A stretch of 62,964 bases of DNA, the filler included, from Sphacelaria rigidula (lineage: Eukaryota), in assembly GCA_964200075.2 (NCBI GenBank). It is 7 parts of 7 records of this genome, joined end to end, with 100 filler letters (N's around TTAATTAATTAA, not from the genome) between each part and the next. Parts side by side here need not be neighbours in the genome. Positions count along the whole stretch, not along the records: positions 9,011 to 17,920 come from CAXNAA020009777.1; 6 more parts are not named here. One strand, 5' to 3'. Numbering within the stretch: position 1 is the first letter of the stretch; each line of letters opens with the position of its first letter. Shown here in pieces: positions 1 to 62,964 of the stretch. The notes under the pieces were generated by a model. That model was not told where the DNA came from and searched no databases. It worked only from the letters and a program-made list of their open reading frames with translations. The translations under genes were made by a program, and so were the position numbers.

Positions 1-329
1 AGCGCAAAGCGCCGTGGTGTGTTCATCGAGTCGCATGAAGGGTGAGCTGCATTCTGCGAAGATTGTTCGGCCCGAAGCCTACTGATTATCTTGCATTTGA
101 GTGATCGCGTACAATGAGTTAATTGCTTCATTATCTGGTATCGCCACTTCCAGAGACAGCCACATGTCACACACTACCTCATGGATTTATCACCATTTTT
201 GAAGAGAGGGTGTCTGTCCGCAGAGCAGCCCAAAAGCTCATCAAGTCAACCATGTTTGTTCGGAGGTTTCCCGCGGAAGATTCTAAGCTAGGAACGAGGC
301 CCAAGAGGCGCGGAATGATCATTCTGACC

Positions 330-720
330 AATCACGGCCGTGAAAATGAGCGCGTAGTTCCCCTACAAGTGGACTGCAGGTGGACTACTCCGCTGCCTAC
401 GGGCATATATATCATTTTGGCCGTGGTGAAGTAACCATAGATTACATGGATACGAATAACTTGTTTTGTACTCTGCTCGAGGCCTGTGCCGCCTCTCTGA
501 CGCCTCACGTATTGCCAGCATAGCTTCACACTGTCTGTAATGTTGTTGTTGAACACCAAGCAGAGGCATCAGCAGCATGTAGGGAATTGTGTTCAGTGGA
601 GAGCGATGGCGCGCTCACTGTTCTTGTTGTTTCTGGCGGAGACATACTGCACACAAACATTCTGACTCTGCACGCTATTGACTGCACTGTCAAAACGGGT
701 CACGGGTTCTCCGGAACTAT
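330..720 (-). pseudogene. Decayed coding fragment of unknown family, homologous to about 12090-12300
   Basis: TTGCCAGCATAGCTTCACACTGTCT shared at about 512 and 12139; minus-strand peptides VFNNNITDSVKLCWQ vs VFHNNTKDSVKLCWQ; in-frame stops. Confidence 0.5.
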
Positions 721-854
721 TTTCTATGTGGATGCCCAGCATTCACATAATTACGAAAAAAAGGTGTTTTGTGTAACGAGAAAAGAGTTGTTCTGAACCC
801 CACATGTGGCATAGTCCAACGTAGTCCTCCTGCGGGGGGGTCGCTGTATAAGGG

Positions 855-951
855 TTAAACCTTGAAAAGCGAGAATAGATCACCTGTTGAATCGGCATCA
901 GTTTCACTATTGAAAAGTATCCATGATCCACTCTCGCGGTCCAAGGGTCAA
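855..951. mobile_element. About 100-bp piggyBac-like MITE (family A)
   Basis: TTAA-acc...CGCGGTCCAAGGGTCAA ends and core CTGTTGAATCGGCATCA shared with copies at 3692, 5789, 36822 and 54280. Confidence 0.6.
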
Positions 952-1142
952 CGGGCGTGATACAAAGTTGCCCGGAAAATCTCTGGGATCTCCCTAGGAA
1001 CAGGCTGTCTGTACTTCTGGTGAAAAACATATTGACAGGGACGGATTCGCTGGGTGAACAAGATTGAAAACTTTTCCTTACTCCTTCGGTTCGTTCCGTC
1101 GATTCTACCCGAGTTCGAAAAAAAAAAAGGTCGGTGATTGCA

Positions 1143-2304
1143 TACGAGCTGGGCCAGCCTAGAAACGGATTTAAGCACTGAAAGCGATATCTCAAAGACA
1201 CAGACGAGTTGGGCCGTGATCCGCATATCGCATTACTCGTCTAATCAAGGGGAAGGTGCCCATCTGCTTAAAAATCTGCGCCAGTTTTTTTGTCGTCGAG
1301 TGAACCTCATGTCTAGTAATTCCTATACCTAGCGGAGATAGCGTTCACACTAAAATCTATATGAAACGCAGAACGATCGATCAAGCGGATGATGACGATT
1401 TTTGGCGTGAACCTTCCCTGGAGCACGGGGAGACGATAGATACCCTCAATTTCACCTAATTAGTTATCTATCTCGAGAAATGATGCACAAAAGGTTCCAT
1501 ACTAAAATCAGTATATTACGAGCAGAGGCACTAAATGACCTAAATCTGGATATCGCGTCTCAGTTTTTGAGAGCTGGGCTATGAAATTTAGTATGGAGAA
1601 CCGCTAGCGCATAATGAAATAAAAAACACAGCCTTTCTGTTTTTTTCTCATATTTTTTCGTGTTTTCAGGGGGGTTTTGAGGAGAAATGACAATTTTTAG
1701 AATCGTGATTTGAAACTTGGCATGGAGAACGACAGAAGTATGCTAAGTGAAAAAAAAAATGAGCCTTGATTTTTTTTTTTTCAGAAAAGGTTTGGGCGTT
1801 GTCGTGAAAAAATCATCGTTACCATACTAAAACGCCCTCAATCAGTGAAAAAAAGTAAACCTCACCCATTTTTCTTGGTTCATCACGACCTAGCAACGTC
1901 TCGCACAAAGTTTCAACCCACAAACACCAAACGTGGGCCGACAAACGGCCTGCAAAATACTGTTCCGAATTCCCGCCGCCTCGGTTTTTCGAATGTAAAT
2001 TCGCAACATTTTTCGTGGAGTTGGAAAGTGAGATTTGGTATGGACAATCAACAGGGCATGAAGGAAAGCTGTCTGCGAGGTCCCAGTGATTTTTTTTTCG
2101 TGAGTTAAGGGCAAGAATCAGTTTTGAGGTTTTAGTAAAATGCCCTAAACTCACGAAAAATAAAATCGTTGGGACCTCAGAGACAGCTTTTCTTCATGCC
2201 CTGTTGATTGTCCATACCAAATTTCCCTTTTCAACTCCAAGAAAAAAATTGCGAATTCGCCTGCAAAGTGCAAATCCGCTTGTAGGCTGCTGGCCCAGCC
2301 TGTA
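1143..2304. mobile_element. Non-autonomous TIR DNA transposon (family B), TA-flanked
   Basis: Left end TACGAGCTGGGCCAGCCTAGAAACGGATTT; right end AAATCCGCTTGTAGGCTGCTGGCCCAGCCTGTA; body homologous in reverse complement to 55722-58502. Confidence 0.75.
1997..2258. repeat. Long imperfect inverted repeat (about 115-bp arms, about 27-bp loop) inside the family B element
   Basis: TTTGGTATGGACAATCAACAGGGCATGAAG at about 2034 and its reverse complement CTTCATGCCCTGTTGATTGTCCATACCAAA at about 2192. Confidence 0.9.
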
Positions 2305-3691
2305 CCTCTATGACGGCCAAGGTGGGTCATCAAGGTCTTTGCGGTATTCTTCAAATGAAAAATGATGCCGATCCAAGAGATGATCAACACCTGGCGGTCA
2401 AAGGTTTAATCATGGTTTGGAGCGAACGCTGATATTCCAAGGAGGGTTGAAGATCCCGAGCTCTGGCTATCATACGCTGCACCGAGTGTTGCTCAAATTG
2501 ACGCCTGCGACACCAGTATGTTTTTTTCCAACGCGCACTTTGTCTGCTGTACTTCTGCCCCTCCCGCCTTGCCTGAAGGCCGTCGGTATGCATAAGGTTG
2601 GGGTTAGTATCCATTAATTTCCTAATATTTTAACCGTTGACTATTGTGACAAACTCGCGTACACATCCATTCGCCCATTTGATGAAAAGCACATTGAGTA
2701 TGCACGCTTTAACCCTTCTGGGACCGGGCCTCCAGAACGACCAATGAAGCCGGTTGGGAATGACGTTTCTGGCGTCTGCACGAAAGAGTGGCTTCATTCT
2801 GGTGAAAATCCACGTATGTAACCGCCGGGTTAGGAGGAAGGCCGAAAGTTTCATTCAATCTATTTTCAGGTGCAGGTGCAAACTGTAGTTCAGGTAGGAT
2901 GCGCATTAGGTAATGCACAGATGTAACAAGCAGTATGGGTCGCCGTAGAGAGCTTTCAACAGGATGTGGCGACCGGAGGGCCGCCCGCCACTCGTGGCTT
3001 TGGGTGATATTACTGTCCCCAATCACCTTGCCACACAGCCCTGTGGTCGGGGTGGGTCGCGAGTCCCATCTTTGTTGTAAGAGACAATTTTTATTCGAAG
3101 GGTATGGGCGTTGCGGCGCTCATACAGTGCAGTACGCCTCTCCGAATGCAGCAGAAGCTACCGCGGCGGATATCAGCTGCCGACACACAGCTTGTTCGTT
3201 CCCGTCGACTACATACGACCTCACTGCATGCTGTACCGCCTCAGCACAGGGATACGCAGAACACATGCCTCTGACTCTGTCTCTTGTCCCACGGCGTCGC
3301 TAGGTTGTAACGAGGTGACCACATGTATAGTAGGGTGTTCCTGTAGTTACTATGTTTTACTATAGGATGGTGACCCCAAAAAAACTTTGGGGAATGGGGG
3401 AAGGACCTGTATAAAATCCAGGTACGTGATGGGAAAAAAAAACCGGAAAAGAGATCCCCCAACATGGAGGCTTTCAATGGCTTCGAAGGCTTTTTTGTGG
3501 GCCAGAGACAGTGTACACAAACAAACTCGGCAGTGACATCGCTCTCGATCACAGCCCGCCCCACTGGTCGTTCGGATGTGGTCGATAAAGCTCGCCTCGC
3601 CGTGATTATGCATGTCGCTCCCAGACTTGTTTATTATTATTTCACCAACACAGGGCGAACCCCCTGTTACTGAAGATCAGTCCCAAAAAGG

Positions 3692-3798
3692 TCAAACCTT
3701 CGACCGCGAGGGTAGGTCACCTGCTGAATCGGCATCATTTTTACTCGGAAAATATGTGTAATCCAGAGGGACCACGCGCATCGCGGTCTAAGGGTTAG
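3692..3798. mobile_element. piggyBac-like MITE (family A)
   Basis: aaCCTTCGACCGCGAG...TCGCGGTCTAAGGGTTAG inverted termini; shared core. Confidence 0.6.
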
Positions 3799-4569
3799 CC
3801 CTTTTGGAACCGTTGGTGGAAAATTGACGATTTACAATCGACGTCTTTTCGGGCAAGAAATGGTTGTTTTACTACAGCTTTTGAGCAAACGATTCGCCCA
3901 AAGCGTGTCTTTCAGATCCGTGCGAATGGAACGTGGAAAAAATAAGGTTCGCTATTTGACGGTTATGACGAGTTGTTCGAAACGTCGGTGTTTTCTAACC
4001 CCGGTTAGAGTGCATGGCCGTGAAGTAATTGTCACGCTGTACCTGCACGCCCCTCCCCTCGCAGCTGATGCTTTGTGTCGCATCATAACAAGCCTGAGCC
4101 TAAGTTGCGATGACAGAGGCGACGCCGACGGCGCATTTACTTCAGTTATACCTGTCTACTGTCTGTTTTCGGAGACAGTCACCGTCAGGCCCTGTGGGGA
4201 TGCGTTCACCTACTCCTCTGTACTGAGTGTGATCATTACGACATTTTCAGCTTCTTTCAAGTGTATACTCACGTCATGCACGCTACTGTACTCTGTCGTG
4301 CACGTTTATACGGCACCACACTGCGGTTTCATCATTCCATAACGGCGACGCGGAGACCATGCACCCTGCCCTTATACACACCCCTCGTGCACCGTAGGCG
4401 GAGGCCGTCATGTTGGCGTATCCGATACAAGCTGCCACTTATTGTGCTGCGATCTTACGGCATATCTTATCCTGCGCTTTGTGCCGTACGTTTCCACGAC
4501 GCCACCTCTATGCTGCTGGGTGATCATGCCTGAACGTTACACAGCCGTGCTTTGTGCTGCGTGAGGTTC

Positions 4570-5626
4570 ATGACTCTGGCTGGTGCTATCGCGTTCGGAC
4601 CGTCTGTCCTCGTGGACGGCGTTGGAGTTTCATACAGTGATATTAAACACCTTCTGTCTTCTTGCATGGAAGACCGTAACATCGTTATTCAGTTATATTG
4701 ATGTGCCACATTCGCGCACCGAACTCAAGTTGAGGTAATTCCCGCTGACACAAATCACATATATGAGAGTTTCGTCGATGCATACAGTTGGACACTACGC
4801 CCGTCGCGTGACGTCATTGGACAAACCCAACCCGATCGCTCCGGGGTTTCATGTTCGGTACATCCATGACGTATGCTTCTGGAGTCTTCTTTGGTGTTCC
4901 ACAGTAAAAATGGCTGCCGTCGGTCTTTTCTGTTTCCATCTTCTTCGTCACAACTTGAAATAATGAGGCGTCTGGCCCGGGGACAGGAGGGGGGGGTCCC
5001 AAAAGGGTTGAGCCTCGCGCATGTTTTTAAGCCATCAAACCCTATCACTGGGGGTCTCTTCTTTTATGGGTCTTCGGGATCAAGCACGCCAAAAGTTCAT
5101 GGCTTTGAGTTTTTTGTATATATGAAAGAACACACGTGTCGACAAACATTGCCCTCCGTCATTGATTCTGTGCCATAACTGTGACCAAACGACCTGAACA
5201 GCAAACAAGCGAAAACTATTCGAGAAGGCCCAGCTGAAGCGACGATACGCCAAGCTCTTGAAAAAGGAAGCTCAAGCAGAGAGCGGCGAGGCCGCCGACC
5301 ACCATCACCAGACCAACCAGGACGGTGGCAAGAAGGATCTGCAGTCAGCGCAGACGGCTTTATCGTCAAGGCACGATGGACGACTAACGTTGCAGCAGAA
5401 AATCGCAAACACCGGTGCTGGAAAACGAAAACGAGGTGTGCGCTCAGCGATCACAGAGGAGCAAGAAGAAAGGCGTGACGATGTCGATGGAGACAGACAA
5501 GGAGGGCAGGGAGGCGGAGGAGGGGACGTACAACCAGTAGGAAGCCGAAATCAAGAGAACGGAAAGAGGAGAAAACAAGGCCATCGACCAGACCCGTTCC
5601 AAGAGGCCAAGGTGCGACCGGCTTAG
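4570..5626 (+). pseudogene. Degenerate long reading frame of unknown family, ending in a charged low-complexity tail
   Basis: One frame reads through from ATG at 4570 past ORF 4873-5178 with only a few scattered stops; no recognisable motif. Confidence 0.3.
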
Positions 5627-5788
5627 GTTATGGCACAGCCGAAATACGACAGAGATGTGATGAGGCTCTTGCGTTGGAATAGTCCATGTATGAAGAGCGT
5701 GAGCACGGCGCTAACGGTGTAGAGCATCCCCTTTAAGGAAGCATGGCGTACGTTTCACGAGTCGTTATCTGGGACATCTCGAGATAGA

Positions 5789-5894
5789 TTAACCCTCAGA
5801 CGGCGGCATTAGGCCATCTGTCGAACAGGCATCACTTTCACTTGGAAAGGGTATGCATGATCCAGATGGACTACTCTCGCGATCCAAGGGTTGA
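5789..5894. mobile_element. piggyBac-like MITE (family A)
   Basis: TTAA-CCCTCAGACGGCG...TCGCGATCCAAGGG-TTGA; TTAA target site with CCC/GGG termini is the piggyBac signature. Confidence 0.65.
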
Positions 5895-8284
5895 AAAGTG
5901 TTGTGACGTCCGTGGCAAAACTCGAAGTAGTGCGTGGACCCCGATGCGTATCTGGTGTAGAAGTTTAAACGTGTAGTGTAAAGAGGAGCTCTACCTCTGA
6001 AGGAGGCATTGCTCACATTGAACCCCTCTCACTATGCCAAAATTAACCGTCATGTTGGACGTTACTTAGTGGTGAGCACCGCAGCTGTCTTACATGTTTG
6101 CAGGACCTTCATAATACCTGTCTTCCTAGCGCTGATTACTTCATGGGCGGACCCTGTCATTGCCAAGGCCGAGTTCGTCTCGACTCGATGATTGTGTGTC
6201 ACTAGGTAGCCTCACATCTCACAAGGATAGATACTGTGCCGCCTCCTTGACTTGTTGGCTAACACGGGCATCTTCACTTGGCAGTTCAGGTGCACACACG
6301 TTCCTACGCTGGAAGTAAACGTTGAGGTATGTTCGTCATATTCCAGGGACATTTTTGCGACTTTCGTGGCTTTCGTGCAGGTGCTGATGCACTTGCGAAA
6401 CATCGTCACCAGCATTGTGTAAATGTAACTCTTTTCTTGCGTCGCTTCTTCGAGCGCAGGCCAAGGCCGACCAAAAGCGAAATGAGGAAGAGGAAAGGCA
6501 AAATGAGCGGGATAGGCAACGCCAGGAGAAGGAGCAAAGGGGGAAGAAGAGGAGAAAACAGCACGCATTATTGTCCAAACGAACACGCGGGGGGCAACCG
6601 GTCATGAAGCACACAATGCAGCACCTCTTGGCAAAGATTAAGTCTCAGAGCTAGAGGATGACCTCCTCCCGTCGGGGTATCGTGTGGCATTTACTTGTTG
6701 CTCTCGTGGCCGGTCCAAAATTTCAAGGTTGCGCAACAACAATCCGTCCTAGTGGGTGGTGGAGCAATATAGTGCCTTGGTTCCGCGTGTTGAAGATGAC
6801 TGTTGTCAACTGTTGCACGACACGAATGCTGGACAGAGCGTACGGGGTATCCTTTCTCTTGCTCTGTATCTCGAGGATTAAGGTGTACGATTTTTCCGTT
6901 CCTGTTTGCATCCACTTCTTGCGTCTACCTGTCTTTTTTTTAGCTGGTCTGCAGTGATCACATATGGTTTCTTGTTTTGCAAAAGGAACATACTATTCTC
7001 GGCGATATTTGGATCAGCGGTGCGTCAGCCGTTAGTGCGTTGAACGTAACTTTCACTTATAGACGTACCATCAACTTCAAGTCCCTACTTGGCAGCGCCT
7101 CGTACAGCGTTGACAATGGGGGAGGGAATCGTGTAATGTCTGCCTGTTCTCTCATCGCCGATCGAACTCTCATGTTACATGAACGGTCGGTTAACCACAC
7201 GAGGGCCCAACGAGGTCGGCCGCCCCCCCAAGCAATGGGGGAAAAACCTCCAGGAAAACTTACGTGTACTATGGGCTGTCCCATACAAAAGAGCCGGATG
7301 GAAATGGTTCGTCTACGGTGTCGAGGTTAACGATGCATACGATTGGGTCACTGCGGCGAAGAACATGGATGAACAAATGGCATTTTGGAGTCGAACAAGG
7401 GGCGGAAGGGTTTGAGAATACGTGGCGACGCGCGGACAAACGAGAATCAGACCGCCGTCACAAAGGAGAGGCCGCTGCGTAGGGGGCCGCCAATCGAAGA
7501 ATCCTGTCTGCTCACACCGGTTGTTGACAATGTCCTTGGTCGGTGACCCTGCGGGGCCCACTGGTGTGTGTATACTCTCCTGCCCTGCATCCCCAGGGAT
7601 TTTTCCATTTTTTTTTGTATTTGTCTTTTCTCGTATTTTCCTTTATTGTTTCAGATCGGCCATTTATTCCTATGCTTTGCGTTTGTTTACTTTTTATCCA
7701 TTTTTTTTCACGTTTATTATGACATTCTATTCGACTTTTTAGGTTCCTTGTTTTTTTTCAGCGAGTGTTTCAGCTTTGTTTTTTGATACGTCTATCATGT
7801 GACCACGACTGGATCCCTTGGGGGTCAATTGAAGAGCGACCATCAATCAATCAAATTACCGTAGAGGGTTTGTACTTCGTTGGTCCACGAAATTCGATTC
7901 TCAACGAACGACACAAGAGCACTCCCGTAAACAATTTTTGGCGAATGAAATATGTCAGCTTTCGCAACAACAGGCTGGTTCACGCTTTCGATCCGAAGTT
8001 CATCCATGAGCAAATGCGTCCCGCGATACCTACCCAATTGCCAGATGTAGGATATCACACTGACCAGCACGGACGACTGAACGGGGTGAGGGCGTGTTTT
8101 TCGCACACTTGTTTTCTGTAGGAAAAGTGCGGTGGAAAAAAAATCGATCTGACGGGTCCCTGACATATCTGGTCAACGGTGGTTTCTATTATTTTTGTAT
8201 TTAGTGGTGTGCGGCCAAGAAGGGGAAACAATTCCAATTTCACGAAGTGAATTTGCCTTCTGCCCCAGGTGAAAATGCTACCAC

Positions 8285-8730
8285 CCGATTTTCGCGACTA
8301 TTTTTTGCTAGATTTTTCCACTCTACAACCCCAATCGATTTCTTTTTTGGGGGAAAAACTTTGTCGAACAGAAACCAAACGCATCTTGCTCCAAGAAGCA
8401 CCTGGATACACAGCAGTTGCCGCTGCCTACCTTTTATAGTATCATCCTCCATATTGAAGTCTTGAGTGAGAGCGCTCAGCGTGCAGCTGCTTGACGCTAC
8501 CACTGCGTTCTGCCACGCACCCCTCCCCACGTACCCGACAAGGGGGCAACATCCCTGTACAGACAGTAGCAAGCTAGCAGATCCAACGTCCTGACAATCT
8601 GGCAGCCGGCAAGGTGGTTATGGTAGTGTCCTAGCGATAGCAACTTACAGTGCCAAGGAGCAGAGTTTGTAGGTGAATATTTCAGCGATTGCCTCACCTA
8701 TAGTTCGCCCAGATGTTGCGGATTTTTTTC
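8285..8730 (+). repeat. About 450-bp dispersed repeat (family C), copy 1
   Basis: Collinear with 16350-16790, e.g. TCTGGCAGCCGGCAAGGTGGTTATG and GCGATTGCCTCACCT. Confidence 0.85.
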
Positions 8731-8910
8731 ACGATTTCACTGTGTAATATTGAGTGATGCCACGGTAGGGGTACACGAATATTTTCTGAGGTTATAATTG
8801 TTAGGAGCCCTTCATCTCATGACAGCCGATCCTAATTGTCTCATTTCTCCATTGCAGGGAAGATACGAAAGAGTAACACAGAGCGAAAGTATCTTCCCCC
8901 CCCGAACTCC

Positions 8911-9010
8911 NNNNNNNNNNNNNNNNNNNNNNNNNNNNNNNNNNNNNNNNNNNNTTAATTAATTAANNNNNNNNNNNNNNNNNNNNNNNNNNNNNNNNNN
9001 NNNNNNNNNN
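8911..9010. other. Artificial contig linker (44N-TTAATTAATTAA-44N)
   Basis: Read directly; the 12-mer gives stops in all six frames; identical to five other linkers. Confidence 0.98.
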
Positions 9011-9419
9011 CCATCATGGTTACCGCAACAAAAACGCAAGGGCGCAAAAAAAACGGTAACCTGGTTGTTGGCCGGTTTGGGGGAGGGCTATCTCGGCAGC
9101 AGTCGAAGGGCCCACCTTACCGGGACTAACGAAAGAAGCGAGCGACGAAACAGATTTCTGCCTTTTCTTGGAGAAAAACGGCCGTAACACATTATCGCAG
9201 AACAAAGAATAAAAGTTAGGGGCTTTCGGGAAAACATCGCAGATTTGTCGCAAGGCTCGCAGATATTTCCCGCAGGGGCGACTTTGGGTGTGTGAGACGT
9301 ACGAAATCTCGCTAACACATACATGTATGCAAAACATCAACTAGAAGCACCCAGGCGCCGAAGCAAAGATATATGGGCCGGCATGGTCGTGTCTGCGAGG
9401 TGTAGGGCCATACTGGGGT

Positions 9420-9605
9420 TTTAGAGCCCGAAAAAGAGAAAAGGCGCATAAAAACATTTGAGGCGCCGATTTCCTCTCTTCAAGGTCTGAAAAAGAAGAA
9501 AGGCACACAAAAAAGAAAAAAGGCGCAAAAAAAAACAAAAAGGCGCCGAAAACGAAAAAAATAGGCGAAAAGCATGAAAACAGTACCCGGAAAACACGAG
9601 GAAAA
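9420..9605. repeat. A-rich array of short AAGGCG(C) motifs, possibly subterminal repeats of a DNA transposon
   Basis: AAGGCGC/AGGCG recurs at about 9441, 9500, 9520, 9540 and 9563 between A-tracts. Confidence 0.4.
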
Positions 9606-10002
9606 GTAGCCAAGGATCCAAAGTCTACACCTCAGGCACACGTGAACCGTCGTTTGAATCATAGACCCGCGGGCGAGCCGTGTTAGAGGCCGAGCCTGAA
9701 TTTCTGGCGCTAACTAGTGTGCAGCCACAACAATCCCCCCCCCCCCCATGAGATCAGTCGTGATATCCCTGTCCGGGACAGGTGGAGGAAGGGGTTCTCA
9801 TCCTCATGCACAGCGGACACGCTCAACCCCGACACGTTTTTTCTACATACTTGAATCAGATGACCTATTCGTTATGTTGGCATTTTTCAAACACTAGGCC
9901 GTGCGACAATTTTTCATCTTTTATCAGATAGTTCAATGCTCTCGAAACGATTGCGGAGGCACGTGGCTACAGAAAATACCATCGGTCGATAGTGTGACTC
10001 AC

Positions 10003-10414
10003 CGTCCTCAAGGATTCGCATAGCCTCTGGGCTGAACTCATGGTACACTCGACACGGCACGCAGTGATCTTGCTCGAAAATCGATCTCGCCGCGGAGATC
10101 CGATGATTTCTGTCCAAGACGCGAAACTCACACGTGCAGAGAAACTCCGATGTTATTGCTCCATCCTCCGGGACACCTTCATGTGGCATCACTATGGCTG
10201 GCGGATTGTGCGTGAGCCACCCCTTTGATTTCAACGAAGTGATGACCTTCTTCACTCCAGGAGGGTTCAGCTCGCGGGTGAGGGACGTCACGGCGATTTG
10301 AGATAACTTCATCGGAAACGTACCTACGTAGTGGCTGGTGAGAAGGGTTTCCATGTTCCGCTGTACTGGCGCTACTGTCCCTGACGGCTGACTTCTGACA
10401 TCAGGGGACTCCAT
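10003..10414 (-). CDS. Exon encoding a ParB/Sulfiredoxin-like (ParB-N) domain
   Basis: Open frame TRELNPPGVKKVITSLKSKGWLTHNPPAIV...FRVLDRNHRISAARSIF...VPCRVY fits the ParB/Srx pattern (R..helix..S...G...P.IV...DGxHR..A...VP); ATG at 10414; consensus donor G|GTGAGT after 10003. Confidence 0.65.
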
Positions 10415-11249
10415 CAGGCTGAAACAACGGTTGCCTGCTCCTTGACTGTTATGGTATGCAGGCTGCGGGCGGCAGTGCGGTGGGTTGTGTAAGGGAGGGG
10501 GGGGGGGGGGGGGGGGGGGGGATAGAGCGAGGGACGGCGAGAACATTCTAATATCGCTGTTAGTTGCAGGTCACGATCGGGACACGTTACCCACCTTTAC
10601 CCACAACGCCACCTGTACTCAGAATTCGGCAACGTATCTGGATCATATCAGTCTCGCATGAGTACTAATAAGCCATGTTCTTCGATAATATCTTACTTAC
10701 TAGCTAGTACGACGGTGTCTTTCTTACGAGCTCCACTTCCGGTAGAATGATGACCCACTTGCCGCGTGTCAGGTGCCATACCACTGAAACAATCCCACCA
10801 GTCAGGCAGGTGAAAAGACCTAAAGATTCCGATATTTGTCGAGATGTGTCCCATTCTCTGATCACGCTTCGAGTGCACATGGTCAGATGTACACAGGACC
10901 ACAGGATATTTGTCCCGAAATTCTGACGGTCAGTGCATGTTGATATGTGATGTCGGAAAGATTGATCTAAACGTGGGACAACGCCAACATCGTCGATGCT
11001 GTCCAAACATGACCACCCCGCCCATGCTGTCATAAACGTATGGGCATCGCCTACTCTCAAGCACTAGTGTGGGGCGTGCGTTTATGCCTATTAGAGAGGC
11101 GGGCAGCCTCCTGTTCGCGACCTCGGTTGAACCCACAGAGCGGAGCAGCGAATCATGTGGGCGTACCGGCGGCTTGACTCCAAAAAGAAGGGAAGAGCAA
11201 TCCCCTCTCGAGTCGATCGTTCCGGTGGCGGGTGCAACTCTCTCCACAC

Positions 11250-11850
11250 AGCCTATTGCGCTGCAAGATATATATGCTTGCATCGAGTTTCGAGTGCTAC
11301 CGCAGTCTACGGTGTGTTGAACGGTCCGTTGAAGGGACGCTTGATGCTCAGAGGTTGGCGTCGGAGCAAGAGGACCTCAGTCGTATCGTCGCGGGCAAAG
11401 CAAGACTGGCCTGGGTTCGAGAGCACGTGCCGTATCAGAAACCGGGTGAAAACATGGTGTCGATGCATGCTTTTGACGGCGTGGTGTGTAGTCAATTCTT
11501 CACACGAGCGTATGGTGTGTCGAAGAACTTCGTTGAGAACGCGAAGAAGAACCCGGGTGCTCCATCGGTATCGAGAACCACGTGAGTATCTTAAATCTCG
11601 TCGCCAAATGAAACGCTCACCAAGTTTGGGCAGATGTATAGCTCCCACTGGCGTGTAGTAAAGCGAACATAATATGTGGATTTCACACAAAATATAGCAG
11701 CAGTACTGTACTAGGCAAGCTCGACGTCGAAATAGACCGAAGATATGTGCTACCATAGCCTGCTGTGACCGTGCTTTACTGTAGCGTCGGCCGACACATA
11801 CCGGATCACTGCTTCTTGCCGTCGTACCCAGCAAAAACACTCAACAGGTG
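11250..11850 (+). pseudogene. Degenerate N-terminal part of a Sola/DUF7869-like DNA transposase
   Basis: VCSQFFTRAYGVS motif in ORF 11232-11585; GTGAGT donor at 11582; downstream frameshifted RPK...VGRHIPDHCFLPSYPAK resembles the GDxMP...LP motif; no catalytic DDD region seen. Confidence 0.4.
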
Positions 11851-12089
11851 TGACTGAATTGGTCCGTAGTAGGCTTCGGACGGGTGTAAACTCGTGAGGG
11901 CGCATCCAGGAACAACCGGTACAATTTTGAATCTTGAAATCGATAACTGTATCCAGTTGTACTATTTCGCGGCTGAGATCCGCCTCGGAACAGTTTCACC
12001 GGCTGACAGACCAGGAATATTCACGGGTTTCCAGAGGGCAAGGGGGTTCGACGTACAGCCGGAGAGCTCAAGGACCATTTTTTTCGGAA

Positions 12090-14050
12090 GTACAGACTCT
12101 GCTCGCAGTCTTTCGGGTCTACCTGACCCTTCTTGCGTTGCCAGCATAGCTTCACACTGTCTTTAGTGTTGTTGTGAAACACGAAGTAGATACATCAACA
12201 GCGCGCATGTAACTACGAAAACTGAAAGGTGCTCGTCGAAGACATACTGTTACATACTGTACTGACTTTGCATGCACTTGATGATACGGACAACATATTG
12301 TTAGTACCTCTCCGGCTCGTCCGTACACTCGTTCGTTTTTACTACTGTCTCTACTGTCTCAATTGCTGTGGTTACCATGATCGCTGCTCAAGCACTGTGA
12401 TGGCCGATCTTCTCAAGACGGGGCATGAAGTGAAATTTCCTACTTCAACCAAACATGCGGGATATTCATCCATGTGCAATACAGTATGCAATGATTTGTA
12501 CGTACTCGCTCACCATTTATCGCAGGGCAACACAGTTTTCCAGCGCAAGGGATGATCAGTTTAACGAGGAACAGCTCATCCTGAATGTCAGGGTATCTTG
12601 ATCTCAGCTTCAGCCGATGGTATTTCTCTTTTGCACTGGTGGTTTTGAATCTCATGTCTTGGGCCACTTCGTTCCCTTCCATAGGAGTAAAACCAGGGGG
12701 CCGGCTTTCACCGATTCTGAAAGAACCGAGTTCAAGCCGGATGTAAAGAGGCATGTTTATGTAACCGTCTTCGTACGGGCTCTAACATCCTCCCCCCTGA
12801 CTGCGGCACATTGCCAGTTCCCGCAGTCAGCCCTCCGGGACTTTTCCATCAGATTAGATGGGCCCATCATTGTACTGCCCTTCCTCCATGTATGCCGCGA
12901 TCCATAACAGAAACGTGATGGTGGCGGTAAGCGTGTCTGCAGGTGGCTGCTGATCAATGTGTTCCAGACAGATATGAGGATGTGACATGCGGCGCTGTAG
13001 TATGCTTCTCATTTTGCAACAGTAGGGTGAGCTGTCAGAGGTTTTGAGCTGAACCAACCGTTTGACTGAAACTGCTGGGTACGTTTTTCCCATCTCGGCG
13101 GGACAGAGTTCCTCGAGGGGATAGTTGGTGCATTCCGTTCTGCGGTTGTTTGTGACAAAATATCTGGGCCAACACGTAAAATTAGACGGAGTTGTACGAC
13201 AATGTATGATGATGATAAAAAGAATGCACACAAGAACCTCACGTGTGTTGTGAAACATGAAGGACTTTCAGGCTGATTACGGTAGGTGGATGGCCTTAGC
13301 CGGCATTGAGACATTTTTACAGGGATATACCGATCTTGACATTAGTGAATTGCACGTTCTATCATCCCTGGAAGTCTTGGTTGAATTCCCACTAACTTGG
13401 TTGGTCGATGGGTAGGTATCTTGATCGCAAAAGAAGTATTGCACAATCCGCCCTTCCTTGGAGTGTAGTTGAATTTCTCAAACTTTGCAGGTCGACGATG
13501 AAATGCTTGTTGTCATATCGGATGAATGACTCGATGGCATGATGATCTTGGTATGTGACCGGCGTTGAGGCCCTTTTCAACAGGGATGTGCCGCTCTCAA
13601 CGTCAGGTGTTACACTATACGCTTTCACCTTCGAGTACAGGCAGATGTTCTCTAACTTGCTGGGTAGAAGGGTAGGTATCTTGATTGCATAGAAAGTATT
13701 GCACGATTCCCCCTCCCTAGGGGTGTAGGGTTAATGTCCCAGGCTTGATACGGTTGATGACGAAGTGTATTTTCGGTACTTGGTTATCTGCGGATAAACC
13801 AATATATACATCTTTTTGGCGCTGGGGTCATGTTTACATGAAGAGCCGACCCAGTCCCATGTATTCCATTTTTTCGCCACCTGTGGGGTGTGGGTGCAGG
13901 GCACCGTTCCCAGCCAGCATGGTTGTTGAAGAAATTATGAAGATCATCTCAATAGGTGCAGTAAGGGTAGGACGCTATACCACTGACTTGGTTGTACAGA
14001 CGATATCGGCATTTACTCATTTCAGTGGCGTGCAGAAGTACACATGTGAG
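12090..14050 (-). pseudogene. Decayed minus-strand coding-like region(s) of unknown family
   Basis: Chain of ORF fragments (12440-12754, 12854-13258, 13392-13628); part is homologous to 330-720; contains an internal direct duplication. Confidence 0.3.
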
Positions 14051-15300
14051 TTATGACGACCAGTTGAATCCTAAGACATATGCTCCGTAGAGTCAATCTT
14101 GGTTTGATGATACTGCTTGGCCCTTCATTTTCACAAAGTATAGAGGGCACTTCTCGTCGTGAATTAACTTCGACTGCCCCTTGATCTCGATTCCCATAAG
14201 GAGGTGGAAACACGAGAGGTGTCAAAGTGCGTTTGGTCACGACTTGTGGCATTGACGGTTAAATTAACTGGGGGGGGGGGCTGTTTGAAAAAGGAACAGT
14301 AATAATCGGTGCCCTGTGGGGTACAGACTGAGTACAAATCACGTATTCCGTATGTGGTAGGTACGAACAAAAGACATGTTACGCAGGACATGAACATCAA
14401 GAAATGCCTACCTTGAACCCGTTTTGGATGTAGTTGTGAGGCTGTGAGCTGGCAGAACTAGTACCATGAGGTGAAAGAACAGGTGTTATGGCATGACACT
14501 ATAAAAGAAGAAATGCTCATTTTTCACCCCACGTGATTGGTGGTCAAGATTGATATCCTGATGGCACTGGGACCATGTACGGTGGGAAAACATGCTGGCA
14601 CGGCATGCCACAACAAGAGTGCAGAGCGCAAATTGTTCTTGGTTGACCGGAGTTGTCGCCTGGTGAACTGACCAAAACGTGCGCGGGCATGTCGACACAG
14701 CATGGAAAAACAAGTGTGTAACCGGAAGCAAGGATGCGTAAGATACAGATGACTGTTGAGATGTGACTCTTTGTGGATTTTTTGTTTTTGTGTGATTATA
14801 ACGGTCGGTGGAGTGAGATATCATCATATTGATGAGATCTGGTGACTGATACGATTCTGGATATTTCCCTAAATTGTCACTGTGTCGCGGCGAGCCTCAA
14901 TTCCCGGTGAGGCTCGATATTTGAAATAATCGTTTCCTGCGATAGGTGGGAAGCTAATATTGGGTGGACGCGAGCCGGCAACGAGCACAACCCCCCAGCT
15001 GCATGGATCTCTCGGTGGACATCGGTGGAGAGAGGAGAACAACGCTCCACGATGCAGATGCCCCCCAGTGCCGTAGCCCGAAACGAGGGAGGCAAGAGAG
15101 AGACGCAGACCGTTTGAAAGCAAAACATGAGGGGGGGCGGCAGGATGTGATGTCATGTTGTGCTTTTGATAGCGCGTGTTGACAACAGTTGAGCAAACAT
15201 TTTGCTCTGCCGGTTCGCTTTCGCTAAGTAGAGTTCTGGTTGATTGACAGTATGTGCCGATAATTATTTCTCCGCCGCATCGTGACGTGACGAAGATTTG

Positions 15301-15470
15301 AAAATAGGACATGTGCACCTGATGATGCGCACGCTGTACTCCGAAAGATGAGCGTGAGGGTTTCTCTGTTTTTCTGTTTGGAAGATTGATATCTCGGAGT
15401 ATGAAAAATAGGGCATGTGCACTTGATGATGCGCACGCTGTAGTGCAAGATGAGCGTGAGAGTCTTGATT
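15301..15470. repeat. Tandem duplication, unit about 104 bp
   Basis: AAAATAGG(A/G)CATGTGCAC(C/T)TGATGATGCGCACGCTGTA at 15301 and about 15405. Confidence 0.8.
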
Positions 15471-16349
15471 TTGTACTATGCTGCAGAGTTGGATGCATGT
15501 CTGAACCGATACTCGGTGTGCACTGGATTGCTTGAACCATGGAAAAGCGCAAAACGTGAGAGTTTGTTCGCAAATTTCCAAATATGGATATCATCATGAT
15601 TTTGGTTCCGAGAGAGCTTGGTGTTGGATTTTGGACGGTGATCGGGATCTTCGAGCGCAAGAATTTGAATGAGGTACAGAGAATTTTGAAGTACTGTAAC
15701 TTTTCTAAAGAAGGTGCGTACATACGATTCTGGTATGTATTGTCTATGGGGGGGGTAGGTGCGATTTTTCTCCGACAGTACCTGTTCAGTGACGTGAGTG
15801 GTCTTGGGAGACATCCCCGCTCACAGGATGAATCGTTGTGTAGATTGGTTGCCCGTGAGCCTACCACTGAAACGACTTCCCAAGGGGGGTGTTGAGGTGA
15901 AGAGCCTTTTCAGTGTAGTCTACAGTACTGATCAGCCACGGTACAGAGGTATCCGTCTTCACGGGTTGTGACAGTTAAATGCGGTGGGATTTGATACCAT
16001 AGTAGGCGTATGTCTTGTACCTACGTACGCAATGTTTGCTTGTCACGGTGTTGGGGTAGCCACACCCAGTCACTTCGCTCTCTCCCTTCTTTTCCTTCCT
16101 TGACTGGCTTAGTCAAGTTATGTAATACTACTCCTCTACAACAGCATGCTCGGCTCAGCCGTGTCCTTTGATCGACTTGATCAGTCGTGTCTAGCTGTTC
16201 CTGTTTACGGATCACGTATCAAAGAACAACGTGTGTTGGCGGTTTTCCTTGCTTGGGGGCCAAAAGGTGGGTCAAACGTCCCAAAAGTGAAGAATCCGTG
16301 GGCCAACATCTGTTTGTCGTAACATCCGGCCTAAGCGGTTTTTTGCAAC

Positions 16350-16790
16350 GTGATTCTCGCGATATTTGTTTTGCTAGATTATTGTCACTCAAAAACCCTT
16401 ACCGATTTCGTTTTTTTGGGTATAAAATCGTCAAAAAGACACCAAATGCATCCTGCTCCAAGGGGCACCTGCACACACAGCAGTTGTCGCTCCCTGACTA
16501 GTATCCTCCAAATCAAAGTCTTGAGTGAGAACGCCCATGTACAAGGAAGGATGATCTTTATCTAGTATCATGCTCCAAAACGTACCTGACAAGGGGGCAA
16601 CACCCCCGTACAGACAGTAGCAATGCTAGCGGATCCTACGTCCTGACAGTCTGTGACAGTCTGGCAGCCGGCAAGGTGGTTATGATAGTGTCCTTCTAGC
16701 GATGTCAACTTACAGTGCACTGGAGGAGAGTTTGCAGGTGATTTTTTCGGCGATTGCCTCACCTGCAGTTCACCTAGATGTTGCGGACTT
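16350..16790 (+). repeat. Dispersed repeat family C, copy 2
   Basis: Collinear with 8285-8730. Confidence 0.85.
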
Positions 16791-17295
16791 CTTCTCGACA
16801 TTACCGAGTAACATTACGTTAACATGTTACAGGGTAAATAATGACCCCGGAGAGAAGACAATGGAGTGATCCAACTGCGGGTCCTGACACCTTAACCCGC
16901 TCGAGGATGAGGCTTTTTCCCGCGACGACCCCTGCGTCCGGCTGCACACCTCACAGACGCTCTCGCTTCCCGTACACCGCAGGGTTTCATCCCTGCGGTG
17001 ACAGTTTAGCTTTTGGGAACTGTGATATTGTATTTTTTGTCGTTACTTTTTGCATTGATTGGATGATGGAGCCCTTTTCGTACCCTTGCTTATATGACGA
17101 ATCATGTGTCGAATCCAGTGCTCGACACGGAACGAGTCGATACGCGACAGGAGTGATAAGACCAGGGCATGCTCTTATCTTCATGTACTCAGTGCTCCCA
17201 ACTTGTGCTGATCGTACACCTTACGATCTTCACCCCACACCCTTGTCCTGGGTATATGTGTCATCGAGAGAAACGGCGCTAAAAACACGAAATCC

Positions 17296-17717
17296 TACAA
17301 ATTGGGGGTGGATCTTTTATTGGGGATGAGGACCCCGGAGAATTAAGATCTTCGTATCCACACCAAATCTTCGAAATATGGTTCCATTTCTTCACCTACT
17401 GATAGCTATCGACAGCTGCTACAAGCCATAAGAATTTGGATTTCGATCACCGAAATGTTGGGGTCCTAGTTGAAAAACCAATTTCGGGGAATTCCGGGTG
17501 TCCGAACGGACGCGAAAATGATTCCGAAATGGTTTGTTTCACGTAGGATCCCAAAATTTCGGTGATCGAAATCCAAATTTCTTTGGCGTGTAGATATTGT
17601 CAATAGCTATCAGTAGGCGAAGAAATTGAACAGTATTTTGGAGATTTGATGTGGATATGAAGATTTTTAATTCTCCGGGTTTCTCATCCCCAATAAAAGA
17701 TCCATCCCCCATGTGTA
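17296..17717. mobile_element. Foldback MITE (family D), about 420 bp, TA-flanked
   Basis: GGATCTTTTATTGGGGATGAG...CCGGAGAATTAA on the left, reverse complement TTAATTCTCCGG...CTCATCCCCAATAAAAGATCC on the right; arms about 190 bp. Confidence 0.85.
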
Positions 17718-17754
17718 AGATCCCGTGTTTAAATGCGATGGCAACCGTTCACCC

Positions 17755-17840
17755 CCCACCATGCTCCGTCTCGAAAGGGATGCGTGGTCAATGGTCACAC
17801 GACTAAGGCAAGCAACAAATGAGTACGCCCCCCCCCCCCA
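17755..17840 (+). repeat. About 100-bp dispersed repeat (family E)
   Basis: TGCTCCGTC...GGGATGCG..GTCAA.GGTCA...GAGTA + poly-C; also at about 38680-38780 and 53795-53910. Confidence 0.7.
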
Positions 17841-17920
17841 CCAGGCCACGTCGGGACGCGGAAGCACGATACATCGAGGACAGTTTGTGTCCGCGTTGAA
17901 TACAATTAAGTGGTTTGCCC

Positions 17921-18020
17921 NNNNNNNNNNNNNNNNNNNNNNNNNNNNNNNNNNNNNNNNNNNNTTAATTAATTAANNNNNNNNNNNNNNNNNNNNNNNN
18001 NNNNNNNNNNNNNNNNNNNN
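17921..18020. other. Artificial contig linker
   Basis: Same 100-bp N/TTAATTAATTAA/N structure. Confidence 0.98.
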
Positions 18021-18293
18021 CTTCTCGACAACAACCGCTCGACTGAGCGATTAACAGGCTCCGCCCGACCTCCTGGTTGCTGTAAAGCGTCAACCTCTAT
18101 ACTGACACGCCGACAGTCCGTAAAATCAGGCGTGTTTACACCTCGCACCGAAGTGTTTCTTGCACGTGCACAGTCACCTGAGCTACTTACTGTACACGCC
18201 AATGCCCAGCGCCTCAAGCGTAGGGCTCCCCATGATTATTACATCATGTGTACTGTAGAGTAGTCCACGCCGTAGGCGGAGTTCTGGGGGTGC

Positions 18294-18577
18294 TGTAGAG
18301 TAGTCCACCTCCAGTACACGTACGAGCAGGTTCATGACGATATACAAGTGGAATAATCTGCTGTAGGCATTTTCTATTGGTTGACGGACTTGCCGGTCTG
18401 ATCGGCAGACTATGTGGATGTGAACATCACATGCTTCACGCATGTGGTTACTTCCGATAGTGAAGACTGTGTGTTCATGAATAACAACTGTGTTGAAGTC
18501 TCCAGGCCCTGGTGAGGGAGGAAGCCCTTAGAGCAATCTTGTGACCTTGTTCTGAGTCCAGGAGGGCTCTCTAGTAC
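18294..18577 (+). repeat. Possible LTR, related by its upstream purine tract to 25144-25370
   Basis: GTAGGCGGAGTTCTGGGGGTGC|TGTAGAG matches GTAGGGGAGCTGTGGGGTGC|TGTAGAC at about 25125; 3' boundary uncertain. Confidence 0.4.
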
Positions 18578-18579
18578 CT

Positions 18580-19980
18580 GGTATGACCGGATATGAACAT
18601 GGGTCCAGCACAACCGGTCCCCAGCTGGTGTGTAAGGCGATTCGGACAGGGCAAGTTTTCTGCTTTACGCGCTCAACACTGCCGTTAGCCAGTTTCACCA
18701 GGTGTTCACCAACCATCGGTGTGACCACTGGAACATCGGAACTATAGCTTGTAATTTTGCCGCTACACCCACCGACATGGTCGTAATTCCAGACCCCGAG
18801 TCTCAAATGGTCTTGACCGGACAAACAGTCTGTGCCCCTGCACTCAGTACAAACAAGTCGGCGAGACACCATATTTCGTCTTTTTCTACGCGTATACCCT
18901 CAGATTGGAAACCTGATACCCCACCCGCTTTAACCGATCTCCACGACGACATCGTCTCAGATATCCAGCGCGGGACTGTTTCCCATGTTTCCCCCGATAT
19001 GGTCTGCTGTACGCCACGAGTAGAAATGACCGGTTGTGGTGGTAGCATCACTCCACTGCTGGGGTGGGCCCTGCGACAGCTGCTGCGGTTGTTGCCGCGT
19101 GTCGCCGGCTTTCGACTGCCACCTGCAGTATGTTGTGGAGCAACAGCTTGGCTTTGCTGCTTACAATTCTTCACGAAGTGGCCCTTGTTTCCACATGAGA
19201 AACAAACTGCGACGCTTCGGCTCGGTTTCCGAGATTTCCCGGAACTGGCAGTCTCACTGCCACTGGTCGCCATTTTCTCACCATTCGGTTCGCGCTTGGC
19301 CAAGGAGGTCCCGCTGCTGCCTTTCTGTTTCAGCTGCGGCTGGTGATGGCGCTGTTTATTAGCCGCTTCTACCGTTTTCCATGCCTCTGCTGCTTTCCGA
19401 GCCGGATCATACACGAGCCCAGGGTCCTCTTTCCACCCCGCCTTCATGTGTAGCGTGTTGAGCACTATTGTTTTGAATTCAGGGGGAGCATGCCGGCGAG
19501 CAATGTCCGCCTAATTATTTGAGCGGGCTCTGCTTTGAACGTCTCGTCCTCGCGAAACGCGCGCTCGATGCTCGCGTTTCCGGCGAAAAACTCCTCGAGG
19601 GTACCCCACTGTCCCCCGGTTTTACCCATAGCAGTCGGCTCATTGCGAGCGGCCAACGCCTTCGGCACACTCGCTGCAGCTACGGAAGGATCGATCTCTG
19701 TATCAATTCAGATGTTTATCATCGAGTACCGATCCGTCGCGTACTGTAGGTGTCAAACACGCGTGAATGTGCTTCGGCACGAGTTCTGTCACGGTCAATG
19801 AAGCGGCCTGTACTGCACGCCCATCGCTGTTCAGTTGTGCAGTCTCTTCGTAATCCGTAAAGTTTTGAAAAAGTCGTCTGGAGGCATCTTCACTGAAGTG
19901 CCGTCCGTACTCCGGTGCTTCTAACGATCCACCTGTCGTAAGCCTAGTAGATTGAAACGTTACCTCATCGCCTGCATCGC
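18580..19980 (-). mobile_element. Ty3/gypsy gag-protease remnant
   Basis: CCHC knuckle CFSCGNKGHFVKNC (ORF 18803-19465); ALHTSWGPVVLDP segment; homologous to 20400-21922; stops and frameshifts. Confidence 0.8.
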
Positions 19981-20389
19981 TCCCACCACCTTACCGCGCT
20001 ATCAGTTTGGATCTCGTGACAATGGGTTGGATAATGATTATTAAATGCGTAGCATATTGTGTTTACAAGGAGAGCAAAAAAAAGTCACTTATGATCAACG
20101 AAGACTGCTGTTTGTATTACTGCTTGAGTCTTGAAGTCTCTGGAGCCCATGAGAGGAAAGAAGCCTCTGGAGCAGCACTGTAACCACGTCCTGATTTTAG
20201 ACAAGTCTATACTTGACGTTTATTCAGGAAACTTGTCGTTTCTGGATTAGGTTTTTGAAGTCGCACCCAACCGTTTGTAGAACCTGAGGACGCTCACGTC
20301 GAATAACAGGGAGGGAGAAGGCGTTGGAGAGAGAGGCGAAGGCCACACGAATCCAAGGCGACTGCGGTGACAGGAGGCTATTGGAAGGG

Positions 20390-21922
20390 TGGCAGCGGGA
20401 AGGGAAGGTGGCACCAGCGAGACGGTTGATGAGGTGAAGTTTGCAGTAACCGAATTGACTCTCGATGAATCATTGAAAGTGCCCAAATTTGGGCGAGTTT
20501 TAAGTGAACAAGCCTCCAGACGTTTTTACCAAAAGTTTCGAGAATATGAGAGGGATTGTAAAAAAGTAACAAAGGCCGGTCGGTCAAGTGCGCACTCTTG
20601 ATCATGCAAGAGTTGGTGCCCAAGCACATCCAGAACTGCGTGTCTGACGCCACCTTTGACGGGCTGCTACTCGACGAAGACGAACTGCAGCAAGGGACTG
20701 CACGTCATGCCAAATGCGGGATCGACATGGAAATTGATCCTTCCGAAGCTGCAGCAGGTGTGAAAAAGGCCCTTACCGCACGGTCTGAACCAACTGCAAT
20801 GGATCGAGTAGAAGGGCAATGAAGTTCATTACAGGAGTACTTTGCGAAAAATGCGGATGCGAAGTGCGTTTTCCTTGAATCTGATCGTACGTTCAAGGCT
20901 GGTCCAGCACATATTATTACCAGAGCGATGGTCGCCGGCCTGACCCCACCTAAGTTTAAGAATAAAGTTCAAAATATACTGTACATGAAAAGGCACTGGA
21001 AAGAGAGCCCGAAAGTGGTTTATGATGTAGCTCATGACTTGGCGTAAAAATAGAAGACTGTTGAGGAGGTTGACGAACACCGCCGCCAGCAACCGCAACT
21101 TAGGCAAAAGGGAAGGGGCTCACAAGGCTCGAAAAAACTGACATCGAATGCCGGCGCAGCGGCTGCGGCCGCCGGAGCGGGTAGTGGCGGTAAGAGCTCA
21201 AGAAAGCCCCACAAACCTGGTCCATGGTTGTTTTGAGTGTGGCGATAAGAGTCGATACAAGAAGGACTGTAAGAAACAGAGCACACCTGCGGCCACGGTG
21301 AGTGAGTGCGCCGGGTGGGCAACCAAAGTCGTCGTCGTCGTCGCCGTCGCAGCAGCAGCAGCAGCAGCAGCAGACAACAACAACAGGGCCATGGTCAGCG
21401 GGGGGCAGTAAAGGTCCTGCTCCCACACGGGCTGTTTTCTCAGGGGATGGAATGCAAGGGGTTGCTAGCAGTGCGGAGAGCGTGGTGCCGCCCCAGCCTT
21501 CCGCTCCAGCTCCTGTAGCTCAATCTCCCACTACCGGCGGGACCGACTCAGGAGTGGACGTCTCGAACAACGCCAGTATAGCGGGGTCTTCACAAAGCTG
21601 AGGTTGCAGATTTATAGGATGAGCGGGTGGTAGTTGATCGCAAGCAGCGATGCTGCCGGGCAGGCTTGTCCGTCCCAGGTTCCACAGCCAATGACGTTTG
21701 CCCTGTTACTGTCGTTTTGGATTCGGGGGCTGGCATCACGATCATGTCTGGAAAAGTGGCGGCCTAGTTGCAAGCAGTATTTCCTGATGTGCCAGTCCGT
21801 CGTCACGAGTATGGCTCGCGCCCGGTGAAACTAAAAGCTTGTAATGTACGGAGTATGCAGTCAAAGACGTGCCTAGTGCGCACCGTTCTGCACACCAGCT
21901 TGGGGCCGGTGGTGTTGGATCC
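20390..21922 (+). mobile_element. Ty3/gypsy gag-protease remnant, related to the 18580-19980 copy
   Basis: ALTARSEPTAMD vs ALAARNEPTAMG; degenerate knuckle CFECGDKSRYKKDC; LHTSLGPVVLDP; (GTC)n(GCA)n microsatellite at about 21328-21385. Confidence 0.8.
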
Positions 21923-22330
21923 GAGAAGCATGTGTCTACCCGAGGGGACAGGCACGACAGTGCACCCACCGAACGTGCAGTAGGTGGTCCACGTCTGAAA
22001 CAACGATATTGGGCAGCTGCTTGCACTGTGAAAGCCGAGAAGCGTGTGTCTCCCCGAGGGGACAGGAACCACAGTGCACCCGCCGAACGTGCAGTAGGTG
22101 GTCCACGTTTAAAACGACGATACTGGGCAGCTGCTTGCACTGTGAAAGCCGAGAAGCATGTGTCTCCCCAACGGGAGCGGCAAGACAGTGCACCCGCCGA
22201 ACGTGCAGTAGGTGGTGTGGGTTTGAAACAACGATACGGGGCAGCTGCTTGCACTGTGAAAGCCGAGAAGCATGTGTCTGCACGAGGGGGCAGGCACGAC
22301 AGTGCACCTGCCGAGCGTGCAGTAGTAGAA
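21923..22330 (+). repeat. Tandem array, 114-bp unit, about 3.5 copies
   Basis: GAGAAGC(A/G)TGTGTCT starts at 21923, 22037, 22151 and 22265. Confidence 0.92.
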
Positions 22331-25143
22331 ATAGCTCGCCCGCGACTAAAGCAACAACACGGTGCCACTTTGAGGGGCGGGAGGGTGACGACGCATGTGT
22401 CTGTCCGAAGAGACGCACTGGGCAGCAAGAACAGTGAGTGTGCAGTAGTCGGTGCTGAATAAGCACCCGCTGGCAGTGCTGTTGGAAGAGGCCAACAAGT
22501 CACATAGCCATCGCTAGTCCGCGAAGGCAGGCACGAGAACGGTGACGCGGTGCCGCTATTGCCGTCAAAGAGCAAGCCGGACAGGAGGTGGCGGCTGTAG
22601 CGAGTATGGGTGACACTGCTGCTGCTGTTAGCGATGTTGAGAGGGCGAAGCCTACATGGGCCAGTAAGCAAGTACTGATGGGCGGAGGTTCCAGTTGCTT
22701 GTTGCCGCCGGACCAGCGCGTAGCTGGAGATACTCCTTGCATGCTCGAAGCTGCAGGGGGGTGTTATTCGCGTATTGGGAGCGAGCAGGGTAAGCAAGGA
22801 GCTCGCCGCGCTCATGGTGAATCTATCTGCGCCAGTTACACGGCGGGAGATCTGTCAGATGATTCGCAGGGGTGTCTGCTTGAAGGACAGGTGGATGCCG
22901 GGTTGGCGGAATTGCCACCGGAGCAGCGCGTAGCTGTGGACACGCTTTGCATGATCGAAACAACAAGGGCGTGTGACCCGCGTGAAGCGAAATGGCAGAG
23001 CGAGCTGCAAGCTCGTGATGCTGTTAGTGATCACAATTCTGACAGCGACGACGAGCGTCGCGTGGTGTTGGGGTGGTCGTGTGCACTGCTGTTTACATCG
23101 ACAGCTTCGGCGTGTTTGGCGGCGATGTCGGAGGTGTCTCAACGGTTGCGCCGCGGGGTGTTCGAGGAGGATAGTGTGCCATCAGGAGGTGTTACTGTTC
23201 GGGACTGTGTAGCTGGTCCCGTTTCGCCTCTCATTTCCTCTGTAAAACTGACTGGAGCACAGGTGTTAAGTTCTGCCCAAGTATCTGCGGAGGCAAATGG
23301 CTAGTTGCATTGGTTCGGCGGTGCGGATATACCGTTTAGTGACGAGCGGAGCCGGTCCACGAGGGTGGGAGCTGTAGCTGGACGCATGGCGCGAGGAGCG
23401 AGTGTTCGAGTGGAAACGCTGCTCTACGCTGTGCACGGGGTTGTGGTTCGAGTGCTGCTCTTGCTTAGGAGTGGTTGGAGGACTACAGATAAGGCACTAC
23501 CTGAGGTGTTTGCTGTTGTGGTGAGCGCCGAGTTGGGTGCTGATGTTGAGGAGCAAGCGCTGAGGTGATCGAGTGCTTGTTGAGAATGAAGAAACACATT
23601 ATGGCTGGTATTCGTAAATCGTTTTGAGAATAGTTGCAGCTTGTTATTGTGTGGTTTGTGGTCATCTTTGCGCATGAAACATGATTGTTGAGCGAGCATG
23701 ATCGTATCGCGTGTGCAGGGTGAAACTCTGACGTACACGTGGATACTTGGCATGTGTGTGTTGTGCTGATATGGTTGGCACGGACGATGCATGGTGTTTG
23801 CTGCGAGGAAGGTGGCATTGCATGTGCTGGGTGAAATATTGGCTTGCATGTGCGAATTTTCATATGCTGAGTGGAATTTTGGCAGACATGTGCGAATTTT
23901 TGCTCAAATGGTACTAGTATGAATGGTACCTGGTGACGACCTAGGGTGGGGCAGTTTTTAATATACTGCTGTATGCTAAATGAAGAGAAGCTCGTATGAT
24001 CTTCTTCGCGCAGGAACACGGTCGAATAATATTTGTGCGGTTTTCTCGTACTGACTGCAGGATATGTGGATTGCTGCTGTTAGCGTGAAAATGAGCTGAA
24101 AGATACGAAATACGTAGGCTTATCGTATGTAAGCAGGTATGAGGCGAGTGGTTCCGGTGGTTGAAGATAAAGACATTATGCGCGCATGCATCAATAATCT
24201 TTGACCGTGGCACGTTTTTGTATGGTTTGTCACGTGTTTGAACGAGCACGTGGTTGGAGTATGTAGATGATGCGTCCATCTGTTCGAAGCACTGGTGCAG
24301 GTGGACTGCCAGAGTGTCGAGGAATTCAGTATTTTTACGTTTTGGCTGATGCACGGATGGGATATGACGGTCCAAGATCCAAACGAGATATAGAAATATC
24401 TGGGATTTGCTCGAAAACAAGCGTTCGAAAACGAGATCACGGGGGGTGATCAATGATGGTGGAGGTCAAGGTCCGTTCACCGTCTTTGGATTAGTATGCA
24501 TGACTTGAATAGCGGTTTGAGTCATGGCTTTCCTTCGATTGTCTTAATAAAATGATGGCCAGTCGAAGAAGCATTGTAAGCTTTGACGGCGGGAAGGCAT
24601 GCGATGCATACGTTTTTGTCGGTGTTGGAGAAGCAAGAGGCCAGGTGCGTTTTAGAAATATTGGGCGCTTGTCTCCTTCTAGCGTGAGGATGATGTATCA
24701 TTTGGCTGTTGCTCTCCGTTGCGCAGGTGTTGAACGTAGAAAGAGTGCATCTTGTATGTTGAGAAAAACCTTGGCTCGGATGAGAGGGACGATGAGTCAC
24801 GAATGCTCTGGAATTTGACGTTCGCTGATGTTTCTGGTCTCGTGCCAATGAAGAGTCAAGAGACTCGTTTTGGGCGAAGATCTGAGAATTCGGCGATAGC
24901 TATAGCTTTGTCACTCGAAGTGGTGCAAGTAGCGTGATTGCATGTTCATGATGGACGATATTTTGTTGGGATCTCTTGCGAGTGGTTCGCAAGTGGGGCA
25001 AGCTTTCACGGAGCTGTCGTCGAAAGCAGCGGAAGAGATTGCTACTCTTTGCGGAAAACGACCGTACTGTCAGGCACCAATGATGTCTGAGTTTGTCAAG
25101 CTCTGATGTAACTACTTGTTGGTAGTAGGGAGCTGTGGGGTGC

Positions 25144-25370
25144 TGTAGACTCTAGCCACTATGGTTACCTGAGGTTAGGACATTCTCTAGATGGGGTTGC
25201 GGGTCTGATTGCCGGACTCTGTGATGGGTGACCTCGATGATGAGTAGGCATGCTTTTTCTACTCCAAGGAAAAGAGGCTGTGGTCCTGTTCTCCTGTACT
25301 ATGCTAGGGGATAATACGTGAATAACTAAAGCTGCTGAAGTTCATGTGCCCGTTATGGGAGGAGTCCACA
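25144..25370 (+). repeat. LTR (227 bp)
   Basis: TGTAGACTC...GAGTCCACA inverted termini (TG..CA); purine-rich tract upstream; TGGCG PBS-like start downstream. Confidence 0.65.
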
Positions 25371-25387
25371 TGGCGATCTGAACTTGA

Positions 25388-26730
25388 GTGACAGAGGTCT
25401 ATAAGGGTTGCTGGCAGATGCCGTTGGAGGCTGATGCACAAGCAATATTCACGATTGCGACTCCCGGAGGTCTATTTACCTCCAAACGGGTGCCGCAAGG
25501 GATGTTCAATGCGACGGGATATTTTCAAGGCATTATGACAGGGTTATTGGCCGGAGTTCAGTGCGAAGTGTGGGTGGATGATATTTTGCGGTGGGGTAAA
25601 GATGAGGATGATCTGTTGTGTGCACTGGACCAGATTTTGGGCTGTTTGGAGGATGCTGGTCTTTTTCCCGCTGGGCACAAGTACATATTTGTAATGATGG
25701 ATGGCCTGTGCAGTTTCGTGTGGTTGGACACCGAGTCTTGTACAGCTGCAGCGACGGTGCAGCATGTGTTGGCGTGGTGCAAGGCGTTGGGTCCGCCGGA
25801 GGTGTGGTTTAGTGACACCTCGTCACATGTCAAGAACCATCTGATGCGAGCACTGGAGAAGGTGCTGAAGCTTGACAGGAGGTCCGCGGTTCCAAACTCG
25901 CCGTGATCAAATGGTACGTGTGAAAGGATGATGCGAGAGGTTGCTCGTACTTTGGAGGTCATGCCGCAAGAAGAGAGGCGCGACGTTCGTGACTGAGTGG
26001 GACTGGTGCCTGCCGTACAGTGGGCATTGAACACGGCATTCCGCGAGCGCTACGCCAGTACGCCATACCATGTTATTATTTAGACGGGCGCCGCGCACAA
26101 GTTTTCCAACCCTGGCATCGCCGACCCGCAGCGAGTGGCGACGTGATGTGCTTGATGAAATAGTGCTGCAGGAGAAGGTGGCATCAGTCGTGGAGGCGCA
26201 GCAAGAGTTGCACAAGAAGTTGGCGCAGCGTGTTGGCAAGACTCGTGCACTGCAACGACGTGTTGGCATAGGGACAGCTGCCAAATTTCATGGTGGGTGA
26301 TTCTGTGTTGGCTTCGCGGGTTAGGCGCTCAGGAACAACGCCGAAACTCACAAGTACGTGCACAGGGCCTTGGAGTATCATGACAGCGGAGCAAAAACAT
26401 GTCTTATCAGATTTAGAATAGCGTGAATGTCGAGGTGAAGGACGCGCATGTCGCACGTCTTCGGTACTATGCGGACAAGGAACTGGAGATCACCGCGGAT
26501 CTGAAGGAGGTGTTACAATATGCACATGCTTCAGGAGAGTTTGAGATGGAGGCCATCGCGGGGATATCTGATGCTCACGAAGGAGATGACTACGATGCAC
26601 GTGTGGAATAGGTAGGTTTTGACGAGGACGAAAGTTCATGGGAGCGGTTGGATGTTATTTGGAGACAAGAGCTGCAGTTTGTACGATCTGAACTGCGGAA
26701 ATTGAAATTTAGTAAGCACGGGAGCGTCTA
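25388..26730 (+). mobile_element. Ty3/gypsy pol remnant: RT, integrase core and chromodomain-like C-terminus; RNase H missing
   Basis: YKGCWQMPL...RVPQGMFNATGYFQ...VWVDDIL (RT); VMMD...WFSDTSSH...SNGTCER (integrase D,D,E); FEMEAI...VE*VGFDEDESSWE (chromo-like); stops present. Confidence 0.88.
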
Positions 26731-26930
26731 AAGGCCAAGCATAGTATCAAGCCGTGACTGGTTGTCTGGGTACTTCGTGGATGGATTGTATCATGCGATT
26801 GACAGAGGATTCTATAAAATGAGATTCATCAATGAAATGAGGTTCGAGCCCAAATTACTTTTTTGTCGGCCTAATGCCCCTCGATCGCGTAGATACTTTT
26901 TCAGCGCATTTTACCGACTCTGTGAGCTTA

Positions 26931-27030
26931 NNNNNNNNNNNNNNNNNNNNNNNNNNNNNNNNNNNNNNNNNNNNTTAATTAATTAANNNNNNNNNNNNNN
27001 NNNNNNNNNNNNNNNNNNNNNNNNNNNNNN
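26931..27030. other. Artificial contig linker
   Basis: Same 100-bp structure. Confidence 0.98.
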
Positions 27031-27184
27031 GGGGATATCCCGAATAAATCTGCAAACGGCGATGCCCTGGCCCATATTTTTGTGCGTCTAGAATCGTTAG
27101 GAGCCCTTGAACCAGACAAAATTTCGCGAAAGAAGTGCACCCCTACCGTAGCATTGCTCGGGGAAAACACCGTTACCTTCTCTC

Positions 27185-27510
27185 ACTGGATGAGTTATCC
27201 GGTATAACTCGTTTAGTGGGAAAGCGTCCCACTGAGCAATACCAGATAGCCCATCCAGCGGGAAAAGATACAACTGAGCTGTACCATGTGACTCATCCAG
27301 TGGAGACCGTACGGCTGAGGTATACGGTATTCCTCCGCTGGTGGAAATAGGTACGGCTGAGTGTTATACCATATGATTTAGTGGGAAAAGGTGCCGCTGA
27401 CTTATACCATACATATCACCCACCCTGTAGAGAGAGGTCTTGCGGAGTTATGCCTCATGACGAATCCAGTGGGTAACGGTAACGCGAACTTATAACATAT
27501 CGCTCATCTA
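27185..27510. repeat. Degenerate minisatellite of about 40-bp palindrome-containing units (family F)
   Basis: Recurring CATCCAG(T/C)GG...CTGAG.TATAC; reverse complement of units at 36925-37280. Confidence 0.6.
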
Positions 27511-27531
27511 GCGGCAGTAAATACGGGACCT

Positions 27532-27770
27532 TACAAATTGGGAATGGATCTTTCATTGGGGATGAGGAACCCGGAGAATTGAAATCTTCTTCGTATCCAC
27601 ACCAAATCTTCGAAATATGGTTCCAATTCTTCATTTACTGATAGCTTTTGGCAACTACTACACGCCATACACATTTGGATCTCGATCACCGAAATGCTGG
27701 GGTCCTAGGTGAAAAATCAATTTCGGAACCATTTTGGCGTCCGTTCGGACACCCGAAATTCCCCAAAATT
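27532..27770. mobile_element. Partial family D foldback MITE (left arm and centre)
   Basis: TACAAATTGGGAATGGATCTTTCATTGGGGATGAGGAACCCGGAGAATT matches 17296 onward. Confidence 0.8.
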
Positions 27771-27829
27771 GGTGCAGTCTGCTACACGAACAACGTTGTC
27801 CGGACGGTATCACGTGTGCCACTGCAATC

Positions 27830-28290
27830 GTCGGCAACGCCGCTCGTCGGGGGGGAGGAGGCCCATTCCAGTACCGTCGCCGCCGCCGCCGCGCCGCCAG
27901 TAGAGCGGCACCACGGGACACCGCTCGTCGGGGTGGGGGGAAGTCCATTCCAGTACCGTCGCCGCCGCCGCCGCATCGTCAGCAGAGCAGCATCACGGAA
28001 CGCCGCTCGTCGGGGGAAAGGAGGTTCATGGCAGCACTGCCGCTGCTGTCGCCACACCGCTGTTCCCACCGACATATCACACAATGGAGTTTGAGCCGGC
28101 GCCGTCTCCGCGCCAGCGGACTCCGCCGACTCAGCCGATGCTGCCGCCGCCGCGATCGACCTTTCCGTCGATGCAGCAAACGCCGCCGCGCCCGCGGACT
28201 CCACCGACTCAGCCGATGCTGCCGCCGCCGCGACCGATCTTTCCGCCGATGCAGCACACGCGGCCACGCCCGCCGACTCCGCTGATGCAT
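27830..28290. repeat. GC-rich tandem repeats (about 81-bp and about 78-bp units) with (GCC)n tracts, upstream of copia RT
   Basis: CCGCTCGTCGGGG at about 27840, 27921 and 28003; GGACTCC(G/A)CCGACTCAGCCGATGCTGCCGCCGCCGCGA at about 28118 and 28196. Confidence 0.75.
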
Positions 28291-28769
28291 CAAGCGCCGC
28301 AGACATCCCCGCCGATATTTTCCGGCTCTTCGGCCCCTATTCCATCCCCGATACCATCAGCATCTCCCTCGACTGCGTCGCGCTATGCACCATCCGCCTC
28401 TGAAGCGATGGACCATTCTTTCTCGCCGCCCCCAATGAACGTGAGGAAGGGGCTGGATCTGAAAACAGACCCCGGCAGCCAGGGCGTACGCGGTCGGGGT
28501 CGACGCAATACAAGACCGACAAGGCCACACTTTTGCACCACAGCTGAGGACTCATGCAGTAGTTGGATAAGCGATCTTTGCTGTCTGCTATCCTCATGCA
28601 CGGCGTAGTTGATGCCGGGCGACAGGGCAAGGATGGTGAGAAAGGGGGGTGCGGGGGGATACCGATGTGACTCGCGACGAGGCTGGCGACGCGTGAAGAT
28701 GTAGATGCCGCTTTGCACGAGCAGCACCCGCCGCACACCCCGCCGGAACTCCCACAGTGTCCGGCAAAG

Positions 28770-30321
28770 AAGCTCGAGGTCCCCGACGGGTACACGCAGG
28801 CGGTGCGCTCGGAGTAGGGTGATTTATTGAGGGACTCGATGGGGCGTGAATGGCGGGGAATTCTGGAGGCGGAGACAATTGACTCAGCGGAAAAGCAACT
28901 CGTGGACAACTATATCCACGCAAAGTGGGTATATGACTGGTAGGCGGACGAGTTTGGATGGCCCACGAAGATGAAGTCGAGACTAGTAGCAAGCGGAGAT
29001 AGGCAGAGAGAACATAGATTTTGGAGAACTGTATGCTCCCACCGTAGCAGTTTCTAGCGTACGTTTGTTGACGACTCTAGCTTGTGAGCAAAATCTTAAG
29101 CTGCGTTATTTTGATATTGAACAGGCTTTTGTATAGTCTGAGTTGGACGAGGACGTTTTCATGCGGTTGCCACTTGGTTGTGGAAGCTTATCGGGTAAAA
29201 TAGTAAGACTCAACAAACGTTTGTACGGATTGAAACAGGCAAGTAGGCAATGGCATAATCACTTGGCGGAGTGTTTATTTGTTTTGGGACTTGATCAGTG
29301 CTTGGCGGGTTCATGTGTGTTTCGGTTGATTGAGGATGGCAGGGTGATTATCACCATAGTAGTACGTGTAGATGATATATTCGCAGTGGGGGAGAAGGAC
29401 AGGTGTGACGAGTTTGATAGAAATCTCAACACGACGGTTCCAGTCAAGAACCTCGGGGATTTGCGTTGGTATTCTGGACTGTACTATGAGAGAGATATTG
29501 CAAGGTGCACTCTGAAGATTTCACAACAAACATACGCAGAGGAGTTGGCGAAGGAATACGGAGTAGAGTGGGGAAAGAGTAAGAGTACCCCCATCGCTGG
29601 TGGTGCGAAGCTTGAAGAGTTCAGTGTAGAAGAGCAGGCAACGGAATTTCCGTTTCGGGAGTTTATAGGGTCACTGACGTGGCTGGCAACCCAAACGAGG
29701 CCAGATATATCTAGCGCAGTACGTGCAGTAGCGAGGTACTGTGCCTCACCAAAACACCTTCATTGGCGTGCTGCGCTTGGTATTTTGAGGTATGTTAGGC
29801 GAACAAGTTCGCGGGGGATTTATTTTCGCAGAGGAAGTATACGGGGGTTGAGCTTTCATTTGTTTGCAGATGCTGACTGCGCAAGTAAGGCAGCTGATAG
29901 GCGGTCGGTATCAGGAGGGCTAGTGATGTGTTGAGGTGGATGTGTGTCTTGGTTTTCAAGGACTCAGAAGAGTGTGACGCTGTCCACAACGGAACCAGAG
30001 TACGTTGCCATGAGAGATATTCTGAAGGAGGTATTGTTTTTGAGACAGGTTTGGCGTTTCGTGTTGCCGCAGATGGGAATGCCATGCATCCCTGTGTTTG
30101 AGGATAATCGGGGAGCTATTCAATTGGCAACGAACCCACTCACGAACTCCAACTCCAAGCACATCGACGTACGGCATCAATCTATCAGAGAGTTGGTTGG
30201 GAGGAATGAGGTTTCGGTTCTTCACGTGAGATCGGAGTATCAACGTGCAGATTTCCTCACTCAAGTGTTGCCGACAGAGTCTTCTGGGGTTCATCGTACT
30301 ATTGTCATGAACGTTATGTAA
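28770..30321 (+). mobile_element. Ty1/copia pol remnant (RT + RNase H)
   Basis: KWVY...KSRLVA...FDIEQAF, LYGLKQASRQW, VRVDDIF, TRPDIS, FADAD...RSVSG, EPEYVA, FEDNRGAI, SKHIDVR; a few in-frame stops. Confidence 0.95.
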
Positions 30322-30611
30322 AGTCTGCAGCACATTGATACACTTGTTTGGTTTGAGTTTGTTTGATTTGTTTTCGGGGCCATTTATCCACCCCGGAAAA
30401 GTAGGGGTACGAGGCCATGATTGCAAGATCTTCAATTTTGCAGTGAAATGTTTTTTTTCATCTTCGACGGGTACGGCCGCATTTGGTTTCTTGTTGTAGA
30501 CAAAATATTCTTCAATGGTTTCTAGTATTGGATTTCGATCTTCGACGGGTACGGCCGGATTTGATTATTTTTTCATTGGTTTTCAGTACTGGTGTGATGA
30601 AGCTCAGAGGC

Positions 30612-30878
30612 GTTGCAAGATATACTCTGTGCGGGTCTGCTCGTAGACCCTGGATTCCGTGACGCGTTGTTATCGCGTTAGCTACTGTCATAAGTTAGGG
30701 TTGTTCAGCCGTGGCCCCAGGCCGCGGCGCCCCATCTCATCAGTTACTGCCCTTGCCGTGGTCTACCTTGGGCCATCACTACGCTCTGCTCCTATGGCTG
30801 CCCTGCGGCTATACTGAGTAAGAGAGCTGCTTGTAGATAAAACATGAGGCTATGAAACACGTGAGTTCTTAATCAACA
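30612..30878 (+). repeat. Possible 3' LTR of the copia element
   Basis: (c)GTTG start after AGAGG and an end in TCAACA, downstream of RNase H; no second copy to confirm. Confidence 0.35.
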
Positions 30879-31320
30879 GTCTAACATGGATGAACCTACT
30901 TTGTGATAAGTCAAGGAAGGATAGCGAGGTCTGTGTGAGTTTGCCCATGTGGGAGCTTGGCGGGTTGGCACCATGGTATCTCCTGGCACTCATACTGAGA
31001 GACCCCAGCCAGTACATTAGGTACTCCCTCTTTATGACACTGGACTTCGAGTGTCACAAAAATCGCCGTAGTAAATATGGGGAAACTGGACTGGTTTTCG
31101 ACTTTTCGTTTGGTTGATGTATTTTCCTATATTGCCGAATACATCTCTGGGACTTTTTTACGTTTTGGTTTGTGATTTTATGAATTTTGAATCCAGTTTT
31201 GTTTTTCAGTACTGGAAGGCGTGACGGGATAGATAAAGAGCATGAATATGTCATGAAGTATTGAGGAAGAGAACTGAAGGCAGGACTTTCAGTTTGCCAA
31301 GTAGATGACGCCATCGTATG

Positions 31321-31745
31321 AACAGCCTGGATCCGTTCTTGAGGTTCAACATTTTAATGCGTTTCAACTCGAAAACAGTCCTTTCCCTGACCTAAAGTCA
31401 TGGCTAATGAACTTTACATGAAGAACCTCATGCCCCCCGACCCTCTCAAAACGTTTTCCGGGGGTTACCCGTCTTCCGTGCTCCCAAAGCGCATGTGCGA
31501 AAGCACGTTTTCGCCTCGATATCGGGGCGAAAATGGGGACGGTTTCAGCCCAAAATTGGTGCTTTCGCATATTCACTTTGGGGGCACGGAAGACGGGCAA
31601 CCCCCGAAAATGGATTTGAGGAGGTCGGGGGGCATGAGGTCGTCCATATGAAGTTCATTGATCATGACTTTAGGTCAGGGGAAGCACTGTTTTCGAGTTG
31701 AAACTCATCAAAATGTTGAACCTCAAAAACGGATCAAGGCTCTTA
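31321..31745. mobile_element. Foldback MITE (family G), arms about 190 bp
   Basis: TTTCAACTCGAAAACAGT...CCCTGACCTAAAGTCATG vs CATGACTTTAGGTCAGGG...ACTGTTTTCGAGTTGAAA. Confidence 0.88.
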
Positions 31746-32849
31746 AAGTCTTTACACGGCTGGGACGATTTTTTTTCTTGTGCTTGGTAATATAGGATTG
31801 AATATTGTCGTTTTCGGGATGAAGCATCCTCGTACGTTCAGATGAAAATACGTCCATTAGGGTTTGAGACTTGAGACCTGAGTAGAGTCGAGCCGTGAGT
31901 AGGAGGGCTAGTCGAGTATGAGAATATGAGACTTGATAATTGCGTAGAATTGAGCCGTGACTAGGAGGGCTAATCGAATATACTCACACTCAAGAATAGA
32001 GGCATGTAAACATGCCTGGATTCAAGGGAAGTGCATATTGTGCTTGGATCACGACATATGGGGGAAGGGCAAAAAAGAGATACAGTTTTGTTATTTACGG
32101 TCTACCCGATATGGTGGTTGCAGTAAGTATCTGCTGGGGGGCACAAGCCTTATCGCGTGGCCAAGGAATGAGGCCATGACGTATTATTTCTGCATGAGCG
32201 ATTTTTCCATGACTGAACCCCCCCCCCTTCGGGTAGTGCACAACAAGTGGGGTTTTTACGTTTCACGTGGAGAGTATAGTGTACATTTTTCAACCGGGGA
32301 ATCAATTTAACAACAGAGATCCCACGACCTTTCTCAAACAAAGACCCTTGCGCCAAGCAAGTAATTCAACCTTCAAGTCTAGATAGAGTCAGGGCTTTGT
32401 GCATTCACTCGCGTTTAGCGTATCGTGGAGCTCACGGGTGGCCTGGTGCTACCCGCAAGAATGGGACCTCAACATGCGCGCGTATTCGCACGCATGCGGC
32501 TGTTATGGTTTTGCGTGAAATCGGTCAATAATGATTTTTGGCTACGCACAGGTTGCATTTGAGGCATTTCGGAGTCCAGATCCGCGATAGACCTCGTGCG
32601 GATCTTGGAACCACTGTTCCCGCATAGAAGTTTGATGACATATTATTTGGTGCTGCCATGTTACTGTCACACGAGACACCATGATATTCTATCACGGAAA
32701 TGTCGTTGGGTAACTATCAATGTGACCTCTATTACCAACACCTAGATGCCATTGTCACTACTACTGTACTCACAAAATCGAACGAGCTATTCCACACGCA
32801 TATTCATTGTACAATCGCATCGAAGCCAGGTAGCTGACGACGTTATTCC

Positions 32850-34600
32850 TTCTAATTACGGCCCTACCTTGAACACCTCGCAAGCCAGAGGCCACGCCGT
32901 TTCTCGAGGGCGACCACCGGTGTGTAGGCCAACGTCAGTAAAACCACCCCGTGGAGCGTGAGACGTCGATGGCGATCCCTGCGGTCCCGTGATGCCGAGC
33001 ATATCTCTGGCATCAAACAGGAGTGCAGCAATCATCGCGGGAGTTTTCTGGTGACCTTGCTGGCCGGAAGCTGCCGTGCGCACATTTCCGCGCCTCTTGC
33101 TTGCTTTACTCAAAGCATTGCCAAAGTTGTCGTACAGCTCATCCCATTCCTCCTCCTTCACTACACCGCAGTGGATGATGGATGAATCGCCAGCAATAGA
33201 GCCGTACTGCAGAGAACCCGCACCACTGCAGTATGTTTACATGCGCAGTGAAGAAGGAATTAGTCGGATACGAAACGTGGCGCGCAACGAAGACATAAAC
33301 GAGTGAATTGGTGCATGACCGCGTTCCTCCCACGACCTAGGCATGGCATGATGCCATACCGTCGTCCATACGCACTGCGGACAGCTCGATTGAGTGGAAC
33401 ATCTTGAATCGGGTATTATTATGGTTTCATGAACAGAGCAAGCTCTGCAGCTTTGAAGGAGGGTGCAAAGAAAGCTCTTTTCAACATATTTATCCAGTCA
33501 TATATGCGGCCATCCCAACAGTGGCTGATTCTGATTGGGTGAAGCAGCCGTGATACTCTCAGCACTCTCGCGTGCAAAAAGTTGATGTCATCAATAAGCG
33601 GCTTTGAGTACGCACGATCACAGTACTGCTCGCGAGAAAGTCGATACACCGCTACTCTAAATGACACTTCGGACGAGTATGAACGAAGTAATTTATGGGT
33701 TATGCCGCGATAGACCCCCCAAAGAACCAGCACCAAAAGTGCGACGAACAAAATGGCCATACAGCACATCGTAATGCGTGAGAGGTCCGCGTGCTTAGGA
33801 GGCCGCATTGTACTGTAGTTCGGAACAACTGCTCAGGATCGACGATTTTCGAAACAACTCGGGCCAGCCCCTGCAGGGACCACGCCCCTGACCCCAACCC
33901 CAACACTGACACTAACCCCAACCCTAACCCTAACCATACTATATAGGGATGTTCAATTTCTGATGCGGTCCTCCAAGCACGCGGTCCTCTCACGCATTAC
34001 AGCATGATAGCTGGTTCAGACTTTATGCAGCCCCTCATATGGCCGACGCAGGCAAAGATGATCCCAAGAATAGTAATTCGCAGCTGCTCAAGTGTGCTCG
34101 GCTTTTCTCATCATCGTGGTTTACATGAAGATATTTTGTCCTCAGTCCAGCTATATTTCGTGGAGGGTGCCATCGCGGCATCACTCCCATGTCAATTCGC
34201 CAACGCACTTGTGTCCACACGCATTAGCCCCGCGGAAGCCACATGCATGCATCATCACACCTGGAGGATCTTATCCAGTGTGCGTCCATGGTCCACTTGT
34301 CAAGACCCACGATTGACAGGCTTCGGCAAACCGGCGGTGAGTCGGACGCCGGCGTGCTCGCTATGGCGAGAATGGCGCAGCCATACTCCGGCAACCACTT
34401 GATCGCTCGATCATCCAGGATGACACGTGCCGTCTGGTTCAAAGCGTACTTCCAATCGATGTTACTGAAGATGGTTTCGCATCCAGGGAGTTCCTGCAAA
34501 AACGGTGCAAAATATCTTCGTATGTTCGTGATCCCGCGTGCCGGTTGTATGAACACAACGGCGGTGGCCGATCACAGTGCACATGACCACACGTCGAGCA
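32850..34600 (-). pseudogene. Decayed multi-segment gene of unknown family, interrupted by a MITE
   Basis: Protein-like ORF fragments 34224-34556, 33419-33710 and 32856-33161 on one strand, with stops; CAG acceptor at about 34602. Confidence 0.3.
33771..34000. mobile_element. MITE (family H) with about 36-bp TIRs and internal CCCTAA-like repeats
   Basis: GTAATGCGTGAGAGGTCCGCGTGCTT...AAGCACGCGGTCCTCTCACGCATTAC; internal ACCCTAACCCTAACC. Confidence 0.85.
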
Positions 34601-34829
34601 ACTGCGGTGACCAACGAAATAGTTTAATCACTACACTCGCGAAACGCCGCATATCATCAGACAAAATCAAATTTCTCGGAGCTCCCTTGCACATGCAACT
34701 AGAACTTCAGACAACATTCTTTACAACATGTTTTTTGTGGACTATATCACACTAGACATCTCACCCTGCTCTCTTCATGAGACCTGTAGTACAGTAGTAG
34801 CATCCCACATCAGCATTATTCCGTGAGGA

Positions 34830-34945
34830 GCCATGCTACGATAGGGATGGGGTGTTCGATTCCACGAAAATATGGCTTATAGATGCTTCAGACAACCTCA
34901 TACACTCGCGGTGCGCTTGTATTTGGGTAAAAGCGCTGTAAAGCA
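34830..34945 (+). repeat. Diverged copy of dispersed repeat family I
   Basis: CTACGATAGGG...CACGAAAA...GCGCTTGTATTTG...GCAGTATG matches 44823-44948. Confidence 0.6.
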
Positions 34946-35354
34946 GTATGAATGAGCTTTGGTTGTCGGGAGCAAGCGTGTTCCGACAACCGCTGCTGCT
35001 ATCAACGACGACTGCAAGTAAAACTTCTTGGAAGAAAACAGCACAAGCACAACCCCCCCCCCTGTCGTAGCATGACCCTGAGGATGGCCCATCTCCTCAA
35101 ACGAACAACACCACGGATGGTCGATATGGCATTTAAGTTGACCAGAAAAAAAGGTAGTGCCGATTGAGATCCTTGAATTATCGTGCAGCCTCCATCTGAG
35201 ATATGATGTTCAGCTGGAACGTTCATCTGGTGGCTGGTCAACCACCTGAGATGTCCTTATATCCCAGAGGAAAATCCATATTCAGATACATGTGCACATA
35301 CATTCCAGGTGAATATACTACCCCAGAGGGGTTTCCACACCCTAGATGGATACT

Positions 35355-35563
35355 GTAATGCGTGAGAGGACCGCGTGCTTAGAGGACCGAATCGGAATTT
35401 GAACATCCCCATGGTTAGGGTTAGGGTTAGGATTAGTGGCAGGGTTATGGTCAGGGGCGTGGTACCTGCAGGGGACTGGCCCGATTGGTTTTGAAAACAT
35501 CAATCCTGAGGTGTTTTGAACTACGGCGCGGTCCTCTAAGCACGCGGTCCTCTCACGCATTAC
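35355..35563. mobile_element. MITE family H, second copy in opposite orientation
   Basis: Same TIRs; internal GGTTAGGGTTAGGGTTAGG. Confidence 0.88.
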
Positions 35564-35939
35564 AAATAACCCAGATTGACCCGTTATCCCGGGTATTATT
35601 CCAGATAGGCGTCCACATTCTGAAAGTCGACATCTTCCCGGCATATATATCGGCATCCCGAATGGAGGTTGAACGATATTGTAAGCACATGCCGTTGTAA
35701 TGCTACTCCCGCAAGGGACACATCGAACTACATGCTGTGGGCAGAACGTGCTGGTGCCCCCTTTCACCGCCCGGCCGTTGTTCCTACTGGTGTCTGTACT
35801 CGGCAGAAGAGATGGTGACAAAATGAAACACATTTTATTTGGATCAAAGATCAATTCGAGCAGAGCAGTGGCACATGTGACGAAATATCGCCTACATGAT
35901 GTGCTATGTAGTGATCAGCAGGATGATGACCGTTGACTG

Positions 35940-36039
35940 NNNNNNNNNNNNNNNNNNNNNNNNNNNNNNNNNNNNNNNNNNNNTTAATTAATTAANNNNN
36001 NNNNNNNNNNNNNNNNNNNNNNNNNNNNNNNNNNNNNNN
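35940..36039. other. Artificial contig linker
   Basis: Same 100-bp structure. Confidence 0.98.
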
Positions 36040-36054
36040 GATCAATTACGCTCA

Positions 36055-36181
36055 TCCATGCTGCCTGACACCGTTTGGAACGAAATACAAGCGCAACGCA
36101 AGTGTGGAAGAATGTTTGACACGATTATGAGCCTGGTTTTTCGTGCAACCAAATACTCCCCCCCCTATCGTAGGATGACTC
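36055..36181 (-). repeat. Dispersed repeat family I at the left end of contig 5
   Basis: Reverse complement of 44823-44948 (AAATACAAGCGCAACGCAAGTGTGGAAG). Confidence 0.85.
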
Positions 36182-36185
36182 ATTA

Positions 36186-36475
36186 CTTCACCTACTGGTA
36201 GTTCTTGATAACTGCTGCACGCCCTACAATTTTGGATCTCGATATCCAAAATTTTGGAGTCCTAAATGAAGGCAAATGTTTGGGGAATTTAGGTGGTTCG
36301 ATCGGATCCCAACATTTCGGTTGTCGTGATCCAAATTTGTATGACGTGTAGTACTTGTCAATAGCCACCAGTAGGTTAAGGAATGGAACCGCATTTCGAA
36401 GATTTGGTGTGAATATGAGGTTTTGAGTCATTCGGGTTCTCATCCTCAATGAAAAGCTCCATCCTCAATTTCGAC
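36186..36475. mobile_element. Truncated family D foldback MITE
   Basis: CTTCACCTACTG... and ...ATTTCGAAGATTTGGTGTG...TTCTCATCCTCAATGAAAAGCTCCATC match 17296-17717. Confidence 0.75.
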
Positions 36476-36924
36476 AATCGGCTGTTTGTAGTTTCGACCT
36501 CGGCTCGTTTCCATTCAAAATCCCGTTCCCATGTATCAGGATCCTTCGTTTTTCTGAAGAGGTTGCGGATACGTTCAATTAGCCCGCAATTATTAACTGT
36601 TTCACATTTGACGTCGACGGTGCCGTCTGTAGACCCTCGATTACGGCATTTTCGTCACGGTGTTTTCGCCCTTTACCACGCAAGACGGTAACTGACTTCG
36701 AATTTGGATTGCTGTCATCTTCAGTGACAAACATTCCTGATAAGGGATACTGTAGTTGTGAACGAGATTAAGCTCCTCTGAGCTTGAAGCGGTAACAAAT
36801 CAACTTACCTCAACTCTCACACGTGTTGAATCGGCAACAATTTCGCTTGTAAAATGTATGCATGATGTAGATGGACTACCCTCGCGGTCTAAGGGTTAGT
36901 TCGAATTCACTCATGTTTTCGTGA

Positions 36925-37280
36925 CTCAGCGGTGAGTCATGCCGTATAACGCAGCGGTACTTATTTCCACTGGATGAGTTGTACGGTATGACTCAGCGGT
37001 TTCGGTATCCACTGCCTGAGGTATAGGGTATAAAACCCAGCGGTAATTTTTCGTACGGGATACGTTGTATGGGACCAGTCAGCGGTCCCAATTTTCACTG
37101 GCTGGGTCATTCGGTAAACCTCAGTTGCACCTTTTTTCACTGATTGCGTTATTCGGTATAACTAAGGCATTCCGGGTTTCACCGAACGAGGTGTACGGTA
37201 TAACTCAGTGGTCCCGGTCTTCACTGGCTGAGTTACAGCATAGTTCAGCGGTATCTTTTCCCGCTGACTGAGATATACCG
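36925..37280. repeat. Minisatellite family F, about 8-9 units of about 41 bp
   Basis: Approximate consensus CACTGG(A/C)TGAGTT(A/G)TACGGTATAACTCAGCGGT plus a variable 8-9-nt linker. Confidence 0.7.
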
Positions 37281-39489
37281 CCTCGCTGTGTTAAGTCACG
37301 ACTTGTCGGATGTGTGAAATAATGCTGACACTTGATAACGACATTTTCGCCAGCTTGAGTGTCTAGCGTTTGAGTGACAACTGCGATGTGAAGTATGACG
37401 CCCAACTGTTGAAAGACAGTAGAACGATATTTTAGCCTGGGATCAAGCCTCGCATGATTGCTTCAAGACTTATGTTCTTCGGGAGGCTCCCAATAAGCCG
37501 GTAGGAAATTCTTCCAACCCATTGTAGAGTCAAATCAAACAATACTGTACACTCATAAACAAGAAACTCCTGACTCAGTTGTTAGCCTTGTTCCTGAGGA
37601 CGTGTTCACTCGAAGGAGATAGCGGCTGGATGTACAGCAGATGATCTGAACCTCGAGAATGTGTTTCATCAGTTTCTACTGTAATGCTGACCTCCAAAGT
37701 GACGGTAGAGAACAAAGTGGGACGGTAGAGTTCCTACACAGACCTGTCTTCCGACCCGAAATATATTCAGTCATCCATCAAGTCTTTTGCGGCACGAGTT
37801 AATTCAAGTGGCATAAACGTTCACGCAAGCCTTTATCCTTCAGTAGCTGCTGTTGGTCGTTACTCAACCGAAATCATTGACTGTATGCCTTCAAACCACC
37901 TCACCGAACACCCGATAGCGACTACGACGTACGTGCTTTCGAAACGCAAGTACAGTTTGTGTAGCAGCTGCTTTGGTGTACGTGCAAACATTTACCTAAA
38001 ATCTACTTCTCCTACCCGCCAGCCATATCTTGTCTGAATTTTGGAAAATGAGAGAGCAAAGTTATACTCCTTGTCTCGAGCAATGCTTCGGTAGGTGTTG
38101 CACTTTTTGTCTCTGGGTCTCATCTTTGAAGGAGCCCAAATTTATGGGGATTACTGTACAACCCGAATCTCCGGGGACCGGGCTCAAGACCACTTTCGTG
38201 AGATTGAGAGTAGAGCGCCGATTCAGAGTGGCTTTGATCATTCACTTTAAGTCAACCAACATTTACTTTTGTGTGTAGTTCTCTTTGCCTCCGTCACTAG
38301 CGTGTGCTTACAGCTACACATCGATATCCTACTCAGGGATACCAAGGGCCTCAGTGGCAAGCTACTACGGAAAGCAAATCGGGCGTCGTTCGGGAGCATC
38401 TTGGAACTGAAATGATTCATCCACTAATTGACCGGTTTTCACTCTCAATCGCATCCTCTCCTCTCAATCTCACTAGAATATTGTTACTCCCAGAAGCATG
38501 GTGTTTGCACGCAGGGGCCATTATTTTCACTCTGTTTCAAGTAAAAATGATGCCGATTCTCGAAATGACCCATCCAACACCCCGAGCAGCCCCGAGAAAC
38601 GTTATCGCTGAAAAAATGCAACCCCTACGGTAGCATTGCTCTTTCATATCATCACGAAATCAGACTGCAAAGAACCGGCGAAGACCCGGGGTGCTCCGTC
38701 CCGGCTTTGTCGGGATGCGAGGTCAATGGTCATGTGACAATGGCATGCATGATCATGAGTACACCTCCCCCTCCCACCCCCTGTTGCAAATATCTAGACG
38801 ATACAGCCTACATTCGTTGTGTTTGAATGAAGTCATTGCAACAAAAAATAGCGGTACAACCTGTTGCGATTCAACGAATCTACGAACCATGTAACACGGC
38901 TTCATTCGTATCTTTTCCACGGAGAGTACCTCTTTGTGTTGATTTCTAGTCTACTGGTTCGAACGACTTTTCAAGTAGGATATTGCTGGAGTAGGCGTGT
39001 TGCCATGATTTGTCAATGAGAGATACTCTAGCAGAGTATTTAGGCCACATAAGCTGTAAGATATTCGTGTGCAAGATTACAGTTGATCTAAGCTCAAGAG
39101 CTGGCAAGGCTACCGCGTCGGCGTAGCAAGGGTGAATTTGATGATATGATTTGATCCTACGTACGTGTGAAGGTCTTGACTTTTTGTTCCAGAATTGAGT
39201 ATGCTTGGATTCAGTGGTCTCTACCGCCTATGCAATCACTCTCCCGAGCACACTCACTTCCCCTTCGTTCCCTCAGCCCTCTGCATGAAAAGGGGCTGCT
39301 TGCTTTTGTTCGGCCGAGTGAAGTGCCCCAAATACCATGTCTTTTTGACCTTCTGTCTGCTGCAGAAACAAGTGGTTTCACCACCACTGTGAACCTCTGC
39401 CACACACCACTGTTCACGTGGCAGTACTTGATCTGTCTCTAGGACAGTACCAAACATCACGAGCCAATATTTCCAACAGAAACTGCATC

Positions 39490-42470
39490 AGCTCACTAGC
39501 GGTTTGAGGACGTCGTGCCTTGCGTTCACCTTGAATGCGGACGGGATAACAGTACCCCTGGAGCATACCTCACCACACCAAACCACTTTGCGGGCAAAAA
39601 GTGTGCACTTATGCGCAGAGATAAACAGACCAACACTCTCCAGGTGGCCACGAATTTCATCAAGCAAAGCAAGCGAAGCAAACAATGCTTCTTCAGTTTC
39701 AGCAAAATTGAAACGTCACCCACTCACACTTTACAGTTTAGACCTCTAGAAATGTCAGTCACCACACCTTGGAAATACGCCGTGGCGTTCAACACGCCCT
39801 ATGGGACACGAGTAGGCGTAAACAAACCGTCAGGCGTGACGATCGTGAAGATCTCCTGAGTTTCCGGCGCCAGAGGCATCTGCCAATACCCATGGATCAC
39901 ATCCACCTTGCCGAAGCATTGGGCTCCCAGCAACTCCCGCAATCTTCTTGGCATGGCATCACCCCCCGAGACTGTCCCATCTGCGCGTTCACCGCCTTGT
40001 AGTCGCTGATCAAACAGAGTGTGTCCCACTTCGGCACCGCTATCGGCGGACTCGCTCACATAGCCTGAAAGTTCCTGATCAGCGAACCAAACGCCACAAC
40101 AGCTGCGATGCATGAAGCAAGCCACCCGGTCTTCACCAGATCGTAACGGCGAGGCTTGGCCTTGGCCGCCTTTGCCTATGGCTTGAGGTGCACCCTTATG
40201 GGCTCTATGCGCGCTGGCGGATCACCATGCAGCGCACGACGAAAGCTATCCACGCGACGAGCCAAAATTTCACGCAGACGGTATGCGCCATCGGCGCTCA
40301 GGCCCTTCTGCTCGGCCTACTGCACGCTATCCTCCAGCGCATGTTCTCTGGCACCTCTCTCCTCCGCAGGACCCATTCAACATGTCGGGTCCCCGATCGA
40401 CCAAGCGCTCCACCGCTGCATCCGCAGAAGCCTCCTCCTCCTTGGCATTCTGCAACGACCGTATGGATACGTTAGCACGCCTCGCAGCAAGATAGCTGGG
40501 ATTTTCCACGCCGTTTTGCACCGGCACAGCACGCGGGCGAAGCATATCCACCGCCAGCAGATACAAATCGATCTCGAGCTCCTTCATCGTCGCCATCCTA
40601 GACAGAACCACGTTATCCCTGCCGGGCATGACAGCAAAAGTGATGGGCTGCAACTCCACAGTCCCCCACGGCGTACGCACGCTAACAGCAATCGGCACCG
40701 TTTTATGAGCAATCGTCACAGGCATACCCGTGACAGTCTGTGCCGTTTGCGATCAAATTTCGAACGGAAGCTGCAGCTGAGCGCCGCCGAACGGCGAAGG
40801 CATTTGTTTCAGCAACCCCACACCGATGGGCGTGAGCGCGGACCCAGAATCCAGAATAACGCGGGCCAGGAACGAACCTACGGAACCAGGCAAGGAAAGG
40901 TCTGCGCGTAGACACTCTGCGTTGCGATCGACAGGCACCACGCCTTCCGAAAAAGCCGGGTCGGTACCAAGAGTCACCTGACGCCAGGGCTGTGCTCCAG
41001 CACTTGGCATCAAAAATTGAGAACAGACGGTCCACCCAGACCACGTCGCCGCTACAGCCGTCGCAGCAGTAGGAGATGTACCAGACATAGATCCTGCTTG
41101 GCCGAGGGGTTGCAAACTGTCCTCTCTAGCACTCCCCACCGAAGTATTGGCACCTCCCACGTACACTACTCGCCCCGACACGGACGAACCAGAAGATCCA
41201 GAGTCACCATCTGATGACGTAGTCGAAGAAACAGAAGCGGAGAAACCATCATCCACCGCCGAGTGATCGCTACCGCGGCCACTGCGCCCGCGTTCATGGT
41301 TGACACGGCCCCGTCCACCGTGGCGACCGCCGCGAGATCCTGATGAATCTCGTGCTTTGCCCTAGGCAGCGCCTTGAGCGCGAGGCTTGGGGCAGTCCTT
41401 AATAAGGTGTCCGGTGTCGCCGCAGTTGTAACACGCGCGAGTGGACGACGCTCGCGAAGACGACTGCTGTTTCTGTTGCTGTTGCTTGGGGCGTGCACCA
41501 CCTGCACTTGCTGCAGAGTCGCGTCGGCCATGCGCCTCGATGGAATCCCAGTGGTCGGCGACATCAAATATCTTGCTCAATACCACGGTCGGGATCTTTT
41601 TCCAGCCGTCTACATACGTGAGTACGCTGTTCACATACGCCTTAAATTCCGGCGGCGAAATCCCGCCCACCCAATCAGTGGAAACGGACTCGGCCGGGCC
41701 TGGCAATCAGCTCCTGTCCTCCGCACTGTACATGGCTTGCACCGTGAGATTCTCAGCGAAAAACGTTTCCATCGATGAGTTAGGCATCATCGCTCGATCC
41801 TTGACGGATGTTCCACCGCTTTGCTGCATTGTAAGCACTCTATGCAGGTCTGGTGCAGCCCGCGCAGCATCATGTTTGCCGCCGATTGTGGTTTACCCGG
41901 CACGTTGCTTCACAGCATCTAGCCATTCCTCGGGGGTCAAGGCACGACAGTCCTTTTACGTGCCTGCAAAGCACCGATGAATGTATGTAGGGATGAGTTT
42001 TCCAATGCTCACGCTTGCATGCCGCACCAATCCTCGTGCATTTGCGAGGTACAAAGGCTCCTCATAGTCGAGAAAAGCGGTGTAAGAAACCCGTCATGCC
42101 CCCTCTGTTCACACCTCGCCGTACTTTGGCGGGTCTAGCGGCTCACCCAAAACCAGTGGCGCTCCCGCCGCTCGAGCCATGTTCTCTAGGACTCAAACAC
42201 TTCACGGGGAGACTCTTGCCTGACTTGTACGTCCTCCCGCCCCCGGAGCGTCCTCCACCGCTGTGCCGTTCAAGTTGGTCTCGATCCGCCGGCTGGCCAA
42301 ACTGTTGTTCGAGCTGCGGCCCCTCCTCCTCAGCCAAACTCCTTCACCAGAGTACCGAGAAATATCTAGATGGTGTAGCCTCTGCCAAACGATCTGGAGA
42401 AGAGAACTTCCAGCTAGAGACTCCTCCAGTATCACTGGCTTCGTGCTCGACAAGCCCTCTCTTCTAGCTT
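39490..42470 (-). mobile_element. Ty3/gypsy element, 5' part: gag, protease and truncated RT
   Basis: CYNCGDTGHLIKDC knuckle; VILDSGS protease; KVDVIHGYWQMPL...TRVP*GVLNATAYFQ RT; frameshifted. Confidence 0.9.
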
Positions 42471-42480
42471 GTTATTATCA

Positions 42481-42700
42481 CGGAGTGATCCTCGACAGAT
42501 CACGAGCCAGACAGCAAGGAACTACTCAGTCTGGACATGATTAGCCATAGGGGCACGTTGCTGCTGAAGCTTTGATTAGCCAAAGGCAAGACGTGTCAGG
42601 CTGATGTTTAATATTGCAGTGTTGTACGCGTGGCGGGGGAACGTTTTGTAAAAACCTTCACCGCCCCCCGACGTAGTCACTCGTTTCTCCGACCACAACA
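42481..42700 (-). repeat. Probable 5' LTR of the contig 5 gypsy element
   Basis: Minus strand starts TGTTGTGGTCGGAG and ends CACTCCG followed by TGATAATAAC, directly upstream of gag. Confidence 0.45.
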
Positions 42701-44822
42701 GTCTACTGCCTTTTGGATATAAGGCTACAGTCGAACGATAACCAAGAGAACCATCAAGTCGTCACAACACCGCTGACGTATTCCTTCCACTGGGTCTTCG
42801 AGTCCATGGCTTGATCAACGTGAGCTGTTGAGGCTGTGTGTACATATATGCCGTTGGATCGTAGTTACAAGAGGCTTGGTCCCTGATCCCCGAACAGCGG
42901 TTGCTGTTGTGTGGATCGAGAACGACTACCTGGAGCGTGTCTAACGAACTAAATTTAGGACAAGCCTGCTAACATCCGTTCCTTGGGGGTGCGTGCGGCT
43001 TGCTATAGTACGGCAATACTGCCACAGTTGGGGCTTCAAAGTGGTTCGTTTTACTCAAGCTATCAGGTTCCCTCTCGTACACTCCTTGCGACGGTGTTTT
43101 CACACCAGCTTCCATTTTTTCAAGTCGTGTGTTCTTTTTGTTTGTTTTGTTTTTCACTTGAAACTTGCGTACACGTTTCGTTGGTGTGTTCGACATTGCA
43201 TACTCGAGTGGTCGGCTGGCTCTTTCGTAGCAGCTGTCTTCTTTTTTACCTGGAATTTGACCGACATTCCGACTCTGGTATAACTGCAGGTCTACAATGT
43301 CTCATGCAGTACCCACGCCCGTCTCAGGCAATGATGGACGGACCATACAACGCTTGAGGCGCGCGCGCACACGCACGCTCTCTCTTGCTACACGATCCAA
43401 TCTTCCCCCATCCGCAGACCATAATCACGGTGCACACCAACCTACCGTGGTGAATTCGCTTCCTCTTGTACCGTTATACACGGCACAGAGATCGAATCAC
43501 TTTTCATGCGCACTCGTACCGAAGTGGTTCTTCCTGTTCCAAACACAGCTGCGTCTCTACAGACAGCCGTCCATATTTTCCTCGTTTCAATACGCCCCTT
43601 CCGGCACTCTGACGTTTTCAATGTTTCCCCGACCAAGTGTCCCCACCAGCGCCCCCGCTCAACGCCCGTCGATCCTATATGTTTGTTTGCGAAGAGTGAG
43701 GTGCCGTTCTGTACCGTACGATGGTACTGCCGTCCTATCTGGACACTACCTTCTACATTGCACTGTAGACATCACCATTCACGGTGCGGTTATAGTGCTT
43801 TGCCGTGTGTTCTCCATGCCATACGAACAAACTGACGTTTGTACTGCACTCTTGAGCCGATCCTGCGCTGCACCACGCGCAATATTCTCGTACTGTACGG
43901 TGCCACGCAGCACTGCGCTGTCTGGTACTATGTACGTATGCTGCTGTCTGCACTGCCTTATAGATATATGACACAGTCATCCCTTGTACATGTATTGATT
44001 GTCTATCTGTAAATTGGCGCGTCATCGAAACCTCAAATCGGCTAATTTCGGCGGACTACACGGTACTGTCAAGAAGTATCGCCAGCTGAGCTGACATTGC
44101 CTCATACAAGTGCGGCATGCGACGGTTGTCTTTTCCACAACCTTAACATGTTCTCAAAGCGGGACTGGGCGGTTTGACGTTGCTGTTCGCTGTGCCCCAC
44201 TCGTATCCTTTCATGACGTGGAGGATTGTAAAATTCGATGTTGCGCTGGTTAGAGTCACTGTATGTTTGTTGATTGAGTTCTACAACACCAATCGTCATT
44301 TTGTTTTCGCTTTTACCGTTTATTCACCAGCACACACATAAATAAAACATTTCGTGCGCCTTCTACATTTTTACGTCGTCTTCACCTAATTAAAAATGGT
44401 GATAGGCCCAATGAATGGGAAAAGTGCGCTGAGCTACATGTCGAACAAAACTGTCGACAGTACTCTGCCACTCTCTTCCTTTTATTTTGGTCCACGTCGC
44501 CTCGGTTCCACGACACCATATATGCCTACTTGCACGACGAAGCGTTCACTTATCAACCTTCTGATCTCTACGCCATCGGTCTTGCGCAATGGGGCAGGTG
44601 TACAAGCCATGTCTGATGTCAACCGCCCTGCGACTCCACTTGAGCACGATGTCACCAAGGATGGTGCGCTGTCTTCAGACAGTGATGAAACAACCGTAAA
44701 GTCACCCACGCGTAGTGAGACGGTTGACAACAACGAACCGGCACGTTTTGATGTCGATGATAGCGTTGTTGCAGCACACATTTTCGCGAACGTGGCTACA
44801 GATTTGGATGAGGACTGTAGTC

Positions 44823-44948
44823 GAGTCATCCTACGATATGGGGGGGGTATTTGGTTGCACGAAAAACGAGGCTCATAAGTGCGTCAGACATACTTCCACA
44901 CTTGCGTTGCGCTTGTATTTGAACCCAGACGGTGTCAGGCAGTATGGA
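44823..44948 (+). repeat. Dispersed repeat family I at the right end of contig 5
   Basis: Inverted relative to 36055-36181. Confidence 0.85.
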
Positions 44949-45048
44949 NNNNNNNNNNNNNNNNNNNNNNNNNNNNNNNNNNNNNNNNNNNNTTAATTAA
45001 TTAANNNNNNNNNNNNNNNNNNNNNNNNNNNNNNNNNNNNNNNNNNNN
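44949..45048. other. Artificial contig linker
   Basis: Same 100-bp structure. Confidence 0.98.
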
Positions 45049-45310
45049 TTTGAATGCACAAACGATTAAAAGCCCATAACGGACTTTACTATTGGGACAG
45101 AGGAAGTATTCACACACCGTCCCAGCGATCCGAAAAATGCGAGGAGAGGTGGGTTGATCACGTGAGACCACGGACTCGTCCCGAGGAATATATTTACAGG
45201 AAAGGGTTGGAAGTCTGAGGAAGAAAAAGATGCGAGGGTTATCTCTGGCATCTCATACCCACGGGGTTTACCAACCCTAGAGCAGAACCACGACAGGGGT
45301 AGCTCCTCAC

Positions 45311-45388
45311 CGTGCACGATGATCGCCACGTTGAACAGCAGACGGCTAACAGGTTGGCGCCACCCCGGAATGCACCACGACATAACCC
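45311..45388 (-). CDS. Two-pore-channel-like gene, visible exon 5 (GVMSWCIPGWRQPVSRLLFNVAIIVH)
   Basis: CAG acceptor and G|GTGAGG donor; phase 1 matches the previous exon; start of a hydrophobic helix. Confidence 0.65.
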
Positions 45389-46344
45389 CTGTCCAACAAG
45401 CCGGCCGATAGACGCAAGAAAGAGGGGCGCGGGGGGGGGGGGGCAGAGGTGAGAGGTGAGCAGGGTACTCATCTCGCTGCCCTATGACTAATACGGCATT
45501 GGTTGAAGACCTCAGGAGAGAAACTGTCACCCTTGCAGGATAATTTCCAAACTATTCCGTGACGAAGCACGGGGGAATACTTCAGTGCATGACGTTGGCA
45601 TTCCGAGAGACACACGTCGTTTCTCGCACCGTTACCAACTCATCCCCCGTGAGATTGCGATTTGAGCCCTGCTCCGTTTCACTACTCTTGTATTGTACCC
45701 AAGAATAACCTTTATTTCGTGGTGAGTTGAGCGGGAGCGATTCTCACCCGGCAGTGAAGAAATCATGAATCGCGTAGAAAATTGAGGCACGCTCCCTTTG
45801 TACTCACTAAGTACAAAAAAAATGAAAAATAGTGAGCTTACAACGGTTGTTGTAGCGTTCACTCCTATTAGAAATAATTGACTCACATTGTCGCTTTGCC
45901 ATGAACGTAGATGAGCACTCAATATCATCACGATCAGTTAGAAGTAAAAGTATACTCCGCAAGGAGGTAGATCAGAGAGAAACAGGCAATTTCGACCAAA
46001 CTATTACCCAAAATCGCGAATTCAAGACGTTCTTCTAAAGCACTTGAGAGTACTTCGAATGGTTATCATCTTCGATATTCAGCGCAAGATGAGGAAGCTT
46101 GGCGACGCTTTCCCCTGCGGAAGTGCGCGAGCACGCATTTTCTGTTGCGTGCATCTCCCCTCGAGTACTGGACGGCTATCTTGCAACCGACCAAGCCTGC
46201 ATTCGTAGCGCATCACTCGATGTGTGTGCGACAATCCATCAGCCGATGCGACGTTCAACCACATGCATGAAATCGACTAACACTATCATTTCCGGGCAAT
46301 AATTTATACCCTGCCCACCATCCACCATGGGATCGATCGCCTTA

Positions 46345-46470
46345 CATGTGTATAAGTGTGTTGAGTTGTCATACCATCTATTCTGGACCGTTGGTCTACA
46401 CCACTCGGTATATGCGGGCGCATTCGCCGGTGTGAGACAGGAGGAAGGCCAACACACGAGTTTTTTTCAC
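46345..46470 (-). mobile_element. 3' fragment of the tRNA-derived SINE family
   Basis: Similar to 54080-54190 (TATTCTGG...CGGTATA...GGGCGCA...ACAGGAGGAA). Confidence 0.6.
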
Positions 46471-47118
46471 GGTATTGCAAACCACGCTGTAGTGGCCATC
46501 CGACAGGCACTCAGTAAAGAATCATCCTACACACCAGATACATTTCAAAACCGCACCGGGGTGTCCGGTCAACGGAGGTCTTCCACGCCTGGCTTGACCG
46601 CCTCGATTGACCACGACACGTGCATCAACTCATGACTTACTTCTACACGAGCTTTTCAAGCCACGTGAATGAGCACTATGCTCTGTCCCACGCAAGACCG
46701 ACTACGGTAGTGCGAGCGTTGTGTCTATGCTCTCTTTGTGAGAGCCTGACTTCATAAACGTAGTATGGAGTACACACAGGTTAGCAGTCCTGGAGAGAGT
46801 GAGTCTACCCTTGGGAACCAGATTGCTAGCAAGCTGTTGGCTGTGGGAAATGCTCCTCGAGGATGATATCTACGGGACCGGAATTGCGGAACCAAGGAAG
46901 GTCAAGACCGTGATCTCTACATAACCTCTGGTCGCTACGATAGCAAGCACCGTTTTTCTTCGCGGAGAAAATATATAATTCGAAAAACCGTCCGCAGCCC
47001 GGTGCGCTCTCGAAAGGATTACATGTTAGGTAAGCTAGTGGCTTCATACCACATGCCCGCGCTGTCGATGACTCAACAACACTCACAAGCTTCAGGGCTC
47101 AATTCATGGTCAACTCAC

Positions 47119-47176
47119 CGTGCACTTCTTTTCTGATGCGGCCCCACCTCCCGTGGTACACTACGCGTCTGGGCGG
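47119..47176 (-). CDS. Two-pore-channel-like gene, visible exon 4 (PPRRVVYHGRWGRIRKEVH)
   Basis: CAG acceptor and G|GTGAGT donor; 58 bp, phase 0 to 1. Confidence 0.6.
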
Positions 47177-47465
47177 CTGCGTTGCGTCGTGTTGCGTTGC
47201 GCGTGCCACGAAACAAATAGGCGTCCAATCAAAGACAGATGACGACGGAAACGGAACGCCGCCACCCGCCCCCCGCCCCCAAAGAGAACCCGGCGAAGAA
47301 AACGTGAAGATAAAAAAAGAAAAGAAGACGCACACGCGGCGGCGGCAAGTGCAGAAAAGGCATATGTTAATTACTATACGCAACTCATGAGTGACGTGAC
47401 ACCTGCGACGCAAATGGGGTTGACAAAGGAAAAGATGCACGCGAATACTGAAAAGAAACACAGCA

Positions 47466-47850
47466 GCCGGTTGCGCCGGTGACTCAGTTCGTATCTCCGA
47501 AACCGCCTGACGTTTGGGGCGTGGGTTCGAATCTCGATGAAGCCACGCAATCTGGGATTTTTTCCAACATGCCCAACAGTTGAGAGCGACAGTTGAGAGC
47601 GACTTTGTCGTGAGTTACAACGAAAGTCCGACTTCACGGTCGACGAAGGAAAGGGAACGCTGAACCCTTTTTGCGACAAATATCAAGGCAAGCCCCCCCC
47701 CCAGAAAGAAGATGGAGTGCTAAAAACAAACAACTCCTGTGTTAACCTTCCTCCTGTGTCGCCCCGGCTGATACGTCGACATGTACCAAGGATGCAGCAG
47801 ACTGGCGTCCACTGTAGGTGGGATGACAACACAACAACACACACATACTT
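47466..47850 (+). mobile_element. tRNA-derived SINE
   Basis: A-box-like GTGACTCAGTTCG and B-box GGTTCGAATC; body homologous to 54057-54508 in reverse complement; (CA)n tail. Confidence 0.7.
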
Positions 47851-48385
47851 TGAACGGAGAGATCAAACAGTGGTTGCTGTCCGGGTGGATGATTCGACCC
47901 CAAAACAATCAACTTCCGCTCAACATGCTCGTGCGGAAATCTTCGATTATTCACTGCACCCTGAAATTGTTCGAAAATAACAAGGTACTCTCCACCACTG
48001 TACCTTCTTCTGTCCAGTGGCCTAACAACTTCATTGACAACTCAACAACAGAATACGAGTGGGAGTTTCATGTTTCAGCGCTGCAGTGACGTGAATACAG
48101 CTCCTTCGTCGTCGCAGCACGCCGCATCAACCTCTCAAGGCGTCGATGAAAAAGGAGCTGGTACGGTCAGCGACGTCAGCAACGAGATGTTCAACACTTG
48201 GTTCAGAGCATCTGTCATCAAAGTATCCTCCGGTACACTCGTCAACTTTGCGCAGGAAATTTAGCTCAACTTGAGCTCATCTTCACGTCGCGATTCTAGC
48301 ACAGTCAGCCTCTCCACGCTACTGTTCCTACTGCTGCTGTTGCTGCTACTGCTGTACATTCCTCTGAGTAATGGCCATGCTTCAC

Positions 48386-48550
48386 CTTGGAGAGATTGGC
48401 CTTGCCCAAGGCGCACAGCATGAAAAAGCCGCCCTTGGAGATTTGGTCACCCGTGGCGCCGTTGCCATCAGTGTTCATGCCGCTCCCACTTCCTGACAGA
48501 TCACAAGAATTTGCCTCCGCTTTTTTCGCGGCGAAGAACAGAGCAGATGT
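48386..48550 (-). CDS. Two-pore-channel-like gene, visible exon 3 (TSALFF...DQISKGGFFMLCALGKANLSK)
   Basis: CAG acceptor and AAG|GTGAAG donor; 165 bp, phase 0-0; degenerate EF-hand-like I...F..LC. Confidence 0.65.
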
Positions 48551-49818
48551 CTGGTTGACAAACAACAACACCAACAACAACAAACGACAATCAACAAACG
48601 AACGAGAAAGTATAAAGGAGACAACGGAATTCGTAGCTCGCTCTTGATTAGGTACATGTCGCCTTGATTCTTGCTGTTGGGCGGACGTGTATCACGACAC
48701 GGAGCGCGAGATCTCCACTATCGCTCGCACAAACGACGCAAAGCACGCGAGTATGCGCTACTTGGGGAAAAAAAGGTGTGGGCGTTCTTATTTCAAGCCA
48801 TAAAAAAACGGATATCTACCTTGTGCCCCTCCACCCCGCCCCCCGGCGCCCCATTTAAAACATACACACGCAACGAAAAACAAAACGAGAAATCTATTGT
48901 TGTATTCATGTTGAATATCGGGGGACCGGATCTCAGCACGACCGAACATATTTTCAGTATTCGAAGGTGGTGAGACGAATAATCAAATACTGACAGGTCC
49001 CGTTCTGTCACCTTGAAAGTTCCGGCCAGACACGCTGGCGTCCCTATCCTGTGTGCACATGAGGATTGAAAAATACTGCTTGCCAAAAGGGGGACGGGGG
49101 GGACAGGGGGCAGTTTCTCACCTTTTCACTGGGGTACAGTACTAAGCCTCACACGGAAATTGAACGGGCGATCAATACTACACTAAAAACAAGCAAATAG
49201 GTACACACCATCGTGTGTCATGCTGATACGCATGGAAGCATCGGTCGTCAGACGAGAGACTTTTGTGAAGGGCGCCGACCCTCACGACGGTGTCATCGAT
49301 AGTGCTCATTCCGGCCAAGATGTGTTCAGATACCTACTCGTGTGTATTTAGTATAGACGCTCATTGGTCCCCATAGGGTGAAGCTGGCGGTAAACCCTGT
49401 CTAGTAGTACATCGAGAGCAGTCCATCACCACGGTAGTGGTGGCGAGAATGCGACGATTCACGACATGCCCCCAGGACCTCGTTAGGTTGTTCGACTGGG
49501 GGGCGGGGGAGGACGTTCTGCAAGGAAGGTGCCTTCAATCATTAACCAGAGCACGGAGACTTGTGGGTTGTAACGATGTGTGCTACGGCACAGCGGCACG
49601 ACATGAAAAAAAAAAAAACATCGTCCGCGGAAAGACACCTACATCATGTATCTTCTGTTACTCGCCCACTCCCCCCCCACCCCCCCCAAAAAAAATCCCA
49701 AACGAGCTTCAACTGCCAAGAAGAAGAGAGGTGATGTACACCAAAAATAAGATAAATAGACCACGAGAAAAGATCATCTTCAATAAGCGAGGAAATCATA
49801 TCTCATTACGCATCTCAC

Positions 49819-49957
49819 GTGCTCGCTGTCGCATTCTGGACGCAGAAAGCCCATGAGCGACACCCAGTCATCCCTTCCGACCGTCCCGTCCGGCCCCTTC
49901 AACAGCATATACGCCCGCGTCAGCGCTAACTTGCGCTGCTCGACAACCCAATCATAG
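49819..49957 (-). CDS. Two-pore-channel-like gene, visible exon 2 (SYDWVVEQRKLALTRAYMLLKGPDGTVGRDDWVSLMGFLRPECDSEH)
   Basis: CAG acceptor and GTGAGA donor; R+.AL..A(F/Y).LL...W..L resembles the TPC inter-domain linker. Confidence 0.75.
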
Positions 49958-50658
49958 CTGCCACGCATAAGAGGAGACAAAAAACGGAACATGATGGGAA
50001 AGAGACAGAAAAACAACAGACCGACAGACAGATAGACGCAAGCAGAGGCGAAGGCAGAGGCGGAAGCAGAGGGCAATATCAAGTGAACACAATTATACGC
50101 CAAGCCCTAGAGACATAGGAAGGCGGAGGGACCCGTTGCCGTGGATTGATTGTCGCTCGGCTACTTCGGCACATTGCGTTGAACAATCTTGCTTGGCTAA
50201 CGTCAGTCCACAATCAACCATTACTCCACACTCCGAAGTTGCTCAACGATTAGTATCTAAGCACAACATCTACCGTAAAAAATGGCCTCTGCAGGATGGG
50301 AGTTTATTTACCACACCTTCCCCTCCCCCTTCCCCTTTGCCCTTCCAGTTCCACACCCACTACAATTCAACAGCTGAAAGTTAACAGCAGAAACATCATC
50401 TAGGCCACTGACGTTTCATAGGCAAGAAAACAGCATCGGCTATCTCTCATCACATGATGAAGCAACAAAAGATGCACCAGAGCCCAGCATGACCAAAATC
50501 AAAATGATATTCGGCGCTACTACGAAGTGCTCGGCCTGCCGAATATACTGTAGGTATGAAGCCCGAGTGTTCGTGGTTCCCCTGTGAGGGGCAGAGGGGA
50601 CGGTCGATTTCCTCGTGAACAAACGAATCGCAACAGGTACCTAACACGGAAATATCCA

Positions 50659-51020
50659 CACCCGGGACAAAACAACATGTTTTCAATATATATTAGTCCA
50701 TCGTATTGAATTTTTGCGATATATTGTCGGTGTGATACATATTGGTAACCTTGCATCGCACACGTATTGCGCACCCAATATATATTGATGTCGTGGGACT
50801 GCATAAATATTGCCCGCCCAATATATATATATTGGTACCGTGGGGTTAAACAAATAGTGTCCCACCAATATATATTGGGGCAGTGCGGGCGACGGCATAT
50901 TGCACGACCAATATATATTAGATCGCATTGGTGAGAACATATTGACCGGTCAATATATATTGGGTCTGCGTGGGTATCAATGTATTGGCCAGTCGATATA
51001 TATCGGATATTATAAGTATG
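50659..51020. repeat. Partial element with CAATATATATTG motif array (family J)
   Basis: Starts CACCCGGGACAAAAC, similar to the TIR at 51357; many CAATAT/ATATTG motifs. Confidence 0.55.
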
Positions 51021-51356
51021 GTGTACACTTTAAGAAAGATCCAGACGTAGTGGATGCCGGAGCCCGTGCAGATTGTGAAAAGCTTCGAAGGGAGCCGCAG
51101 AGGTTCGCGTCCATTGCTACGGACAGTTGTCGACTATATATATATATATATATATATATGTACTGGTCAGAAAATATGGTGGCAGAAGAGGCGACCCGGT
51201 ATGTATGTCTTCTGATACCTATCTGGCCACCGGTACGGGGCAGCCCATCCCCTTCACAGCATGTAATATGTCTTCGCTAAACATCACGACGACAGAAAAC
51301 GCGGGTCGATATGTGTCTTTTGGTACCCCTGTGGTCACCGGTGCTGTGTTGCTCAT

Positions 51357-52315
51357 ACCCTGGACAATAGAATATGTTCCAATATGAAACCAAAACTGTG
51401 TATTGGAGACAGCGCAAATATTGTCCTTTCAATATATATCTTGTGTTGAGATGTCCTCAGAGGAATTGAAGCAACAACATATATTTTTCGTGTCATGATC
51501 ATGAAGTAATGCATGACAATATTGGACACAAAAAATCGAGTATATTTTGTGTATGCCGGCCGTGTATGTATTGAAGTGTCAATACATGATGAGTCGAAGC
51601 GATACGTAACATATTGTGACCATAAAATATATTGAACACGAACCATGCGGAAGTATTGTTTTTTCAATATATATTGTGCACGCTCATCGCATAGCTGTTG
51701 TGCAGCCAAATTTATATTGAACACGCTCGTGGAGGAATATATTGAGCGTTTCCGGCATGTGGTGGTACATCTTTCAATGGCGCCTGCGAACATAGAACTG
51801 ACCACCGTTCTAATTCTAATACACTTTTCAATCCACATGTTGAAAATCAATATATATATATACATTGCTACTGTACACCAATATGTATTGTGACCGTCCC
51901 TTACCTCGTGTATTGTCCGCCCCATATATATTGGACGCATTGACGCACGACATATTGGGACGGCAATATATATTGGCCCTTCGGGTGTTGAGTATATTGA
52001 ATCATCAACATATATTGACCTCGTGTGGCAGCCAATATATTACTCCACAAATATACATACTAGTGCCTGACCGCACTAACATGTTACTCGGCCAATATGT
52101 TTTGAGGTGGCGCGTGTCGTGATATATTGTTCGGTCGATATATATTGCATGTCGCGAGACTTGACATATTGATGGCACAAATTAATATTGACCCTCTCTC
52201 GTGCCATCATATTGCTCGCCCAATATATATATATATTGATCACCCGACGCGTCGACATGTTGAGCGGGCAATATTTGAGCGGGCAATATGTATTACATTC
52301 TGTATTGTCCAGGGT
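51357..52315. mobile_element. Non-autonomous TIR element (family J) filled with palindromic CAATATATATTG motifs
   Basis: ACCCTGGACAATAGAAT...ATTCTGTATTGTCCAGGGT termini; many internal ATATTG/CAATAT motifs; intronic. Confidence 0.7.
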
Positions 52316-52837
52316 GTGGAAATATCAGAACTAAACCGATCATATGCGGATATTGAAAAAGTAATTATAAAGCATATATATATATATATATATATGAAAA
52401 GAATAACAAGAGAACTATAATTCATAAACGAACGGTAATAATACAAAAATAAAGAACAACGTGAAGAATAATTATTCATAAATAATGATATAATGCTTTT
52501 GATATGATATTAAACAGCCTTAAGATCACCGAAGGTCACAAAAAGTGCAGGGGGTGGGGAGGATTATCCAGGCACGACATGCACACAAGACGCGCCATCT
52601 TCTCGCACAAACTCTACTGTAATTTCATCAACAACCCCTCCCTCATGAGACTGTGACTTAACCCTCTGAGTTCAATCCTCTCGTCCCTACCCTGTGTACT
52701 GTAAAGGATGACGGGGGGTGCGGGAGCTACGTGGGAGATCCGGGTACCCATCGTCCAAAAGAAACTAACGGAAGTCGCTAATTCCTTTCTCCACGGGTAC
52801 CATCCATCATGCACTGCCCTGCCCGTAAACGACTTGC

Positions 52838-52983
52838 CTTTCCTTGGACTGGTACTGGAAGTTACGGTTGGCCACCGCGGGAACCAGCGCACCCAAAAAG
52901 ATCACCATGATGACTCCGTATGACAGCCCGAGCGGTCGGATGAACTGCCAAGTTACGTTTGGGGTTGTAATGCTCTGGTTAGT
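52838..52983 (-). CDS. Two-pore-channel-like gene, visible exon 1 (TNQSITTPNVTWQFIRPLGLSYGVIMVIFLGALVPAVANRNFQYQSKE)
   Basis: CAG acceptor; S6-like hydrophobic helix; ends AG|GCAAGT in phase 2, matching exon 2; not in the supplied ORF track. Confidence 0.65.
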
Positions 52984-53009
52984 CTGGTGAGAGACAAGAA
53001 GTGGCTTGA

Positions 53010-53110
53010 AGGTTAGGGCTACGGCTAGGATTAAGGGAAGGAATGAGGATAGCGTAGAGAATGACGGCTAGGGTATAGGGTTAGGGTATAGGGCTAGGGG
53101 AAGGGCTAGA
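53010..53110. repeat. Degenerate TTAGGG-like hexamer tract
   Basis: GGTTAGGGCTACGGCTAGGATTAAGG...TAGGGTATAGGGTTAGGGTATAGGGCTAGGG. Confidence 0.55.
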
Positions 53111-53872
53111 GTAACCACGACAGGCGCAAGCACGACACGAGCGCGACGGAGGTCGAAGAGTGAAACACACATGATGGAACAAGCAACGCTAGGATACGCG
53201 GGAGTGCGCAACGAAATGTTCAGATCCATCACCATCGATATCATTGTCTTGTGATCCTCAATAAGCATGGAGGTACGGTTGTAACGATGAGGTTTGAAGT
53301 ACAGAGTAGAAACCAGCGTATACAGCAGACAGATACAGTGTGAGGCGTGTCCGAAATCAGCAAGTTAGGAATAGATACAAAATACATGAAGTTTCGACAG
53401 AACGGAAGTACAACAGTATGGTGGTGCAACCAAAGATTGAAATTGGGATAAAACGCAGGATTCATGGAAGTAGAAGTTGAAGAAAAGAAAAGAAAAACAC
53501 ACACACGCACAAAGATTCAAGAATATGGTTTGCTACCGTTCAGTGACATTCTACACTGCTTCTCCACAAACCGCAAAAAAAACGTAGGCTGATGATTGAT
53601 TGATTGATTGTCCCACATCAAGTAATATCGACGTGCAAAAAATAAAATCTGCGTGAGGAAGTTATACGAAAGGATCTTCGATACAGGGGCGTGCTCAATG
53701 TACCTTTTTTTAGTGATCCAGCCTGGATAATTTATTTACAGTTTTGCTCCAAACCTCACAGGAATCGTGAAACTTTCACCTCCCCCACCCCCGGAAACCC
53801 GGCGTGCTCCGTCCCGACTTTGTAGGGATGCGAGATCAACGGTCATATGGCAACGGTATGTAAGATCACGAG

Positions 53873-53904
<32 letters not shown>

Positions 53905-53956
53905 GCCCCCCACGCGGCGACGCCCTAAAAGCTCTGCCACGGAGTAGGAAACACAA

Positions 53957-54056
53957 NNNNNNNNNNNNNNNNNNNNNNNNNNNNNNNNNNNNNNNNNNNN
54001 TTAATTAATTAANNNNNNNNNNNNNNNNNNNNNNNNNNNNNNNNNNNNNNNNNNNN
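53957..54056. other. Artificial contig linker
   Basis: Same 100-bp structure. Confidence 0.98.
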
Positions 54057-54089
<33 letters not shown>

Positions 54090-54508
54090 GTCGTCCCATT
54101 TATTCTGGGCGCCAGTCTGCATCTTTCGGTATACGTGGGCGCACCAGCTGGGATCACACAGGAGGAACGTCATCACAGGAGCTTTTTTTTTTGTTTGTTT
54201 TTAGTATCCCACCGTCCTTCTGCGGTGCTTGCCTTTTTATTTTTTATTGCGAGACGGGTCCAGCAGTTCCTTTCCCTCGTAGACCGCGAGGGTAGTCTTC
54301 CTGGAACATGCATACTTTTTTCAAGTGGAATTGGTGCCGAGTCAACAGAAAGACTATCGTCGCGGTCTAAGGGTTAAGTCGCATTTTGTGTGCCCACGAC
54401 ATAGTCGCTCTCCACTTTTGGGCTTGTTGATCGTTCCAGGAATTGAACCTCACTACTCAACCATTAGAAGGTTACGAGGTTACCAACTGAGCCACCGGGG
54501 CGACCGGC
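54057..54508 (-). mobile_element. tRNA-derived SINE with (CA)n tail, interrupted by a family A MITE at about 54280-54377
   Basis: Minus-strand head GCCGGTCGCCCCGGTGGCTCAGTTGG...GGTTCAATTCC; (GT)n at 54057-54085. Confidence 0.75.
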
Positions 54509-55539
54509 TCAAGGTACAAGCCGCAAAAGTAATATGATATTAATACGCCCTAAGGATTTGGGAGTTGGTGTCTGAACCTAACTCAAGCACGCTCCGACCG
54601 TGGGTGGGCGTAGACTGCCTCAGTTGAATGTGCATGGGAACAGGGTGAATCATCAACATGAAGTACCGTACTTAAGCATCACTGGTATTGTTTGTGGTCG
54701 TCCCATCTATTCTGTGTTGTAATAATAAGCAAGCTCTCACCATGCTTGGGCGCTGCACTGAATGTAGCGCCGTTTCAACTATTCGCCACGACCCGACTAG
54801 CTTGTGCGGGATCTGAATCTCTATGTGTGTACATCATGGATGATACTCGACCGCACAGCTCGTGTGCCATCACTCTCTCCTGCGCGGCGTCAAGGTTGTT
54901 GGCGGGAGGATGCGCAAAGCGCGGGTGGCGAAGAATGCCCAGTCTCTGACTGCAGTGGGTGTTGATGAGAGTTGAGACGTACTGTACATTATGTAGGATC
55001 AAACTGTCGACAATTAGATTCGGATCTTGTCGGGTCAAAGGCGTCGTTTTGAGCTCTGCGAACGCGCACCTAGCCGGGGACACCCTCTGAACCACCCTGA
55101 ATGAGGGGTTTTCCGGCTGTTTCGGGTTTAGGGTCGAGGGTCGAGTGACGGTTAACCCTTAGACTGCAAACCCCCCTCAGATGGACTCAGATGGACTGTG
55201 CCATATTCGGGATCCAGAACAGCTCTTGTCGATACATACAACGCCTTTTTTGCACCGACATGAGGATGTTGCGCATCTGCATTGAAAATATTTTATTTTT
55301 TTCCATTACTTTTTTATTTGTCGCACTTTGAATCCCTCCCCTTCCTTGGGCCGACTCCGCGGTCTGAAGGGATCAACGCATCTTTCCCCGATACACGCCT
55401 TTCATCTTGGTCTCGCGGATTAGGTCACGACTATCAGTTCTCCCGCACCGCGTCACCTCTCTTCAAACAAACTCAGTCGACTGCTTTGCTTACTCACGTT
55501 CTCACGCCGTCCACGGTGGAAATCGCATGCTACGCAGGA

Positions 55540-55571
<32 letters not shown>

Positions 55572-56339
55572 TCGGGAATCGACCCCTCATTCTCTTCACT
55601 CTAATGGCGACAGTCGGACCATTACACCAACGGGGCGCAATCAATGTAGTCCCGGAGAAACCCTGACCGGTCTTGACCCTGCAGTAGGTGTGCTGTATGT
55701 CTTCGCTTTAAGGGCGTATCTTACGAACTGGGCCAGCCTTGAAGCTGATTTGTAGTTTGCAGGCCCATTCTCCCATCATTTTTTTAGAATTGGACCCCGA
55801 AAGTTGGTATGGATAATGCACAGGGCATAATTAAAAAATACCTTCGTCGAGCGAATAATTTTTTTTTCATGATATAAGGGCATTGTACTGAGACCTAGAA
55901 AGTTATGATGCTCTCTTCACGGTCCATACCAAATTTCAGGGGCCACGTAAAAAGTCTGATGAGGAAATCGGCCGTCTAGTAACCGGCTCGTTAGAAATTC
56001 GGAACAGTGTCTTTGCACGCCAGTTACCGGCCCACGTCTGATGTTTGTGTATTTCAATTTTGTGTGGGACCTCGCTAGGGCATAATGAGCCAAAAAAGGG
56101 GGTCAGGTTGTTGTTTTTTTCCGCTGGTTTAGGGCGTTTTAACATGCTCACTATGATAATTTGTCACGAGAACGCCTCAACCTCTAGGAAAAAGAAATGA
56201 AGTTCCATTTTTATGTTCAGCATGTCTTTGTGATTCTCCATACTAAGTTTCTAACCTTGATTGAAAAAATTGCGCTAGAAACCTGAGGTGAGGTGCGGCA
56301 GCAACGTTTATTTTCCCTTGAAACTCCGCCAAGGCTACT

Positions 56340-56795
56340 TGTTATGTATTCAAAAAAAATCTTACTGAAAAGTGCATTTTTGACCCTTCTCAATCGTATT
56401 TCTTCGCCCAAATTGAGGGCCAGGCTGATGTTGACACCTTGGAATGACTTGCTGCGCTCGTTGAGACGGTTCCAGAGTACCTTCGCGTTTTCCGTAGGTC
56501 GCAGTTTTGTTTTTGACCAAATTTGCATTCTCAACAACAAATGGCCAACTTATTCAAAAACAGGGTGAAAACTGCCATTTTTCTGATAACTTTTTTGTAC
56601 TTGAAAGTGTAAGTTTGGTCAAAAGTAAAACGGCGACTTACGAGAAACGCAAAGGTGCTCTGGAACGGTCTCAACGAGCACAGCAATCATTCCAAGGTGT
56701 CAGCATCCGCCTGGCCCTCTTGTCGGGCGAAAAACGATTGAGAAGGGTCAAAAATGCACTTTTCAACAAGATTTTTTTTTTCATACATGAGAACT
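56340..56795. mobile_element. Foldback MITE nested in the family B element
   Basis: GAAAAGTGCATTTTTGACCCTTCTCAATCG vs CGATTGAGAAGGGTCAAAAATGCACTTTTC; arms about 180 bp. Confidence 0.85.
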
Positions 56796-57249
56796 AGCCT
56801 AGAGAGACGACGAAAATGAAGAAAAGGACAAAAGCTGTGTGTACGTTTTTTTTGTGTTATGCACTAGCGATTCTCCACACAAAATTTCGAAGCAAAACTC
56901 TCAAAAACTGAGACGCGATATCCAGATTTAGTCCACTTAGTTAGTGCCCATGCTCGTAATATATATTGATATTAGTGCTGAATTTTTGTGCGCCATATCT
57001 CGACATAGATAACAAATTAGGTGAAGGTAAGGGTATCCATCATTTCTCCGTGCTCCAGAGAATGTCCACACCAAAAATCGTCGTCATCCGCCGTATACAT
57101 CGTTCGTGGTTTCACATGGACTTCAGTGTGCACGCTATCTCCGTACGGTATAGGAATTAGTACGAGACATGGGGCTTCGTCAGTCCGAAAAATTTGGCCC
57201 AGATTTTTCAAGCAGGTAGGCACCTTCCCCTTGATCGGGCAAATAGGGC

Positions 57250-57431
57250 GCGTCTTAGCACGTTAGTTTTTGATCGAAATTGTGGGGTAGAAAACAAGAA
57301 TCCCGATATGACAGGTCGTAATTTCAACCATCGTCGTTAATTTTGAAGACGTTTGAAATCACGGCCCATCACATCAGGATTTTTGTTTCCCAGCGCACTT
57401 TTTCGATAGATAACTGATGTGCTAAGACACG
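57250..57431. repeat. Imperfect hairpin or MITE, arms about 85 bp
   Basis: CGTCTTAGCACGTTAGTT...AACTGATGTGCTAAGAC. Confidence 0.65.
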
Positions 57432-60400
57432 ATCTTTTGGACTGAAAAAAGTCACTGACAAAAGCTCGGGCGGACGACTTTTCTCAGTGACTTTTTTCAG
57501 AGGAATCAGTTTTCAAAACCCCACCTTATACTGTAGTATGAAAAAATCCTGGGGATCTGTACATCATCTAGCCTGCGTGCAGACGGTGGTGGTGGTCATC
57601 ATTTGCGTTTTGTGCTTGTGCCACTTGCGGTAAACTAATATGTAAATAATCCCATCCAGGTACAGGATAGGTGGGAGGGCAACACACACACCGTAGCTAC
57701 AAGTGCAATAGGGATCGAAATGACAGGCGTATTGAACTTCAGCCGACCGCCGCTTGGTGCAGTAGTATTGTCGCAAGCGGTGCAGTGTACAGCAGACGGT
57801 TTGTGCCTTACCGTACACAACAAACTCACGTAATAGTCAGTAGTGCGGTAGCAACCGTCTCAGTACATGAAACACTACAGAGTTCGCAGTCGGTGGCGGG
57901 CAGGACGACGAGCATGAAACGATACGAGCAGTCAACGCAGCCAGCAGGGGCGACGTCGTGCTCTTTTATAGTAGTAACGCTACCGGCAAAAAAGCACAGT
58001 ACTGTGCTGTCTGTCCCTGGTTCCACGGTCATGAAGAGGATACACGGAGTACTGCAGCAGCTATGCTGTTGCCACGGTACTGTACATATAACATTCACAG
58101 CTATTTTTGCACTGACTGTTTTACACTTCTGTGCGAGGAGTGTGGGATGGAGTACTGACTGTACCATTGCGAGTGCGGTGTGCAAGGAGCGTGTGACCGT
58201 CAATTCCCAAATAGAGAAAAGTCTCTGGGAACTATATGCTTTTCCCAAAGAGATTTGGAACAATCGCGCTGGTTAGAAACGGCCGTCAGTTTCCAGATAC
58301 TCTTTTTCATTAAAAATGTTCTTGTGAGGTCACGTTCTGAAAAAGAGTATCTGGAAACTGACCAAAATGACCTTTCACGGTGATTTTTTTCAGTCTAGAA
58401 GGAGACGATTAATACGATATGCTGATCACAGCCCAACTCGTGTGTGTCGATGAAACATTGCTTTGAGAGCTTTAACCCGTTTCTAGTCTGGGCCAGCCTG
58501 TAGCACTTTTCCCCCCGATTTTTATTCGATCGAGAAGCTGGGGTGGTGAAATTCATTTGAGCGAAAATCGCTAATTTTTTGTAGAGTTGGGTCCAAGCGA
58601 ATTTTCAAGCTTTCAATCGAAAAAGGACTGAAATTCGTGAAACGGTACACGGTCACTCGTGTACAGTACAGTCTGCACTGTCGGCACTGCTTGCAAGCAG
58701 CGTGTCTTGAGTACATGTGTGCGTGTTTCGTACAGTAGGATTTTAAAGACGAGCGGGCAACGTGCACTGCAGACAGCCCACGACTATTGAATCTCTCTGC
58801 TTACAATGCGACGTGAAAAGGAATTCAACGTACAGCTTTGTACGGTCTGCACTGTCCATGAGCGTGTACGCAACTCGGTTGCCCACCGTACCACGCAGTC
58901 CCGTCGCTGATCTTACCATCAAAGAATATGTGCAAGTTTTCGCCACCAAAAAGCAAACGAAGCATACCCAGCTACTGCAGTGTATCTATCCCTGTGCTGA
59001 ACTCGTGCTCTACGCTGTATGCAGGGTTGCGGTGGTAGCTGAGGATGAGTTGAATGGAGTTTGCATGGTTCTGTGAACGGGTGTTATCTGGCGTGGTGGC
59101 CTGTAAGATAGGAATCAAGTGCCGCTTCGCGCCTTTCGACCGTATGTTTTCGAATGCATTCATGAGCTTAGCTTTATTGTTCTGTAGCTTTTCTACGCGC
59201 GCCACTCATTATAAATATGAGTCGAAGCCTTCTAGGAACATAAATGCGGTGGACCTATTAGATTGAGAGAAGAATATCGACTGCACTCTTGTAATAAAAA
59301 AAAAGTGATGATACACGCCCTAATACATACAACAGCAAGACACAGTCAGGGTGCCATTAGTCTCCGCTGAATACAGTCTCCTCCATGCCGCCGATGTCTC
59401 TGCTAAGTATTCCGCAACAACAGTACACAGATTGTGTGAAACTATGCTGGCAACGCATGAAGGGTCAGGTAGGCAGCGTTAACCACGAGCAGAGGGTTAA
59501 ACACGTCATTTGTACCCATGTAACCTATGGTTGATTTTGGCATGACCAAAATAAGATGGACAGTGAAGTGGTCCATCTGAAGGGGAACAAAGTGAATATT
59601 TTGAAAACCGTGGTGGGTCACTGTGCTCCTCTCGAGCCTCGCTCCTCGCTCAGCAGTATTCATGGGAAACTTCCAATACACGTAGTCGACTGGGTGAGCT
59701 TTTCGGCTCATTTGCGAACCGGCCCCCACCCTCCTGCCCCCTGGGAACCCCCAGATGTCCCTAGACTGCCAGCCGATGAAACTGTTCTGAGGCGACGCTC
59801 GTTATCTAGGGGTTAACATAACATGATCCACTTGAACCTCAATATTTCAGTTTTTTTTTTCAGCTGACCCTCGCTTGGTGGCCATGCTAATCCCCTTGTG
59901 TCATCTGTCTTGTCTGTTCTTTCCCTGTTCTTTCGGTCTGCATATTCTAGCAGTCCGATTTTTTTTTCTTCTTTATCCCGTTGAACTCAGGGAAGCTACT
60001 CGTACTTCCCACATGTTTTCTTGGCGTCTCTCTTCCTTTTTTCATTTTGGTGATATTTTTAGTATATTGCGTTCGTTCTTATAATTGGACTGGAGTCTGA
60101 GAAAATAATGACGAGGACTCCATGTCTTGAAAGGAATAGCAGGGACGGTGTTGGAGAGACGAGCGTACTTCTGCGACCACGGGTTCGAGAGATCGGACTA
60201 ATGTGCGGAAATAATTAGAAGAATTGTTCTATAATAACATATTCAGGTAATGTCAGCCTGAGATTTCCCCCCCCCGCTCGGACTTCCTAGATCGAGGGAG
60301 TCGTCGTCGAAGGGGCGTGTGATGGCGATAACGGTGCTGTGTTGAACATTACAGCTTTGACTCATGTGACGGCATTCGCGGCGTCATTTGGGTACGCAAA

Positions 60401-62964
60401 TACGTGTACAACGAGAGGGGACATAGCTCGCGCAAACCATGTACTTGCCAATATAGTGACCGTTTATACGAACCGTCGAGTGTCATCCACGACCGTATCG
60501 CAGTCAATTGTCAAGTTCGAGTATCAACGAAAACGTGAGACGAACCGCGGTCACGGACGTGATTGGGCAGCACCATGATATTGATTTTGATTGATTGTTT
60601 GATGCACTTAAGCTGACCTCCCATGAATCCAGGCGTGGTCACGTGATGGTTTTGTTTATTCACAGTTTGTTGTGCGATTTTTTTCTGAGGGAAGCTCACG
60701 ATTGAACGGGAACCGAAGAGAGCTTTTGTATCCACGTGTGTTGGCAGGAAGACCGCCGCTTTAGCCATGCTGACTTGTCTGGGCGTTGTTGTGCCTGTCG
60801 TGCTTTCGAACAACGCCTGGTTAGTCAGGTCCACTCGTACGACAGGCGATCTGGACCCGAAAAAGTGAGGTTTGATCACTCGGGTAACTTGAGGATAAAA
60901 CTGGAGTTTCCCAGATCATCGGATCAATCTTGTAGGATTTTGGTAATGTGATCAAGGGTCGGACGAATGTGTGATTCGTCTGGAAATTACTTGATTGTAG
61001 TGTGCTTGATTCGTACCGTAGGGATCAACCCTTAGGCTTCGTTTTCAGCGTTGCACACCAGGTACGCGTAGCCCAGGCACGTACGTGGAATGGCGCAAAA
61101 ATTGCGTCGAGCTCTTTTTAAGCAACGGTCAATTTTGTTTTGCTCTTTCGAGCAATGAGGCCTGAAAAGTCGTGGATCTGGTGACTCGGACCGGCGATGA
61201 CCGTGAATTTTATGTGATGGTGACGTTGTTGGCCGTGTCCAACAAATCACCGGTGTACAAAAACGGTTACACCGGAAAACAAGTCCAATAGTTTCAGCTT
61301 TCCCCTCAACGTTTGCCACGCGTGTGTGTGTGACTAGCTATTGTTCGTGAGCATGACAAGCACGGCAACGCTCTGGCCCAAATCAAGATGACTGGAACGA
61401 CTAGGCTTTTACTTATTATGCTAGCATAATTTTTCACCGCAGGGGTGGGATTACGGATCTAAATGCTGGCCTGCTGTGATATTTTTGGGGAAAACTCTGC
61501 TATCATCGCCCGCGGGTCTGAAATACGTTTATGCTCTGGGAGTAGTCATTCAAATTGCCAGTCTGATCGATCGCAGGTCTGAAAAACGTTCTTTACTAAA
61601 GCACACAACACAAAACATGAACACCTACTATGTCCAGTCTGTAGTCTGTAGTAAACGGCGTACAGCGCACAGCACGCAGCAGATCTTAGCTTCCCAATTT
61701 TCTCGTGTGTTTTGATTTTGTACTTTCTCTGGCGACTTCATTCTTCTTGTCCACTCTACTATTTTACCCAATCTCTACCCCTATGTGTATTTCTTTTTTT
61801 TTACCTTGTTTCCTAGGTTACACCCATCTGACGACCTCCGCTGGATTCGAAGCGGCATCGGCTGATGCGAGACAATCAATCTAACAATCATTCATCAATT
61901 AAATGTCAGTTTTTCGTCTGTCGTTGTCCTTGGACACGAGTTCCTCGACATGGGACAGGCGACGAGTGAACGCATCATGTGATTTCGTGACTTGTCATTT
62001 TGAGTGTGGTGACGAGATGCGTAGAACGTACACTCAGTGTGCCAGATTGTGATGGATATTCAAACCAGAAGGTTGCCTGCCGTATGTCTTGTCTGTACGG
62101 CAGTTAGGGGGCGGCATATAGCACAAGATGTAGTACAGAGGGTACGTGATGATATATAATGATGCACCGTGTACGACAACAGGAAAATACGGTATTCAAT
62201 CGAACTAGTGCAGGTAGGTAGTACTTCGTATATATAAAACATGCCTATACAGTAGTATGCCTTTTTTCGTGTAGATGTTTTGTTCGCGTTCCTCGGCGGG
62301 CAGCTTGATTATGGGTATGGGTGGTACTCTCCTTGCACTCTGTGACCACAGGTTCGAGAGATCGCGCTAATGTGGCGAACATAATAATAGTAATAAATAG
62401 TGATCGATGGGTCTGTATCCGGTCGAAAATTACATATTTGTTGGATATTACGAGTATAAAAAAATGACGTTACTAGCATAATGAGTAAAAGCCTTATTAT
62501 GACCCAAATGTTTGTCATCGAGAGGCTCCCAGAGTGCAGAGCTTCAGAAAAAAATGGTGCACCCCCACCACAGGACCAGTCCTTCCCGCTTGTGCACCCC
62601 AAACCCTTCTTCGTGCTCTACCCGTCTCAAATATGTCTTCCCAACTCATGCTTGTGCACTTTCTCTCTTGTCTTTTGCATTTCATCTGGGTTACTCTCGT
62701 CGTGTCGCGTATTCTCCCCCCCAACCCCAATGCATGGAACCGTTTGATGCACAGACAGTAGCGAAAAAACAATGGCTATACTAGCAGGAGATGGATTGTG
62801 GCCACAGACGACGGAACATTACGGAGATGAGATATGTGGGAGGTTTTTGTGTCATGTATGCAAGGGCAGGTCGAGTATAGTATACTCAATTGCGGGATAT
62901 TTTGAAAGACGTACTTGGGGTACTCAAGTTAGGGTAGAGTGTTGGGAGAGGTACCCAAGAAATA

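Follow-up and report, generated by a model that had tools for sequence, protein, structure and literature searches.

In the window analysed here, a stretch of 62,964 bases from Sphacelaria rigidula, the minus-strand exon that ends at a GTGAGT splice donor is best read, with a probability of about two in three, as the first exon of a gene copy that is truncated and probably inactive and that belongs to a multicopy family of brown algae. The window copy is probably a dead fragment because only this first exon is found and because, alone among 66 aligned sequences, it has Arg in place of Gly in a conserved motif; from these two features we infer loss of function. A counterpoint is that all 137 codons of the frame are free of stops, a state that might not last in a copy long dead.

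The exon, its homologues and the shared intron

The exon frame opens with an ATG at 10414 on the minus strand and ends at 10003, after 137 codons plus one base (Table 1), reading TRELNPPGVKKVITSLKSKGW...PPAIV...FRVLDRNHRISAA...VPCRVY. An earlier note on this DNA had described an exon of about 137 codons with a consensus GTGAGT donor and had quoted this peptide; both the positions and the reading prove exact once the minus strand is taken, and the same peptide is read from 10414 to 10003. The stop-to-stop frame around the exon (9914-10570, minus strand) spans 218 aa, and as the window holds 42 stop-to-stop ORFs of at least 150 aa, the length of the ORF alone is within chance. The ORF is taken as real because of homology, with an E-value of about 4e-75 to 1.1e-74 against P0003 and matches to 96 representative proteins at E<=1e-3. 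P0003 is a 301-aa 'unnamed protein product' of S. rigidula, of which residues 1-137 are 88-89% identical to the window exon; with tblastn, its residues 1-138 align to 10414-10001 (88.4% identity). Homologues start at a Met that matches 10414.

Table 1. Features of the exon and its surroundings, in positions of the window
Feature	Position	Strand	Remark
First coding exon, predicted ParB/Srx-fold N-terminal domain	10003..10414	-	137 codons + 1 base
GTGAGT splice donor, phase 1	9997..10002	-	From sequence; position common to family
Codons for DRNHR (gac-aga-aat-cat-cgg)	10100..10114	-	Arg codon AGA at 10111-10109
Upstream flank, in frame, non-homologous	10415..10570	-	Poly-G 10493-10521 reads as poly-Pro
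Presumed intron remnant past donor	9011..9996	-	No recognisable later exon
A-rich 20-nt tandem repeat, GGCGC core, 4 copies	9490-9571		More copies at 9029, 9431
Poly-C run	9733-9747		In presumed intron remnant

Word-based searching brought up P0003 and also P0002 (172 aa, 50% identity, E 2e-33), the latter as one match among 15 candidates. With phmmer, 1.84 billion representatives yielded the 96 proteins with E<=1e-3, including 34 with E<=1e-10 and one with E<=1e-30, most of them ORFs of 100-250 aa on short contigs. Two of these, P0031 and P0074, were dropped as relatives, being tandem-repeat ORFs that match query residues 106-132 only, many times. Six of the 31 clusters examined are named, and all six are from brown algae (two from S. 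rigidula, one each from Cladosiphon okamuranus and Pylaiella littoralis, and two from Ectocarpus sp. CCAP 1310/34). One 90% protein cluster has 45 members, and the 15 that are listed sit on long contigs; an Ectocarpus cluster contains four near-identical proteins. The family is multicopy, with many paralogues per genome. Its longest member is P0040 of Cladosiphon (843 aa), and a search for longer members with the 66-sequence alignment A1 found none among the lengths scanned (1477-4215 aa only). A different arrangement is seen in P0087 of Ectocarpus sp. CCAP 1310/34 (431 aa), where the ParB-like domain is C-terminal (residues 330-429) and some 320 residues unrelated to it, without a Pfam match, come first. 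This arrangement may reflect fusion to a repeat gene next to it, or an error in joining the gene model.

Alignment A1 combines the exon of the window with P0002 and with 64 representatives out of the 96; the remaining 32, namely the two artefacts P0031 and P0074 and the short or weaker matches, were excluded. The intron was looked for in the residues past the A1 column of Asp137, where 63 of the 65 homologues extend by three residues or more. Most of these (56/63) continue with G, S, C or R followed by E or K, which is what read-through of NGT plus GAG or AAG gives, that is, of a GT(G/A)AG donor in phase 1. Five of the seven exceptions are spliced gene models with xNDxxE in common (P0003, P0020, P0040, P0052 and P0064), and P0003 is spliced at the donor point of the window, between GD and A. 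The intron position is therefore common to members that are only 25-50% identical, and the gene has long been resident in eukaryotes. The description of a spliced eukaryotic gene in the earlier note is thus borne out, both by the nearest annotated relative, which splices at this point, and by the read-through signature in the 56 homologues.

Predicted fold and the DGNHR motif

Predicted structures give good support for placing the family in the ParB/Srx fold superfamily. The AlphaFold2 model of the exon domain, built with A1, has a pLDDT of 86.7 and a pTM of 0.76. In a Foldseek comparison with the PDB there are 21 matches at E<=1e-3, and among the matches listed all are ParB/Srx-fold structures, the top one being Bacillus subtilis ParB-CDP (6sdk_A, E 3.9e-5, TMq 0.51). 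Further matches are PadC, human and Arabidopsis sulfiredoxin, Caulobacter and Myxococcus ParB, Noc, KorB, SbnI and a serine kinase. Model and matches together recover the three-dimensional fold of the ParB N-terminal domain and sulfiredoxin, as the earlier note had claimed when it suggested AlphaFold and Foldseek as a check. Against BFVD, where predictions are compared on both sides, there are 90 matches at E<=1e-3 with about 10-20% identity; among the 50 listed, most of the named ones are phage ParB/Srx proteins and a few are from giant viruses. The ESM Atlas model of P0003 (residues ~20-300) resembles clusters of ParB_N(+HTH/MTase) type (TM 0.52-0.61).

The superfamily assignment relies mainly on predicted structure because no Pfam, PDB-sequence or NCBIfam match is significant. 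The ParBc profile PF02195, which had also been put forward as a check, fails to match: the window ORF has no match to it at E<=10, no Pfam model matches P0002 or P0003, and PF02195 is not found in the 66 members at E<=0.1, the gathering score not being reached, while the same search does find it in plasmid ParB. No Pfam match of the 66 members is significant, the best being GmrSD_N in 3/66 (E 0.015). Besides GmrSD_N, no prokaryotic families come up repeatedly in the weak sequence matches except the DGQHR families (TIGR03187 in seven of the 66 members, DGQHR_dnd_1 in four and DpdB in one); SerK is matched by one member. All matches to the DGQHR models are below the curated cut-offs (best E 0.0088-0.044), and the window exon itself has no match to these models. 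P0002 matches phrog_1033, a 'ParB-like partition protein', with E 9e-4. In a weak hhalign alignment of A1 with plasmid ParB (E 0.021), SIxxxGWL falls on Box I and VLDGNHR..A on ..AGGRRLAA, in register. Two kinds of match were discarded: the Pfam and PDB-sequence matches of the window ORF are poly-Pro noise or chance, and phycocyanin beta, the sole result of the A1 profile among PDB sequences (E 0.04), where it picked up no ParB, is a chance match through a DGNKR-like stretch.

In A1 the motif is DGNHR in 51 of 66 sequences, DGAHR in seven and DGNHG in two, and DRNHR, DGNHE, DGYHR, DGNHP, DGSHR and DGNRR occur once each. Asp101 is invariant, and Gly102, His104 and Arg105 are each conserved in at least 90%. 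Of the 95 proteins that remain of P0002-P0098 once the two artefacts are removed, 67 have exact DGNHR and seven are fragments that lack the motif. In the AlphaFold2 model the motif sits between a strand (97-99) and a helix (103-112), the site of the phosphate-binding loop in the ParB/Srx fold. A G-x-x-R type motif for phosphate binding is found at this turn in the family; the window's own copy, with DRNHR, does not have it intact.

Position 2 of the motif is Gly in 65/66 sequences, the window alone having Arg, and its Arg codon AGA is one transition from GGA. The earlier note had read DRNHR as a single-base change from an expected DGNHR and had asked whether other copies keep the latter, as 51 of the 66 aligned sequences do. 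As the sole sequence among 66 without Gly at position 2, the window copy is filed as a degenerate relic rather than a working member. Its nearest relative, P0003, reads DGNHE and lacks the conserved Arg. The window copy and P0003 are 88% identical and have different lesions in the motif, a pattern that fits relaxed constraint. Sulfiredoxin has its catalytic Cys within a GGCHR motif; the corresponding position is Asn in the window and in 51/66 members, and DGCHR occurs in one of the 95 representatives. The absence of this Cys, already remarked on from the sequence, means that the family is not sulfiredoxin.

Repeated DNA and the state of the window copy

Contigs of four public runs were matched to positions 9011-13000 (3990 bases; Table 2). 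All 30 bins of this interval are covered in X1, X2 and X4, and 19/30 in X6. Summed contig depth in X1, which is not a copy number, is about 16,000-58,000 over the exon bins, where single perfect-match contigs have about 75-94, and among the exon differences listed, nearly all of the depth differs from the window in its letter. With thousands of distinct contigs on 4 kb, the locus is repeated DNA. One contig from another copy spans the donor and adjoining intron, and contigs of other copies also cover the flank past the donor (9011..9996). Copies thus have intron DNA in common, which points to duplication at the DNA level and not to retrocopies.

Table 2. Contigs matched to positions 9011-13000, by run and likeness to the window
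Run	Contigs	>=99% alike	95-99%	90-95%
X1	2976	247	1029	1700
X2	2645	183	898	1564
X4	729	51	256	422
X6	119	11	27	81

No transposase, terminal inverted repeats or target-site duplication were found near the exon, and Pfam searches of the flanking ORFs gave no transposase domain. It is therefore the repetitiveness of the DNA, together with published precedent (see below), that suggests carriage of the exon's gene by a transposon. The transposon-like context proposed in the earlier note stands in so far as the DNA is repeated and multicopy and such cargo has been described in algae; the hallmarks of an element, namely transposase, terminal repeats and target-site duplication, were not found around the exon.

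Two smaller features lie within the same interval. Summed contig depth is highest in bin 9011-9143 (about 230,000 in X1), and many contigs begin matching at 9068 in X2 and X4; this marks the boundary of another repeat, which is highly abundant. The poly-C at 9733-9747 forms a perfect 15-nt inverted pair with poly-G at 10509-10523, flanking the exon plus about 270 nt of intron. The poly-C is also present in other copies of the repeat, and contig cover falls at the poly-G. The pair may belong to the structure of the repeat, or may be a chance product of low complexity.

Later exons and fused domains, for which the earlier note had proposed a search, were not recovered within the window. With tblastn, P0003 residues 139-301 have no match in it (best other E 0.15), and 114 family proteins give no credible later exon outside 9900-10600 in the 62,964 bases: of 153 matches, the 44 outside this interval are short and weak (E 0.006-1). 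The 10 kb downstream of the exon contain only two N runs, 44 bases each, at 8911-9010. What is absent from the window can be seen in full-length relatives, in which the N domain leads into a helical part of about 250 aa, and the longest form goes on from there with an acidic linker and another C-terminal region. The AlphaFold2 prediction for P0040 is confident only over residues ~30-140 (helical part pLDDT <60, C-terminal part <50). By eye, the C-terminus of P0040 looks to us like a beta-class N6/N4 methyltransferase with degenerate motifs. Language-model features from the Atlas liken its residues 540-843 to N6_N4_Mtase clusters (0.90-0.92), which is a lead only, and no member tested has a Pfam match to a methyltransferase or a 2OG oxygenase.

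The foremost alternative to a truncated copy is an intact, expressed gene in which DRNHR is tolerated and the later exons either lie more than 10 kb off, past the left end of the window, or are too diverged to be recognised. The open frame and consensus donor agree with such a gene, and in giant algal transposons genes are often stretched by nested insertions, according to PMC12477816. Insertion of elements into the intron could thus have moved the downstream exons to that distance, past the left end of the window. A single 193-nt contig lies on 10245-10437, but its run is only guessed to be RNA, and alone it is no evidence of expression and has no bearing on transcription or splicing. Against an intact gene are the lack of any homologous exon in the window with the 114 family proteins, the Gly of the motif in 65/66 members, and the lack of a joint at 10003 in the four runs, as seen in contigs and not in raw reads. 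An intact gene is accordingly considered unlikely, at something like one chance to every three or four given to the truncated copy.

Origin, comparison with known systems and possible role

Less likely still, and by a wide step, is that the exon is left over from an integrated giant virus (a phaeovirus or another nucleocytoviricot) or stems from a recent phage or bacterial transfer. Most proteins with the ParB/Srx fold are prokaryotic or viral, and phaeovirus insertions are known in brown-alga genomes. The BFVD matches include proteins of CroV, Orpheovirus and Bodo saltans virus, but these are as distant as the phage ones, structural likeness to phage, bacterial and giant-virus proteins being equally remote, and no phaeovirus protein is among the 50 matches listed. 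Searches for closer relatives are negative. The nine-sequence alignment A2 gave 20 pattern matches in IMG/VR viral contigs and 599 in JGI metagenome contigs, none of which was confirmed as a relative; tblastn of phage genomes with P0003 and P0040 found no match, and tblastn of plasmids with P0002 found three at chance level (E 0.8-10). The horizontal or viral acquisition proposed in the earlier note therefore finds no near relative in any of these collections. A recent transfer is further argued against by the intron, which is family-wide, in phase 1 and at one position across the divergent members. An ancient prokaryotic or viral source is plausible when the superfamily is considered in its entirety.

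An ordinary single-copy host gene, such as a sulfiredoxin orthologue, is very improbable: eukaryotic sulfiredoxins have the same fold, and the human and Arabidopsis proteins are among the Foldseek matches, but Asn replaces the catalytic Cys in family and window alike, the locus lies under thousands of divergent contigs with many paralogues per genome, and the named members are brown-algal only.

The closest parallels are accessory genes of algal transposons. A gene for a 1104-aa protein with ParB-like and DNA methyltransferase parts is carried by the 21.5-kb Sola1-1_Ec32 of Ectocarpus, according to PMC12477816, where the table row for Sola-1 reads 1, 1989, 2. In the Bostrychia Plavaka element, PAG3 combines a ParB N-terminal domain with a 2OG oxygenase and adjoins inverted-repeat arrays, according to bioRxiv 10.1101/2025.02.11.637652, and fusions of ParB-HTH with Dam are described from chlorophytes and chytrids in PMC4738411 (Iyer et al.). 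Like the present family, the algal transposon genes are eukaryotic, intron-bearing and repeat-borne and have an N-terminal ParB-type domain. The Ectocarpus proteins found here belong to the present family, and they are likened to the Sola1-1 gene by description only. Unlike the algal ParB-fusion genes, the window copy consists of the N-domain exon only and has no transposase nearby. The idea of a ParB-like gene with introns on mobile DNA is thus not new, having been published for algae. The window exon most likely represents a dead piece of such an accessory gene, borne by a transposon and of this known kind. The 20-nt GGCGC repeat (Table 1), just 3' of the donor, is reminiscent, by analogy, of the arrays beside ParB-like genes in the Bostrychia transposons. 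The main text of the Phaeoexplorer preprint does not mention 'ParB', no literature pairing DUF3723 with ParB was found, and PMC3493329 was set aside as a ParB source, since it matched only through the abbreviation 'Parbu'.

Bacterial and plasmid ParB proteins (Spo0J, Noc, KorB and PadC) match the family in fold (TMq 0.50-0.53, E 4e-5 to 6e-3); the Box I-like and Box II-like motifs are in register, and in both a helical region follows the N domain. However, the family has no PF02195 or HTH_ParB match, identity is about 15%, and its members are eukaryotic and spliced, with DGNHR where ParB has GERRxR. Of the canonical features of partition ParB, HTH_ParB is not matched in any member tested, and parS and ParA were not found; we know of no ParA partner or parS for the family. 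DndB/DpdB (TIGR03187/TIGR04172/NF041060) and GmrSD_N (DUF262), which make up the branch of the ParB/Srx superfamily associated with DNA modification, have a motif of D-G-x-H-R type in common with the family, which differs from DndB/DpdB in being eukaryotic and in lacking dnd or dpd partners. Eukaryotic sulfiredoxin has the fold and the H-R of the motif in common with the family, and differs in the catalytic residue and in lacking the family's extra N- and C-terminal elements and multicopy state.

ParB is an NTP-gated DNA clamp, and ParB-type domains are textbook modules of DNA segregation and DNA modification in prokaryotes. In intact members, the N-terminal domain has the predicted ParB/sulfiredoxin fold, with a Box I-like SIxxxGW...P.V and a Box II-like VLDGNHR, and would bind nucleotides. 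By analogy with ParB, DndB/DpdB and the ParB fusions of algal transposons, the intact protein may in addition bind the DNA of its carrier repeat, and, the analogy being carried further, might once bound gate or recruit an activity that modifies DNA or chromatin. Tentatively, the brown-algal DGNHR proteins could be a distinct clade of ParB/Srx NTPases, nearest to the DGQHR branch, that was spread by giant DNA transposons and acts as nucleotide-gated clamps on transposon DNA, directing its epigenetic marking or protection; we regard this as possible but less than even. If it is true, the window copy is one of many decayed witnesses of such a system. That ParB-type domains recur as cargo of giant transposons in algae suggests that mobile elements of eukaryotes rely on these domains for recognising and marking their own DNA. 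The family as a whole, with its DGNHR motif, old intron, lack of a Pfam model and echo of DGQHR, is more interesting than the locus, a decayed fragment that is one added data point and alone tests nothing new. As the family has no Pfam profile, a dedicated model would improve the annotation of brown-algal genomes.

Some other features of the window were recorded. Retroelement debris is present as a fragment of a Copia-type reverse transcriptase (RVT_2, 29137-29934, plus strand, E 2e-18) and as an ORF with a zinc knuckle (zf-CCHC, 18803-19510, minus strand, E 9e-5). Two long ORFs, 14869-15909 and 21742-22854, were rejected as genes, as they look non-coding; the latter is a repetitive ORF that results from a tandem duplication at 21921-22325 (period about 114 nt, 88% identity). 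Positions 433-1971 and 55996-59532 are linked by four collinear inverted matches (74-83% identity) and probably represent one repeat family, present twice and in opposite directions; given their divergence, they are unlikely to be the terminal repeats of one giant element. Runs of N recur at a spacing of about 9,010 bases, as pairs of 44-base runs (8911-8954/8967-9010, 17921-17964/17977-18020, 26931-27030, 35940-36039, 44949-45048 and 53957-54056), and this even spacing looks like masking or scaffolding rather than biology.
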